A stretch of 62,915 nt of DNA, the filler included, from Candidatus Tectimicrobiota bacterium (lineage in GTDB: Bacteria; JACPSX01), in NCBI GenBank assembly GCA_016193065.1. It is 5 parts of 5 records of this genome, joined end to end, with 100 filler letters (N's around TTAATTAATTAA, not from the genome) between each part and the next. Parts side by side here need not be neighbours in the genome. Positions count along the whole stretch, not along the records: positions 1 to 6,012 come from JACPSX010000134.1; 4 more parts are not named here. One strand, 5' to 3'. Below, in pieces: positions 1 to 62,915 of the stretch (position 1 is the first letter of the stretch; the number at the start of each line of letters is the position of its first letter). The position numbers were made by a program, and so were the translations under genes. The notes under the pieces were generated by a model, which had not been told where the DNA came from, did not search any database, and saw only the letters and a program-made list of their open reading frames with translations.

Positions 1-2
1 AC

Positions 3-1877
3 TTGAGCCACATCAACCGTCTCGTGTACCGGCACACCGGCAGGTTCATGCTCCTGGACCTGGCCACCCAGAGGCACCTGGAGCTGGTTTCCTCGGCCAT
101 CGACGGCTCCTCGCGAGGGACCCTTCTTTCTGTTCTGGACCTCACCCGCACGGCCATGGGAGGCCGCAAGCTCCGGCACTGGATCTTGTTTCCCCTTCTC
201 GATCTATCCGAAGTCGGCGCCCGCCACGAGGCTGTGGAAGAACTGGTCGAAGACTTCCCCCGGCGCCGGGAAATCCGCAGCCATCTCGAGGCCATCCATG
301 ACTTCGAGCGGATTGTGAGCCGGGCCAACCTGGGAACCGTTAATGCCCGGGAACTATTGGCCTTGCGCAACTCGCTTAAAGTGTTCCCTGAGCTCCACCG
401 CTTTCTGATTCCGGCCCGCTTTCCGTTGCTAAAAGGAATGGGCGGCCGCTGGGACGATTGCACGGACCTGCACGGATTGCTCTCTACCGCGCTGGCCGAA
501 GATCCGCCGCTCACGCTTAGAGAAGGCGGTCTGATCCGGGAGGGCTACCACGCGGAATTGGACGAACTGCGCCACATCCGGCAGGAGGGCCGGGGGTGGA
601 TCGCCCGGATCGAGGCCAACGAGCGCACCCGCACCGGCATCTCTTCGCTCAAGGTGCGCCACAACAAAGTCTTCGGCTACTACATTGAGGTGACCAACAA
701 GTACCGTGACGCCGTTCCGGCAGACTACATCCGCAAGCAGACCCTGGTGGGTGCCGAACGCTTCATCACTCCTGAACTAAAGGAATATGAGGCCAAGGTC
801 CTGGGCGCGGAAGATCGGGCCCGGACCCTGGAATACGAAATCTTCCAGGAGATCCGCCTGCACGTGTCTGCCTGCACCCGCCGGCTCCAGGAGATGGGCG
901 GGATGATTGCCGAGCTGGATGTCCTGGCGAGCCTGGCGGAAGTCGCTCACAGCCGCCATTACACCCGCCCCACCATGACCCATGGAGACGCCCTGGAGAT
1001 CCGGCAGGGGCGCCACCCGGTCGTGGAGGCCGAGGGAACGGACGCACAGTTCATCCCCAACGACACTTTCCTCGACCCGAAAAGCCAGCAGATTGTCCTG
1101 CTCACGGGTCCCAACATGGCCGGCAAATCGACCTACCTGCGGCAGGTGGCCCTCATCACGCTGATGGCCCACATGGGCGGCTTCGTCCCCGCAGAGGAAG
1201 CAACCATCCCCCTCGTAGACCGGATCTTCACCCGGGTCGGAGCCCAGGATTATCTCATCAAAGGGCAAAGCACGTTCATGGTGGAGATGAGCGAGGCGGC
1301 CAACATCCTCCACAACGCCACCCCGAAAAGCCTGGTGATCCTGGACGAGATCGGCCGCGGCACCAGCACCTACGATGGCCTGAGCATTGCCTGGGCCATG
1401 GTGGAGTACCTGCACAACGAGGAAGGGAAGCAAGCCAAGACCCTGTTTGCGACCCACTACCATGAGCTCACGGAACTCTCCTCCCTATTCTCCAGAGTGC
1501 AGAATTTCACCTTCGCGGTCCGGGAATGGAAGGACCAGATTGTTTTCCTGCGCCGCCTGATTCCAGGCGGAGCGGACCGCAGCTATGGAATTCAGGTAGC
1601 CCGTCTGGCCGGGATCCCGCTCCCGGTCATTGCCCGCGCCAAAGAGGTTCTGGCCGGCCTTGAAGCCGCAGACGGGAAGAAACGCAGGCTTTCACCCGGC
1701 AGGTCCAAGGGCGGGAAAGAGCGCGAAGATGTCGAACAGCTTTCCCTGTTCAGTTCCGCTCCCGGGTCCTTGTTTGGGGAGATCCTGAGCCTGGACGTCG
1801 ATCGCCTGACCCCGGTGGAGGCACTGAACATCCTGAGCCAGTTGAAAGCCAAAGCCCAAGAACTGCGAGGAAGCTAA
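3..1877 (+). CDS. mutS: DNA mismatch repair protein MutS (5'-truncated at window edge)
   Basis: Walker A LTGPNMAGKSTYLRQ, GQSTFMVEM, LDEIGRGTSTYDG, FATHYHEL, SYGIQVARLAG; C-terminal beta-clamp motif QLSLF. Confidence 0.98.
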   Translation: MSHINRLVYRHTGRFMLLDLATQRHLELVSSAIDGSSRGTLLSVLDLTRTAMGGRKLRHWILFPLLDLSEVGARHEAVEELVEDFPRRREIRSHLEAIHDFERIVSRANLGTVNARELLALRNSLKVFPELHRFLIPARFPLLKGMGGRWDDCTDLHGLLSTALAEDPPLTLREGGLIREGYHAELDELRHIRQEGRGWIARIEANERTRTGISSLKVRHNKVFGYYIEVTNKYRDAVPADYIRKQTLVGAERFITPELKEYEAKVLGAEDRARTLEYEIFQEIRLHVSACTRRLQEMGGMIAELDVLASLAEVAHSRHYTRPTMTHGDALEIRQGRHPVVEAEGTDAQFIPNDTFLDPKSQQIVLLTGPNMAGKSTYLRQVALITLMAHMGGFVPAEEATIPLVDRIFTRVGAQDYLIKGQSTFMVEMSEAANILHNATPKSLVILDEIGRGTSTYDGLSIAWAMVEYLHNEEGKQAKTLFATHYHELTELSSLFSRVQNFTFAVREWKDQIVFLRRLIPGGADRSYGIQVARLAGIPLPVIARAKEVLAGLEAADGKKRRLSPGRSKGGKEREDVEQLSLFSSAPGSLFGEILSLDVDRLTPVEALNILSQLKAKAQELRGS

Positions 1878-1879
1878 GA

Positions 1880-3049
1880 GTGGAACTCTCCTGCCCTCAG
1901 TGCGCCACTCGTTACCGAGCGAGCGAGGAAAAAATCCCCCCCGGAGGGGGGAAAGTCCGCTGCCCCAAATGCGAGGCCATGATCGTCATCGATCCTCAAA
2001 CGGTTGCCCCCGGTGCCCAGGAGTCCCTCGCAGAACCGGAAGGAAAGCCCCCGGAAGAGATTCTCTCCGAAGAGACTGCGGACACGGAGAGCGTCAGTGC
2101 CGAGCCAGGAGAAAGCGCTCAGGAAGTCCAGCCGGAAGGCGATGCCGTTGCCGTCGCACCGGATGTGGCGGGAGCTCCTTCGGCTGGGGCAGGCGAGGAG
2201 ACGGATTTCCTGTCCTCTTCTCTCGCGGAGCAAGAAGAGCAACAGGACGAAGCCGGAACGATCCCTGCGCCTCCCGCCACCGCGCAGGAAGAACCACGGG
2301 AAGAAGAGGGAGAGCCCTCCGAACCTCCCCTGGCAGTGCAGGAAGAAGGACAGAAAGCAGATAGTGTGTCCCTCTCCCTGGCGGAGGAGCTCCCCCCGGA
2401 AGAGCCAGCCCTGCGGCAGGAGCCTGAAGAAGAAAAAACGGGGCATACCCGCGCCGGGATGAGGAGGTGGGCGAAACGCTTCAAGGATCGACTCCCGCGC
2501 GGCGGCCGGATTCCGAGACCTCTTGGATTGGGCCTGGCCGCCGCTTTCCTGGCCGCTGTGGCAGTCATCCTGTGGCAGTCCGCGCCGACTCGCGGTCCCC
2601 AGGCGCCGGCCCAGAGGATGACATCTTCTCCGTCCGGCCAGCCTCCTGCTTCTTCCGTCCCTCCCAGCAGTCCCCAGCAGCCTTTGCCCCCGGGGAAAGA
2701 ACCGGCCCTCACCCAGCCTCCGGAATCCCTTCCTGTGACTCCCGCGGGTCCTCTCTATCCGCTGGAGCCGTTTCTGGTCCCCTTGACGACCGGGGCCAAA
2801 GAGGATCGCTTCCTGAAAGTGACCATGGCCCTGGAGCTCTCCAGCGGACAGGTCTCCCTCGAGCTTGACGACAGGCTGACCACGGTTCGAGAACAGGTCC
2901 TGGCGGTCTTGAATTCCCGGACTCTGTCCTCGTTTCTGAACCTGGAAGGCAAGAACCAGCTTCGCAGCGACCTGATCCGGTCCATAAACCAGCAACTGTC
3001 CACGGGCGCGGTTCGCAATCTTTACTTCACCGAGTTTATCGTTCTCTAG
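1880..3049 (+). CDS. Zinc-ribbon (MJ0042-finger-like) protein with acidic linker, TM helix and C-terminal FliL-like domain
   Basis: N-term CPQC...KVRCPKC; Glu/Pro-rich linker; TM LGLGLAAAFLAAVAVILW; C-term YPLEPFLVPL...RFLKVTMALE...EGKNQLRSDLIRSIN...VRNLYFTEFIV typical of FliL. Confidence 0.8.
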   Translation: MELSCPQCATRYRASEEKIPPGGGKVRCPKCEAMIVIDPQTVAPGAQESLAEPEGKPPEEILSEETADTESVSAEPGESAQEVQPEGDAVAVAPDVAGAPSAGAGEETDFLSSSLAEQEEQQDEAGTIPAPPATAQEEPREEEGEPSEPPLAVQEEGQKADSVSLSLAEELPPEEPALRQEPEEEKTGHTRAGMRRWAKRFKDRLPRGGRIPRPLGLGLAAAFLAAVAVILWQSAPTRGPQAPAQRMTSSPSGQPPASSVPPSSPQQPLPPGKEPALTQPPESLPVTPAGPLYPLEPFLVPLTTGAKEDRFLKVTMALELSSGQVSLELDDRLTTVREQVLAVLNSRTLSSFLNLEGKNQLRSDLIRSINQQLSTGAVRNLYFTEFIVL

Positions 3050-3069
3050 GCCGGGGAGGGGAGTTAAAG

Positions 3070-3096
3070 TTGCGAGGAGGGGATACCTGGTATAAT
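3070..3096 (+). promoter_or_regulatory. Putative sigma70 promoter with extended -10 (TG-N-TATAAT)
   Basis: TTGCGA at 3070-3075, TGG-TATAAT at 3088-3096, upstream of a purine-rich RBS and ATG 3120. Confidence 0.55.
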
Positions 3097-3119
3097 CTTA
3101 AGGAAGGAAAGGGGTAATC

Positions 3120-3278
3120 ATGTCTTCCCGGTTCGTCGAAATCGTTATTTACCTGATCCTGGCGTTTGTGTTTCTCATCCTGGGGCTCAACTCCGACCAG
3201 GGCAGCATCCAACTGCTCCTCTTCCTGCTGACGGCCCTTTTCTTCTTCGCCATGTTCCGGCCCCGGCAGAGCTCGTAA
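3120..3278 (+). CDS. Small (52 aa) two-helix membrane protein, not in the ORF track
   Basis: MSSRFVEIVIYLILAFVFLILGLNSDQGSIQLLLFLLTALFFFAMFRPRQSS*; preceded by AAGGAAGGAAAGGGG RBS and TATAAT. Confidence 0.65.
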   Translation: MSSRFVEIVIYLILAFVFLILGLNSDQGSIQLLLFLLTALFFFAMFRPRQSS

Positions 3279-3309
3279 TCGCGTGCGGCGAGAAGGCTGA
3301 AGAGATGCG

Positions 3310-3456
3310 AGACCGGGGTGCCCCTTGGGGCTCCAGTAAACTTTTGCACGAGGGGGCGATTTAGGATCGGTTGCTTTTCGCGTGCGGAGAGGTCAGGTCT
3401 CCGGGGGTGCGGCGCCTGCAAAACTTTAAGTCGCCCTACGGGGCACACCCGGTCTC
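3310..3456. repeat. Intergenic element bounded by imperfect inverted repeats, with partial copies at 32464-32501 and 52999-53143
   Basis: GAGACCGGG-GTGCCCC ... GGGGCAC-A-CCCGGTCTC; AAAACTwTAArTCGCCCTACGGGGCACACCCGGTCTC recurs at ~32465. Confidence 0.7.
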
Positions 3457-3478
3457 TTCTGGCAACCCCGTTAAGGTT

Positions 3479-3720
3479 GCCTGCGGGGGTTACCTTCTCG
3501 GAGGAGAAAGCACCGAGGGGACTGTCCTTCCGTCCGGAGCGAAACTGCCGGGAGCAGCGGGGGAACCCACCGGGAGCGGCCAGGGAAGGGAAACCGCGCA
3601 GCCAAGACGCGCTTGCAGATAGCTGAAGCATTTAACGGGGCGGTAGCGGAGGGTTCCCACCCTGGGCGCCCCGTAAGGGTCCGTTGCGGGAGGCGTGGAG
3701 CGTAGGGCGGAAGACAGTCA
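3479..3720 (+). ncRNA. Dispersed ~240-nt structured element, copy A (putative ncRNA or non-autonomous mobile element)
   Basis: Aligns end to end by eye with 28208-28450 (-) and 40017-40256 (+); nested inverted repeats with covariation. Confidence 0.7.
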
Positions 3721-3744
3721 CTTGCTACAAGTCCGTAATGGGTA

Positions 3745-3773
3745 TTGACAGAACGGGTCCGATCGGGTAATAG
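3745..3773 (+). promoter_or_regulatory. Putative sigma70 promoter for tRNA-Met/tilS/hpt
   Basis: TTGACA 3745-3750, 17-nt spacer, TAATAG 3768-3773, 13 nt before the tRNA. Confidence 0.45.
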
Positions 3774-3786
3774 GAAGAACCTTCGT

Positions 3787-3863
3787 GGCGGTGTAGCTCA
3801 GCTGGTTAGAGCATGCGGCTCATATCCGCAGTGTCCGGGGTTCAAGTCCCTGCACCGCCACCA
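3787..3863 (+). tRNA. tRNA-Met (CAU), most likely elongator
   Basis: Acceptor GGCGGTG/CACCGCC, D-arm TAGCTCAGCTGGTTAGAGC, anticodon arm TGCGG-CTCATAT-CCGCA, T-loop GTTCAAGTC, encoded CCA. Confidence 0.95.
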
Positions 3864-3879
3864 ACTCATCCTTAGGATC

Positions 3880-5307
3880 ATGCCATTCTCCGCGTTTCTG
3901 GAGAAAGTGTTCCGGACCATCACCCGCCATGGGCTTGTCGTCCGCGGCGACCGGGTCCTCGTGGCCGTCTCCGGCGGACCGGACTCCATGGCTTTGCTGG
4001 AAAGCCTCTACCTGCTGCGAGAAAGGCTCTCCATAAGCCTCTCCGTAGCCCATCTCGACCACGCGCTGCGCGGATCTGAATCTGCGAGAGACGCCCGTTT
4101 CGTGCAGTCCGAGGCAGAGAAGCGCGGGCTGCCTTTCGTTGGTGGAAAAGAAGACGTCATTGCCTTCCGCAAAACCCGGCGCTGCTCCCTTGAGGAGGCG
4201 GCCCGAGAAGTCCGCTACCGCTTTCTTCGGGACTCGGCCGCCTCTCTGGGAGCGCAACGGATCGCACTGGGACACACGGCCAGCGACCAGGCCGAAACGG
4301 TTCTCCTAAATCTCTTGCGGGGAAGCGGCCGCCGGGGGCTGGCCGGCATGCCGGCTGTCCGCCAGGGCGTCTGGATCCGTCCTCTGCTGAACTGCCTGCG
4401 AGCCGAGGTGGAGGACTTTCTGAAGGAGCAGGGAATCCCTTTTGTCCTGGATCCGACAAACGCACTGCGGGTGTACCGGAGAAACCGGATCCGGCACGAC
4501 CTCCTGCCGAAGATGGAAGAAGAGTTTGGTCCGGGCGTGACCCGGGCTTTGGCCCGCAGCGCAGAACTTTTGGCGAGGGAAGAAGAATTTCTGGAAGCCC
4601 GGGCCCGAGAGGCCCTAAGAGATGTGGCGCAGGAAAATTTCACTCGGGGAATCGCGCTGCGCCTGGAAAAGCTCCAACACTATCCTCTGCCAATTCGCAG
4701 CCGGGTCCTGCGCCTGGCCGCCGGAGAGGCAGGGCTGCTCGGGGCGCTGACGTTCAGGCAGGTGGAAAGTCTCCTGAATCTCGCCGGAGGCACGGATCCC
4801 AGCGGGGAAGTGGCCCTGCCCCGAGGCCTCAGGGCGCAGCGGGAGTACGGCCTCCTGCACATCACTGTGCCTGTAAACACGCCGGAGAACGTCGAGCCCT
4901 CCGAGCTGCCAATGCCGGGAGTGCTGGAACTCCCCTGGTGCCGGACTCGCCTGATCGTCTCCCTGGTGGAGAGAGGAACAACGGACTTATCCCAATTGAC
5001 CGCCATGGAGGCTCTCTTTGACGCCGAGGCGCTGGTCTACCCCTTACGAGTGAGAAATCGGGCTCCCGGAGACCGATTTGAGCCTCTGGGGGGACCCGGA
5101 GGGAAAAAGCTGAAAGAGTATTTCATCGACGAAAAGATTCCCCGCCGGCGGCGTGATTTCATCCCGCTGGTCCTTAGCGGGGAGCGCATCCTCTGGGTGG
5201 TCGGGCGCCGCCTCTCTTCCTGGGCTCGGCCGACCGGGAGAACCCGGCACCTGCTAAGGATCCGCGCCGAGATCATGGACACGGCAGTCTCAGGAGACGG
5301 GAAATGA
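3880..5307 (+). CDS. tilS: tRNA(Ile)-lysidine synthetase
   Basis: VAVSGGPDSMALL PP-loop, HLDHALRG, EEAAREVRY, GHTASDQAET, RNRIRH, C-terminal TilS_C; start moved to ATG 3880 downstream of the tRNA. Confidence 0.96.
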   Translation: MPFSAFLEKVFRTITRHGLVVRGDRVLVAVSGGPDSMALLESLYLLRERLSISLSVAHLDHALRGSESARDARFVQSEAEKRGLPFVGGKEDVIAFRKTRRCSLEEAAREVRYRFLRDSAASLGAQRIALGHTASDQAETVLLNLLRGSGRRGLAGMPAVRQGVWIRPLLNCLRAEVEDFLKEQGIPFVLDPTNALRVYRRNRIRHDLLPKMEEEFGPGVTRALARSAELLAREEEFLEARAREALRDVAQENFTRGIALRLEKLQHYPLPIRSRVLRLAAGEAGLLGALTFRQVESLLNLAGGTDPSGEVALPRGLRAQREYGLLHITVPVNTPENVEPSELPMPGVLELPWCRTRLIVSLVERGTTDLSQLTAMEALFDAEALVYPLRVRNRAPGDRFEPLGGPGGKKLKEYFIDEKIPRRRRDFIPLVLSGERILWVVGRRLSSWARPTGRTRHLLRIRAEIMDTAVSGDGK

Positions 5308-5852
5308 GCAACGAGTGGGAAGTCTTAATCAGCGCAGAGGCCCTGCAGCGGCGGGTTCGGGAGCTGGGTGAAGCAATCTCCCGTGACTATGCAGGCCGGG
5401 AGCCTCTGCTCGTGGGGATACTGCGGGGCGCCTGGGTTTTTCTAGCCGATCTGGTCCGCTGCATCTCCATCCCCATCCGCTGTGACTTCATGGGAGTGTC
5501 CAGCTACGGTCCCCAGACGGAAAGCCAGGGGCTGGTTCGGATCACCTCGGACCTGAGCGAGCCGGTCACGGGCCAAGACCTCCTCGTGGTGGAGGACATC
5601 GTGGACACGGGTCTCACCATTGATTACCTGCTCCGCAACCTGTCCGCCCGCCGCCCCCGGACCCTGAAAATCTGCACATTACTCAACAAACCGGACCGCC
5701 GCCGGGTGGAAATCCCCCTGGATTACGTGGGCTTCAACATTCCCAGCTGTTTTGTCATTGGCTACGGTCTCGATTACAACCAGCATCATCGAGAGCTCCC
5801 TTTCATTGCCACTCTCCCTCCCTCCGCCCTCTCTGTCAGTCCACCGGGATGA
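5304..5852 (+). CDS. hpt: Hypoxanthine phosphoribosyltransferase
   Basis: LVVEDIVDTGLT PRPP motif, FVIGYGLDY; tilS-hpt synteny. Confidence 0.96.
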   Translation: MSNEWEVLISAEALQRRVRELGEAISRDYAGREPLLVGILRGAWVFLADLVRCISIPIRCDFMGVSSYGPQTESQGLVRITSDLSEPVTGQDLLVVEDIVDTGLTIDYLLRNLSARRPRTLKICTLLNKPDRRRVEIPLDYVGFNIPSCFVIGYGLDYNQHHRELPFIATLPPSALSVSPPG

Positions 5853-6012
5853 CCTCATGAATGCCGTTCCCCAATCGGCGGAGAAAGCCCTTGCGGGGAG
5901 GATTTGTTATTGTCAAACAACCAGGGCTATGTTACACTCCATGCGGGAGTTACTCTAAGGAGAGCCAATTATTTTCGGGACTTAGAGAAACTCTCCAAAG
6001 ACCCATGGCAAG

Positions 6013-6112
6013 NNNNNNNNNNNNNNNNNNNNNNNNNNNNNNNNNNNNNNNNNNNNTTAATTAATTAANNNNNNNNNNNNNNNNNNNNNNNNNNNNNNNN
6101 NNNNNNNNNNNN
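6013..6112. other. Artificial contig-joining gap
   Basis: 100 nt of N with central TTAATTAATTAA six-frame stop linker. Confidence 0.97.
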
Positions 6113-6322
6113 AAGACGTCCCGGAGATGGAGTCGATGTCCCTCTTGCCACAATGCGTGGCATCATAGCACAGGGGTCGGAATCCGGGTGAAATCCTGGG
6201 GAGTCTGAGTCATCAAATTGATGAAAACAGCCCATGTCACCAGAAATTTGAGGCAGGTATTGTGATTTTAAAAAGGGTTCAACGTAGGGAAACCGATTCC
6301 ACTACCTCCCGGAGGAGGCACT

Positions 6323-7732
6323 GTGGGCAAGCATCGCATCCGCCTGCAGCCTGGTGATCGAGTCGCCATCGTCGGCGGGGGGCCAGCGGGGAGCCTCTTT
6401 GCAATCCAGCTTCTGCAGAAGGCCCGGGCTCTTCACTTACCGCTGGAAGTCACGATCCTGGACAGCAAGTCTTTCCTCTCAACAGGTGGAAAAGGGTGCA
6501 ATATGTGTGCGGGGGTGGTCGGGGCAAGTTTCCTAGACCATCTGAAGGAACTGGGAATTCCCTTGGACCCGGCCATCATCCAGCAGGAAGTCGCCGGCTA
6601 TTCTCTGAACGGGCCTTCCCTGTCCGCCTTTGTCAAGGGCGAAAAGGAACAAGAGATCGCCACCCTTTTCCGAGGCGCAGGGCCCGGTCACGGTCGCGAG
6701 GTTCTTCATCCCGGCAGCTTCGATTATTTCCTCCTGCAAAGGGCCCAGGAAGAGGGTGCGCGGTACCTGAACTGGCGGATTGATCACCTCGAGTTTGGAA
6801 TCGGCCCGGAAGGACTCTGCCGTTTGCACGGAAAGGGGAAAAGTCAGGAATACACGGCGGCTCTGGTCGTAGGGGCCTTCGGAGTCATGAGTGGGATCCA
6901 CAAAGCCTTCTCTTTCGGCTACCGCCGGCCGCGAACCTGGCACGCCTGCCAGGCCGAACTGTATCTCCCTCGTGATCCTCCCCGGATGCGCTACAGTCGT
7001 CTGATCCACATATTCACCAGCAAAGATCCTCACCTGAGGTTTGTGGCTTTCACACCCAAGGGTCCTTACCTAACCGTAACGGGGATTGGCAAACACGTGA
7101 TGATCGCAGACTTGAGGAAAGAGATTGAGGAGAATCTCTCCATACAATTTTGCCTGCCGAAGCAATGGGAAATCGCCTGTCACTGCCACCCCCAGGTTCC
7201 CATCACGACTTGCCGGAAGCCCTACGACGACCGGGTCGTGATCATCGGAGACGCCTGCGTCTCGCGCTACTTGAAGAGCGGCATCGAGTCGGCTTATTGG
7301 ACGGCCCGTTACGCCGCCGAGGCGGCCCTGAAACATGGGGTGGACAGGTCCTCCCTGCAGCGCCATTACTTCTGGCGCTGTCTGGCCACCTTTGCTTTTG
7401 ATAACCTGTGCGGCAAACTCTTCTTCGGACTCTATCACTTCATTTCCCGGAGGCCCTTGCTGGCCCGGGGATTTATCCAAGCGGTGCGCCGGGAGCAGCA
7501 CCTGAAACTGAGGAGAAACCGTCCCGTCTCCCAGGTTCTTTGGCATCTCTTTACGGGGGATTCCCCATACCGGAGCATTATCCTGCTTGCTCTTAACCCC
7601 AGAGTTGTCCTAAGATTTCTGCGAGGAATTTTCCTGGCCCGGGTCCGAATCAGAGGCCGTACCAGCAGATCTCGAAACCGAAAGCTGGATAATACACGGA
7701 AGGTTCCGGAGAGAAGCGTACATCATGGTTGA
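6323..7732 (+). CDS. FAD-dependent oxidoreductase (geranylgeranyl-reductase-like fold)
   Basis: VAIVGGGPAG Rossmann motif, GCNMCAG, VIIGDA...SGIESA; RBS GGAGGAGG before GTG. Confidence 0.8.
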   Translation: MGKHRIRLQPGDRVAIVGGGPAGSLFAIQLLQKARALHLPLEVTILDSKSFLSTGGKGCNMCAGVVGASFLDHLKELGIPLDPAIIQQEVAGYSLNGPSLSAFVKGEKEQEIATLFRGAGPGHGREVLHPGSFDYFLLQRAQEEGARYLNWRIDHLEFGIGPEGLCRLHGKGKSQEYTAALVVGAFGVMSGIHKAFSFGYRRPRTWHACQAELYLPRDPPRMRYSRLIHIFTSKDPHLRFVAFTPKGPYLTVTGIGKHVMIADLRKEIEENLSIQFCLPKQWEIACHCHPQVPITTCRKPYDDRVVIIGDACVSRYLKSGIESAYWTARYAAEAALKHGVDRSSLQRHYFWRCLATFAFDNLCGKLFFGLYHFISRRPLLARGFIQAVRREQHLKLRRNRPVSQVLWHLFTGDSPYRSIILLALNPRVVLRFLRGIFLARVRIRGRTSRSRNRKLDNTRKVPERSVHHG

Positions 7733-9131
7733 TCTGGGAACGGGGGAAAGTCGCGGCCGCATTCTGGTGGTGGATGATGAAGCCAACATCACCGATGCCA
7801 TCAAACGAGCCCTGGAGAAAACAGGCTTCGTGGTGGATGCCAGCACGGATCCTTTGCTGGCTCTGGAGATGGTGCAGAGGGGGACTTACGACCTGGTCAT
7901 CTGTGACGTCAAGATGCCTAAGATGGATGGCATTCAGCTTCTCAACAAGATCAAGGAGCACGACCCCAGCATCGGGGTCCTCATGATCACGGGATACGCT
8001 TCCCTGGAATCGGCCATCACCTGCATTAAGCTGGGCGCTCAGGATTATATTACCAAGCCCTTTAAACCGGATCACCTGCGGGTCCTGGTCGGAAAGGCCA
8101 TGGACCACCGACGGCTGGCCGACGAGAACCTCTTCCTGAAAGGGGAGATCCGGGGTTTCTATGGACGCGAGATTTTCATGGGCCAGAGCCGGGCCATGCG
8201 GGACATCTTTGACCTGGCCTTGAAAGTGGCGTCCAACAATTCCAACGTGCTGATCCTGGGGGAAAGCGGCACGGGGAAGGAAGTGGTGGCCCGCTTCATC
8301 CATATGAACAGTTCTCGCGCCGCCCGCCCCTTTGTCACGGTGAACTGCGCGGCCATTCCCGAGAACCTCCTGGAGAGCGAGCTTTTCGGCCACCACAAGG
8401 GAGCCTTTACGGGAGCAGTCTATACGAAGCGGGGCAGTTTCGAGCTGGCCGACGGGGGCACGCTTTTCCTCGATGAGATTGCCGAGATGCGCCCTGAGAT
8501 GCAGGCGAAGATCCTGAGGGTCTTGGAAGACTCCAGGGTCCAAAAGGTGGGCTCGGAGGAGGCCGTTCAGGTCGACGTCCGCGTCATTGCGGCCACCAAC
8601 AAGAACCTGGACGAGGAGATGGCGGGAAACCGCTTCCGGGATGACCTCTACTACCGGTTAAACGTCGTTCAGATTGCGATCCCTCCTCTGCGCCAACACC
8701 TCCAGGACGTGGTCCCGCTGGCCCGCCACTTTCTGGCCCAGTACTGCAAGGAGCTCAAGAAAAGTGTGGGGGATTTCTCCGAAGATGCCCTTGAGTTCCT
8801 GGCCCGCTATCCCTGGCCCGGCAACATCCGTGAGCTCAAGAACGCCATCGAGCGCGCCGTAATCTTTGCAGAGCCGGGGGGGTTGATTCGCACCAAACAT
8901 TTTCCTCAGCATATGGTCAGCGAGGCCCGGGATCCGACGAGGATCTCTGCCGGAAAGGATCTAAACTCTCTGCCGAGCCTGCGGGAGGCGGAGATTAGCT
9001 ACATCCGGGAGGTCCTGGAGCTTTGCCATGGGAACCGCACCCGGGCCGCGGAAATCCTGGGAGTCTCTCCTGTCACCCTCTGGCGCAAGCTGGGCAAGGA
9101 GGAGGGTCAGCCTTCCACTCAAGACGATTGA
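7725..9131 (+). CDS. Sigma54-dependent NtrC-family response regulator
   Basis: REC domain (ILVVDDE, DVKMP), [22 protein letters not shown], Fis-type HTH. Confidence 0.96.
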   Translation: MVDLGTGESRGRILVVDDEANITDAIKRALEKTGFVVDASTDPLLALEMVQRGTYDLVICDVKMPKMDGIQLLNKIKEHDPSIGVLMITGYASLESAITCIKLGAQDYITKPFKPDHLRVLVGKAMDHRRLADENLFLKGEIRGFYGREIFMGQSRAMRDIFDLALKVASNNSNVLILGESGTGKEVVARFIHMNSSRAARPFVTVNCAAIPENLLESELFGHHKGAFTGAVYTKRGSFELADGGTLFLDEIAEMRPEMQAKILRVLEDSRVQKVGSEEAVQVDVRVIAATNKNLDEEMAGNRFRDDLYYRLNVVQIAIPPLRQHLQDVVPLARHFLAQYCKELKKSVGDFSEDALEFLARYPWPGNIRELKNAIERAVIFAEPGGLIRTKHFPQHMVSEARDPTRISAGKDLNSLPSLREAEISYIREVLELCHGNRTRAAEILGVSPVTLWRKLGKEEGQPSTQDD

Positions 9132-9158
9132 CTGCTTGTGAGCCGGGCAGGATCGGGG

Positions 9159-9191
9159 TTCCGGATAGGTTCCGGGAAGGGTCTTTTTTTT
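9159..9191 (+). terminator. Putative intrinsic terminator
   Basis: TTCCGG-loop-CCGGGA hairpin followed shortly by a T run after the regulator stop. Confidence 0.4.
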
Positions 9192-9244
9192 GCGGGGGCG
9201 GTGACTTTGGGCTTGCTCGGGTTCAGGTTGGGAGGGAGTCGAAG

Positions 9245-10013
9245 GTGGCCTGGTACTGGATCGGCTTTGTTGTTTTTATCCTCGTGATGCTGGCCCTTGA
9301 CTTGGGTCTTTTTCATCGCCGGGCCCATATCGTTTCCCTGCGGGAGGCAAGCCTTTGGAGCGTCGTATGGGTGAGCCTGGCCTTTGGGTTCAATGGACTC
9401 ATCGTCTGGACTCAGGGTTCCGTCAAGGGCCTGGAATTTCTCACCGGCTACCTCATCGAGCTTTCCTTGAGCGTGGACAATCTGTTTGTGTTTGTGATGA
9501 TTTTTCTTTACTTTGCCGTTCCAGCCCAGTATCAGCACCGGGTCCTTCTCTGGGGGATCGTTGGCGCTTTGATCATGCGCGGAATCTTCATTGCTTTGGG
9601 GACACTGCTCCTGGCGCGGTTTCACTGGATCATCTACCTCTTCGGTGGCTTCCTGGTCCTGACGGGGATCAAGATGGCCGTTCAGCCCCATGGCCAACTG
9701 CATCCGGAGAAGAACCCCGTGCTTCGATTTTGCCGCAGAGTCTTTCCCGTAACTCCCGGCTACGAGGGGCAGCGCTTTCTAGTCCGCAGGGGGGGGCGCC
9801 TCTGGCTGACATTACTTTCTCCTGGCAGGCATCGTGAATCGGTTTCGCTTCCTGAAGTTTGGGTTGGCGATCGTTCTGTGCTTCGTGGGGATAAAGATGC
9901 TCCTGTCGGAAATCTACCCTATCCCCATAGGAGTTTCCCTGGCAATCGTGGCTGGAATCCTGTTCCTGTCGGTTCTTGCTTCCCTGGTTTTCCGTTCGAA
10001 ACAGGAGCGCTAG
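9245..10013 (+). pseudogene. TerC/Alx-family membrane protein with internal deletion and frameshift near 9812
   Basis: GYLIELSLSVDNLFVF, YQHRVLLWG; the segment containing the DSIPA motif is missing, and the C-terminus YFLLAGIVNRFRFLKFGLAIVL...SKQER* continues in another frame. Confidence 0.85.
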
Positions 10014-10088
10014 ACCCCTTGCTGGAGACCTCCTGTTTCCTCCGATCCTATTGTTTTTCCCTTCCTTTCCGGAGAAATACCTCAGTCC

Positions 10089-10278
10089 ATTCAAAATGCA
10101 ACTAGATTGCAAATTGCAATAAACGTGTAACCATTTGAATTTGATTGAGAAACGATAAGTTCTTTGCAATCTGCAATGGTTAACCTTCCTCAAAAACTTC
10201 CTGCAGTCTGCCACCATCCAAATAACTCTTTATATAATAGATAGTTAAATTATTAAACCGGTTGGCATTTGGATTGCA
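10089..10278 (+). promoter_or_regulatory. Sigma54 promoter with upstream TTGCA-N3-TGCAA candidate enhancer sites
   Basis: TGGCAT-TTGGA-TTGCA at 10263-10278 (GG-N10-GC); palindromes at 10107-10119 and 10164-10176, degenerate at 10089-10101 and 10201-10213; AT-rich spacer. Confidence 0.8.
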
Positions 10279-10330
10279 AACTGAAAAGGCCAGGTAGGGA
10301 GAAAGAACCTTGCAGGAGAAGGAAAGGTCC

Positions 10331-10735
10331 ATGAGGGTTGCAGCACAAAATCCAATTCCGGTTCCAGAAATCGGATCGATCCAGGTATGGCACCGGGAGA
10401 AATGCCTGCGCTCCATCGAGCGCCCCCAGGGGCAGATCCGGGTTCTCTTCGACGGCGGTGCTTTTGAGGTCGTGTCCATTGAGATCCAGCCCCGATCGGC
10501 TCTTGAGGAGCCTTACCTCTGGGGCGAGACGGCCATCTTGGTGCTGTCCGAGGGCGAGCTGTTGATGGAAGAAGGGGGGGATTCTTACGAGGTATTGCAT
10601 GGGGACAGCATCCGGCTGGGAAAACAGTTTCACTTCCGATTGGTGAACCGTCAACCCCACCGGGCGTTGCTCTACGGAATCATCACGAAGGAGGAAGGCC
10701 AGAACCCTCCTCCGCGGGAAGGAGGTCAACAATGA
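10331..10735 (+). CDS. Hypothetical protein, cupin-like beta-barrel
   Basis: GETAILVLSEGELLMEEGGDSYEVLHGDSI resembles cupin motifs; first gene after sigma54 promoter; start uncertain (10310 or 10331). Confidence 0.6.
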   Translation: MRVAAQNPIPVPEIGSIQVWHREKCLRSIERPQGQIRVLFDGGAFEVVSIEIQPRSALEEPYLWGETAILVLSEGELLMEEGGDSYEVLHGDSIRLGKQFHFRLVNRQPHRALLYGIITKEEGQNPPPREGGQQ

Positions 10736-10995
10736 CTCTGCAGCAAAAGTACGTTTTGTGGATGACCGGAGTGTTTGTGGCTGTGCACGCGATCAGCATC
10801 GGTTTGAGCACCTGGTACTTCGGCTATATGGACAGGGCGGTGGTGGCTCAGATGGCCCAGGTCCTCCTGCCGGCCGTTATGATCGCCGGGGTACTGTTCC
10901 ACGTGTACCGCCGTCGTAGCGAGGCAACGGAGGCCGGGTCACAGCCAGTGGTCGCAGGTCGGGTGAAGTTTTCAGCCCAGGAAGTGAGAGGCTAA
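10732..10995 (+). CDS. Small membrane protein (2 TM)
   Basis: GGAGG RBS, ATGA overlap with upstream stop, two hydrophobic segments. Confidence 0.7.
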   Translation: MTLQQKYVLWMTGVFVAVHAISIGLSTWYFGYMDRAVVAQMAQVLLPAVMIAGVLFHVYRRRSEATEAGSQPVVAGRVKFSAQEVRG

Positions 10996-10996
10996 C

Positions 10997-11200
10997 ATGA
11001 AAAGCAGCGCGACGTTCATGACCACGGCGATGTCCGCACCATTCAGGACACGGGAAGTTTCCGTGGCAAGCGGGGTCCGGGAAAAAGAGAACCGAACCTT
11101 CTTCGTGGTCACTGGGATTCTGATCGGCACGGGCATCTTCTCAGCAGTGGTGTCTGTAGCCATGCTGGTCTACGGCTATATCCAGTACACCAGTTGGTAA
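10997..11200 (+). CDS. Small membrane protein (1 TM)
   Basis: Translationally coupled (TAAC-ATG), hydrophobic C-terminal half. Confidence 0.6.
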   Translation: MKSSATFMTTAMSAPFRTREVSVASGVREKENRTFFVVTGILIGTGIFSAVVSVAMLVYGYIQYTSW

Positions 11201-11246
11201 GTCGATAGAGATCGCGAATCAAAGTGATCTTGAGAGGAATGGTACA

Positions 11247-12509
11247 ATGACAACAACCGCGAACTTTCAACCCCCAGCAGGGCTAGCTGACCCCCACCGG
11301 GAAGGGCTCCCCGGCTATGCTTACCTGGCTGGCTTGCTGGCGATGCTGGTGGGGGTCGGGATGTATGTGTTCTACCGCCAGACAGCACTGGGCCTGGGAA
11401 TCACGGGACTCAACCGTCCGGTGCAGTGGGGCATTTACGTGGCCAACTTCATCTTCTGCGTGGGGCTCAGCGCCGGCGGCATCGCCATTTCCGCCATGGC
11501 CCATACCCTGAATCTGGAGAAGCTTAAGAGTGTTGCCGTGGTGGCTGAAGCCATGGCGATCAGCTTCCTGATCCTGGCCGGGACTTTCATCACCCTGGAT
11601 CTGGGGCGGCCCGACCGGCTCTTCTTCCTGATGCTCTATGCCCGTCTCACCTCCCCTCTTCTCTGGGACGTGATCGTGATTACCGCGTATCTAGGGCTCT
11701 GTTCAGCCCTCCTCTTCTTCAGCGTGCGCCCGGAGATGGTAGAGAAATTCGCCTCCTATGCCAAGACCCGCTGGCTTGCCCGCCTTTTCTCCTTGGGGGC
11801 TCCGCTGCCGCTTTCGCGCGGCGCTCTGGAAGTGAATCACAAGGTCCTCAGGATCCTGGCTATCGTCTCGATTCCTGGATTCGTGGCCCTGCACTCGGTG
11901 ACCGCTTGGATCCTGGGATTGGTGAAAGGGCAGGCGGGTTGGAATACCACGATCCTGGCCCCTCTGTTCATCGTTTCTGCCCTTGTGTCCGGAATGGCCG
12001 GGGTCATTCTGAATGTCTTGCTGGCCCGCTGGATGTTCAAGATCAAGGTCGACGACAGCGTGGTGATCCAGCTCGGCAAGTACCTCTTTCTCCTGATTCC
12101 GGTCCTCATGTACTTTCTGTTCAGCGAGTATCTGACGGTGGGGTATTCCGGGAGCGTGTCCCACGTGGCGGTCCTTGACGAACTGCTCAAGGGCCGTTTT
12201 TCGGGGATCTTCTGGTTTGACGTGATTGTGGGCCTGCTGATCCCCTTGGTCCTGTTGGGGCTCCCGTGGACCCGCAAACCCCTGTGGATCGGACTCTCCT
12301 CGTTTATGGTGGTCATTGGGGTGTTCACCGAGCGACTCTACATTCTTCTTCCCTCCCTGATGACTCCAAACCTGCCAGTTGCGGCCATTTATGAGCCCAC
12401 GAAGGCCGAGTGGACGTTGATGGTGGGGACATACAGCCTTGGGCTGCTGATGTTCATCGCTATCTTGCACATCATCTACGGTTTCAAGGAAAGCCGCACT
12501 GCCCGGTAA
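11247..12509 (+). CDS. NrfD/PsrC (DsrP/HmcC-like) quinone-interacting membrane subunit
   Basis: GITGLNRPVQWGIYVANFIF, LDLGRPDR, SPLLWD, LHSVTAW, about 10 TM helices. Confidence 0.9.
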   Translation: MTTTANFQPPAGLADPHREGLPGYAYLAGLLAMLVGVGMYVFYRQTALGLGITGLNRPVQWGIYVANFIFCVGLSAGGIAISAMAHTLNLEKLKSVAVVAEAMAISFLILAGTFITLDLGRPDRLFFLMLYARLTSPLLWDVIVITAYLGLCSALLFFSVRPEMVEKFASYAKTRWLARLFSLGAPLPLSRGALEVNHKVLRILAIVSIPGFVALHSVTAWILGLVKGQAGWNTTILAPLFIVSALVSGMAGVILNVLLARWMFKIKVDDSVVIQLGKYLFLLIPVLMYFLFSEYLTVGYSGSVSHVAVLDELLKGRFSGIFWFDVIVGLLIPLVLLGLPWTRKPLWIGLSSFMVVIGVFTERLYILLPSLMTPNLPVAAIYEPTKAEWTLMVGTYSLGLLMFIAILHIIYGFKESRTAR

Positions 12510-12523
12510 TTGGCGCCCTCTCA

Positions 12524-12547
12524 CCCTCTCCCCCTCGGGGGAGAGGG
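12524..12547. repeat. REP-like palindrome CCCTCTCCCCC/GGGGGAGAGGG
   Basis: Perfect inverted repeat just after the NrfD stop; related motifs at 28716-28739 and 30987-31016. Confidence 0.7.
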
Positions 12548-12556
12548 ACAATGGAT

Positions 12557-12745
12557 GGACAGCCAGAGTGGCGGCCCCAAAAATATCGCGTATTCCGGAT
12601 ATCAAGAAGTTGGCCTTGTGTATCATGCAGTCCAGGATCGCATAGCGTTGGTTTTTTTTTGTCGGATCGGGGTGGAGGGACAGCCAGAGTGACGGCCCCA
12701 AGAATATCGAGTATTCCGGATATTAGAAAGTTGGCCTTGTGTATC
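12557..12745. repeat. Two imperfect 68-bp direct repeats (12557-12624, 12678-12745)
   Basis: GGACAGCCAGAGTGrCGGCCCCAArAATATCGmGTATTCCGGATAT...AAGTTGGCCTTGTGTATC twice, period 121 bp. Confidence 0.9.
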
Positions 12746-12848
12746 GAGCCGATTCGGGGGTATCGTAGCTTCCGTTAGATTGCCTATTCATACAGTAATG
12801 AATTACGGAGGGGAGTTTAGCAGGGAGACTTTCAGGGAGGAAGCGGGT

Positions 12849-13193
12849 ATGAAGCGGTTCCTGTATGCGGGTGTCCTGGTCGTAGCTGTCCTGGCGGTCG
12901 CTCTCATCTCCGGAAACAGTTTCGGACAGGTAAAAAAGGTTGGCGGTGGCGACATCAAGTACACCAATACCAAAGGATTGGGCCCCGTTACTTTCAGCCA
13001 TGCCTTCCATGACGGAAAAGGACTTAAGTGCACGGAATGCCATACGAAGATCTACAAGATGAAGAAGGGCGAGGCGAAGGTCGATATGGCGACCCTGAAC
13101 AAGGGTGAGTCCGGCGGAGCCTGCCACAACGGCCAGAAGGTCTTCTCCTCGAAGGCTCCCAACGACTGCAGCCGCTGCCACATCAAAGGGTGA
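12849..13193 (+). CDS. c7-type (triheme-domain) periplasmic cytochrome c; middle heme motif is GGACH
   Basis: Signal peptide; VTFSHAFH...CTECH...M...GESGGACHNG...F...CSRCH. Confidence 0.88.
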   Translation: MKRFLYAGVLVVAVLAVALISGNSFGQVKKVGGGDIKYTNTKGLGPVTFSHAFHDGKGLKCTECHTKIYKMKKGEAKVDMATLNKGESGGACHNGQKVFSSKAPNDCSRCHIKG

Positions 13194-13272
13194 TTCTGCC
13201 CGAAAGAGACGATCAACTTACCCAGTGGAAACCTGGCGTGGCTAGTACAACCCGGCCTCGCTGATCCCGGAC

Positions 13273-13303
13273 CAGGACCCCTCGGCAGCCCCGAGGGGTC
13301 CTG
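13273..13303. other. Strong 13-bp intergenic hairpin
   Basis: CAGGACCCCTCGG-CAGCC-CCGAGGGGTCCTG, no U tract. Confidence 0.6.
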
Positions 13304-13448
13304 CTGTGCTGGGAGTCTTTCGGATGCCGGGTCTCTGGGGCTGGTCCTCGAAAGCTGCAGAGAATTGCGGGGTGGAAAGCGCTTCGCGTATAATGGCGGC
13401 AGGCCAGAAGAGTGGGGCGAGCCGCTTTCCTCTTAAGGGTGTTATTCC

Positions 13449-14405
13449 ATGGTGTCCAGAAAGACCCTGATGATCGGGGCAGTCATCGCGTTGGGGCTGG
13501 TCGTCCTCGGCCTCGGCGGGTTTGGATTTATGACGTACAACTACGTGGAGAACAACCCCGCCTTTTGCGCTTCCTGTCACATCATGCAGGATGCTTGGGT
13601 GAGATGGGCCCAGAGCCCTCACAAACAAATCACCTGCCACAGTTGCCATGTGCAGAGCAAGGTGGACAGCGCCCGCCTTCTCGTCAAGTGGGTGACGCTG
13701 CGCCCCACGGCGGTGGAAAGTCACGCGGTGGTGGAGGTGGAGCGCTGCACTCAGTGCCACGCGTCCAAGGACAAGCGCTGGCCGCAAATTGCGGAGACGG
13801 CGGGTCACAAGGTCCACTTTGCCCGCGCCGGGATCCAGTGTCTTGACTGTCACGGCCAGGGCATCCACCGTTTTAGTCCTCCGGCGGAAGTCTGCAAGAA
13901 GTGCCATGCGAATGTAGTGGTCAAGGCCCGGGGGATGGCTACCCTGCACTGCACCACCTGCCATAATTTCCTGGCCCAAAAGGGAGAACTTGCGCACCCC
14001 ACCCGGAAGGACTGCCTCGATTGCCACAAGACAATGAAAGTCAAGTCCGAGGTGTTTGCCACGACTGCTCCTATGCTGTTTGAGTGCGGCACCTGCCACA
14101 AACCCCATTCCCAGCCGGTGCCCGTACGAAAAGATTGCCTGGCGTGTCATCCCGAGCCTCAACTGGTGGGCCTGCACCAAAAGATGGCCCATGCGGATTG
14201 CGTTTCCTGCCATCGCCCTCACCTGTGGAAAGTCAGCGGCCGGAGCACCTGCGAGGCCTGTCATGTGGATCGCAAGAGCCATTTCGGCCCGACCCCCTGC
14301 TTCCAGTGTCACCGCTTCGGCGGCGGTGCGCCTGGAGGCAAGAAGGCGGAGGGTGTGAACAGGGAGGAGCTATGGGGAGAAGCCCGGAGTTCCTCCTGGC
14401 GTTAA
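13449..14405 (+). CDS. Membrane-anchored dodecaheme cytochrome c with NapC/NirT-like N-terminus
   Basis: N-terminal TM then FCASCHIM; 12 CxxCH motifs counted. Confidence 0.9.
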   Translation: MVSRKTLMIGAVIALGLVVLGLGGFGFMTYNYVENNPAFCASCHIMQDAWVRWAQSPHKQITCHSCHVQSKVDSARLLVKWVTLRPTAVESHAVVEVERCTQCHASKDKRWPQIAETAGHKVHFARAGIQCLDCHGQGIHRFSPPAEVCKKCHANVVVKARGMATLHCTTCHNFLAQKGELAHPTRKDCLDCHKTMKVKSEVFATTAPMLFECGTCHKPHSQPVPVRKDCLACHPEPQLVGLHQKMAHADCVSCHRPHLWKVSGRSTCEACHVDRKSHFGPTPCFQCHRFGGGAPGGKKAEGVNREELWGEARSSSWR

Positions 14406-15274
14406 TCTTCTGCACTCTTCTCCTGTGGGGCAGCGCCTGGGCTGCTCCTCTTCAGGCGGAGTGGCCGGAACACCGGATCCGGCTTGCTTTGGGATCCCAA
14501 TCCCCCTTTCCGCAAGCGCTGCAGCACTACCAGCCTCTGGTCAATTACCTGGAGCGAAAGATCGGGATTCCCATGGATCTGGTGCAGGTCCCGGAGGCTT
14601 CCGACCAGTTGAGACGGTTGGACCAGGGATCCGTCGACCTGGCCCTCGTGGATGGGGCTGTTTATTGGAAGTACCGCTCCCGTCTGGATTTGCTGGGAAT
14701 CCAGAGGATCCGCGGGTCCTTGCAGCGCAGGGCTCTGCTGGCTGTGCGAAGTACGGCTTCCATTAGGACTCCGGCCGACCTGGACGGCAAGCCGATGGCG
14801 AGCGCCGATGACTGGGATACCCTGGGCACTCTCTGGATCCTCTCCGCTGCGGGGCCGGAGGTGCAACCGCGTTTCGTGCGCGCCTCCAGTTATGTGGCTG
14901 CCCTGCAGGATGTGATCCTGGGGAGAGCCGAGGGGGCCGCGGTGGAAGAGGATGTCTTCCGGCACTTTTTCTCCCGCTACCCCCGGTACCGGGGGAGTGT
15001 CCGGGTGATCGCGACCTCACCCTTCTTTTCCAACCTGGCGCTGGTCGTCAGGCGGACCTTGTCGGCTGCGGCGCGCAGGGAATTTCAGAGTGTCGTTCGC
15101 AGCATGGGGGAAACTCTCGAGGGGGCTGCCGTTTTGGCCGCCATAGGGATCGGGGGGTTTGTCCCGGTTGACGCCGGCTTTTTTAAAGAGGAAGAACTGT
15201 TGTTGTCCCGTCTAGCCCGCTTGGGGGCCAAAGGGGATCTCCATGGGGTTCCTGCAGCGATTTTCGCAAAATAG
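14372..15274 (+). CDS. PhnD-like (phosphate/phosphonate-type) periplasmic binding protein
   Basis: Signal peptide ending AWA, YQPLVNYLERKIG, DLDGK, LQDVILGRAEGA; RBS GGGAGGAG. Confidence 0.8.
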   Translation: MGRSPEFLLALIFCTLLLWGSAWAAPLQAEWPEHRIRLALGSQSPFPQALQHYQPLVNYLERKIGIPMDLVQVPEASDQLRRLDQGSVDLALVDGAVYWKYRSRLDLLGIQRIRGSLQRRALLAVRSTASIRTPADLDGKPMASADDWDTLGTLWILSAAGPEVQPRFVRASSYVAALQDVILGRAEGAAVEEDVFRHFFSRYPRYRGSVRVIATSPFFSNLALVVRRTLSAAARREFQSVVRSMGETLEGAAVLAAIGIGGFVPVDAGFFKEEELLLSRLARLGAKGDLHGVPAAIFAK

Positions 15275-17162
15275 CCTCAAGTTTCAGGTCACGGCCACCA
15301 TCACGGGGCTCATCCTGTTCATCTCCTTTGGTCTTTTCTTCATGTACGTGGCCAATGAGTTTGCCCAGTTGCGACGATCAGCCCGGCAGGAGGCCGAACG
15401 TCTGGCAGGGATCGTGGCCCAAGCCGCCCTCCCTCACCTGGTGCGGCGGGACTATGCCCTTCTGCAGGATCTGGTCCGGGGGTTCAGCAAGGATCCTGCC
15501 GTGCAGTCCATGTGGGTTGCCGATGAACGGGGATTGGTTTTGGCTCACTCGGAACCGGATTTCTTCGGAGAACCCCTGGGTCCGGTGGTGCAGGGGCCCC
15601 CGTTCAGCGAGAACAGAGTTTTGATCCGGGAAGATCTGCGCAAGAACCTTCTGCACGTGGAATTTCCCATGGTCCTGGCCGGCAACCGGTGGGGGACGGT
15701 GGGGATGGAGTACTCAACCGCTTCCTTGCAGGAGACGCTGGGCATCCTGGGAGGGGAAGCCCTCCTGGTGACGGGTCTGTTCGTCCTGGTCGGTTTCTGG
15801 CTTGGAGCCGTCTTTTCCAAAAGGATCACCGCACCGGTCTCTGAACTCACCCGAGCTGCAAGCGCTTTGGAGGCCGGAGACTTCAACATCGAAGTTCAGG
15901 TGGAGGCGGAAAACGAAGTGGGGGTCCTGCAGCACCATTTCGCCCGCATGGCGCGGGCCCTGGCCGAGAGCCAGAGGGAGTTGCAGGAAAAGAACGAAGC
16001 CCTCAACACATTGAATCAGGAACTGGCGGGCCGGGTTCGGGAGGCCACAGCAGAGCTTTCGCGGACCATGGAGTATTTGAGCTTTATATTGAAGAGCGCC
16101 CGGGATGCCATTATCACCACGGACCGGGCCGGGAGCGTGCAAACCCTGAACCGGGCCGCTGAAGAATTGTTGGATGTGGGGAGAGAGGATCCCCGGGGGA
16201 AGCCGGTGGCGGAGCTTTTGGGCAAGAGCAAGGAGGTTTCGGAAGCTTTAAGTCAGGTGGTCGACAAGGACCAGACCCGCGAGATCGAGACTCGCATCCG
16301 GGACCGCAGGGGGGAAGAGAGGCTACTGAACTCCACCATTTCCCCGCTGAAATCCGATGCCGGTGATCTCCTGGGCGCCGTGGTGATTGCCAGCGACTTG
16401 ACCGAGAAGAAGCACTACCAGGAGGAACTGATGCGCTCCGAGAAGCTGGCCAGCGTAGGGGAACTGGCGGCTGGTGTGGCCCACGAAATCAACAACATCA
16501 TCATGGTCATCCTGGGCTTCGCCGATCTGCTGCTGCGCCAGACGGGTCCCGATCACCCCTCGACCCAGGATCTGAAGATGATCGAGAAAGAAGCCAAGCG
16601 GGGGAGGGACATTGTCCAGCGACTCCTCCGTTTTGCACGACCTCAACCCCTGAAACTGGCCTGGACCGATCTGGAATCGATCCTGGAGAACACCGTCTCC
16701 CTTCTGTCTCACCAGATCCGCAAGAGCGGAATCCGGGTCGAGAAGGACTATGATCCACGGGTCTCGGCAATTGTTTGCGACCGGGGCCAGCTCGAGATGG
16801 TTTTTACCAATATCGCCCTCAATGCTATCCAGGTTCTTGGCGACGAGGGGATTCTCAGGATCAAAACAGGGGCCAAGGGTGCCGACCGGGTCGAGGTGAT
16901 GATCTCCGACAACGGGCCGGGAATCCAGCCCGAGCACATGGGCAAGATTTTCGATCCGTTTTTTACCACCAAAGAGCCGGGCCAGGGAACGGGTCTGGGA
17001 CTCTCCGTCGCCTACCGGATCGTCCATGAACACGGTGGGATCATCCGGGTGCGAAGCCGGCCCGGCCAGGGGACCGATTTTTTCATCGAGTTGCCCGTCG
17101 GTTCTGAACGAGAGGGAGCACAGGCGCTTCCCACCTCCGGGGATTTCGGGGAGAAGAGGTAG
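15243..17162 (+). CDS. HAMP-PAS sensor histidine kinase (NtrB-like)
   Basis: 2 [38 protein letters not shown]. Confidence 0.95.
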
Positions 17163-17171
17163 GGCAGGGCT

Positions 17172-18539
17172 GTGGTGCGGGAAAAGATCCTGATCATCGA
17201 TGACGAGGAGGGGATCCGCCAGCTCTTCGTGCGCCTTCTCCACGGCGCCAAGTATGAAGTCCACCCCTTCGAACGTGGGGCTCCGGCTTTGGAATCCATG
17301 CAGCGCGAGACCTATGATCTCGTGATCACGGATCTGCGCATGCCCGGCATGGATGGGATGGAGGTTCTGGAGCGGGTGCGCCAGGAGCGTCCGGAGTTGC
17401 CGGTGATCGTGTTGACCGGACACGGCACGGTGGAGAGCGCCGTGGAGGCGATGAAAAGGGGGGCCTATGACTATATCACCAAACCCGTGCAGCCCGAGGA
17501 GATCGAGCTGACCATCGAAAAGGCCCTGCGGGAGAAGCGACTTTCCGAGGAGAACCGGATCCTCAAAGAACAGCTCACGGAGCGTTACAGCCTGGATGCT
17601 CTTCTCGGGAAAAGCCCCAAGATGCGCGAGCTGTTCCAGTTGATTCTCCAGGTAGCTCCCAGCGATGCCGCCGTCCTCATTCAAGGGGAAAGCGGCACCG
17701 GTAAAGAACTCGTGGCCCGGGCGATCCATACTCACAGTGCTCGCTCCAAGCGGATTCTCCTGTCCCTGAACTGTGCCGCCTTGCCCGAGACCCTGCTGGA
17801 AAGCGAGCTCTTCGGGCACGAGAAGGGGGCATTCACCGGGGCGCTGACCGCGAAGAAGGGGCTCCTGGAAGTAGCCGACGGCGGCACGCTGTACCTGGAC
17901 GAGATCGGTGATATGCCCTATTCTCTTCAGGCCAAACTCTTGCGAGCTGTCGAGCAGGGAGAATTTCTGCGCCTTGGGGGGCAAAGCCCGATCCACGTTG
18001 ATGTCCGCACCATCTCTTCCACGAATCGCAATTTGAAAGAGATGGTGGAATCAGGCAAGTTCCGGGAGGATCTTTACTACCGGCTCAATATCATCATGAT
18101 TCACGTCCCCCCTTTGCGCGACAGACAAGAAGATATTCCCCTGCTGAGCGAGCATTTTTGCCGGAAGTTTGCCGAGAAAATGGGGAAGCCCATCAAGGGA
18201 TTTGCTCCCCCGGCCATGGAAGCTCTGCTGGCTTACGACTGGCCGGGGAACGTGCGCCAGCTTGAGAACATCATCGAGCGGGCCGTCATCATGACGGCAG
18301 GCGAAACCATCGAGAAGGAATCCCTGGCGACTGAGATTCTTGCGGCCCCTTCCACTTCCTCCGAAGGCTATCTCCATCTTCCTCTCAAAGAAGCCAAAGA
18401 AAAACTGGAACGGGACTATCTCCTCAGGGTGCTCAAGCTGCACCACGGCAATGTCTCTTTGGCAGCCCAGGAAGCGGGGATTCACAAAACTCACTTTTAT
18501 CAAAAGTTGCGCCAGTACGGGATCCGCTTTGAAAGCTGA
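17172..18539 (+). CDS. Sigma54-dependent NtrC-family response regulator
   Basis: [28 protein letters not shown]. Confidence 0.96.
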
Positions 18540-18548
18540 AGGCTCTTT

Positions 18549-18778
18549 GTAGGAAATTCCCTACTCCCGGTAGGGGAACCACTACTCAACCTAACCCTTG
18601 TCTTTTCAATAAGAAAGCCCATGAGAGGAGGGCCTCCCGAGTTCTCTGTGTTGCCATTCCCCTACGATTTCCCGCCCCGAAGGATCCATGGGAATCGGGA
18701 GCCTGTCACGTAGTCGTTTATAAAACAACAGGTTACTTAAATTCGCCGGGTAGGCTTTGCCGTGGCACGACCCTTGTT
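18549..18778 (+). promoter_or_regulatory. Putative sigma54 promoter with GTAGG-N6-CCTAC candidate enhancer palindromes and IHF-like site
   Basis: GTAGGAAATTCCCTAC 18549-18564, GTAGGGGAACCACTAC 18570-18585; AACAACAGGTTA near 18724; TGGCAC-GACCC-TTGTT at 18763-18778 (variant -12). Confidence 0.65.
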
Positions 18779-18823
18779 ATAAGGACAGGGTGAGAACTTG
18801 GGGTGGCAAGGGAGGATAGAAAA

Positions 18824-19546
18824 ATGAAACGGGTAACGATCAAAGGCCAGCCGGGAAAGACAGGGTTCCTGTGGGGCGCCGGAGTTGGGTTTATCGCTTT
18901 TCTCTTCCTGGGAGCCTTGCGGGGAATCGTGTACGGAGGGTTTTGGGGGTTGGTGATAGCCGGCTACCTCTTTGGAACACCGGTTGAGCCGACATTGATG
19001 AACAAAGCCATCGTTGCCCTGGGAATGATGTTGGGAGTGGGAGCCTCCTTTGTTTTCTTCACCGGGGCGGGAGCTCTGCTGGGCCTTGGATTTGGGATTC
19101 TCTACCCGCTCTGCGAGAAGCTCATTCAGCAGGTCAACCGGGTCTATCGCCGGACCCGGGGAGCTCTGCGCGAGCTCAAAGGTTCAAATCCCATCGCCCC
19201 GTTCAGTGAGGAAGATTCCTTCGTGCGCCGGGGCCGCGCCGCAGGGGCAGTTTTAGGAGCGGCAGGATTTGCGGCCGGCGGTTTGGTAACGGGAGTCCTC
19301 TACGGTGGAGCTGGCGGTCTGATTTTTGCATCTTCCTTCTACGGAGCACCTGTACCCCAGGCCCTGCTGCCGAAGCTCATGGTGGGAGCCGGGATGCTGC
19401 TGGGGGCGCTAAGTGTCGGAGCTTTCTTGCTCGTCGTGGGCGCGGTCCTTGGCACTTTGGCAGGGTACGGGTTGAGGGTTGCCCATCGGGTGGTCAGCCG
19501 CATGGTGAAAAGACCCACACCGGTTGAAATCACCCACAGCCGCTAA
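18824..19546 (+). CDS. Glycine-rich membrane protein built from two similar halves
   Basis: GIVYGGFWGLVIAGYLFGTPV...ALGMMLG versus GVLYGGAGGLIFASSFYGAPV...GAGMLLG. Confidence 0.75.
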   Translation: MKRVTIKGQPGKTGFLWGAGVGFIAFLFLGALRGIVYGGFWGLVIAGYLFGTPVEPTLMNKAIVALGMMLGVGASFVFFTGAGALLGLGFGILYPLCEKLIQQVNRVYRRTRGALRELKGSNPIAPFSEEDSFVRRGRAAGAVLGAAGFAAGGLVTGVLYGGAGGLIFASSFYGAPVPQALLPKLMVGAGMLLGALSVGAFLLVVGAVLGTLAGYGLRVAHRVVSRMVKRPTPVEITHSR

Positions 19547-19574
19547 AGGCGGCACGGAATCGGGGGGCAAAGTC

Positions 19575-20510
19575 ATGAGGTTTCCACGGGTGGCCGGATT
19601 CGCACTGGGAATCGTGGTTGGTTCTCTCCTGGGGGTTGCGGGAGCCCCTGCCCAAGCGGCGGACAATGACACCTGCCTGGTCTGCCACCGCAGCCCCCTG
19701 GAATCCTCCAAACCAGGGAAAACGGGCCCCTTTTATATCGATCCGGAAGCGCTTGCGCGCTCGGTGCACGGGGGCCTGACCTGCGACACGTGTCACCAGG
19801 GCTTCACGGCGGGGCCCCACGAAACTGGCGCGCTGCAGGGGGTTGACGAGAGTCTTCGAAAAGTGGCCGGCGAACTCCAGAAAAAGCGCGGCAAGGGAGG
19901 AGTTGCCCTGGCCAGTTGCGTGACTTGCCATTACGAAAGTTTTCAGGATTATTCCCAAAGTGTTCACGGCGTCGCTCTGTTCGACAAGGGTGTGAAAGAC
20001 GCTCCCTATTGCCTGGATTGTCACGGTCCTCCGCACACCCTCATGCCCAAAGAGAGCCCCGCTTCCAGGGATTTCTACACCAACATCCCCACGACGTGCG
20101 CCTCTTGCCATGGCAATTCCGAGATCATCCTCAAGTACCGGCTAAACACGAATGTGGTGCCAACCTACCAGGAAAGCTTTCACGGCAAGAAACTGATCCT
20201 GGGCAGCTCGGATGTGGCGGTGTGCAGTAGCTGCCACGGGGCCCATAAGGTCGTGGACCCCCAGAGCCCTGCCTTTACGGAAGGCCTGGCGATGCGTTGC
20301 GGCCAGTGCCACGAAGGGGCCTCCCCCAAGTTCGCCACGGCTTTTGCCCACATCCCCGCTACGGAAACTTCCCAGAAGATCGTGCACTGGGCCGAGCGGT
20401 TTTTTGCCGTACTGACCGGAGGGGTGATTTTAGGACTGGTCACTCACATCGGCCTCGACTTGGCCTCCCAAGTGAGAATCCGCCAACGCCGCAAAAAGGG
20501 GAAAAAATAA
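19575..20510 (+). CDS. Heptaheme cytochrome c with C-terminal membrane anchor (CbcL-like c domain)
   Basis: Signal peptide, 7 CxxCH, repeated SVHG/SFHG motifs, C-terminal TM with His. Confidence 0.9.
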   Translation: MRFPRVAGFALGIVVGSLLGVAGAPAQAADNDTCLVCHRSPLESSKPGKTGPFYIDPEALARSVHGGLTCDTCHQGFTAGPHETGALQGVDESLRKVAGELQKKRGKGGVALASCVTCHYESFQDYSQSVHGVALFDKGVKDAPYCLDCHGPPHTLMPKESPASRDFYTNIPTTCASCHGNSEIILKYRLNTNVVPTYQESFHGKKLILGSSDVAVCSSCHGAHKVVDPQSPAFTEGLAMRCGQCHEGASPKFATAFAHIPATETSQKIVHWAERFFAVLTGGVILGLVTHIGLDLASQVRIRQRRKKGKK

Positions 20511-20582
20511 GCAGCGCGGTGGAGGAACGGGAGAAGGTCTTCCGCATCCGCCACAAGGTTTCCGATCAGGGGGGTGCAAAGC

Positions 20583-21362
20583 ATGGACGCCAACGATAAG
20601 GTCCTGCGCTGGAACATTCACTACCGGCTCCAGCACGTCCTCATGTTCACGAGCTTCATCATCCTGGTGTTGACCGGGATTCCCCTGAAATACGCCGGCC
20701 TGGGGGTCTCCCGGGTTTTCATGAACCTGTGGGGCGGCCCGGAGATGGCCTCCACCGTGCACCGGACTGCGGCCGTGGTCATGATCATCTCTTGCGCCTA
20801 TCACCTGGTTTATCTCGGCTGGAGAATGTGGAAAGGCATCTTCTCCCCGGATATGATCCCGAGCTTCAAGGATCTGCGAGACCTCTACGACAACATCCGC
20901 TTCTACCTGGGCCTTGCTCGCCGGCCCCCTCTGTTCGGACGCTTCACGTACTGGGAGAAGTTCGATTACTGGGCCGTTTTCTGGGGCATCTTCATCATGG
21001 TGGGCTCCGGGCTTGTGCTCTGGTTTCCCGTCGAAACGGTGCGCTTTTTCCCGGTCTGGGCCCTCGGGATCGCGAAGGTGGCCCACAGCGATGAGGCTCT
21101 GCTGGCGGCCCTGGCCATTTTCATCTGGCATTTCTACAACGTGCACCTGAGGCCGGAAATTTTCCCCATGAACTGGGTATGGATCACGGGAACCATCACC
21201 CGCAGAGAGCTGAAGGAGAAATACCCGCTGGAGTACGAGCGCCTGCGCCTCCAGGAGGCGTTGGGTGCCCAGCGTCCAACCGGTATCCCTCCTCAAGAGC
21301 CGGAGGCTGTCGCTTCCGCCAAAAGAGGCGGGACCGAATCGGGTTCCGAGCAGGGGATCTGA
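20583..21362 (+). CDS. FdnI/HydC-type cytochrome b
   Basis: YRLQH, LTGIP, VHR, GRFTYWEKFDYWAVFWG, AHSDEALLA, WHFY. Confidence 0.92.
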   Translation: MDANDKVLRWNIHYRLQHVLMFTSFIILVLTGIPLKYAGLGVSRVFMNLWGGPEMASTVHRTAAVVMIISCAYHLVYLGWRMWKGIFSPDMIPSFKDLRDLYDNIRFYLGLARRPPLFGRFTYWEKFDYWAVFWGIFIMVGSGLVLWFPVETVRFFPVWALGIAKVAHSDEALLAALAIFIWHFYNVHLRPEIFPMNWVWITGTITRRELKEKYPLEYERLRLQEALGAQRPTGIPPQEPEAVASAKRGGTESGSEQGI

Positions 21363-21365
21363 GGG

Positions 21366-22340
21366 ATGATTTTGGATCTCTATGTGCAGATGGTGTTGCA
21401 CTCGGCGGTGAGCGCTTTGGGGGTGGAGGCCTTACTCGTGCTGTGGAGCGTTCGGGAACCGGCTCAGCGCTGGCGCTACCGGCTGCTGGCCCTGTTGCTA
21501 CCGGTGCTCACAGTTCCTGCCTTTCGTCTTCTGGATCCTTCCTGGGGCAGCCCGGCGTTCCGGGCTGGAGAGGCCCTCTTTGACAGCAGGCGCTGGCTCG
21601 AGTTGAGAGTGGGAGGCGTGACGGGCCGGGTGGCCGTCATGGCCGTGTTTGCGACCAGCACCCTTGGTTTTTTTCTGCAAGAGGTGAGACCGCTGATCCG
21701 GGAGCTCTGGCAGGAGAAATCGCCGCGCCGGGCGCCTGCAGAGTTTCCCGACCTGGCTTCCGCTCTGGCCTCTTGGCGGAACATCTCCCCGGGGGAGAGC
21801 CCGGCCATTGAAATCATCGATGCCGAGGAACCCATGAGCAAATGTAAAGGGGGGAAGCATGCTGCGGTCGTCCTTTCCTCGGGACTTCTGAACCGGGTCG
21901 ATAAGAAGGAACTGCTCAGCATTCTGGCCCACGAAGGCGCCCACCTTCGCAAGAGGGATCACCAGTATGGCTGGGCCCTGTTGTTTCTTCGTATCCTGCA
22001 CGCTGCCAACCCGATCGGGCTCCTGGTGTTCCGTAAGCTGGGCGAGGAAAATGAGAATTGGTGCGATGACCTCTCCGTGGCTGCTACCGGGGACCCACTT
22101 TCCCTGGCTTCCGCCCTGGTCCATGTCTACCGCGGAACCTTGACGAACGACCAGCATTCCCTGGAATGGTACCGGAGCGGCGGTAGAGCTCTGGGAGCCA
22201 GGGCACGGGAGGCGGTGATTGTGGCCCGGATCGAGAGGCTTATGAAACCCCGGCCCGCCGGCAGCAGCAGGCAATTGGAACCCTGGCGCATGGGCGTTGC
22301 CGGGGTATCCCTGACAACCCTCCTGTTTCGGGTGGTGTGA
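21366..22340 (+). CDS. M56 (BlaR1-like)/M48 membrane zinc metallopeptidase
   Basis: ILAHEGAHL HExxH, NP...ENENWCDD, LASALV, RIERL. Confidence 0.85.
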   Translation: MILDLYVQMVLHSAVSALGVEALLVLWSVREPAQRWRYRLLALLLPVLTVPAFRLLDPSWGSPAFRAGEALFDSRRWLELRVGGVTGRVAVMAVFATSTLGFFLQEVRPLIRELWQEKSPRRAPAEFPDLASALASWRNISPGESPAIEIIDAEEPMSKCKGGKHAAVVLSSGLLNRVDKKELLSILAHEGAHLRKRDHQYGWALLFLRILHAANPIGLLVFRKLGEENENWCDDLSVAATGDPLSLASALVHVYRGTLTNDQHSLEWYRSGGRALGARAREAVIVARIERLMKPRPAGSSRQLEPWRMGVAGVSLTTLLFRVV

Positions 22341-22342
22341 GG

Positions 22343-22903
22343 ATGGTCCCTGCGGTGGTTCGAGAGGTCGGCAGATCGGTGGTGGCGATAGCGGCCGTCC
22401 TGGGAGGAATTGCCGTTCTGTTGTCAGGGCTCAACCGCGTTCCCGTAGTCCTGCAGCCCGAGGTCTCCCACCGATTCAAAGATTTTTCCGGGGTGCGGGA
22501 GGCCGAGCGGGAACTAAAGACAAAGATCTGGATCCCGGCCTATTTCCCGGACTATCTGAGCTGGCCTCCGGCCCTGGTCCGGGTGGAAAAAGGAGAACCC
22601 CCTGTCGTGGTCCTGGGCATCTTGCGCAACCCTCAGCATGACCTGTCCCTCCTCCTGCTGCAGTCTCTGGGCAAAGGAGATTGGCAGGCTCTGTCGGTTC
22701 CCGCCGTAACCAGCGTGGTGGAAACACGCCAGGTAGCGCTCAAAAAATCCAGGGCCATTTTGTCCCGGACAATGGATGGCAGCGGGCAGATTTGGACTCG
22801 ACTGCAATGGGAGAGCGCGTCTCGACGCTTCCTCCTCATTGGTCAGTCCTCCACCGAGGAACTCCTGCGGATCGCTGGCAGCATGGGAGGGGCGGATCAG
22901 TGA
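22343..22903 (+). CDS. Hypothetical membrane-anchored periplasmic protein
   Basis: N-terminal TM, WIPAYFPDYL; tightly coupled to both neighbours. Confidence 0.7.
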   Translation: MVPAVVREVGRSVVAIAAVLGGIAVLLSGLNRVPVVLQPEVSHRFKDFSGVREAERELKTKIWIPAYFPDYLSWPPALVRVEKGEPPVVVLGILRNPQHDLSLLLLQSLGKGDWQALSVPAVTSVVETRQVALKKSRAILSRTMDGSGQIWTRLQWESASRRFLLIGQSSTEELLRIAGSMGGADQ

Positions 22904-24807
22904 AGGGCGCGCGTCTGCGACAGCCTTGGAGCCTTAGAGGCCGGGTTCTCTTCCTGGTGAGTGTGGGGATGCTTGTGGTCTTCGCGCTGATCGGGGTGTC
23001 AAGCTACATGAGTATGAGGGAGAGTTCGAAACAAATCCTCCAAGAACGCCTGCGCCTCGCCCAAACGGCCGCGGCTCACCTGGATTTCATCTTGCAGGAG
23101 AACTTAAACCGTCTGGTGGACATCCCCTTTGCCCGCGGGTTTGACCTCGGAGATCGCAACTGGGGGCCCGAAAGGGAATCTCTGCGGGATGCTTACCTCC
23201 ACTCGATCTTTACGGGGGGCATTTACCTGCTGGGTTCGGACGGCCAAATTCTGATCCGGGAACCGCAAGGGGCGGGACCGGTACGGCGGGATTTCCTCTC
23301 TTTTGCCCCTGTCGCCAAGGCATTTCAGGAGGGCAGACTCTACCTGACGGATCTTCTGCCGGGAGCCCCCGAAGGACGCTATGTGATTTGGGCTCTGGTG
23401 CCGGTCCGGGGTCGGGCGGGAGAAGAGAGGGGGGCTCTGATCGGGGAGATTGATCCGGGAGCACCGCGGCTTCAGGAAGCCATTGCGACGGTGCAGTTGG
23501 GGAAGTCGGGGTATATCGACGTCGTGGATAGCTCGGGTTTGGTCTTGGCCTCCACCCGGCTCGAGCGTCTGTTCTCGGCGGGAGACCACCGGGAAACTCT
23601 CAGCGGCCTGCTGCGCGCCCGCCAGCCGCAGGTCGGGGCCTGTCATGACTGCCACACGAGCACTCACTTGGGGGAAAGGGAAACCGAGATCATGGCTTTC
23701 TCCCCGCTGCGGGCCGCCTCCTGGGGGATCAACATCCGGCAGCCGGAGCGGGAATTGGGGACGTCTCCGTCCCTGTGGGGCTGGCGCGTTGCCGGCATGG
23801 GCACTGTCCTCATGATCATGGCTCTGATCGTGGGGTGGGGGACCTCTCAAAGCATCCTGAAACCAACCGCAACCCTAACCCGGGCGGCCCGGCAGATCGC
23901 CAGCGGGGATCTGAATTCCCCGATTCCCAACTTGGGCAGTGATGAGATTGGAGAACTGGGGCACTGTTTTGAAGCCATGCGGCTTCGTCTGAAGGAGTCG
24001 ATCGAAGAAGTCCGGGAGTGGAACCGCCAGCTCGAACGCCGGGTGGCGGAGAGGACACTGGAGTTGGAGGAGCGCAACCGGGAGCTTTCCCGGCTCCTGC
24101 GGGAAAACGCCGCCCTCTACGCCCAGGTGCGGGAGAAAGAAGAGTTGCGGGGAGAACTGCTGCACAAGGTCATTGTCGCCCAGGAGGAGGAGCGCAAACG
24201 GATTTCCAGAGAACTTCACGATGAGACCAGCCAGTCCCTGACGGCTCTCATCCTCTCCCTGGAAGCGGCATTGGCTGCGCTGCGGGGGGGGGAGGCCCGG
24301 GAACGGGTCTCGGCGAGCAAGGATCTGGCTCTGAAATCTCTGGAAGGGGTACACCAGCTCATTGCCGGCCTGCGCCCCTCGGTTTTGGATGACCTGGGAC
24401 TCCAGGCCGCTTTGCGCTGGATAGCGGAACAGACCCTAACCCCTGCACAGGTGTCTCTGCACTACGAGGTGGCCGGGACCGAGCGCCGTCTGCCGACTGA
24501 GGTAGAGACCGTGGTCTTCCGCGTCGTTCAGGAGGCCATCACCAACGTCGTTCGACACGCGAGGGCGGAGACTGTCATGGTCTCTCTGGAGTTTAACGAG
24601 GATGCGGTAGCCGTGGACATTGAGGACGATGGACGGGGATTCAATGTCCGGGAGGGCATGAAGCTGGGTGAAGGAGGCCGGGGTTGGGGACTCATGGGGA
24701 TGCAGGAGCGCGTTGCCCTGTGCGGTGGCGAACTTGTGATTGATTCCGCCCCCGGCAGAGGAACGCGGGTCCGGCTCGCCATCCCTGTCCCGGCGGGGGT
24801 GTGCTGA
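22900..24807 (+). CDS. Cache-HAMP HisKA_3 sensor kinase with periplasmic CxxCH motif
   Basis: EEERKRISRELHDETSQ, QEAITNVVRHA, DDGRGF; GACHDCHTS lies between the two TM helices. Confidence 0.92.
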   Translation: MKGARLRQPWSLRGRVLFLVSVGMLVVFALIGVSSYMSMRESSKQILQERLRLAQTAAAHLDFILQENLNRLVDIPFARGFDLGDRNWGPERESLRDAYLHSIFTGGIYLLGSDGQILIREPQGAGPVRRDFLSFAPVAKAFQEGRLYLTDLLPGAPEGRYVIWALVPVRGRAGEERGALIGEIDPGAPRLQEAIATVQLGKSGYIDVVDSSGLVLASTRLERLFSAGDHRETLSGLLRARQPQVGACHDCHTSTHLGERETEIMAFSPLRAASWGINIRQPERELGTSPSLWGWRVAGMGTVLMIMALIVGWGTSQSILKPTATLTRAARQIASGDLNSPIPNLGSDEIGELGHCFEAMRLRLKESIEEVREWNRQLERRVAERTLELEERNRELSRLLRENAALYAQVREKEELRGELLHKVIVAQEEERKRISRELHDETSQSLTALILSLEAALAALRGGEARERVSASKDLALKSLEGVHQLIAGLRPSVLDDLGLQAALRWIAEQTLTPAQVSLHYEVAGTERRLPTEVETVVFRVVQEAITNVVRHARAETVMVSLEFNEDAVAVDIEDDGRGFNVREGMKLGEGGRGWGLMGMQERVALCGGELVIDSAPGRGTRVRLAIPVPAGVC

Positions 24808-24808
24808 A

Positions 24809-25462
24809 ATGGCAAAGATTCGGGTAATCATCGCCGATGATCACGCCCTGCTCCGAGAGGGGATCAAAGCTCTGCTGGGGGCTTTCACGGACATTGAGGT
24901 GGTTGGGGAAGCCTGCGACGGAAGAGAAGCCATCGAGAAGGTGAAGGCACTGAGCCCTCATGTGGTTTTGATGGATATTGCCATGCCGGGGCTGGGAGGC
25001 CTTGAGGCCACCCTGGAGATTCGGAAGATTGCCCCCGAGACACGCATCTTGATCCTGACCCAGTACGACAACAAAGAGTACGTTTATCGTTTTCTAAAGG
25101 CCGGAGCGGCCGGCTACGTTCTCAAGAAAGCGGCAGCCGCTGAACTGGTGGACGCGATCCGGGCCACCTACCGGGGAGAAGCTTTCCTGCACCCGGCCAT
25201 CGCCCAGGAGGTGATCTCGGGGTTCCTGAACCACCGGGAACCGGGAGACGGGGACACCTACGAGAGCCTCACAGACCGTGAAAAACAGGTCTTTAAGCTG
25301 GTGGCGGAGGGGTACACAAACCGCGAGATTGCCGAGTCCTTGGGGATCAGCGTGAAGACAGCCATGGCCCACCGCACCAACGTGATGCAAAAGCTTGGGT
25401 TTCATAATCGCACGGAACTGGTGAAATACGCGATCCAGAGGGGCGTGATCCGGGTGGAGTAA
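24809..25462 (+). CDS. NarL/LuxR-family response regulator
   Basis: IADDHALLREG, MDIAMP, LTDREKQV...GISVKTA...HR. Confidence 0.95.
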   Translation: MAKIRVIIADDHALLREGIKALLGAFTDIEVVGEACDGREAIEKVKALSPHVVLMDIAMPGLGGLEATLEIRKIAPETRILILTQYDNKEYVYRFLKAGAAGYVLKKAAAAELVDAIRATYRGEAFLHPAIAQEVISGFLNHREPGDGDTYESLTDREKQVFKLVAEGYTNREIAESLGISVKTAMAHRTNVMQKLGFHNRTELVKYAIQRGVIRVE

Positions 25463-25605
25463 GGCGAAAAACGGGGTCTTTTCGGCTTGGAATTAGGGTC
25501 CCCGCCCGATGGGGAAGAGCGGAACAGGGCGATACATTGGAGATGAGAAGAGAAGAGGTCAACCCCAGTAGGGGGGAGTGAGGGTGGCCGGAAAGGAGTA
25601 CCGCC

Positions 25606-26070
25606 ATGATCCGCTACGAAGCAGGTGAGCTGGTGAAAAGGGGGTTCTACTTCAATCAATCCTCGGCCGAGTTTACCCGGGTAAGCACTCCCTGGGGAAA
25701 TCTCCCCTGGGACGCCAGCGGGGAATTTATCCGGGTTCCGGGGATCCTGGTAGTGGCTCTGGCCCCCGTGCTGGGCGGACTGTTCGTCATGTTCCTCCCC
25801 TTTATCGCCTTTGCCATGGTCCTTGGCCTTGCGGCGAAGGGATTTGGGAGGGCGGGCCAGTGGCTCAGCCACAAGGTGTTGGCCATGTTGATTCCGCAGT
25901 GGAGGCCCGGAGAAGCGTACCTGGCGCGCCTGGGGACCCGCCGCCAGAAAAAAGCGGAGAAGGGAAGCGGAGAAGGAAACGATCTGGGGACTCCAAAAGA
26001 GCATGAAGCGGAGCCCAGGATTGAGGATCTGGCCCGGGAAATCGAGCGCAAGCGCCAAGGGGGGCAGTAG
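25606..26070 (+). CDS. Hypothetical membrane protein
   Basis: AAGGAG RBS; APVLGGLFVMFLPFIAFA hydrophobic hairpin. Confidence 0.7.
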   Translation: MIRYEAGELVKRGFYFNQSSAEFTRVSTPWGNLPWDASGEFIRVPGILVVALAPVLGGLFVMFLPFIAFAMVLGLAAKGFGRAGQWLSHKVLAMLIPQWRPGEAYLARLGTRRQKKAEKGSGEGNDLGTPKEHEAEPRIEDLAREIERKRQGGQ

Positions 26071-26087
26071 GAATAGGAGACCGGTTC

Positions 26088-27251
26088 ATGGGAATTGCGG
26101 AGGCCCTGATTTCCCGGTTGGGGTCCTTGAGAAGGATGAAGAGATGGTTGTGGCAGAGGAGGCGGATCCTCTGCTTGGCGGCGGGGGGAGCGGCTATGGT
26201 CCTGCTGGGGTTGCCCCCCCTTCCAGTGGGACCTCCCCCGCCGTTCTTCCCTCAAGCTGTAGCGGCCTCAGGACAGTCCGACGTGGAGGCCTGTCTGGGG
26301 TGTCACGGCTCTGACGGCCTGACCCTGTCCTTTCCCAGCGGGGAAACCGTCTCTCTGCTGGTGAACCCGCAAAAGTTCGCGACCTCAGTACACGGCAGGA
26401 TCCTCAATTGCACCGATTGCCATACGGGCATCCAGGAGGTGCCGCACCCCCAGCCCAAGGTGAAAAGTCACCGGGAATATTCTCTGGCCCAGTATGAAAG
26501 CTGCAAGCGCTGCCATTTTGCGAATTACACGAAGACGCTGGATAGCGTCCATTTTGACCTGATGTCCAGAGGGGACGTGAGGGCTCCGGTCTGCATGGAT
26601 TGCCATGGGGCCCACGACATCCGCAAGGCCGGAGAACCCCGGGCGAGAATCTCTCAGACCTGTGCCCGTTGCCACGGGGAGATCAACGAGAGCTACAGCC
26701 GCAGCGTGCACGGGAAAGCCATTCTGAACGGGGAGAATTCCGACGTGCCGGTCTGCACCGATTGCCACCAGAGCCACAGCATTGAAGACCCCCGCACGGC
26801 CTCCTTCCGGCTCCGTATTCCTGAGCTGTGCGCGACCTGCCACAGCAATAAAGCTCTTATGAAGAAGTACGGGATCTCGACCGCCGTTCTGGATACGTAC
26901 CTGGAGGACTTTCATGGGATGACGATAGCCCTCTACCGGAAGGAAGGGGTCACCAACAGGGCGCTGCAAGCGGTCTGCACGGACTGTCACGGGATTCACG
27001 ATATCCAGCCCACGGCCGGGCCCGGCTCTCTGGTGATGAAGGCCAACCTGGTGAAGGTATGCCAGAGGTGCCACGGCAATGTTTCCGAGAATTTTCCGGC
27101 TGCCTGGCTCTCCCATTACGAACCCAGCCCCAAAAAATTCCCGCTGGTTTATTACGTCAAGCTGTTGTACCGGATCTTCATCCCCTTTGTCATCGGGGGA
27201 CTGATCCTCCACATCGCCCTCCACGTCTGGAGGATGGCCACAAACCGCTAA
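26088..27251 (+). CDS. Nonaheme cytochrome c with C-terminal membrane anchor (CbcL-like c domain)
   Basis: 9 CxxCH motifs counted, SVHG repeats, C-terminal TM with His; start may be 26136. Confidence 0.9.
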   Translation: MGIAEALISRLGSLRRMKRWLWQRRRILCLAAGGAAMVLLGLPPLPVGPPPPFFPQAVAASGQSDVEACLGCHGSDGLTLSFPSGETVSLLVNPQKFATSVHGRILNCTDCHTGIQEVPHPQPKVKSHREYSLAQYESCKRCHFANYTKTLDSVHFDLMSRGDVRAPVCMDCHGAHDIRKAGEPRARISQTCARCHGEINESYSRSVHGKAILNGENSDVPVCTDCHQSHSIEDPRTASFRLRIPELCATCHSNKALMKKYGISTAVLDTYLEDFHGMTIALYRKEGVTNRALQAVCTDCHGIHDIQPTAGPGSLVMKANLVKVCQRCHGNVSENFPAAWLSHYEPSPKKFPLVYYVKLLYRIFIPFVIGGLILHIALHVWRMATNR

Positions 27252-27269
27252 GGGATCGGAGAGGGCTCC

Positions 27270-28109
27270 ATGGAGAAAGTGGAAACCATGCTGGCCGAAA
27301 AGGAACCCGGAACGCCCCAAGCCCCGGAGTTTTATGTGCGCTTCAACGTGCGCCAGCGTCTTGAGCATTTTTTCGTTATGTTCCTGTTCCTGGTGCTGGC
27401 CGTGACCGGCCTCCCCCAGAAGTTTTACCAGGCTTCCTGGGCCCAGTGGATCATCCTTTTCCTGGGCGGAATCGATTGGGTTCGGATCATCCACAGAGTT
27501 TCGGGAATTCTTTTTGCCTTCCTGGGCGTGGTGCACCTGGGGATGATTCTGGTCGGTGTGCTTCTTGGCCGGATCAAACCCATTCTCATCCCAACCCTGA
27601 AGGACTTTCGTGATGCCGTCCAGCAGCTCCGTTACCACGTGGGGTTGACGGACGAGCACCCGCGGTTTGAGCGCTACGATTACAAGCAGAAATTCGAGTA
27701 CTGGGGCCTGGTCTTTGGCGGCATGGTGATGATCACCACGGGGTTTATCCTCTATCTTCCCAACCTGGCGACCCGGTACCTGACCGGGGAGCTGATTCCG
27801 GCCGCCAAGGTCGCCCACAGCAACGAGGGGTTGCTGGCCTTCCTGGTCGTGATCATCTGGCATATGTATGGAACCCACTTTAACCCCGATGTCTTCCCCA
27901 TGGATACCAGCATCTTCACGGGAAAGATCTCGCGCGAGCGCATGCTGCATGAGCATCCGCTGGAGCTTCTTCGAATTTCCGCCGGCAGCCCCGAAGAAAT
28001 GGAGCCCGGGAGAGATGGCGCTCACGAGCAGAGGGCGACGGCAAGCCCCGCGGCGGAACGGCAATCGGCCAACGCTCCTGATCGTGCCAAAGAGATAACG
28101 CCGGGATAG
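27270..28109 (+). CDS. FdnI/HydC-type cytochrome b
   Basis: QRLEH, VTGLPQ, IHR, RYDYKQKFEYW, AHSNEGLLA, WHMY. Confidence 0.92.
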   Translation: MEKVETMLAEKEPGTPQAPEFYVRFNVRQRLEHFFVMFLFLVLAVTGLPQKFYQASWAQWIILFLGGIDWVRIIHRVSGILFAFLGVVHLGMILVGVLLGRIKPILIPTLKDFRDAVQQLRYHVGLTDEHPRFERYDYKQKFEYWGLVFGGMVMITTGFILYLPNLATRYLTGELIPAAKVAHSNEGLLAFLVVIIWHMYGTHFNPDVFPMDTSIFTGKISRERMLHEHPLELLRISAGSPEEMEPGRDGAHEQRATASPAAERQSANAPDRAKEITPG

Positions 28110-28207
28110 GCGCTGAAGGCCGGAGAAGCGCGGCGGCGCCGCTCTCCGAGGCGGCCTTCTGGCGGGGAGGACTGGCTTGTCCACCCCCAGTGCGGGTCCA
28201 TGGACAG

Positions 28208-28450
28208 GGGCTGACTTCCCGCCCTTCGCTTCACGCCTCCCGCAGCGACCCCTTCGGGGCGCCCAGGGTGGGAACCCTCCGCTACCGCCACGTTAAGTGT
28301 TCAGCTATCTGCCAGCAAGTCTAGGCTGCGCGGTTTCCCATCCCTGGCCGCTCCCGATGGGTGTCCCCGCTGCTCCCGGCAGTTGCGCTCAGGGCGGGAA
28401 AGTCAGCCCTCTCGGAGCCCTGCCTCCGAGGGGGTAGCCCCCGCAGGCGA
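28208..28450 (-). ncRNA. Dispersed ~240-nt structured element, copy B (ends at contig break)
   Basis: Reverse complement aligns with 3479-3720 and 40017-40256. Confidence 0.7.
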
Positions 28451-28550
28451 NNNNNNNNNNNNNNNNNNNNNNNNNNNNNNNNNNNNNNNNNNNNTTAATT
28501 AATTAANNNNNNNNNNNNNNNNNNNNNNNNNNNNNNNNNNNNNNNNNNNN
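28451..28550. other. Artificial contig-joining gap
   Basis: 100 N with TTAATTAATTAA linker. Confidence 0.97.
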
Positions 28551-28636
28551 CGCCCTTCGACCGCGGGTACCCGCGAAGCGGGTGCGGTTTCCGGGTGAGG
28601 ACGAACGGCTAAGTGATTGAATTTCTGGGTCTCCTT

Positions 28637-28739
28637 GTCCGTTCGTGGTGAGCCCTTCGACTTTGCTCAGGACAGGCCTGTCGAACCATGAACGGACTTA
28701 TGACACAGTCTCTGTGAGGGAGAGGGTGGGGGTGAGGGT
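28637..28739. repeat. REP-like palindromic elements
   Basis: GTCCGTTCGTGGT...CCCTTCGACTTTGCTCAGGACAGGC...ACCATGAACGGAC followed by GAGGGAGAGGGTGGGGGTGAGGG. Confidence 0.65.
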
Positions 28740-28769
28740 AGAGAGTTGGGCCAGGACGGAGGAGGGCCC

Positions 28770-30977
28770 GTGAACACGGTGGACATTGACATCGGCGGGA
28801 CGTTTACGGATTGCTTCGTCCAATTCCGGGGGCAGGTGATTGCCGAGAAAGTGGAGACCACCCACTATGACCTGGCGGTCTGCTTCTTAAACGCCGTCAA
28901 GCAGGTAGTCGAGCGCCTGGGCTGCCCCTTGGCCGAATTCCTGGGCAGTGTGGACACGATCCGCTATTCGACCACGGTGGCCATGAACAAGCTCATCGAG
29001 CGCTCGGGCCCGCCTCTGGGTCTGATCACCACGGCGGGGTTTGAGGATACGATTTTCATCGGCAAGGGCTCTTCCCAGTGGGCCGACGGCAGCACGGTTC
29101 GCGAGCAGAGGAATATCGCCCGCATTCGCAAGCCCGAGCCCTTGATTCCCCGCCAGCGGGTGGTGGGGGTCATCGAGCGGGTGGATTCCATGGGCCGCGT
29201 CGTCGTCCCGTTGGATCTGGACGATGCCCGCCGGAAGCTACAGCACTTGGTCGATCAGGGAGTGCAGGGTTTTGTAGTGAGCCTCCTGTGGTCCTTTGCG
29301 AATCCGTCCCACGAACGGGCCATAAAGCAGCTCATCCGGGAAGAATATCCGGAGGCGTATCTGGGGAGCATGCCGGTCCTGCTGTCGAGCGAGGTGAAGC
29401 CCAGGGCCAACGAATATGAACGCACGATGACGGCCATCGTGGATGCCTACCTGCACCGGTCCATGAAAGACGAACTTTCCACAATCAACGCCGAGCTTAT
29501 CGACGCCGGGTACAGCGGACCCTTGATGATGGTTCACAATACAGGGGGAATGGCCGAGGTTTTCAAGACGGCAGCCATCGAGACCTACAACGGCGGCCCC
29601 GTGGCCGGCCTCATGGGGAGCCGGTACGTGGGCAGCCTCTACGGCTGGAAGAACGTCATTGCGGCGGACATGGGCGGGACCAGCTTCGACCTGGGGTTGG
29701 TGGTGGACGGGAGCACCCGCACCTACGATTACCGGCCGGTCATCGATCACTGGGCGGTGCACGCCACCATGCTGGAAACCAAGTCCATCGGGGCCGGCGG
29801 CGGTTCCATCGCCTGGATCAACGAGCTTTTGGGCAAGCGCCTGGAAGTGGGGCCCCAGAGCGCCGGTTCCATGCCGGGGCCGGTGGCTTATGATCAGGGG
29901 GGAACCGAACCCACGGTGACCGACGCCGATGTGGTCCTGGGGTTCATCCATCCGGACACCTTCCACGGCGGGAGAAAACGTCTGAACCGGCGCCGGGCCC
30001 GCAGCGCCATCCGGGATCGAATTGCGGAACCCCTGGGGATCGAGGTGGAAGAAGCCGCCACGCTGATCCGCCGCATCGTGGACGCCAAGATGGGCGACAC
30101 GATCTACAAGGAGACGGCGCTGCGCGGCTACGACCCCAGGGAGTTTGTCCTCTTTGCCTTCGGCGGGGGCGGCCCCCTGCACGCCTGCGGCTTCGCCGAG
30201 CGCCTCGGCGTCAGGCGGATCGTCACCTTCCCCTATTCTCCCGTGTTTTGCGCCTTCGGGGCTTCGACGATGGACGTCATGCACGTCTACGAGAAGTCCC
30301 GCTATCTCCCCCTGATTGCGCGGCGCACCCGCAAGGCGGGTGCCCGGGCTTTCTTCGAGGACTACGATCTCTTCAACGGTGTGGTCCGCGAGCTGCAAGA
30401 AAAAGCCGGGCACGATGTGGCCGGGGAAGGATTCGCGCCCGAGCAGATCGTCTTCAGCCTGGAGCTGGACATGAAGTACGGGGGACAGTTGAACGTCAAG
30501 CGGGTGGCCTCGCCCCGCATGTTCCTGCACTCGGCAGAGGACGTGCAGGCTCTCTACGCCCAGTTCGAGCGCGAGTACTCGGAGGCCTACAGCCCTCTGT
30601 CGGTGTACCGGGAGAGCGGGGTCGAAATTGAGAATTTCATCTTGAAGGCCACCGTTCCTCAGCCCCGGGTGGAGCTTCCCCGCTTCCGCCTGGTCGGAGA
30701 GGATCCGGACAAAGCCTTAACTGGAGAACGGGAGGTTCTTTGGGAATGGGGCCGGGGAGTTGAGAAGACGGCCATCTACTCTTGGGATCTGCTGGAGCCG
30801 GGAAACCGGATCGGGGGGCCGGCTATCATCGAAGCGGCTCATACCACCATCGCGGTGCCTCGCGGGAAAGTTTACCATCTCGACGAGTACCGGCACGGGA
30901 TCATCGATGATCTGGGCCAGGCGGTGGGTCGGGAGTCTCCGGAAGAGCGTGCGGCCGTCACAGCCCGGACTATCTAA
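28770..30977 (+). CDS. Hydantoinase A/oxoprolinase family, acetophenone carboxylase gamma-subunit-like
   Basis: DIDIGGTFTD, DMGGTSFD, IGAGGGSIA, GPQSAGSMPGP, PTVTDAD, FGGGGPLH. Confidence 0.9.
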   Translation: MNTVDIDIGGTFTDCFVQFRGQVIAEKVETTHYDLAVCFLNAVKQVVERLGCPLAEFLGSVDTIRYSTTVAMNKLIERSGPPLGLITTAGFEDTIFIGKGSSQWADGSTVREQRNIARIRKPEPLIPRQRVVGVIERVDSMGRVVVPLDLDDARRKLQHLVDQGVQGFVVSLLWSFANPSHERAIKQLIREEYPEAYLGSMPVLLSSEVKPRANEYERTMTAIVDAYLHRSMKDELSTINAELIDAGYSGPLMMVHNTGGMAEVFKTAAIETYNGGPVAGLMGSRYVGSLYGWKNVIAADMGGTSFDLGLVVDGSTRTYDYRPVIDHWAVHATMLETKSIGAGGGSIAWINELLGKRLEVGPQSAGSMPGPVAYDQGGTEPTVTDADVVLGFIHPDTFHGGRKRLNRRRARSAIRDRIAEPLGIEVEEAATLIRRIVDAKMGDTIYKETALRGYDPREFVLFAFGGGGPLHACGFAERLGVRRIVTFPYSPVFCAFGASTMDVMHVYEKSRYLPLIARRTRKAGARAFFEDYDLFNGVVRELQEKAGHDVAGEGFAPEQIVFSLELDMKYGGQLNVKRVASPRMFLHSAEDVQALYAQFEREYSEAYSPLSVYRESGVEIENFILKATVPQPRVELPRFRLVGEDPDKALTGEREVLWEWGRGVEKTAIYSWDLLEPGNRIGGPAIIEAAHTTIAVPRGKVYHLDEYRHGIIDDLGQAVGRESPEERAAVTARTI

Positions 30978-30986
30978 ATTTTACTT

Positions 30987-31068
30987 CCCCTCACCCTGAC
31001 CCTCTCCCCTGAGGGGCATAAGCGCTAACATAACCCCCCTTTGAAAAAGGGGGGGCAGGGGGGATTTT
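30987..31068. repeat. REP-like palindromes (CCCTCACCC..CCCTCTCCC and CCCCCCTTTGAAAAAGGGGGG)
   Basis: Inverted repeats directly visible, immediately upstream of a DUF559-like gene start. Confidence 0.7.
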
Positions 31069-31082
31069 GAGAGGATCGAGAG

Positions 31083-32430
31083 ATGTTGAGGTACAATTCG
31101 AATCTCAAAGATAAAGCGCGGGAGTTGCGCAAGCTGCAAGATCTCTTTCGCAGCCAGGGAAAAATGTTCGTCTTGCGTCTGTTCCGGGAGATGCTCCAGA
31201 AAGCCGAGGACGGGGCCCGCAACAAGATCCGCAGGTGGCGCGACGGCACCTACCGCAGCGTGTCCTTCATCGACACGGTGGGCCATACGGAAGCCCTCAC
31301 GCGGGTTTCTCTGAAGCTTCGCTTTCCACGATCTCCCGCCCTGCATCGGCGCCTACGAGCCCCTCTATTTTCACATTCCTGAAGGAACCCTCCTGAACCC
31401 CGGTCCCGATGCGGCTGTGGCCAACGCCCCCCACATCGGCAGGCTGGTGGTGAACTCGGTTCACAGTGTTTTCGCGCGCCTGCTCTATGCGAGCGGGGAG
31501 TGCGACCAGTGCTCCGCTTCCCATGGCGGCTCGGGCTGTACGGTGGCTTTTTCGGGACCTAACCAGTGGGGGGCTGTCTCTTCGGATCTCATGGGCTTCA
31601 AGCAGAACCCGGAAGGGGCGGGAGCCCGTACGGATCTGGACGGGGTGGACGCCTACGGTTTCTTCTGGGCCAACCAGGGCAGGGCTCCGGATGTGGAAGA
31701 CTTCGAGAGCCGCTACACCTTCCTGCACCTGTCCCAGAAGTACCGGATCGATAGTTGCGGCTTCGGCCGGCGCCGCGGCGGATCGGGGACTTATACCGCC
31801 TGGATGAACTATCACGTCCCCGAAATCAACGCCCTGACCCTCGGCAACTCCTCTCGGATCCCGGTGGGCGGCGGGCTGTTCGGGGGATATGCCGCCAACG
31901 TGGCGGGGAACCTCTTGCTGAGGGAAACGAGCGCCCTCGGCGGCGACCGCCGGGAGAGAGTCACCCGCAAGGCGCGGGTACCCACAAAGTGGGTGCGGCC
32001 CCGGGATCTGGAGTCTCTTCTGCGGGACAGGAACTTCGCCCGCCATTGCGAACTGCGACCGGCCCAGAATCCCCCCGTGGTTTTGGAAAGAGGGGATGTC
32101 ATTGTGGGGATGAACACGGGAGGACACGGATACGGGGATGTTCTCGAGCGGAGTCCCGAAGATGTGCTGCAAGATTTTCAGTCGGATCTCATCTCCGCCC
32201 GCACCGTCGCTGACATCTACTGCGTCGTCGTTGATCCCCGTACCGGCCAGGTGGACTCCGCAGCCACCGAGGCCCGGCGCCACCAGGAAAGGGCCAAACG
32301 CCTGAAGCGAGGGGTGAGCTTCTCGGAGTTTGAAGAAGCCTGGAGCCGAAAGCGCCCGCCGGATTCCGCCCTGCGCTACTTCGGGCGCTGGCCCGACGGC
32401 GCCCCTCTGGGAGCGGTCCGGCGGGGTTGA
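31083..32430 (+). pseudogene. Hydantoinase B/acetophenone carboxylase delta-like gene remnant fused to a DUF559-like N-terminus
   Basis: MLRYNSNLKDKARELRK joins LFREMLQKAEDGARNKIRRWRDGTYRSVSFID; frame change near 31322 into FHDLPPCIGAYEP...IPEGTLLNP...DSCGFGRRRGG...GGHGYGDVLER. Confidence 0.8.
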
Positions 32431-32611
32431 GGCAAAAACGCAGGCCAGCAGGCAGAAGCCCTCCAAAACTATAAATCGCCCTACGGGGCACACCCGGTCT
32501 CCAAAAACCTCCATCACTCAGCTCTCAATCCCCTCATCAAGGTTGCGATCCTGGCAAGGTTCGGTTATAATTAAGCGCTATTTTATTTAAAGCCTGAGGA
32601 TAAAAGGATCT

Positions 32612-32893
32612 ATGCGCTTGCGGAGGGAGATGATCGATTACCTGTCGGGGGTTCTCGCCAAGGATCTCGCGGAGAAGGGATTCGTCGAGATCGAGAGCAG
32701 CGAGGCGGAGCTCGCGGCCTTGATCGCGCGGGTGATTACGGAGGATCTGGCCGTTGAGGACAAGCTGGACGACGAGGTGAAAGAGATCCTGCGAGCCCAC
32801 GAAAAGGAAATCGATCAGAAAAACATCAACTACGCGCAGATGTTCAACTTGATCAAGCGGAAGCTGGTACGCGAGCGGGGCCTCATCCTGTAA
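32612..32893 (+). CDS. DUF507 family protein
   Basis: MRLRREMIDYLS...EDKLDDEV...MFNLIKRKLVRERGLIL. Confidence 0.85.
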   Translation: MRLRREMIDYLSGVLAKDLAEKGFVEIESSEAELAALIARVITEDLAVEDKLDDEVKEILRAHEKEIDQKNINYAQMFNLIKRKLVRERGLIL

Positions 32894-32901
32894 GGGGTAC
32901 A

Positions 32902-33180
32902 ATGCGCCTGAGCCGCGAGAAGATCAATCATCTGTCCAAATTGCTCATCGGATCGATCCAGGGCCAGAAGAGGATTACCCTGACCCGGGAGGCCAACGAT
33001 GTGCGCCTGCGGGTTGTCAAGGTGATCACCGACGAGCTGAAGATTGACGACGTGATCGATGCCGAGGTGCGCCGCAGCCTTAATTCCTACTCGAAGAAGC
33101 CGGTGGAAGGGAGCCGTGAGTGGGACATCCTGTATCAGAAGCTTTACGAGTCCGAAATGAAAAAGCGCCGGGGCTTTTGA
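32902..33180 (+). CDS. DUF507 family protein
   Basis: MRLSREKINHLS...EGSREWDILYQKLYE. Confidence 0.85.
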   Translation: MRLSREKINHLSKLLIGSIQGQKRITLTREANDVRLRVVKVITDELKIDDVIDAEVRRSLNSYSKKPVEGSREWDILYQKLYESEMKKRRGF

Positions 33181-33193
33181 ACGGGGAGAAAAT

Positions 33194-34327
33194 GTGAATA
33201 CGCTCGCGAGTGAGGCTGCGGTCCCGCAACCCTACCTTCAGGTCGAATCCCTGATCAAGAGATTCTCCGGCGAGGGGCACGATCTGGCGGCCGTGAACGG
33301 GATCTCGTTTGCCGTTCCCAAGGGGCGGCTCTTCACCCTGCTGGGTCCCAGCGGCTGCGGCAAGAGCACGACCCTGCGCTGCATTGCGGGTTTGGAAAAG
33401 CCGGAAGGCGGTTTCATCGCAGTCAGCGGTCAGATGCAGGTGAACACGGCGGAGAAGGTCTTCGTCCCGCCTCATAAGAGGGGCATCGGCATGGTCTTCC
33501 AATCCTATGCCATCTGGCCCCACATGACGGTGTACGAGAACGTGGCTTACGCCTTGGAGGTGAAGCGGGTTCCCCGCGGCCAGGTGCGCGAGCGGGTGAT
33601 GGAGGCCCTGGATCTGGTGGGCCTGGGAGGACTCGAGGACCGGCCGGCCCCGAAATTGAGCGGCGGACAGCAGCAGCGGGTGGCCCTGGCCCGAGCCATT
33701 GTCGGACGCCCGAACCTCCTGCTTTTCGATGAGCCTCTGAGCAACCTGGATGCTAAGCTGAGAGAGCGCATGCGCCACGAGATCCGGGAACTCCAGCAGA
33801 GGCTGGAAATTACCACGGTTTATGTGACCCACGATCAAACGGAGGCTCTGGCCATCTCGGACACGATTGCCGTCATGGAGGGGGGAACGATCCTCTCCAT
33901 GGGTTCTCCCAGAGAAATTTACGGAGAGCCCGGGAACCGCTTCGTGGCCGACTTCGTGGGCCTGACCAACATCCTGCGCGGTCAAGCGGTCAGCAACTCC
34001 CTTCCCGACGGCACCGGCCGGGTGGATGTCTCCTTCGGCAAGGTGCGCTGCCGCTTCTTCGGGGAAATTTGGGAGGGGGATGAGGTCGACGTTCTCATAC
34101 GCCCCGAGAACATCTCGGTATCGCACAGCGCCCCCGACGTCGTGGAAAACGTGTGGCAAGCCACCGTGGATCAGGTAACCTTCCTGGGAGAGTGCCAGGA
34201 TTGCAACGTCAAGGTTCAGGATCAAATTCTGCGGATTCGGGTGAATCCGGCTCTGGAGTTAAGGGTGGGACAGAAAGTGTACCTGGAAACCAACCCTCAC
34301 CGGTGCTCCTCGATCCGCACACATTGA
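33194..34327 (+). CDS. ABC transporter ATP-binding protein (Fe3+/polyamine type, TOBE domain)
   Basis: GPSGCGKST, LSGGQQQR, DEPLSNLD, VTHDQ. Confidence 0.95.
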   Translation: MNTLASEAAVPQPYLQVESLIKRFSGEGHDLAAVNGISFAVPKGRLFTLLGPSGCGKSTTLRCIAGLEKPEGGFIAVSGQMQVNTAEKVFVPPHKRGIGMVFQSYAIWPHMTVYENVAYALEVKRVPRGQVRERVMEALDLVGLGGLEDRPAPKLSGGQQQRVALARAIVGRPNLLLFDEPLSNLDAKLRERMRHEIRELQQRLEITTVYVTHDQTEALAISDTIAVMEGGTILSMGSPREIYGEPGNRFVADFVGLTNILRGQAVSNSLPDGTGRVDVSFGKVRCRFFGEIWEGDEVDVLIRPENISVSHSAPDVVENVWQATVDQVTFLGECQDCNVKVQDQILRIRVNPALELRVGQKVYLETNPHRCSSIRTH

Positions 34328-34390
34328 GATGCGGGGGGTCTACTCGGCGACCCTGATCAGGGTTGTTTTAACGAGAAGGAGGCTAGGGGG

Positions 34391-35431
34391 ATGTGCAAAT
34401 CACGGATGGCAAGAATTCCTTTCGGCCCGTTGTTTCTCCTGGGGATTCTGGCGGCCGCCGCCGTTCTGGCCTTGAGCCGGCCGGCTGGGGCGCAGTCTCT
34501 GCTGGATGCCGCCAAGAAAGAGGGGAAGGTGGTCATCTATGGTTCTCTGGAATCGGGAATCATGGATGAAGTCGAGAAAGCCTTTACGAAGAAGTACGGC
34601 ATTGGCATCGATTACTGGCGGGCCGCTTCCAACAAAGTTCTCGACCGGGTGCTCACGGAGAACCGCTCCGGGAGGCCTCTCTTCGACGTGGTGGTCACCA
34701 ACCGGGGGCCCATGCTGTTCATGAAGAAGGAAAACGCCTTTGGCAAGTACGTTTCCCCCGAGAGCGCCAACTTCCCCGAGGACGTGAGGGATCCGGACGG
34801 AGTCCTTTCCCCCATTTACCGGATGGTCATCGTGGGGATCCTCTATAACACGAAGCTCGTAAAGCCCGGGGATGCCCCGAAGTCCCTCGATGATCTTCTG
34901 AGCCCCAAGTGGCACGGAAAATGGGTGATCCCCGACCCCTCCCGGCACTTCACGACGGGTGTCTGGGTGCGGAACCTGGAGGAGTTCTACGGCAAGGACT
35001 GGCTTGCGTTCGCGAAGAAGCTCGCGGACACCAAACCGGTTCTGGCTGAGTCGTTCATCCCGGCGGCCCAGAAGATCATTTCCGGGGAAGCCCTGGCCGG
35101 GATCACCTACGTGAAATACGTTCACATTTTCGGGAAGGAAGGGGCTCCTCTGGACTACGTGCGACTGCCCAAGATGCTGGCCGACGGGCACCACGTGGCC
35201 ATCGCCGCCAAGGCGCCCCATGTGAATGCGGCCAAGCTCTTCATTGATTTTTTCATTTCCAGGGAGGGGATGGAGATCATGGCCAAGGAGGGGGAGTTCG
35301 TGACCGCCAAGGGGCTCTACCCGCCGATCAAGGACGCCGAGAAGATCAAGGCCATCGCCATGGATGAGCTCTCCGACGTCGAATACAAGAAGTGGGCGGC
35401 GGAGTTCCGGAAGATATTTGTCACCAAGTAG
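34391..35431 (+). CDS. ABC transporter substrate-binding protein (AfuA/FbpA-like)
   Basis: Signal peptide, [17 protein letters not shown]...[22 protein letters not shown]. Confidence 0.9.
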
Positions 35432-35502
35432 GCAAATCAACTTCGCCCCCCCCTCCCTGCAGGGGGGCCGTCTCATCCCGCGTTACAGGAAAGAGGATTC
35501 GG

Positions 35503-37230
35503 ATGAAGGCCGCTTCCGTTGAGCTCCTCCGGCCGGCGTCCAGCGCCTCCTGGTGGCGAGATCCGTTCGCGCTGACGGTCATCGGCATTGCCGTTGTTCT
35601 GGCCTTCTTGAGCATCTACCCCACGGCCATGCTCTTCTACGGAAGCTTTACCACCACCCCTCTGGGGGAGACGGGGAAGCTCTCGCTGTCCAACTACGTT
35701 ACCGCCTACACGGATCCGGAAACGTTCACACTTCTCCTGGACTCTTTCGTTTTCGCTTTGGGCGCCTCGGCCTTCTCGCTGCTCCTGGCTCTCACCCTGG
35801 CCTGGGTCACCGTGCGGACCAACGCCCCCTTTCGGGGGATCTTCGAGCTGACGGCGATCGTTCCCAACATCCTCCCTCCGGTCCTGATTGCGATTTCCTG
35901 GACGTTGCTTCTCAGCCCCTCGGTAGGCCTTCTGAACGCCGTCATGAAGAACCTCTTCCATTTGGCCGAGAGTCCCCTGAACATCTACTCCCTGCCGGGT
36001 CTCATGTTCGTGGAAGGGCTGATCTTGACCCCTCTGGCCTTCCTGATCATCAACGCGGCTCTGCGGGGGATGGACCCCGCATTGGAAGAATCCGCCCGCA
36101 TCCTGGGCTCCAACCAGTTCCAGATCGTGCGCCGCGTCACCTTCCCCCTGATGCGCCCCGCCATCCTGGCCGCGGGCACACTGAATTTCGTCCGGGCCCT
36201 GGAGAGCTTCGACACCCCGGCGATTATCGCCTTGCCGGCGCGAATCGAAGTGTTCACCACGAAGATTTATCGTGAGGCCCTGGCCGCTTACCCTCCCAAC
36301 TACAATTTGGCGGCCACGTACGGCGTGAGCTTGCTGGCGGTGGCGCTGGTTTTTGTGGTCCTCTACCGCCGTTTCACCTCCCGGGTGGAGACCTTTGCCA
36401 CCGTCACCGGCAAAGGCTACCGCCCCCACACGATCGACCTGGGCCGCTGGAAGTTCGTGGCCTCCGCGGGGGCCCTGGGAATCCTCACCCTGATGGTCAT
36501 CCTGCCGATTGTCATGCTGTTCTTGATCTCAATCCTCCCCTATTATCACGTCCCGACCCTGGAGACGATCCAACTGGCCACGCTCAAGCATTATGCCTAC
36601 ATTTTCAAGAGCGACCGGGTGTACCGGGCGATCGGCAACAGCCTCTTCCTGGCCGTATCCGGAGCCACGGCGGCCATGTTCCTGGCGGCCCTGACGGCTT
36701 ACATTACGGTGAAGACCAAGGTGTTCGGGCGCGGCATTCTGGAGGGCCTGACCTTTCTCCCCTGGGCCTTTCCCAGCACGGCTCTGGCCATCGGCCTGCT
36801 CTGGGGGTACGTGCGGATTCCGCTGCCGATCTATGCCACGATCTGGATCTTGCTGATTGCTTACGTGACCCGCTTCCTCCCCTACGGGCTCAGGTCCGTG
36901 TCGAGTACGATCGTCCAGATCCACCGGGAGCTGGAGGAAGCCTCCCGGGCCTGCGGGGGCGGATTCTGGACCACCTTGCGGCGCATCCTTTTCCCCCTGA
37001 TGCGACCGGGCCTCATTGCGGGCTGGATCCTTCTGGCCACCATCTTTATGCGGGAATTCAGCCTGTCGCTGTTCCTCTATACCCCTTCCTCGGAGCCTGT
37101 GGGGCCGCTTCTCTATTTCCTGTGGCTGGACGGCCTGACGGGTCCCCTGGGCGCTTTGGGGATCCTGGTGAGCCTGGTCTCCGCGATTCTGGTGGCCGTG
37201 GCCCGCCGCTACTCCCGCATCTCTGGCTAA
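35503..37230 (+). CDS. ABC transporter permease with two fused TM domains (FbpB-like)
   Basis: Two EAA-like loops: LEESARILGS and LEEASRACGG. Confidence 0.93.
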   Translation: MKAASVELLRPASSASWWRDPFALTVIGIAVVLAFLSIYPTAMLFYGSFTTTPLGETGKLSLSNYVTAYTDPETFTLLLDSFVFALGASAFSLLLALTLAWVTVRTNAPFRGIFELTAIVPNILPPVLIAISWTLLLSPSVGLLNAVMKNLFHLAESPLNIYSLPGLMFVEGLILTPLAFLIINAALRGMDPALEESARILGSNQFQIVRRVTFPLMRPAILAAGTLNFVRALESFDTPAIIALPARIEVFTTKIYREALAAYPPNYNLAATYGVSLLAVALVFVVLYRRFTSRVETFATVTGKGYRPHTIDLGRWKFVASAGALGILTLMVILPIVMLFLISILPYYHVPTLETIQLATLKHYAYIFKSDRVYRAIGNSLFLAVSGATAAMFLAALTAYITVKTKVFGRGILEGLTFLPWAFPSTALAIGLLWGYVRIPLPIYATIWILLIAYVTRFLPYGLRSVSSTIVQIHRELEEASRACGGGFWTTLRRILFPLMRPGLIAGWILLATIFMREFSLSLFLYTPSSEPVGPLLYFLWLDGLTGPLGALGILVSLVSAILVAVARRYSRISG

Positions 37231-37463
37231 TCCGATTTCCGGAGTTTGCATGGCCCTTCGAGCCGTGGACTTGGAATAAGGGATGCCCTTTACAGTTCGT
37301 TGAAACTATTGTAGAAATGCTTCCAGGGCTAAGCGGTCATGGTATGAGCTATGCAGAAGTAAGGCCGAATCATGCCGAAGAACATACTCCCTGGTTCGGC
37401 TCTTTGAACGCCCGCAGTCATTGTCATGTCGTGATCTCATGGATAAACTACAAGGAGTAGCCT

Positions 37464-37751
37464 TTGAGAATCACGGACATCATCTGGAAAGAGCGCTTCG
37501 TCGAGAAGTTTTCAAGCAAACATCGTGTCGCAGTCGCGGAGGCAGAAGAAGTGCTCCGTTCCAGGCCGGTTGTTCGAAGAATGACCAAAGGAAGGGTACA
37601 CGGCGAGGATGTATACGCCGCTCTGGCGCAGATCCGTGGCGGCAGGTACTTGATTGTGTTTTTCATCAGGAAGAAACACGGCATGATATTGCCGATTTCA
37701 GCGCGAGACATGGACGGCTCTGAGAGGAGATATTATGCGAAACACAGATAA
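37464..37751 (+). CDS. BrnT-family toxin
   Basis: KH.V...EAEEV, GRYLIVFF, PISARDM...ERRYY. Confidence 0.85.
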   Translation: MRITDIIWKERFVEKFSSKHRVAVAEAEEVLRSRPVVRRMTKGRVHGEDVYAALAQIRGGRYLIVFFIRKKHGMILPISARDMDGSERRYYAKHR

Positions 37752-38004
37752 ACAAATTGATCCATTGCCAGAGGAGTTTGTCTCGGAGGATGAGGCCGCT
37801 GAGTTTTGGAACACTCACAGCATCACCGACTATGAAGAGTTTCTCGAACCGATGTCTCTCGATGTGGACCTGAAAAGGCGACACTTCGAAATAGAAATCG
37901 ATGAAGAGAGCTTTCTGGCGTTGCGTGCCAGCGCCAGGAAACATCGCAAGCCGGTGAAGCAACTCGCCAGCGAGTTCCTGAAAGAGAAACTTACAACTGG
38001 ATAA
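37735..38004 (+). CDS. Putative CopG/BrnA-type antitoxin
   Basis: PEEFVSEDEAAEFWNTHSITDY; overlaps the toxin gene; C-terminal RHH-like segment. Confidence 0.82.
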   Translation: MRNTDKQIDPLPEEFVSEDEAAEFWNTHSITDYEEFLEPMSLDVDLKRRHFEIEIDEESFLALRASARKHRKPVKQLASEFLKEKLTTG

Positions 38005-38151
38005 TAGCCGTTCACCAGGGTAGCCGGAAGGCCACCTCTTTTTCCTTGACTCCTGTCGCACGCCGGGATTATTCTCGTGCTACCTCAACGAAGCATGCAA
38101 TCGCAGTTTGCGCCGCAACACTCCCTGTTTGGCAAAAGGGAGGGCAAGGCC

Positions 38152-38439
38152 ATGGCGGCCTTGGGCAGTTCTCATTTTCACCCTACCACAGTGTCACTCC
38201 GCGGCCGGCAGCCAAAGCTGCTGGACCGGGTGCGCGAGGCAATCCGGACGCGGCACTACAGCTATAGGACCGAAAAGGCCTATATCCACTGGATCAAGCG
38301 CTTCCTCTTCTTTCAACAAGCGGCACCCGGCAGAGATGGGCGGGCCGGAGATCGCCACGTTTTTGTCCAGCTTGCGCGTCGCGTCAGCGCGTCCACCCAG
38401 AACCACGCGTTGAACGCCATTCTGAAGAACCGTTTATGA
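38152..38439 (+). pseudogene. Integron-integrase N-terminal (SAM-like) domain remnant, frameshifted and truncated
   Basis: KLLDRVREAIRTRHYSYRTEKAYIHWIKRF / NKRHPAEMGGPEIATFLS / VSASTQNHALNAIL split over two frames; no catalytic domain. Confidence 0.85.
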
Positions 38440-39398
38440 GCAAAGTGGAGCAGAACGTGATGTTCAAGAATTGCAAAGAGAAGTACTACCTGGAATGCTT
38501 ATGGAATGGCCTCGAATTCATCTATGAGCAAATACATGAGTTAGAGCAACGTCAAAGACAAGAGCTCTGCAAGAGATCTTCTGGCGAGGTATATGGCCTG
38601 ATCTTTCATGAGACCTGTGGAATGCCCGAACACCACATGATCATCAATTATTTCGTGTGGTACGCATGCTCATTGTTCGCCTTCCTAAAGCTATTCAGTA
38701 AGGCATATTCTCTAGGCGATGACTGGAAAGAAATATTTCCGGACGAGGAGATATGGCGACACAAGGTTGCAGCCCATACCGCGTATACAGACCCGCGACG
38801 CGAAGAAGGCGGATTTATCTCTGCCACAACGACCCAAACGTTGCCTCGGGGACAGGTGATGTGGATATTCCGTGAGCTAATCCAAGCCTTCCGGGAAATA
38901 CGAACCGACCACAAGTACCTACAGGCGCAGGCCAAGAAGGAGCTTGAGGATCTTCGTCAGAACGGTCTTCCGGAAGGTTATCTGCGTCATCCAAAGGAAG
39001 CCATTCGGCGATGGGGCCAATTGGCTTTTGATGCATGGTTCACTAGGCAAGAACCGAAGTATAGGGTCTGTAGCGGGTATCCCCCAGATTGGGAATGGAG
39101 AAAATTAGTTTTGCTGAAGCAGCAGAATTATAAGTGTTCCCGGTGTAGCGGTGATATCTATCGAGTGAGACAGAACGTACGAAACCGGGAGAAGGTCCTC
39201 GAGAGCAGATCCGGCAAGGAGGTCCTACTTCCGAAGGGCCTTCACCTCCATCACATCACACCACTCTCTCAGGGAGGCGATCACTCCTTTGCAAACCTCA
39301 CTCTCTTGTGTCCGCGCTGCCATTCATTTGAGCATCCACACAACGCACGCCTTAAGCCTTACAGGACACGAAGGCCATCCACGCGCAAGATGCCCTAG
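38436..39398 (+). CDS. Protein with C-terminal HNH endonuclease domain (possibly two fused genes)
   Basis: YKCSRC...LHLHHITPLSQGGDHSFANLTLLCPRCHSFEH; visibly lower GC than flanks. Confidence 0.8.
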   Translation: MSKVEQNVMFKNCKEKYYLECLWNGLEFIYEQIHELEQRQRQELCKRSSGEVYGLIFHETCGMPEHHMIINYFVWYACSLFAFLKLFSKAYSLGDDWKEIFPDEEIWRHKVAAHTAYTDPRREEGGFISATTTQTLPRGQVMWIFRELIQAFREIRTDHKYLQAQAKKELEDLRQNGLPEGYLRHPKEAIRRWGQLAFDAWFTRQEPKYRVCSGYPPDWEWRKLVLLKQQNYKCSRCSGDIYRVRQNVRNREKVLESRSGKEVLLPKGLHLHHITPLSQGGDHSFANLTLLCPRCHSFEHPHNARLKPYRTRRPSTRKMP

Positions 39399-39583
39399 GC
39401 CGAATCGGGATTGACCCAGGTCCTCGCCAGACCTGCCGGGTCTTGCCCGGGCGATTTCGCGCCTCGATATTGTCATCCCGCCTCAACGTTCTACCGCTTG
39501 GAATTCCGGGGAATTGGGAATTCCGGGGACAGTATACAGCAATTGACAGATGACATGACACAAGGGCGAAATCTCCAGTCAGG

Positions 39584-39916
39584 GCAAGGATTGCCCGAGT
39601 GGTCGTGCCGGATTTCCCGCATCACGTGGTGCAGCGTGGCGTGATGCAGGATAGATGTGTTTTTTTATCGTGGTGCCGCGTCAGAGCAAGTCGCTTTCAG
39701 CCACGTTTGGAGAGGCTCATCGCAGGTACACGCGTGTGGTTAATTTCCGCGAAGGCTGGCGAGGTCATCTGTGGCAGGAGCGTTTCCACTCTTACCCGAT
39801 GGACGAACGTCATTTGCTTGCCGCCGTTCGGTATGTGGAGATGAATCCGGTTCGTGCGGGGTTGGTACAGAAACCAGAAGACTGGGAGTGGTCGAGTGCG
39901 CGGTATCATTTAAGGC
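39584..39916 (+). pseudogene. REP-associated tyrosine transposase (RAYT/Y1) remnant with internal deletion
   Basis: ARIARVVVPDFPHHVVQRG, then in another frame GHLWQERFHS...RYVEMNPVRAGLV..PEDWEWSSA; HUH segment absent. Confidence 0.85.
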
Positions 39917-40016
39917 NNNNNNNNNNNNNNNNNNNNNNNNNNNNNNNNNNNNNNNNNNNNTTAATTAATTAANNNNNNNNNNNNNNNNNNNNNNNNNNNN
40001 NNNNNNNNNNNNNNNN
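39917..40016. other. Artificial contig-joining gap
   Basis: 100 N with TTAATTAATTAA linker. Confidence 0.97.
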
Positions 40017-40256
40017 CGCCTGCGGGGGTCGCCCCCTCGGAGGCAGGGCTCCGAGAGGGCTGACTTTCCCGCCCTGAGCGCAACTGCCGGAGCAACGGGG
40101 ACCCACCGGGAGCGGGCGGGGAAGGGAAACCGCGCAGCCTGGACTTGCTTGCAGATAGCTCAATACTTAACGTGGCGGTAGCGGAGGGCTCCCAACCCGC
40201 CCGCCTCGGAAGGGTCGTTGCGAGAGGCCGTGGAGCGAAGGGCGGGAAGGCGGCCC
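40017..40256 (+). ncRNA. Dispersed ~240-nt structured element, copy C (starts at contig break)
   Basis: Aligns with copies A and B; compensatory changes in stems. Confidence 0.7.
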
Positions 40257-40437
40257 GTTTACTGGACCCGCAGAAACTGGGTGTGGGCGCGCAAATGAGG
40301 GGCTTGACAAGGAATCTTAAAGTCCGTAAGGTCAACCTCTAAGGGTTCATATGTTCAGGATGAACTTGAGGGTTCCTATGGAGAGGCAGGGTGGTTTCGC
40401 GGGAGCCGCGGTTCAGGCCGGTTCGGGAAAGACAGGA

Positions 40438-40686
40438 ATGAACAGCAAGAAGTGGGGGATTCTGGAGGCGCGCATTGGCGAGATGCTGGCCCGGGTCCGG
40501 AACCTGCATCAGAAGGTGGCGGTCTTGGAGTCCGAAGCGGGTGGACTCAGGCGGGAATTGGAGAATAGCGCCAGGGAAATTCAGGGCTTGCGGGAACGCA
40601 TTGGAGCCTTGATGGAAGAGCGCCAGGTGATCCGCACGAGAGTCTCCACTGTGCTGAAGAGCCTCTCCAAATGGTCGCTTTTGTAA
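40438..40686 (+). CDS. zapB: Coiled-coil protein, ZapB-like
   Basis: LEARIGEML...ERQVIRTRVSTVLKSL heptad pattern, directly upstream of zapA. Confidence 0.65.
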   Translation: MNSKKWGILEARIGEMLARVRNLHQKVAVLESEAGGLRRELENSAREIQGLRERIGALMEERQVIRTRVSTVLKSLSKWSLL

Positions 40687-40707
40687 CTGGAGGATCGGGA
40701 CCAGCCG

Positions 40708-41004
40708 ATGAAGAATGCGATTGAGGTGCAGATTTGTGGGCGGCGATATGTGTTGAAGGGGGATGCGACCCCCGAACACGCGGGAAGGCTGGCGGCCTAT
40801 GTGGATGAACAAATGCGCAAGCTCTCCGCGTCGGCGGGTGCGGTGTCATCCCTGAACGTCGCCGTCCTGGCGGCCCTTAACATCGCCGAAGAACTCTTCA
40901 AGGTAAGAGAAGAAAAGCAGCTCCTGGAAGAAACTTACGAAAAGAAGGCAAGCAACCTGATCGATCTCCTGTCCCGGGAGATGGACCCCGATCCGAAATT
41001 GTAA
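40708..41004 (+). CDS. zapA: Cell division protein ZapA
   Basis: EVQICGRRYVL, LAAYVDEQMR, AVLAALNIAEEL. Confidence 0.93.
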   Translation: MKNAIEVQICGRRYVLKGDATPEHAGRLAAYVDEQMRKLSASAGAVSSLNVAVLAALNIAEELFKVREEKQLLEETYEKKASNLIDLLSREMDPDPKL

Positions 41005-41107
41005 TCCCAGGCAAGTTTCTCTGGCTGAGCCCCGTAATTGCTCTGCATGGTACGGGGTGATTGTCATTTCAAGGATTCTGGCCTTGAATCTCTTTTCGGA
41101 TCGGGGT
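40985..41107. mobile_element. Putative MITE-like element with 14-bp terminal inverted repeats
   Basis: ACCCCGATCCGAAA ... TTTCGGATCGGGGT; same ends at 62710-62853. Confidence 0.55.
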
Positions 41108-41340
41108 GGATGGCTCTTCCTGAGGAATCCCCGGATATTTTGCCCGAGTTCCACGACAGGCTGTCCCCTTTTTTGACTTGATTTTTCCTGGCTCAAGAAT
41201 TAGGATCGTCGATGAGATTATATGCGCGTTATCGCAGCATGGCAGTTGCTGGCAAAGGTTAGAGGACAGAGGAATCTCAACGGTGGCAGTTCCCAACGGG
41301 ATTAGAGTAAGTTCGGCGGAGGGGAAAACAGGGAGTCTTT

Positions 41341-41551
41341 TCTCTTGGATCGGTTTTGCGATTTTGGGGCTTCTCGGCTACAGCGGCCCTTCTCGCAGAT
41401 TCCGACGTGCACCCTTGATCACGATGTGGCCCCGCATTGGTACCGGTTGCCGGGTCGAGCTCTGTGGGGCAGGCACCCACCTTGCGGGTACCCGGAGCTC
41501 GGATCTGTGTGGGGAAGCATTCCCACCACCCCCTCGCCGATTCCAAAGAGA
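41341..41551 (+). ncRNA. ssrS: Candidate 6S RNA
   Basis: Located between zapA and rny (usual ssrS locus); closing stem TCTCTTGGATCGG/CCGATTCCAAAGAGA, inner stem TTCTCGCAGATTCCGA/TCGGATCTGTGTGGGGAA, GGCACCCACCT motif; boundaries and strand approximate. Confidence 0.45.
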
Positions 41552-41842
41552 TTTTGTCTCCACGACCGGCTGGAGTCGTCAGGAAAGTTTCGGAGTTGCC
41601 TCGGGACGCACGACTTCGCCGCCGGACGGTTTGCCTATCACTCCCTTTGGGGCCCGTTTCTTGAATTTCTGCCGCCTTCGGTTCCAGATCTGCGCCTGAG
41701 ATCCTGCTGCCTCTCTTCCTGCGCCCAGTGACTTTCTTTATCCCGGCCGGAGCTGCTTGATCCGGGAGCTCGGGGAGGCCCCTGTCTCGTAGGGCTTTCC
41801 GGACCAAGTGAGGTGGCTCGGGTCCGAGAGGAGGTGGGTACT

Positions 41843-43408
41843 TTGGAAAACTCGATTCTATGGATCATCGCAAGCGCCCTCTTGGGCATCTTGGGATTTC
41901 TTGGCGGGGTGCTGTTCAGGAGATTTCTGGTCGAGGCCAGGCTCGGGTCTGTTCAGGAAAAAACCCGCACGCTGCTTGCAGAAAGCGAGCACGAGGCCGA
42001 GAGGAAAGTTAAGGAAGCTTCTATAGAAGCCAAGGAGATTGTCCTGCGCGCCCGGGCGGAGTTCGATCAGGAGACCAAACAACGCCGCTCCGAGTTGCAA
42101 CGGATGGAGCATCGACTCATCCAGAAAGAGGAGATGCTCGACCGCAAGATGGACCTCCTGGACCGCAAGGAAAAAGACTTCATCAACAAAGAACGCAAAC
42201 TTCAGGAACGAGAAACGAGGATTTCACATCAGGAACGGAAGGCCCAGAGCATTCTTGAAGAGCAGATCCGGAAATTGGAGCAGATTTCCGGCCTGACTTC
42301 CCAGCAGGCGAAAGAGGAACTGGTGACGAAGCTCGTGGATGAGGCCCGGGTCGAGGCGGCAGAAAAGGTGAAACGAATCGAGGAAGAAACCCGGGAACTG
42401 TCCAGCCGCAAGGCTCGCGAAATCCTCAGTCTGGCCATTCAGCGCTACGCGGCCGATCACGTGGCCGAGACCACCGTTTCGGTGGTGGACCTCCCCAACG
42501 ATGAGATGAAGGGGCGCATTATCGGCCGGGAAGGGCGCAACATCCGGGCCCTGGAGATGGCCACGGGTGTGGACCTGATCATCGATGACACCCCGGAGGC
42601 CGTGATTATCTCCTGCTTCGACCCCATCCGCAGGGAGATTTGCCGTCAAGCTTTGCAACGTCTGGTGGCCGACGGCCGCATCCATCCCGGGCGGATCGAG
42701 GAAGTGGTCAACAAGGTAAAAAAGGAGATCGAAAACGGTTTTCGGGAAGACGGCGAGCAGGCGATGTTCGAGCTGGGGCTTTCGGGAATCCACGTGGAGC
42801 TCTTGAAGCTTCTGGGACGCCTGAAATTCCGCACCAGCTATTCCCAGAACGTGCTGCAGCATTCCAAGGAGGTTGCTTACCTGTGCGGCCTGCTGGCTGC
42901 CGAGTTGGATCTCGACCCGAAGCTCGCGAAACGGGCCGGTCTCTTTCACGATATTGGCAAGGCGGTTGACCAGCAGATGGAAGGGTCCCATATCCAGGTG
43001 GGCATCGAGATAGCCAAGCGCTACGGGGAACCCCCGGAGGTGATCAACGCCATTGCCTCCCATCACGAGGATGTGGAGGCTTCCTGCATCGAAGCGGTCC
43101 TCGTGGACGCCGCCGATGCCCTGTCGGCGGCCCGTCCCGGGGCGCGGCGGGAAATGCTGGAGAGCTACGTAAAGCGTCTGGCCAAGCTGGAGGAGATCGG
43201 CGAATCGTTTAAAGGGGTGGCCAAGACCTATGCGATTCAGGCCGGCCGGGAGATCCGGGTGATGGTCGAGCCCGAGCAGATCAAGGACGCCGAGGCCCTT
43301 TTCCTGGCCAAGGACATTGCCAAGAAGATCAAGCAGGAAATGGCTTTCCCCGGTGAGATCCGGGTGACGGTAATCCGGGAGGTGCGCGCGGTGGAATATG
43401 CCCGATGA
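41843..43408 (+). CDS. rny: Ribonuclease Y
   Basis: N-terminal TM, coiled coil, [18 protein letters not shown] motif [28 protein letters not shown] before TTG 41843. Confidence 0.97.
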
Positions 43409-44216
43409 CCTGAAGATCCTTTTTATCGGGGACATTGTCGGCAAAATTGGGCGCCGCATGGTGGCCGAGTGTCTGCCGCTTCTGGTCAAGGAACACGGAA
43501 TCGACCTGTGCATCGCCAACTGTGAGAACGCGGCCGGCGGCTTCGGGATCACGCCCAAGGTGGCCGATCAGCTCTTTAGTTGCGGGGTCCACCTGCTGAC
43601 CTCGGGAAATCACATCTGGGATAAAGCGGAGGGGATCCAGTTTTTGGAACAGGACAGCCGGATGTTGCGCCCCGCCAACTATCCTCCGGATACGCCCGGG
43701 AGGGGTGTGGCTGTGGTGGAGGCCCCCGGCAGGGAGCGGGTGGGGGTCTTGAACCTCTGCGGCCGGGTCTTTCTGGAAGCCATCGACTGCCCCTTCCGTG
43801 CGGCCGATCGCGAGATCGCCAAACTGAGAACCGAGACACGGATCATCTTTGTTGACATGCATGGGGAAGCCACTTCGGAAAAGGTGGCCATGGGCTGGTA
43901 TCTGGATGGCAGGGTCAGCGCGGTGGTGGGCACCCACACCCACGTGCAGACGGCGGATGAGAGGGTCTTACCCGGAGGAACCGCCTACATCACGGATGTG
44001 GGAATGACGGGGCCCGCGGATTCCATTATCGGCATCCGCAAGGAGCTGATCATCGAGAGGTTTCTCACCCACCTCCCGCGCAAATTCGAGACCGCCCGCG
44101 GGGAGGGGCAGTTCAACGCCGTCGTCGTCCAGGTTCACCGATCCACCGGAGTCGCAACCCACATCAGCCGATCTTATATCCGCTCGGCCTGGTTGAGCCA
44201 AGGACAGGAGGATTGA
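43398..44216 (+). CDS. ymdB: YmdB-like (TIGR00282) metallophosphoesterase
   Basis: [39 protein letters not shown]. Confidence 0.95.
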
Positions 44217-44221
44217 CGGGT

Positions 44222-45820
44222 CTAGTCTTCGATCCGGAAGCTGGATCTTATTTCGGCAATCCTCTCGGCCGTGAGGCGAGGGAATAGAGGTTCGGGTTTT
44301 CCGAGCGCCTTTCCGGCTTTCATCCCTCCCCAGCGCGTGGCTTCGCCAAGAGTTGGCCTTTCCCCGTCTCCAGGATGGATCCCCAGTTGTTCTTCCATCT
44401 GCCGGGCAATTCCGGGCAGGAAAGGGGAAAGCAGCGTGGCCGTCTGGCGCAGGGCTTCCAGCGTACTGTAAAGCACCCCATCGAGCCGGTCTCTTTGTTC
44501 CGGGTCCTTGGCCAGGTTCCAGGGGGCCTTTTCATCGATAAACTTGTTCGCTGCCCCCACGAGCTCCCAGATCCCCGCCAAAGCCTTGTGAAACGCCAGT
44601 TCCTCCATGGACCGTCGCACTTCATTCAGGGCGCGCTCGGCTGCGGCTCGAAGGGGCTCCGAAACTTCCGCAGCCGGACACCCGGAAGCCGGATACCCGG
44701 GCGGGACTTGTCCCTGAGAATACCGGTGCGCCATGGAAAGGGTCCGGCTGAGGAGGTTTCCCAGGTCGTTGGCCAGATCGCTGTTGACCCGGTGAATCAA
44801 CGTGGAGTGGGAGAAGTCCCCATCCAGGCCGAAGGCCACCTCGCGCAGGAGGTAGTAGCGGATCGGGTCGACTCCATATTGATCCAGCAGGCGGTTGGGA
44901 TCCACCACGTTCTGCAGAGATTTGGACATCTTGCGACCTTCCACGGTCCACCAACCGTGGCTGAAGATCTGGTGGGGGAGCGGCAGGCCGGCCGACATGA
45001 GGAAGGTGGGCCAGTAGACCGCGTGGAAGCGGAGAATGTCCTTGCCGATCAGGTGGATGTTGGCCGGCCACAGGCTCTCGAGCTGCTGCGGATCCTCGGG
45101 ATAACCTGCCGCTGAGATGTAGTTGGCCAGGGCGTCGAACCAGACGTAGATGACGTGCTGGGAATCCCGGGGAACGGGAATTCCCCAGCGGAAGGAGGTG
45201 CGGCTGATGCTCAAATCCCTGAGCCCGCCCTGGACGAAGCGGATGATCTCGTTGTATCGCGCCTGGGGCTGAACGAAATGAGGGTTTTGGGCATAAAAGG
45301 AAAGAAGAGCCTCCTGGTAGCGGGACATGCGGAAGAAATAGCTCTTTTCCTTGAGCTTTTCGACCGACCGGCCGCAGTCCGGGCAGTTGCCCTGGACGAG
45401 CTGGGTCTCGGTCCAGAAAGTTTCACAAGGCGTGCAGTACCAGTCCTCGTAGTCCCCCAGGTAGATATCTCCTTTTTCGTAGACCTGGTTGAAAAAGTGC
45501 TGCACCGCCCCCTTATGGTGGGCTTCCGTCGTGCGGATGAAGTAGTCGTTGGAAATTTCCAGGCGCTGCCACAAACCTTTGAACCGCTCCACGACCCGGT
45601 CCGCCAGTTCCTGAGGGGCCTCCCCCTGCTGGCGGGCCGCCCGTTCCACCTTTTGGCCGTGCTCGTCGGTGCCGGTCAGGAAGAAAACCTTTTTCCCCTC
45701 CAGGCGCCGGTAGCGCGCCACCGTATCGGCGGCCACCGTGGTGTAAGCGTGACCTAGATGAGGAACGTCATTCACGTAATAGATCGGGGTGGTGATGTAG
45801 AAGGTTTTTTCTGGAGTCAT
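44222..45820 (-). CDS. metG: Methionyl-tRNA synthetase (short form)
   Basis: YITTPIYYVN, HLGH, GTDEHG, YVWFDAL, KMSKS. Confidence 0.97.
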   Translation of the reverse strand: MTPEKTFYITTPIYYVNDVPHLGHAYTTVAADTVARYRRLEGKKVFFLTGTDEHGQKVERAARQQGEAPQELADRVVERFKGLWQRLEISNDYFIRTTEAHHKGAVQHFFNQVYEKGDIYLGDYEDWYCTPCETFWTETQLVQGNCPDCGRSVEKLKEKSYFFRMSRYQEALLSFYAQNPHFVQPQARYNEIIRFVQGGLRDLSISRTSFRWGIPVPRDSQHVIYVWFDALANYISAAGYPEDPQQLESLWPANIHLIGKDILRFHAVYWPTFLMSAGLPLPHQIFSHGWWTVEGRKMSKSLQNVVDPNRLLDQYGVDPIRYYLLREVAFGLDGDFSHSTLIHRVNSDLANDLGNLLSRTLSMAHRYSQGQVPPGYPASGCPAAEVSEPLRAAAERALNEVRRSMEELAFHKALAGIWELVGAANKFIDEKAPWNLAKDPEQRDRLDGVLYSTLEALRQTATLLSPFLPGIARQMEEQLGIHPGDGERPTLGEATRWGGMKAGKALGKPEPLFPRLTAERIAEIRSSFRIED

Positions 45821-45938
45821 AGCTCGTTGTTTTCTGCCATCCGAATTCTACGGCGTATTTATTCGGCCTGAAACTTGGTCCCGGACCCGGATGCTCCGGG
45901 CCTCCCGGGAAACCGCTTCTCGGATTTGTGTCCGCTCA

Positions 45939-46748
45939 TCACTCGTTCAAGGCCACTTCCATGAGTTCGTCCAGGCGTGCGTTCACGGTCTTGCCGTCTT
46001 CCATTTCCACCGTAACCCTCTCCTGGAGGATGTGCGTCTTGATCACCCGCCCGCACCCTTCCTTGGTGCACACGGTTTTGCCGCAGTGGGGCATGTTCTT
46101 GCTCATCTCCACATACGTCGTATGCTCGTAGGCCAGGCAACAGAACAGGCGCCCGCAGACCCCCGAGATTTTTGAAGGATTGACGGGAAGGTCCTGGTCC
46201 TTGGCCATGCGGATGGAGACGGGGTGAAATTCCCTGAGATAGCTCGAGCAGCACAGGTTCAGCCCGCAGGGTCCGAAGCCTCCGAACATTTTGGCCTCGT
46301 CCCGCACTCCAATCTGTTTCATCTCGATGCGGATCTTGAAATTCTGCGCGACCTCCCGAACGAGATCCCGGAAGTCGATGCGGCCCGGGGCGGTGAAAAA
46401 GACCGTGGCTTTTTTCCCTTCCAGGGCCACCTCCACCCGCACGAGTTTCATTTCCGTCTTGCGCTCGCCGATCTTCTGCTCGCAAAACCTCTGAATGGAT
46501 TCTTGCAGGGCGGTGTTTCTCCGGTCTCGTTCCATATCCTCGGGTGTTGCCTTGCGCAGGACGTTCAACATCGGTTTGTGCTGCAGGATGTAGAACAGCT
46601 TGCGGGGAGGGAGGGCGACCTCCGCAACCCCCTGTCCATTTTCCGTCTCTAGGACGCAAACATCCCCTCTTTGCAGGTCGGGCAAATCGGTCTTGTAATC
46701 GTGGATCGTACTGCCGAACGGGAACTTCATCCCCACGACCCTAAACAT
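45939..46748 (-). CDS. ricT: PSP1-domain protein RicT/YaaT
   Basis: RIDFRDLV, RIEMKQIGVRDEA, GPCG..LCC, KISGVCGRLFCCL.YE. Confidence 0.92.
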   Translation of the reverse strand: MFRVVGMKFPFGSTIHDYKTDLPDLQRGDVCVLETENGQGVAEVALPPRKLFYILQHKPMLNVLRKATPEDMERDRRNTALQESIQRFCEQKIGERKTEMKLVRVEVALEGKKATVFFTAPGRIDFRDLVREVAQNFKIRIEMKQIGVRDEAKMFGGFGPCGLNLCCSSYLREFHPVSIRMAKDQDLPVNPSKISGVCGRLFCCLAYEHTTYVEMSKNMPHCGKTVCTKEGCGRVIKTHILQERVTVEMEDGKTVNARLDELMEVALNE

Positions 46749-47613
46749 GGTGGGACTCCTTAACGCCGGCTCGGGCCAGGGAGATGCGGGCGGCCAGGGC
46801 CTCAAGGGCGAGCTGCGGGGAGGCGTTTGCCCGCAGTTGGCCCAGGGTTTCCGATACCATGGTCGCAATCCGTCCCAGGGCCGCCGGCGGCGTCTGTAAG
46901 TTGATCTGCTTCATTTCCGGGATCTTGTCGCGGTTGACGACCTGCTCCTCTCTCGCACCGGATTGGAGAACCATCAAGTCCCGGCTCAGGAGCAGGAAGA
47001 GTCTCAAGAATTCTTCAAAGGTCCGTCGCTCTTTCCCGAAGTTCTGGAGAAGAGATTGGAGCCCTGCATTCCCTGGAGCTGGACCCGGCGTGAGCAGCAA
47101 GAAGGCCAGGGAGAGGAACTTCTCTCGCAGAGCCATGTCCATGTCCAGCGCCCAGCCCACTCGGCCGCGGGACAGGACGGCCCAGGGAGGAGGCTCCTCG
47201 ATGACTTTCAGAAGCGCGTTTCCGGCCTGCTCGGTGAGAAATTCAGCGTCGTCGAGGATCGCGACCTTACGGGTCCCCTCGTGGGCTTTCAGGGAGAGGG
47301 CCCGCTGGAGGTCGCGGACCTGCTCAATCTTGAGGCTCTTGGCGTCCCGGCCGGGATCCGTTTGGGGCTCCACCAGAAGCAAGTCGGGATGAACCCCTCG
47401 GGACGCTTTCCGGCACGAGGGGCATTCCTCGCAGGGGACCTTGGAGCCGCCGGGGCATAGAATGCCTCTGGCGAACGTCAAGGCCATGAGCCTCTTCCCG
47501 ATCTGGGCTGGCCCCGTGAAGAGGTAGGCTTGTGCCACCCTTTTTTCAGCCAGGGCGCCGAAGAGAAATTCTCTGGCCCGTTCGTGCCCCAGGAGGACGC
47601 TAGAGCCGTTCAT
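46741..47613 (-). CDS. holB: DNA polymerase III delta' subunit with an apparent in-frame internal deletion
   Basis: AYLFTGP..IGK, C..C.SC, HPD, NALLKVIEEPP; LLPTIxSRC segment missing; tmk-holB-ricT synteny. Confidence 0.88.
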   Translation of the reverse strand: MNGSSVLLGHERAREFLFGALAEKRVAQAYLFTGPAQIGKRLMALTFARGILCPGGSKVPCEECPSCRKASRGVHPDLLLVEPQTDPGRDAKSLKIEQVRDLQRALSLKAHEGTRKVAILDDAEFLTEQAGNALLKVIEEPPPWAVLSRGRVGWALDMDMALREKFLSLAFLLLTPGPAPGNAGLQSLLQNFGKERRTFEEFLRLFLLLSRDLMVLQSGAREEQVVNRDKIPEMKQINLQTPPAALGRIATMVSETLGQLRANASPQLALEALAARISLARAGVKESHHV

Positions 47614-48274
47614 AGTGCTCCTTTAGGAATCGCCCCAGGGTTTCCAAGACTCGGGATCTCACATCGTCCGGTGTGCCCGCGGCAGGAATGAGGACGTATC
47701 GGCGAGGATCCTGCATTGCCAGGGTCAGATAGCCCGCCCGGATACGGCGGTGGAATTCCAGAGTATCTTCTTCAAACCGGTCCAGCCGGGCACCCACCCG
47801 GTGGGTACCCGCCGACATCTGGGCGCTGCGCTGTCTGGCCCGCTCCAAGCCCTCTTCCACATCGATGTCCAGCAGGAAGGTCAGATCGGGAACGATCCCA
47901 TCCGTAGCCAGAGCGTTGAGCTTCGAGATCGTGTCCATATCGATTCCCCGTCCGTACCCTTGATAGGCCAGGGTTGAGTCATGGAATCTGTCGCACAGCA
48001 CGATTTTCCCTGCCTCCAGTGCGGGGCGGATGACTTCCTTCACGTGTTGCGCCCTCGCGGCCAGGTAGAGGAGAAGTTCTGTCAGAGCTTGCATCCCGTG
48101 ATGAGCGCGGTTCAGTAAAATGTTGCGGATCTCATTCCCGATGGTTGTACCTCCGGGCTCCCGGGTGGCAACAATCGGGATCTTCTTCCCTGCCAGAAAA
48201 CGGTAGGCTTCCTCCATCTGAGTGCTCTTCCCACACCCTTCGACGCCCTCAAAAGTGATGAATTTTCCGGTCAT
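47600..48274 (-). CDS. tmk: Thymidylate kinase
   Basis: FITFEGVEGCGKSTQ, TREPGGT, LCDRF..STLAYQG, PDLTFLLD. Confidence 0.97.
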   Translation of the reverse strand: MTGKFITFEGVEGCGKSTQMEEAYRFLAGKKIPIVATREPGGTTIGNEIRNILLNRAHHGMQALTELLLYLAARAQHVKEVIRPALEAGKIVLCDRFHDSTLAYQGYGRGIDMDTISKLNALATDGIVPDLTFLLDIDVEEGLERARQRSAQMSAGTHRVGARLDRFEEDTLEFHRRIRAGYLTLAMQDPRRYVLIPAAGTPDDVRSRVLETLGRFLKEHYERL

Positions 48275-48479
48275 GATGGTCGGAACTCCCCCCCAGCACG
48301 TAGATGAACCAAGGACAGGGATCTAACGCGAGGCTATCTTAGCATAGAGGAGCGATTTTATCCAGGATGCCCCTTGCTTGGCGGAGTCCTAGGACTTTTT
48401 CGCATCTTCTGATAAGATCGCGCCACGGGGATGCTCCTGAGGGACCGGCAAAGCGGAAGGGGGACGTAAGGGATGATGA

Positions 48480-49346
48480 ATGCCTGCTGAACTATTTGCC
48501 TTGAGCAACGCCTTCTTATTTGCCCTCCACAACATGCTCACCAAAAAGGGTCTCAAGTATTCCAACCCTGCCACTGCGGTCCTCACGAGCCTGGCGGTTA
48601 ACGTGGTTGCCCTCTGGGGCGTCTCTCTTCTTTTCCTGCCCGTTGAGGCGCTTACCGCCTCCGGGATTTTTATCTTTGTCCTGGTCGGTCTTTTCCAGCC
48701 CGGGTTCACCCGCCTCTTGACCTACAAGAGCATCGAGACCGTGGGAGTTGCCGTCACGGATCCCCTGCGGGCCACCACCCCCATGTTCAGCGCCTTCCTC
48801 GCCATTCTTCTTCTGGGCGAGCGCATGACCCCGCCCATTTTCTTGGCCACCGTCCTGATCATTGCCGGCATCACTTTGCTCTCCCTGCGCAGTGGGGCCG
48901 CAAAAAAGATCCGTTTGCGCTATGTCTTCTATCCGCTCCTGGCCTCTTTCCTGGCCGGTTTCTCGCAAATCCTGCGGAAGTTCGGTCTGGCCGCGGTTCC
49001 TCACCCCGTCCTGGCCGCCGCCGTGACCGCCACGACCTCGCTCGTTGTCGTCTCTTTGAGCCTTTGGGTCGGCAGCCGACGCAAAAAGGTCCTGGCTCTC
49101 AACAAGGGGTGTTTTCCCTTTTACCTGGCGGCGGGTCTGGCGGTAAGCCTGGGGATGGTCACAATCTATTATGCGCTGGATCTCGGCAAGGTTGTGGTGG
49201 TTATTCCGATCAGCAGCACCGGTCCCCTGTTTACTTTGACTCTCACCGCTCTTTTCTTGAAAGGTGTCGAGCGAGTCACGCTGAAGATCGTTCTGGGAGC
49301 CGCGCTCATCATCTCCGGGGTGATCCTGCTTACCTTATGGAAGTGA
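48480..49346 (+). CDS. EamA/DMT-family transporter
   Basis: About 10 TM in two repeats, LLGER and FLKGVERV motifs. Confidence 0.9.
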   Translation: MPAELFALSNAFLFALHNMLTKKGLKYSNPATAVLTSLAVNVVALWGVSLLFLPVEALTASGIFIFVLVGLFQPGFTRLLTYKSIETVGVAVTDPLRATTPMFSAFLAILLLGERMTPPIFLATVLIIAGITLLSLRSGAAKKIRLRYVFYPLLASFLAGFSQILRKFGLAAVPHPVLAAAVTATTSLVVVSLSLWVGSRRKKVLALNKGCFPFYLAAGLAVSLGMVTIYYALDLGKVVVVIPISSTGPLFTLTLTALFLKGVERVTLKIVLGAALIISGVILLTLWK

Positions 49347-49414
49347 GTCTTTACAGCCTCCCGCCGGTCCTGCCGGAAGCGACCTTGGGAAGGAAGTTTT
49401 CACAATTTGCGAGT

Positions 49415-49675
49415 CTATCCTCCGCTAAGGGCACAGATGATGTGTATCCGGTCCGCGGGGCGGAGCGTTGTGCTCAGGTCGCGAGCTGGCTTCTCGTTGA
49501 CGAAAACCTTGATGTGCTCGCGGATTCCGTCCTGCTCGTTCATGATGCGAAAGCGCAGACCGGGATAACGGCGATCCAGACCGGACAGCAACTCTCCCAG
49601 CGTGGAGCCCTCCGCTTCCACTTCCCCCTTCTGTTCCGTGTACGATCGCGGAGGGGTGGGGACATAGACTTTCAT
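49415..49675 (-). CDS. MoaD/ThiS-family ubiquitin-like protein
   Basis: MKVYVPTP..SYT, YPGL, C-terminal ALSGG. Confidence 0.88.
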   Translation of the reverse strand: MKVYVPTPPRSYTEQKGEVEAEGSTLGELLSGLDRRYPGLRFRIMNEQDGIREHIKVFVNEKPARDLSTTLRPADRIHIICALSGG

Positions 49676-49941
49676 CGGGAGAGCTCCGCGACCTCCACGG
49701 AATAGATCTCGGGAAGGTGGCTCGCCAAGCATTTCCAGGTCTCGCCTTCATTCCTGCTCCCCCAGATCTCTCCGTTGGTCGTTCCGAAGTACACTCCAAC
49801 AGGCTCGTGCGTGTCCGCCGCCATGGCCTGGCGCTTCACGGTGAACCACCCCTGTTCTTGGGGCAGTCCTTTATCCTGGCACTTCCAGGTTTTGCCTCCG
49901 TTGCGCGTGACGTAGGCGGCGGGCTTGGATTCCATGGGCAA
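49672..49941 (-). pseudogene. C-terminal fragment of BNR/sialidase-like beta-propeller protein
   Basis: YVTRNGGKTW and WGSRNEGETW Asp-box repeats, HLPEIYSVE; rest of the gene absent. Confidence 0.75.
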
Positions 49942-50240
49942 CCCCTCCTCCGTGTGTACAGATGCTGGACGGCAGCGCTCCGGGTGGTTCCGAGTAGATA
50001 AGGATATACCGGAGTCACACGATTTTGGCCAGCCGCCCTTGACAAAAGGGAGAGCGGCTGATTTGTTGATACCAACTGGCGGGTATAGGAATGCGAGTCG
50101 CGCCGGCTCATTCCCCGGTGAAAGAGAAACTCCTCGTGATCGTTTACAAAGGAGGAGGCATTCATGAACGGTAAGTTTCGAAGGGCAAAATGAGATTCGG
50201 GTGCGCTTGGGAAAAGCGCGGAAGTAAAGGAGAGTGGACT

Positions 50241-50606
50241 ATGGCGAATCCGTTCGTGCACGTTGAGCTGCACACGCAGGATCCGGCTCAGGCAAAGAAG
50301 TTCTACAAGAGTCTGTTTAGCTGGGGGCTGGAGGATCTCCCGATGGGGGAGGGCACGTACACGATGATCAACGTCGGGGAGGGGACGGGAGGCGGGATCA
50401 TGAAGAACCCTGTTCCGGAGACGCCCTCCCACTGGCTGGCATATGTCCTGGTAGGGGACGTGAAGGGCTCCACGAAAAAGGCGCGCGAGCTTGGAGCGAC
50501 AGTCGTTCAGGAGGTCACCGAGATCCCGGACTACGGCTGGTTCAGCGTGATCGTGGATCCGGCCGGTGCGGCGCTCGGGCTCTGGCAACCGAAGGCGCAA
50601 AAGTGA
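50241..50606 (+). CDS. VOC/glyoxalase family protein
   Basis: NPFVHVEL, AKKFY..LFSW, WLAYV, DPAGA.LGLW. Confidence 0.92.
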   Translation: MANPFVHVELHTQDPAQAKKFYKSLFSWGLEDLPMGEGTYTMINVGEGTGGGIMKNPVPETPSHWLAYVLVGDVKGSTKKARELGATVVQEVTEIPDYGWFSVIVDPAGAALGLWQPKAQK

Positions 50607-50702
50607 GGGACTGTCCGCTTGCCTGCGGCTGCGATGATTCTCCCTTATATGACCATCGTGATCGAGACGGTCTAAAGCTGCCCGGGCAGAGGCGTCGAAC
50701 AG

Positions 50703-51629
50703 ATGCCGGAACTCCCTGACCTCACCATCTATGTAGAGGCCCTCCGGCGTTTCGCAGTGGGACGGCGTCTGGAGAGAATCCGTCTCGCCAGCCCCTTCGT
50801 CTTGCGGACCGCTGATCCGCCCCTCTCCGAATCTCACGGAAAGACTTTGGGCGAGGTGCGCCGGATAGGGAAGCGAATCATCTTCATTTTGGAGGGAGAC
50901 TTTTTCCTGGTCGTACACTTGATGATCGCCGGCCGGTTGCGCTGGAAAGAGGCCGGGGCGAAGATTCCGGGGAGGGTGGGGCTGGCTGCCTTCGACTTTC
51001 CCCACGGAACTCTTCTCTTGACCGAGGCGGGCACGAAAAGGCGCGCGTCCCTCCACCTGGCGCGCGGGGAGAGCGCTCTGAAGGAGTTCGATCACGGCGG
51101 CCTCGAGCCGCTGCGGGCGGACTTTCGGGCATTTCAAGAGGTGCTCACAAGAGAGAACCACACGCTGAAACGGGCTCTCACCGACCCGCGCCTCTTCAGC
51201 GGCATCGGCAATGCCTACTCCGATGAGATCCTGCACCGGGCGCGCCTCTCTCCTGTTATGCTCACCGGCAAGCTGGACGAAGGGGAGATGAAACGTCTCT
51301 TCCAGGCGATGCGGGACACGCTGGCAGAGTGGATCACCCGCCTGCGCGCCGAGACCGGAGAGGGGTTTCCCGAGAACGTGACTGCCTTTCGCGAGGGCAT
51401 GGCGGTGCACGGCCGCTACGGCAAGCCCTGCCCTGTGTGTCGGTCACCGGTACAGCGCATTGTGCATGCCGAGAACGAATCGAACTACTGCGCCACATGC
51501 CAGACGGGCGGGAGGCTCCTGGCGGACCGCGCGTTGTCCCGCTTGCTCAAGTCCGATTGGCCGAAGACCATCGAAGAATGGGAGGAACAGCGCAGGGGGC
51601 GTGGAAGACTACACCCTCGTCGCCTATGA
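50703..51629 (+). CDS. Fpg/Nei-family DNA glycosylase
   Basis: N-terminal PELP, HLMIAG, H2TH GIGNAYSDE, zinc finger CPVC...CATCQ. Confidence 0.93.
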   Translation: MPELPDLTIYVEALRRFAVGRRLERIRLASPFVLRTADPPLSESHGKTLGEVRRIGKRIIFILEGDFFLVVHLMIAGRLRWKEAGAKIPGRVGLAAFDFPHGTLLLTEAGTKRRASLHLARGESALKEFDHGGLEPLRADFRAFQEVLTRENHTLKRALTDPRLFSGIGNAYSDEILHRARLSPVMLTGKLDEGEMKRLFQAMRDTLAEWITRLRAETGEGFPENVTAFREGMAVHGRYGKPCPVCRSPVQRIVHAENESNYCATCQTGGRLLADRALSRLLKSDWPKTIEEWEEQRRGRGRLHPRRL

Positions 51630-51696
51630 GCCGCTGCCCCAGAGAATCGTAGCAGCAGTGGACAGGGTTGATCATTGCGGGAATCTCCGGTGAGCC

Positions 51697-52038
51697 ATGA
51701 AAGACGATTCCTTTACGGAGTTTATTCGGGATCAGTTGCGCGATCTGGGCGAGGTGGAATGCCGCGCCATGTTCGGGGGCTACGGGCTTTACCACGGCGA
51801 GGTCTTCTTTGCCATCACTTTTAAGGGCCGGCTCTACTTCAAGACCGATCCGACGACCCTGCCCGCGTACCGGAAAATGGGCATGAAGCCTTTCCGTCCC
51901 AACGCCAGGCAAACCCTGAAGACTTATTATGAGGTGCCCGTGGACATCATCGAGGATCAGGATCAGCTCACCGCCTGGGCCCGGAAGGCTCTTGAAGCGC
52001 AAATACGAAGCGAAAATTCGAGGGGCCGGGGGCGGTAA
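51697..52038 (+). CDS. TfoX/Sxy N-terminal domain protein
   Basis: RAMFGGYGLY, LYFKTD, YYEVP. Confidence 0.9.
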   Translation: MKDDSFTEFIRDQLRDLGEVECRAMFGGYGLYHGEVFFAITFKGRLYFKTDPTTLPAYRKMGMKPFRPNARQTLKTYYEVPVDIIEDQDQLTAWARKALEAQIRSENSRGRGR

Positions 52039-52148
52039 AGCGTGCTCACACGGCCCTCAGTCTCCGGCTTTCACCTTGCCGGCTTGGCATCCATCGGATA
52101 CCGTGTCAGAGAAAGAAAGGGGACGGGGATGTTTCAAGCGGGGATGGG

Positions 52149-52928
52149 ATGAAATCGACGTTCTCCGCAGGCCTTTGCATCTTCCTGCTTTTGTGCACGG
52201 ACATTGCGGGGGCGCAAATGGTTCGGATTCCAGCGGGTGAGTTCCTCATGGGGAGTGACAGCGGTCCTTCCGACGAGCGGCCCACCCACCGGCTTTTCCT
52301 CCCTGCTTTTGAGATGGACCGCCTTCCCGTTACGAATGCTGAGTTCGCCGACTTCCTGAACGCCGTTGGGCCGGCCAACGCCCGGGGCGAGAACCTCTTC
52401 GATGTGGAGGATCCGGATGCTCGCATCCACCGCCGGGGCGGGCGCTGGGGCGCGGATGCCGGCTTCGAGAGCCGTCCCGTCGTGGAGGCAAGCTGGGCCG
52501 GGGCGCGGGACTACTGCGCCTGGGCGGGAAAGCGGCTGCCGACGGAGGCGGAGTGGGAGAAGGCGGCCCGGGGGACTGACGGGAGACGCTACCCGTGGGG
52601 GAACGAGGCACCCGACGCGGCCCGTGCCCGCTTTGCGGCCGGATGGAATGAGACCGCTCCGGTCGGGAACTTTCCGCGGGGGGCCAGTCCCTACGGCATC
52701 CTGGACATGAGCGGGAACGCCTGGGAGTGGGTAAACAGCGCGTATCGGCCGTACCCGTATCGGGCGGACGATGGGCGCGAGGAGCTGACGGCCGGACCGG
52801 TGCGCGGCACGCGGGGCGGCGGCCACGACTCGTCCGCGCAGGAGATCACGACGACCCAGCGCGGCCGCAACCTGTCCCGGAACCCCCGAAACGGGCATCA
52901 CAACATCGGATTTCGCTGCGCCCGCTGA
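52149..52928 (+). CDS. Formylglycine-generating-enzyme (SUMF1/EgtB/PvdO) family protein, secreted
   Basis: IPAGEFLMG, VTNAEF, RLPTEAEWEKAARG, DMSGNAWEW, IGFRC. Confidence 0.92.
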   Translation: MKSTFSAGLCIFLLLCTDIAGAQMVRIPAGEFLMGSDSGPSDERPTHRLFLPAFEMDRLPVTNAEFADFLNAVGPANARGENLFDVEDPDARIHRRGGRWGADAGFESRPVVEASWAGARDYCAWAGKRLPTEAEWEKAARGTDGRRYPWGNEAPDAARARFAAGWNETAPVGNFPRGASPYGILDMSGNAWEWVNSAYRPYPYRADDGREELTAGPVRGTRGGGHDSSAQEITTTQRGRNLSRNPRNGHHNIGFRCAR

Positions 52929-52998
52929 CCCTGCGGGTGTGCACTTTGCTCTCCCCGGGTTTTCATTGAGAAGGTGGGGGGAAACCAGAGAAATCCTC

Positions 52999-53172
52999 GG
53001 GGCGCCCCCTTGGGCTCCCGGACAGCTTGCGACAGGGATTTAATGACCGGATCGATTGGCTCTTCGCCTCGCAACCTGTCAGGTCGCCTGCGGGGGCTGC
53101 CCCTCGGATTGACAGGATTTCGTGGGGCGGCGCCCGCAAAACTCTGCAGGGGCACCCCTATGTGGGTGCCCT
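52999..53172. repeat. Composite intergenic repeat (homologous to 3315-3428, contains 5' tip of the structured element and a REP-like palindrome)
   Basis: TCGCCTGCGGGGGCTGCCCCTCGGA 53084-53108; GCGGCGCCCGCAAAACT; GGGCACCC-CTATGT-GGGTGCCC. Confidence 0.6.
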
Positions 53173-53283
53173 CTCTCTCGCCGGTGCCAAGAAACACAAA
53201 CCCGTTGCGAACTGCCTATCTCAGGTGCGAGAATTCCTATAGATCGGTCTTCCGGTGAGGGGCTGGTGCACGGAGATGATCCT

Positions 53284-53703
53284 ATGAGCCTTTTTCCCGT
53301 TTCTCCTGAAAAGGAGCGCGAGCTGTTCGAGCGCATGCGGCGCCTGGGCGTGAGCGAGCAGGACATGGAAGAGAAGTTCGTGCGCTCCCAGGGGGCCGGA
53401 GGCCAGAACGTGAACAAGACCTCCACCTGCGTGGTCCTCCGCCACCTTCCCACCGGCCTGATGGTGAAGTGCCAGGAGGAGCGCTCTCAGGGATTGAACC
53501 GGTTCAGGGCCCGGCGCCTGCTCCTGGACAAGATCGAGGAGAAGATCCTGGGACGGTTGAGCGCCGAGCGGCAGAAGATCGAGAAGATCCGGCGCCAGAA
53601 GCGGAAGCGCTCCAAGCGGGCCAAAGAAAAAGTGCTGGAGGCCAAACATCACCAGGCGAAGAAAAAAGCCTGGCGAGCCTCCCCGAGCCGGGACGGAGAT
53701 TGA
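53284..53703 (+). CDS. Short peptide-chain-release-factor-like protein (ArfB-type ribosome rescue factor)
   Basis: RSQGAGGQNVNK GGQ motif, RSQ..NR, basic C-terminal tail. Confidence 0.88.
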   Translation: MSLFPVSPEKERELFERMRRLGVSEQDMEEKFVRSQGAGGQNVNKTSTCVVLRHLPTGLMVKCQEERSQGLNRFRARRLLLDKIEEKILGRLSAERQKIEKIRRQKRKRSKRAKEKVLEAKHHQAKKKAWRASPSRDGD

Positions 53704-53739
53704 GCGCGGCATCGGCGGGAAGTGTGCGAGGAGGTCATC

Positions 53740-54225
53740 GTGACGCTGAAGAATTACTGGCTCATGAAGTCCGAGCCCAGTGCGTTTTCTTTCGATGATC
53801 TGCGCAAGGCAAAAAGTCAGACGACCTCCTGGGACGGTGTCCGCAACTACCAGGCCCGCAATACCATGCGCGATTCCATGCAGGTTGGAGACGGGGTCCT
53901 CTTCTACCACAGCAACGCCGACCCTCCCTGCATTCCCGGGATTGCCGAGGTGGTCCGGGAAGGGTATGCGGACCACACAGCCTTTGATCCAAAGGATTCC
54001 CATTACGATCCCAAGAGCCGGAAGGAATCGCCGATCTGGTACGTGGTGGACATCAAGTTCGTGAAGGCGTTTAAGGAGCCGGTGACGTTGCCGAAGATTC
54101 GGGCCACCAAGGAGCTGCAAAAAATGGTCCTCGTGCGTCCCGGCAGCCGCCTCTCCGTCCAACCGGTTACCCGGCAAGAGTGGGAAATCATCTTGCGACT
54201 GGGTGGAATCGGACGGGAGAAGTAA
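53740..54225 (+). CDS. EVE domain protein
   Basis: YWLMKSEP, WDGVRNYQARN, FYHS, RLSVQPV. Confidence 0.93.
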   Translation: MTLKNYWLMKSEPSAFSFDDLRKAKSQTTSWDGVRNYQARNTMRDSMQVGDGVLFYHSNADPPCIPGIAEVVREGYADHTAFDPKDSHYDPKSRKESPIWYVVDIKFVKAFKEPVTLPKIRATKELQKMVLVRPGSRLSVQPVTRQEWEIILRLGGIGREK

Positions 54226-54348
54226 AGGGGCTAAGCCAGTAAGACGGCGATGATACCTGTCACGAAGATCCCGTCAAAAGTCCCGCTCCCCCGCAAGATG
54301 GACCCGGCAGTTTAGCCGCCCGATGTCAGACAGATAGAGGTAATCGCG

Positions 54349-55119
54349 ATGTTGGGTGCGATCGTTGGAGACGTGATCGGTTCGGTTCATGAGTTCGCCG
54401 GGACCAAGACCAAGGATTTCCCCCTGTTTGTGGCCGGGTCCACATTCACTGACGATTCAGTGCTGACGGTGGCTGTGGCCGACTGGTTGCTTAGCGGGCA
54501 GGATCTGGTCGACGTACTGCACGCGTACTATCACGCCTATCCCGGGCGCGGCTACGGCGGCATGTTTCACCAGTGGGCCGGTGGCCGCCGGCGCCGGCCC
54601 TACAACAGCTTTGGCAATGGTTCGGCGATGCGTGTAAGCCCGGTCGGGTTCGCATTTGAAACGATCGAAGATGTACTGTTCTGGGCCGAGAGGAGTGCCG
54701 CTGTCACCCACAACCACCCTGATGGCATCCGCGGGGCGCAGGCGACCGCAGCCGCCATCTACTACGCGCGTCGGAGCCGGGACAAGGATCAGATCAGAAG
54801 AACCTTGGAGTCGCAGTTCGGGTATGACCTCAGCGTACGACTCGAACAGATCCGGCCGACCTATCGCTTCGACGAGACCTGTCAGGGCACAGTACCGGAA
54901 GCGCTGGCAGCGTTCTTCCAGTCCACGGACTTCGAGGACGCGATACGCAATGCCGTCTCCTTGGGCGGGGATGCCGACACCCTGGCGTGTATCACCGGAA
55001 GTGTCGCCGAGGCGTACTATGGTGGCGTTCCGCAGGATCTCGCAGCGCGCGCCATGGCGTTACTGGACAAGAGGCTGGTCACAGTCGTTGACAGATTCCG
55101 AGAACAGTTCCGGCGGTGA
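54349..55119 (+). CDS. ADP-ribosylglycohydrolase family protein
   Basis: GAIVGD, FTDD, GNGSAMR, TH, GGDADT. Confidence 0.93.
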   Translation: MLGAIVGDVIGSVHEFAGTKTKDFPLFVAGSTFTDDSVLTVAVADWLLSGQDLVDVLHAYYHAYPGRGYGGMFHQWAGGRRRRPYNSFGNGSAMRVSPVGFAFETIEDVLFWAERSAAVTHNHPDGIRGAQATAAAIYYARRSRDKDQIRRTLESQFGYDLSVRLEQIRPTYRFDETCQGTVPEALAAFFQSTDFEDAIRNAVSLGGDADTLACITGSVAEAYYGGVPQDLAARAMALLDKRLVTVVDRFREQFRR

Positions 55120-55283
55120 GGGAGAGCAGATCTATCTCACGACCCGCCTGGCGCGGGCGGAGGCGCCGTCGTGAGACGAACCGGTTACTTATTCTTCATA
55201 AGTATGATTGTCATGCATGGATGGAAACCATGACCCCCAATGCCGTTCTGCCTCGTGCCGCCGCCGCTCTGGGCGGTTTGCCC

Positions 55284-55383
55284 NNNNNNNNNNNNNNNNN
55301 NNNNNNNNNNNNNNNNNNNNNNNNNNNTTAATTAATTAANNNNNNNNNNNNNNNNNNNNNNNNNNNNNNNNNNNNNNNNNNNN
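55284..55383. other. Artificial contig-joining gap
   Basis: 100 N with TTAATTAATTAA linker. Confidence 0.97.
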
Positions 55384-55685
55384 AACCCTCCCTGCAAATC
55401 CTGAATGGCGATGGTCATGCAGACTTGGAGTTGATGTGCGACAAAGGGGTCGCCTATTCCGAGGGGGTCTTCTACCCCTGTCCGGTGCTGGTCAAGGAGC
55501 CCAGCGCAAAATTGGGTGATACCCTGGAGGAAGCCTTAAGCCCGCAGTCCCGGCAAAGGGTGGCTCGGCTGCGCGAGGTGCACTCTGCCTGTCAGGTCTG
55601 TTTGAAAGGTTCCACCTGAGCGTAGAGCCGTGCTCCGTGAGAGCACAACCGGGAGCAAGATCAGCACAAAGAAAAGCCGCGGAAC

Positions 55686-56789
55686 ATGGATTCACGAACA
55701 GATAAGAAGGGCAACACTTTCAGCGGGAGCGCGACGGCGACCATGAACACGGACAGCGCCTATTTTCAGGCCATCGATCCCGAACGTCGGGAGGCCGTTG
55801 CCGCTTACGATCCCACCTGCCTTTACCTGGAGGTGAGCAACGAATGCAACCTCACCTGCAAGACCTGTCCTTTGACGTACGGAAAAGCAGAAGAGCCGGC
55901 GGCTCTTGGCTTCGAGCAGGTGCAGCAGATCGTTTCCCAATTCCCCGACGTGAAGCGGGTGACACTGCACGGGGTGGGAGAACCCCTGCTCAATCGCGAT
56001 CTCCCGAAGATCATCCGTTGGTTGAAGGAGCAGGGGATACACGTCTTGTTTAATTCAAACGGTACTCTCATGAACCGGCGCTGGCAGGAAGCGCTCATCG
56101 CCTCCGGACTGGATGAGATCCGGCTCTCCCTGGATGCGGCCACCCCGGAAACTTTCGCCCGCGTGAGGGGGAAGCCTCTCTTTGAGGTGATCGTGAAGAA
56201 TATTCGGGGACTGATGGCCCTCAAAATTGAGAGAGGATCGCCCCTCCCTCTCGTCTCCCTCTGGCTCACCGGGCTGCGGGAGACCATCAAGGAACTCCCC
56301 GATTTCATCCGGCTGGCGCACTCCCTGGGCGTTGATCGCGTTCACCTGCAGCGCTTGGTCTATTGGGAGGAGGAGAACCACGGCCGGCTGGCCACTGCCG
56401 GGCAATCCCTGTTCGGCTCGCTGCGGGACGAGGAGGAAGAAATTATCGCCTCGGGGCAGGAACTGGCCCGGGAACTCGGCATCTCCTTTGAGGCCTCGGG
56501 AGCCACAAGTCCTGCGGCGAGCCTTGCCCGCAGGGACCGGGAACAACCCTGGAAGGACTGCATGCGTCCCTGGACCCTCATGTACATCAGCGCCCGGGGA
56601 AGCTGCTTTCCCTGCTGCATTGCTCCATTCTCCACGAAGGATCTGGGCAGCCTCTCTCTCGGGAATGCGTTTGCAGAGGACTTGGCGACCATCTGGAATG
56701 GGAAACGATATCAAGAATTCCGCCAGCGCCTTCTGAGCCCCGATCCTCCGGAATGCTGCGTGGGGTGCGGAGCCTGTTGGAGCCTGTAG
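55686..56789 (+). CDS. Radical SAM protein with SPASM/Twitch domain
   Basis: CNLTCKTC, GEPLL, C..PW...G.CFPCC...IWNG..Y..FR...CCVGC; start may be 55743. Confidence 0.93.
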   Translation: MDSRTDKKGNTFSGSATATMNTDSAYFQAIDPERREAVAAYDPTCLYLEVSNECNLTCKTCPLTYGKAEEPAALGFEQVQQIVSQFPDVKRVTLHGVGEPLLNRDLPKIIRWLKEQGIHVLFNSNGTLMNRRWQEALIASGLDEIRLSLDAATPETFARVRGKPLFEVIVKNIRGLMALKIERGSPLPLVSLWLTGLRETIKELPDFIRLAHSLGVDRVHLQRLVYWEEENHGRLATAGQSLFGSLRDEEEEIIASGQELARELGISFEASGATSPAASLARRDREQPWKDCMRPWTLMYISARGSCFPCCIAPFSTKDLGSLSLGNAFAEDLATIWNGKRYQEFRQRLLSPDPPECCVGCGACWSL

Positions 56790-56809
56790 GATCATAAGGA
56801 GGCTATTTT

Positions 56810-57349
56810 ATGAGCGTGAGCATCGGCAGCGGGGGGTTGAGGGACATGGCTCTCTGGGTCGCGTTTTATCGGATCGCCCTGGGATTTATGTGGTTTGATC
56901 AAGCTTTGCAAAAGGCTCCCTGGGTCATGGGACCCGAGGGCAAGCCCTACGGGTGGCTTTACGGCTATATCTGGAAAGAGATCAATCATCCAACCTTCGG
57001 CATATATGCCGCCTTTCTGAAGAATCTCGTGATCCCGAACTTCGGGTTCTTCGGCTTTACAACCTTTCTCGGCGAACTCGCGATTGGTCTCTCACTCGTT
57101 GTGGGGATCCTGGTCCCCCTGGTCGGAGGGCTGGGCGGTACGCTCATGCAGCTCAACATTGCGATCGGCAGCTACGGGATTCCCGGTGAGTGGTTCTGGC
57201 TCTGGCCGCTTCTGATCGGCAGCCACCTGATCTTCATGATGGGGCGGGCGGGCCGCCGCCTGGGATGGGACGGCCGTATTGCGAAATCCCTGGCACGATC
57301 TCCGGACTCGGGTGGAATGCTCCGCCGCCTCTTGCCCTATGTCGTATAG
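56810..57349 (+). CDS. DoxX/DoxD (TQO small subunit)-like membrane protein
   Basis: RIALGFMW, ELAIG, AGRRLGWDG. Confidence 0.75.
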   Translation: MSVSIGSGGLRDMALWVAFYRIALGFMWFDQALQKAPWVMGPEGKPYGWLYGYIWKEINHPTFGIYAAFLKNLVIPNFGFFGFTTFLGELAIGLSLVVGILVPLVGGLGGTLMQLNIAIGSYGIPGEWFWLWPLLIGSHLIFMMGRAGRRLGWDGRIAKSLARSPDSGGMLRRLLPYVV

Positions 57350-57379
57350 AGCCGGCTTGAGGGACAGAGAGGATTCTCC

Positions 57380-58756
57380 TTGAAAAAAGGACTCTGGCTG
57401 TTGGGCCTGCTGTCAGCAGTTGTCTACTCGGTCAATTTTCGAGTGGGCGATCTCTTGACTCGCGTTGGAATCCTGAGTGTTCCCCCGCAGAAAATTATTT
57501 CCTATCTGTTCCAGCTCGTCCCCTTGAGCCTGTTTTACGTTTTGTCCCTGCGCCTCGTTCGTCGTGCAGAAGGAGAGAACGGGAAACACGCAATCCCTGG
57601 CATCCTCCTCTTGGCTCTCCTTTTCCGCTTGCCTCTGGCTCTTCAGGCTCCGGACCTCTCCAGTGACCTCTATCGCTATCTTTGGGACGGGAAGGTACAG
57701 GTTTCCGGAGCAGTGAACCCCTACCTGTACCCTCCGGGGGATGAGCGCCTGGCCTTTCTCCGGGATCAAGAAATCTATCCCAACGTGAACCGCAAGGAGG
57801 CTCCCACCATCTATCCTGCCGGGGCTCAGCTTCTTTTCCGGGGGCTGAACTGGGCCGGTCTTAGCGACCCCGGGAAGTTTAAGGCCGCAGCCCTTGCCGC
57901 TGAGGGCTTCACTCTCTTTCTGTTGCTCCTCATCCTTAAGGAGCTCCGTTTGCCCCAGAGCAGGCTCCTGATCTACGCCTGGAACCCCCTGGTCATCTAC
58001 GAATTATTCCAGAGCGGGCATCTGGAAAGCTTTCTGCTCCCCCCGCTGCTGGGTTTCGTCTATTTCTTTCTCCGGGGTCGCCTGGTGGGGGCTGGGGCAG
58101 CGCTGGGATTGGCAACCTCCATGAAGTTGATCCCGGCCCTGTTCCTGGTGACGATCCCGCCAGGCAAGCGCCTTAAGATTGCGCTCCCTTTTCTGCTCGT
58201 TGTGATGCTCGCTTACCTCCCGTACGCCGGCGCCGGGGAAAAGATCTTCGGGTTTTTGCCCTCCTACTTCTCGGATCCCTCTGAGATCTTCAATCCAGGT
58301 CTGATCCAAACGGGGTTACTCTGGGTCGCCAGCGCCTTCACCCTTTCCTCTCCCTGGATCCGCCCCGTCCTCCTCCTTCTCCTCCTCGTTTTGTTGCTTC
58401 CGATCACTCGCTGCCCCGAAAAGTCGCCCGCGGACGTGGTTCCGAAACTCTACCTCACACTCAGCGCCTACTTCTTCCTGATTTATCCGGCTCTCCACCC
58501 CTGGTATCTTTCCTGGCTCATCCCTTTCCTGTGCCTGATCCCCTCCCGGGCCTGGCTTTACCTCTCTCTGGCACTTCCGCTCTCATACCTCAAGTATCTT
58601 GCGCCTGATGGGACCATGCCGACCTGGGTCACTTGGGTCGAGTTTGCTCCGCTGTACGCGCTGCTGGCTGCGGAGTATGCAAGAGTGAAACCCGTGAATC
58701 AGAGGATATCTCAGTGGTGCTTGGAAACCCGAACACAATCTTCCACTACGTTCTGA
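57380..58756 (+). CDS. GT-C type (GT87/DUF2029-like) multi-TM glycosyltransferase
   Basis: LSSDLYRYLWDG, NPY..PP, TIYP, YAWNPL, GH, HPWY..W. Confidence 0.8.
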   Translation: MKKGLWLLGLLSAVVYSVNFRVGDLLTRVGILSVPPQKIISYLFQLVPLSLFYVLSLRLVRRAEGENGKHAIPGILLLALLFRLPLALQAPDLSSDLYRYLWDGKVQVSGAVNPYLYPPGDERLAFLRDQEIYPNVNRKEAPTIYPAGAQLLFRGLNWAGLSDPGKFKAAALAAEGFTLFLLLLILKELRLPQSRLLIYAWNPLVIYELFQSGHLESFLLPPLLGFVYFFLRGRLVGAGAALGLATSMKLIPALFLVTIPPGKRLKIALPFLLVVMLAYLPYAGAGEKIFGFLPSYFSDPSEIFNPGLIQTGLLWVASAFTLSSPWIRPVLLLLLLVLLLPITRCPEKSPADVVPKLYLTLSAYFFLIYPALHPWYLSWLIPFLCLIPSRAWLYLSLALPLSYLKYLAPDGTMPTWVTWVEFAPLYALLAAEYARVKPVNQRISQWCLETRTQSSTTF

Positions 58757-60185
58757 TCGGCTTTTACATCGTTTGCCTCAGTGGCCTTTTTTTGTACGGG
58801 ACGAACTGTTACCTTCTCCTCCTGCGCTTTCGCAGCCATCGACTCCAGGGCCTGCGGGAGTACCGCCGGGTTCTCAGGGAATTCGCAGTGTCCCGATGGT
58901 ACACGGACCCTCCTCGGGTCACCGTCCAACTGCCGGTTTACAATGAGCGCTACGTGATTGGCCGGCTCCTGAAGGCGGTTTGTGCTCTTGATTACCCTCG
59001 AGACCGGCTGGAGATCCAGGTCCTGGATGATTCTACGGACGATACCGTGGAAATTGTCCGCCGACTCGTAAGAGGGTACCAGGAGGAAGGGCTGTCCATT
59101 GCCCACATTCGCCGGGCCGGGCGGCAGGGGTTCAAGGCAGGAGCCCTCAGGAACGGGATGGAGACGGCCCGGGGAGAATTCATGGCGATCTTTGACGCTG
59201 ATTTTGTTCCTCCACCGGACTTCCTGCGCAAGACGATCCCCTATTTTTGTAATCCTCGTGTGGGAATGGTGCAAGTGCGCTGGGGACACATGAATCCGGA
59301 CGACTCCCTCCTGACCCGGGCTCAATCCATCGGCATCGACGGCCATTTTTCCATCGAGCAGGGAGCTCGGGCCTGGTCGGGACTCTTCCTCAACTTCAAC
59401 GGTACGGCAGGAATCTGGCGGCGACAGGCGATCCTGGAGGCGGGGGGGTGGCAGGCCGATACCTTGACGGAGGATATGGACTTGAGTTACCGGGCCCAGC
59501 TTGCCGGCTGGCAACTCAAATACATGATGCACGTGAGCTGCCCGGCCGAGCTCCCCAGGCAGGTTTCCGCCTTTAAATCGCAGCAATTCCGCTGGGACAA
59601 GGGTTCCATCCAGCCCGCTCGCAAGCTGATCCCCGCCATTCTCAAGGCGCGTTGCTCCCGGTTTGCCAAATACCAGGCGATCCTTCACCTGACCCATTAT
59701 CTGATCCATCCCTTGATGGTCGCAACCGTCTTCCTGTCGTTACCGTTGATGTGACCTCCCAGCGCGTCCTCTACCCGGACTGGCGTTCCAGAGTTCGCTG
59801 GATCCCTTTGCTTACACTGGTAGGCACCGGCATCGCTCTGAATAATTCTCGGGCGGTATTGGAAGGCGCTTTCTTCGCCGGAGGGGATTTCATCCGTACC
59901 CCCAAGTTCGGAGTTCGCAGCGGGGGGGAGCTGCGCGGCAAACTACGGAGCTATCGATCCAGGTTTCATGTGCTTGCCTTCCTGGAGTTCGCTCTTGGTT
60001 TGTACGCTCTTCACACCTTCAGCATCGCCCTGATCACCGGGAGGTTTTGGATTACTCCCTTTCTATTTATTTATGCCTGCGGTTTTCTCTACATTTCATT
60101 GAAGAGCATGGGAGAGTTTCTGGACTGGTCTTTCTGGAGATGCTCTTGGGTCCGGAAGGGGAAATCCCCCCAGGAAGGAGAATAA
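58714..60185 (+). pseudogene. Cellulose-synthase-like GT2 with deletion/frameshift near 59751
   Basis: VQLPVYNE, DDSTD, KAGAL, FDADF, TED, QQFRW; C-terminal part (F.RTPKFG) resumes in another frame. Confidence 0.82.
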
Positions 60186-60186
60186 G

Positions 60187-61794
60187 ATGGGAGTGAAGTT
60201 TTCACCGGGCCTGACAATCCTGCTGATTCTGGTCGTGGGACTTCCGCTCCCTTCACCCGAAGGGCAGGTCCTGGCGGAAAGCCCCTGGCTCACGTATCGC
60301 CGCGATCTGAAGCGGACGGGGCGCAGCGACACTACGGGCCCCGCCACGGACCGGGTGCGGTGGATCTTCTCAACAGGCCGCCCGGACAAGCAAGGGGGGA
60401 TTGAGACCGATCCGGTGATCGGGCCGGACGGAACGGTCTACATCGGAGCAAACAACGGGATCCTCTACGCTCTGGACCCGGAAACGGGGGGCGTGCGCTG
60501 GGCATTTCCCACCGGATTCGATACCTACGCAATTTATTCCACCCCCCTCGTGGACCGCAACGGGATTGTTTACTTCGGAGCCAAGGATGGCAACGTCTAT
60601 GCGCTCAGGGCTCCGCGCCGGGGGATCATCGGGGAGGTGGTCTGGTCTCTGAACCTCGGGACCACGATTCAGACCTCGCCTGCCTTCACCCCGGACGGCA
60701 CCCTCGTCATCGGTGCGGATGACTGGGCCTACTACGGGATCACCCCACCCCGGGGCGGCAAGGGACCGGAAGTGAAATGGCGCTTCCAGACACAGGGGAC
60801 TCTGATCAGCTCCCCGGTTGTGGACTCTGACGGGACGGTCTTTGTGGCCTCCATGGACGGGAAAGTCTATGCCCTCGATCCGCCCAAAGAGGCGGGGCGG
60901 CCGGTGAAAATTCGCTGGAGCTTCAGCTCGGGGGAGCGGGACGCCAAAGGGGGATTCGAAAACGCTCCGGCCATCGACGCAGAGGCAACGCTCTACATCG
61001 GCGGAAACGACGGGATTCTCTATGCCCTGGACACCAAGACGGGGAAGGTCAAGTGGACCTTTGACGGGGTCGCCCGATCCGGCTACCGCACCTATGCAAT
61101 CTTCTCTTCCGTCGCGATTGGGCCGGACCGCACCATCTACTTCGGGGGCAAGAACGGCATCCTCTACGCGGTCCGCGAGCGCCGGGGCTTCCTCCGTAGC
61201 GGTCCTGAGGTGGTGTGGCGCTACAAGCTGGGTCCCGGCATCCAGTCCTCGCCCCTCCTGGCGGCCGACGGCACCGTTTACCTGGGCGACGAGCAGGGGA
61301 ATTTCCACGCGGTTCGGCGGCCGCAGTCCGGCGAGTGGGCCAGCGCTCTGTGGAAGTTTGCAACGAAGGGAACGCTGATCTCTTCCCCGACTCTTGCCAC
61401 GGACGGCACCCTGTACGTGGGATCGATGGATGGGAATCTTTACGCCTTCAAGGCTCGCGGCGGCACCCCGGCCTCTCGTCCGAGGCCGTTCTCGGGGACC
61501 TGGTATGGAGCCTACGAAAGCCCCATCGCCGCCGGGAACATTCGGGCGGTTCTTGTGCAAGATGGTTCCCGGGTGTGGTCCACCTGGTTCCTGGCGGGAA
61601 TGGGACGGGGAGAAGTGCAGGGGACCGTCCAGGGGAACCGCCTCGTGGTGTCGGGTCCCATCCATACCGCCCGTTGCCAGGGCACCGTCTCGGGCGAGGG
61701 TCGGCTGGAAGGGGGCGAGATTCGCGGCGAGGTCCGGGTGGAGCGCTGTGAAGGAGTCGTGGTAACGGGCCGGTTTACCCTTCGCAATCACTGA
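60187..61794 (+). CDS. Secreted PQQ-like (BamB-type) beta-propeller repeat protein
   Basis: Signal peptide; about eight SSP....DGT.Y.GS.DG..YA repeats with W.F motifs. Confidence 0.88.
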   Translation: MGVKFSPGLTILLILVVGLPLPSPEGQVLAESPWLTYRRDLKRTGRSDTTGPATDRVRWIFSTGRPDKQGGIETDPVIGPDGTVYIGANNGILYALDPETGGVRWAFPTGFDTYAIYSTPLVDRNGIVYFGAKDGNVYALRAPRRGIIGEVVWSLNLGTTIQTSPAFTPDGTLVIGADDWAYYGITPPRGGKGPEVKWRFQTQGTLISSPVVDSDGTVFVASMDGKVYALDPPKEAGRPVKIRWSFSSGERDAKGGFENAPAIDAEATLYIGGNDGILYALDTKTGKVKWTFDGVARSGYRTYAIFSSVAIGPDRTIYFGGKNGILYAVRERRGFLRSGPEVVWRYKLGPGIQSSPLLAADGTVYLGDEQGNFHAVRRPQSGEWASALWKFATKGTLISSPTLATDGTLYVGSMDGNLYAFKARGGTPASRPRPFSGTWYGAYESPIAAGNIRAVLVQDGSRVWSTWFLAGMGRGEVQGTVQGNRLVVSGPIHTARCQGTVSGEGRLEGGEIRGEVRVERCEGVVVTGRFTLRNH

Positions 61795-61802
61795 GAACGA
61801 TC

Positions 61803-62498
61803 ATGAAGGTTTCTCTCATCATCCCCGCCCTCAACGAGGAAGAGTCCCTGCCGGGAGTCCTGGCTGCTATCCCTCGGAACGGGGTAGATGATCTCATTGT
61901 CGTTGACAACGGGAGCAGCGACAGCACAGCAGCCGTTGCCCGCCGGGCGGGTGCCCAGGTAATTACAGAGACGCGCAAAGGGTACGGAGCCGCCTGCCGG
62001 GCCGGAGTGCAGGCTGCCGGCGATGCCGATATCCTCGTGTTCATGGATGGAGACGGTAGCTTCTCGCCTGCCGAGATTCCTCAGCTCACCGCACCCATCA
62101 CGCATGGAGAGGCGGATCTGGTCCTGGGCACCCGGACTGCAAGGTTCGAGGATACCTGTGCAATTCCTCTGCACGCTCGCCTGGGGAACCGGTTCATCGC
62201 GAGGATCATCGGGTTTGCTTCCTCGATCCGGATCACGGACCTGGGCCCGTTTCGCGCCATTCGTCGCGCCGCCCTGGAGTCCCTCCGGATGGAGGAGGGC
62301 ACCTACGGCTGGCCCAGCGAGATGATCATCAAGGCAGCCAAGCTCCAGTACCGGATCAGCGAGGTCCCTGTGAGCTACCGGCCGCGGACCGGGGGCAAAT
62401 CCAAGGTGTCGGGGACCATTTCGGGAAGTATCAGGGCTTCTCTTTCCATCCTCAAAGTCACAGCCCGCTGGTCTTTGTGGACCCCCGACGGCACATGA
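61803..62498 (+). CDS. GT2 glycosyltransferase (polyprenol-phosphate glycosyltransferase-like)
   Basis: IIPALNEE, VDNGSSD, GYGAAC, MDGDG, DLGPFRAI, SKVSGT. Confidence 0.92.
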   Translation: MKVSLIIPALNEEESLPGVLAAIPRNGVDDLIVVDNGSSDSTAAVARRAGAQVITETRKGYGAACRAGVQAAGDADILVFMDGDGSFSPAEIPQLTAPITHGEADLVLGTRTARFEDTCAIPLHARLGNRFIARIIGFASSIRITDLGPFRAIRRAALESLRMEEGTYGWPSEMIIKAAKLQYRISEVPVSYRPRTGGKSKVSGTISGSIRASLSILKVTARWSLWTPDGT

Positions 62499-62709
62499 GG
62501 CTAAGGATCTCTGGCTCCTCCACACTCATACTCTTCGCGCTCCTGATCCTTGCCGCCTGCACCCTGTGACAGCCTACGATCAGACTCGAAAAAACTCTGC
62601 TTCTCTCTCGCTTCAGGTTCTGGCCAGGGTCTCCGTGGGCAATTACCCGATCGGCATTGCGGTCGATGAGAATAGCAGTAAATCCCTAACATGGTTTTCA
62701 ACGAAATTG

Positions 62710-62853
62710 ACCCCGATCCGAAAAAAAGGTCGGGCCTGAATGGCAGAAACTGGGATTCCTCGCGGGCATCAGGGAACTTGCTGGTCGAACCGGAAGGCCC
62801 TCTCCATCGCTCTTGAAGCGAGATGGGCCGTAACTGGATTTTCGGATCGGGGT
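62710..62853. mobile_element. Putative MITE-like element with 15-bp terminal inverted repeats
   Basis: ACCCCGATCCGAAAA ... TTTTCGGATCGGGGT; same ends as 40985-41107. Confidence 0.55.
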
Positions 62854-62915
62854 TGATTCAATCACTGCGGGTTTGATTCCCCGCAGCTTGCTGCGTAAAG
62901 AGCTATTCCCAGACT

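Follow-up and report, generated by a model that had tools for sequence, protein, structure and literature searches.

The stretch at positions 3479–3720 raises the question of whether a long hairpin-forming sequence between ordinary chromosomal genes is an RNA gene or a mobile repeat. A first-pass annotation had placed three copies of it here (A, 3479–3720, + strand; B, 28208–28450, − strand; C, 40017–40256, + strand). The window, that is, the whole stretch of DNA analysed (62,915 bases), is made up of five draft contigs, with linkers of 100 bases (N, TTAATTAATTAA, N) between them at 6013–6112, 28451–28550, 39917–40016 and 55284–55383, so order and distance across linkers carry no meaning. Its genes are those of an ordinary chromosome, including mutS, a FliL-domain gene, a tRNA-CAU followed by tilS, zapB-zapA, rny and ymdB, and further metG, two-component systems and multihaem cytochromes. 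RNase Y of the host is 91% identical to one ENA protein and 59–64% identical to proteins named Nitrospinota, and the best full-length RNase Y identity among 120 Nitrospinota genomes was 60–62%.

All three copies lie at the sites first given for them, where their sequences were checked, each on a different contig. Identity was 85.5% over 241 nt for A and B, 81.6% over 234 nt for A and C, and 86.1% over 274 nt for B and C, with the last BLAST match extending to 28181 and 40286. While the coordinates were correct, the extents were too short: B and C are both 5'-truncated at the same base by contig breaks (linkers 28451–28550 and 39917–40016), and homology overruns both ends. Beyond the closing stem it continues for ~30–35 nt in A, B, C and a fourth copy, D (alignment columns 260–300). 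Upstream of 3479 it goes on in A and in other copies from public runs (variants at 3460, 3469 and 3472), and a loose contig end occurs at 3497 in run X3. Copy D was found on an unrelated JGI metagenome contig, is 83–88% identical to A–C and is cut inside the hairpin by the contig end; the alignment took in three full copies and one partial copy. The main body of each copy is an imperfect hairpin of about 200 nt (the rod), located in A at 3520–3719 (+ strand), where 3520–3535 pairs with 3705–3719 as the closing stem, internal loops are purine-rich and the apical domain spans approximately 3588–3650. BLAST identity and the alifold structure place the rod at 28208–28409 (− strand) in B and 40057–40256 (+ strand) in C. 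The rod is followed by a conserved 3' tail that can be aligned across all four copies (A–D), located at 3720–3755 in A (+ strand), 28175–28207 in B (− strand; BLAST match to C and alignment) and 40257–40290 in C (+ strand; BLAST and alignment). The start of contig 3 (28551–28600, − strand) also ends in letters like those of the rod 3' end and contains a GGAAACCGC..GCGG arrangement. It might be a relative of the rod that has been shortened and cut, one that nhmmer did not report at E values up to 10. A 73-nt, AT-richer sequence present as two direct copies (12552–12624 and 12673–12745; 90% identical, 121 nt apart) bears no relation to the rod.

Repeats in a draft genome may be created by assembly or binning, or may reflect chance likeness between GC-rich spacers, and it is true that this is a draft MAG with N linkers in which two copies stand at contig ends. 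However, the copies lie within otherwise unique contigs beside housekeeping genes, they share 82–88% identity across 160–270 nt (D included) with E values of 1e-39 to 1e-86, and further members turn up both in an independent JGI assembly and among Logan contigs from two studies. An artefact is therefore almost certainly not the explanation. That three of four copies (B, C and D) end a contig is expected of a repeat left unresolved in assembly. The existence of further copies, on which the first-pass annotation had staked its proposal of a family, is borne out by D in the JGI contig and by the groundwater Logan contigs.

The extent of this repetition became apparent in groundwater metagenome runs, where the locus was found. 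Logan contigs from four groundwater runs were placed on positions 3000–4000 at ≥80% likeness. Summed contig depth in run X1 was 23.7 for the unique flank, compared with 3151 (3544–3577), 5821 (3578–3611) and 2418 (3646–3679) in the rod core, and dropped to 132 and then 50 past the tail of copy A. The 3578–3611 bin reached 802 in X2 and 151 in X3 against flanks of 4.3 and 3.25. The core-to-flank ratio varied between runs from 46 to 245; these summed depths do not give a copy number, and other organisms may contribute to them. Each sample contained at least about twenty different variants, and T, the commoner base of the family at position 3587, was carried by 23, 19 and 8 contigs in X1, X2 and X3, respectively. 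Total rod abundance was at least that of the adjoining tRNA gene (2440 in X1). In X5, which belongs to a second study, the tRNA stood at 1300–1950 versus 9–32 for the rod, indicating that the family is lineage-specific and not universal; the X5 copies (records 25, 27 and 28) are ~90% alike. A two-anchor pattern scan of metagenome contigs yielded seven stretches, one of them real (copy D), while the four stretches in genome contigs were all chance and viral contigs gave none. Two further scans of viral contigs produced 25 stretches, none real by nhmmer, and then zero. Plasmids yielded no blastn match on the distant setting, and the rod as a DNA query against the 120 Nitrospinota genomes gave one 25-nt chance match.

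As had been claimed, no ORF is conserved among the copies, which differ by 1- and 2-nt indels and contain stops in all sense frames; a protein query made from the antisense frame that is open in C matched none of 35 candidates. Known RNA families were not recovered either. At gathering score, an Rfam 15 scan of the whole window returned tRNA alone, and on the copies no family reached gathering score or E < 0.1. The copies stayed below the gathering thresholds of the covariance models for 6S, SRP, RNase P, tmRNA, riboswitch and ribozyme families, in agreement with the first reading of them as none of tRNA, SRP, RNase P, tmRNA or a riboswitch, for which there was no credible match. The Rfam collection includes models for the HEARO and IS605-orfB motifs. 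The best sub-threshold match on the copies (E up to 10) was to CRISPR-DR15, with 19.6 bits against a threshold of 36. Weak full-length matches to the ZMP-ZTP riboswitch model fell at the same 5'-arm place in C (40070–40151, + strand; 13.7 bits) and B (28321–28396, − strand; 17.0 bits), far under the threshold of 39, and the HDV ribozyme model matched corresponding places in B and C with 15 and 17.9 bits (threshold 50); both were taken as chance, for ZMP-ZTP in GC-rich sequence, and rejected. Next to copy C lies a conserved cluster (40351–44216) of a zapB-like gene, zapA, a 173-aa ORF, rny and ymdB. The 6S RNA adjoins zapA in some bacteria; the Rfam 15 scan of the window found no 6S match near this cluster at gathering score.

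The stems quoted in the first-pass annotation are present in the copies, and the RNAalifold structure of the three copies has 80 pairs, of which 12 show double changes that are compensatory. Its further claim that differences between copies preserve pairing also held, with 13 pairs changed on both sides compared with 5.3±1.7 in 500 shuffles (0/500 reached 13), although the structure tested was derived from the same three sequences and this covariation support is therefore not decisive. Sliding the 3' partners by one to three columns, as a control, left 0–1 double-changed pairs. Most double changes fall in two places, the outer closing stem (helix 2, with 9 of 23 pairs) and the inner stem that differs in C. 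Mismatches had been described as G-U wobbles on one strand only, and we counted 14 G·T or T·G cells versus a single A·C cell in the + sense, indicating that one strand is under selection. On the alifold structure, 95.8% of 240 cells were paired on the sense strand versus 90.4% on the opposite strand, the latter figure being arithmetic from the cell counts.

Such a pattern could arise if the rod worked, in cis or in trans, as a structured RNA that binds a protein or is targeted by RNase III and alters the stability or expression of neighbouring transcripts. The host would then keep the copies, and the link to repetitive extragenic palindromic (REP) units described below would be secondary, reflecting shared intergenic space or REPs that carried an RNA module. 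Besides the excess of G·U over A·C, several features favour this explanation. Stems covary around an invariant apical domain and invariant purine loops (GGGA facing GGGA, and GGAGCG on both strands beside the closing stem), and unpaired rod residues are nearly all A or G in the + sense. Conservation peaks in the apical domain, which comprises ~45 nt and is not palindromic, and in the purine loops, and is lowest in the outer stem; in the alignment, the scaffold is kept and the flanks and two apical patches are variable. Three of four copies are co-oriented with the gene immediately downstream (tRNA/tilS, zapB and an M24 peptidase gene). The rod RNAs also fold better than shuffled sequences, at −129.7 kcal/mol for A (+ strand; z −2.87), −161.9 kcal/mol for B (z −5.12) and −150.8 kcal/mol for C (z −3.38). 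Yet the reverse strand of copy A folds with the same z score (−116.0 kcal/mol; z −2.90), no sigma-70-type promoter was found in 3050–3900, and the two terminator-like sites in that interval are on the opposite strand, inside the rod. No RNA run contained the element, the six on offer having shares of 0.07 and no bearing on expression. The lack of any Rfam match also counts against an RNA gene, and we know of no bacterial non-coding RNA gene family this abundant, save those tied to mobile elements. A host-maintained RNA thus appears somewhat unlikely, while remaining the most serious competitor to the reading developed below. Downstream of copy A, a promoter-like pair of TTGACA (3745–3750) and TAATAG (3768–3773), separated by 17 nt, lies partly within the tail. 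It is followed by the tRNA with anticodon CAU (3787–3860) directly upstream of the lysidine synthase gene tilS (3880–5307); this tRNA is probably tRNA-Ile2 beside its own modifying enzyme.

A different kind of evidence comes from the 5' end of the copies, where the first 26–28 nt of each match the right arm (53079–53110) of an imperfect inverted doublet at 52992–53110. This leader is a REP-type palindrome, located in A at 3477–3504 (+ strand; match to the 53079–53110 arm with a score of 18, alifold helix 1), in B at 28424–28450 (− strand; 24/26 identical to 53083–53108 with one gap, cut by the contig end with the linker from 28451) and in C at 40017–40043 (+ strand; match to the doublet unit, cut by the contig start at the linker boundary). 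The first-pass annotation had described a 5' hairpin here (3497–3517 in A); the region is indeed conserved, but it opens with a 26-nt REP-type palindromic unit that overlaps the hairpin. A REP profile built without the leaders scored them weakly (E 4–9), and we base the link between leader and REP on the direct match to the 53079–53110 unit and on architecture. A helix between leader and tail closes the minimum free energy fold of C and is absent from that of B.

Aside from the three rod leaders, REP units were found in the window at 3309–3339, 3426–3456, 32471–32501, 52992–53022 and 53079–53110. They are short, palindromic, intergenic and present in high copy, as expected of REPs. The first two form a REPIN-like inverted doublet (3309–3456), recognised by self reverse-complement alignment and nhmmer matches, which ends 20 nt upstream of copy A and represents a second high-copy family; its REP bins had depths of about 3200 and 3070 in X1 versus 24 in the flank (summed depth, not copy number). 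The last two form the doublet at 52992–53110, which lacks a rod although its right arm is the rod-leader unit. The unit at 32471–32501 (+ strand; repeat family D7) stands singly and is 93% identical to 3415–3456. The order of doublet plus rod recurs in another copy, on an X5 contig (record 25) spanning 3309–3558, and one X1 contig rejoins the rod 3' end to a REP unit (joint 3701>3409). Following the rod-less doublet, positions 53112–53170 share homology with the central and right-hand portions of the doublet that precedes copy A, reading GCGGCGCC.GCAAAACT and continuing with a GGGCACCC/GGGTGCCC hairpin, which shows that repeat modules have been reshuffled from locus to locus.

The window also holds a broken gene for a REP-associated tyrosine transposase (RAYT) at 39599–39915 (+ strand), a remnant that had been noticed in the first reading. 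The NCBIfam model NF047646 matches 39655–39915 with an E value of 1.7e-13 and 50.6 bits, which is under its 80-bit cut-off, over profile positions 65–146 of 146; the N-terminal part is in a different frame, and the gene is cut by the end of contig 3. Pfam gave no match on the ORFs of the remnant. Beside it, a small island of mobile- or defence-type genes (37464–39398) closes contig 3, consisting of a BrnT/BrnA-type toxin-antitoxin pair (37464–38004), an integrase N-terminal SAM-like domain fragment (38077–38439) and, adjoining the remnant region, a 320-aa protein with a C-terminal HNH nuclease motif (38436–39398). The integrase fragment led us to consider the copies as integron attC sites, a candidate that was rejected as they lie among housekeeping genes and not in a cassette array. 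The integrase fragment and the HNH protein were the only mobile-type Pfam matches among 48 window ORFs, and no other transposase, reverse transcriptase or RNA-guided nuclease was detected among them.

Taken with abundance in metagenomes and three contig breaks, the fusion to a REP unit, the REP doublets and the RAYT remnant lead us to favour the mobile repeat over the RNA gene, the two options between which the first-pass annotation had left the choice; its view that the family is undescribed stands, given no match in Rfam 15 and the existence of more copies. Overall, the repeat looks like a new kind of small parasitic repeat and not an ordinary RNA gene. Our preferred reading, held with moderate confidence, is that the family is a REP-linked element confined to this lineage and non-autonomous, which a RAYT-type enzyme moves and which spreads in the form of a folded single strand. 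Dispersal among unrelated housekeeping genes, abundance and mosaics with REP doublets place it in the broad class of REP, BIME and REPIN repeats. That it moves, by which enzyme and as what kind of single strand are inferences drawn here. The element would be ~290 nt long, comprising a 26–28-nt REP-type palindrome, a small alternative hairpin, the 200-nt rod and a ~35-nt conserved 3' tail, in that order. A tyrosine (HUH/Y1) transposase of the REP-associated type would recognise the REP unit and move the element in trans as a folded single strand, and selection on this strand would keep the rod paired. The selected strand may be a single-stranded DNA intermediate, a read-through transcript or both; the bias of 14 G·T to one A·C fits a strand-specific single-strand intermediate. 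Four observations count against this reading. The rod arms are not REPs, and each unit has one clear REP. The central conservation peak is what would be expected of a functional RNA and the reverse of what REPINs show. The sole RAYT seen is broken. Lastly, the contig joints in the groundwater runs revealed neither empty sites nor target duplications nor excision products.

Comparison with known repeats helps to locate the element further. Like REPIN/RAYT systems, it is a high-copy intergenic repeat with a REP-type unit, and true doublets and a broken RAYT-type gene occur in the same window. Genomes with such systems carry a cognate RAYT gene, as a rule with its own REPs on either side. REPIN spacers, as described in PMC3116915, keep a hairpin through compensatory changes, and the fold is thought there to matter in single-stranded DNA or mRNA; the rod hairpin is likewise kept by compensatory changes, in a strand-specific manner that suits single-stranded DNA or RNA. 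However, one REPIN type in that source consists of two conserved 16-mers with 71 bp between them, whereas the rod hairpin is 200 nt long. Both doublets, 3309–3456 and 52992–53110, have two inverted REPs. In the rod unit, by contrast, a single clear REP stands at the 5' end, the arms are not copies of a REP, and the tail offers just 6–7 nt complementary to the leader; hence it is not a canonical REPIN. Moreover, the ends are the conserved part of REPINs in PMC3116915, whereas the rod is best conserved in its centre, around a non-palindromic apical domain.

Enterobacterial BIMEs are mosaic clusters in which REPs are combined with other fixed motifs (PMC3333891). The modularity found here is similar, with the same REP units, linkers and extra modules in varied combinations, for example, doublet, leader and rod (copy A), a doublet holding the leader unit without a rod (52992–53110), and a rod followed by a REP (the X1 contig). 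Linker motifs in BIMEs are short, whereas the extra module in this case, a covarying hairpin, is 200 nt long and bears a conserved loop domain. ERIC, Correia/NEMIS, RUP and BOX sequences are MITE-like repeats that form hairpins, and they resemble the element in being non-coding, intergenic, 100–250 nt long, high in copy, often co-oriented with genes and able to form long hairpins if transcribed. Repeats of this type have terminal inverted repeats that are conserved in sequence, together with target duplications. The outer stem of the rod, in contrast, is its least conserved part and covaries, as evident from the double changes in helix 2; B, C and D are cut on the 5' side, where a flanking duplication would lie.

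The rod might instead be a module of non-coding RNA that belongs to a different mobile element and is either used or carried in trans. Candidates are a REP-targeting RNA like the bridge or seek RNAs of IS110/IS1111 elements, a selfish small RNA like ssr9 of ISPpu9, or a palindrome-associated element related to the omega RNAs of IS200/IS605. A precedent is provided by ISPpu9, an IS110-family element of Pseudomonas putida reported in PMC12288879 to insert into REPs, whose ssr9 small RNA module also occurs alone and forms its own circles, spreading by means of the IS transposase. The rod resembles ssr9, as portrayed in that source, in being a non-coding module beside REPs, found with and without other modules and proposed to spread on a borrowed transposase. 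Direct adjacency of rods to a REP unit and a conserved scaffold with variable flanks and two variable apical patches would also suit a borrowed module. Nonetheless, the window has no IS110-type gene and the rod is present in far more copies than ssr9, to which, as far as Rfam shows, it is unrelated in sequence. A DEDD recombinase, TnpB, IscB and TnpA were all absent among the 48 window ORFs scanned, and Rfam held no relevant match for an omega RNA, nor any family at gathering score or E < 0.1. Bridge or seek RNAs are encoded beside a DEDD recombinase and have loops that pair with the target and the element's ends, but no match of ≥7 nt between flank and inner loop recurred in A, B and C, a weak test given that true ends are unsettled. 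The 9-nt complementarity of 3466–3474 with 3632–3640 in copy A is not common to the other copies, which carry 3469 C>T, lack 2 nt at 3472 and, in all contigs, have 3638 G>T, with no compensation; it was rejected as a pseudoknot or guide. In addition, the leader resembles a whole REP and not a split one. On balance, a module borrowed from such an element is quite improbable.

A further possibility joins parts of these explanations. The rod could be a new class of structured RNA, with a ~200-nt helix, near-symmetric purine loops and a ~45-nt apical domain, that has been multiplied through REP/RAYT machinery. We consider this unlikely, though less so than a borrowed module. An RNA of this kind might represent a selfish RNA gene, or else it might act as a guide or decoy for a protein partner. 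If true, a deep-branching groundwater lineage that is still uncultured would possess a structured RNA of a new class.

Returning to the REP-linked mobile element that we prefer, the repeat is an interspersed one that is unusual in the size of its hairpin and in its conserved non-palindromic apical domain, with no match among curated RNA families and no relative in the plasmids, viral contigs and 120 Nitrospinota genomes searched. REP- and REPIN-type repeats have been studied mostly in Proteobacteria. Here, a REP-type unit is joined to a covarying hairpin of far greater size, whose tip bears a conserved loop domain, in an unusual host whose RNase Y is ~60% identical to that of the nearest of the 120 Nitrospinota genomes. 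Assemblies of this lineage are also fragmented by the repeat, with a contig ending at three of the four copies observed. If the rod acts as an RNA, it would constitute an unusually abundant bacterial RNA family; if it is mobile, the element would widen what RAYT-type systems may carry.
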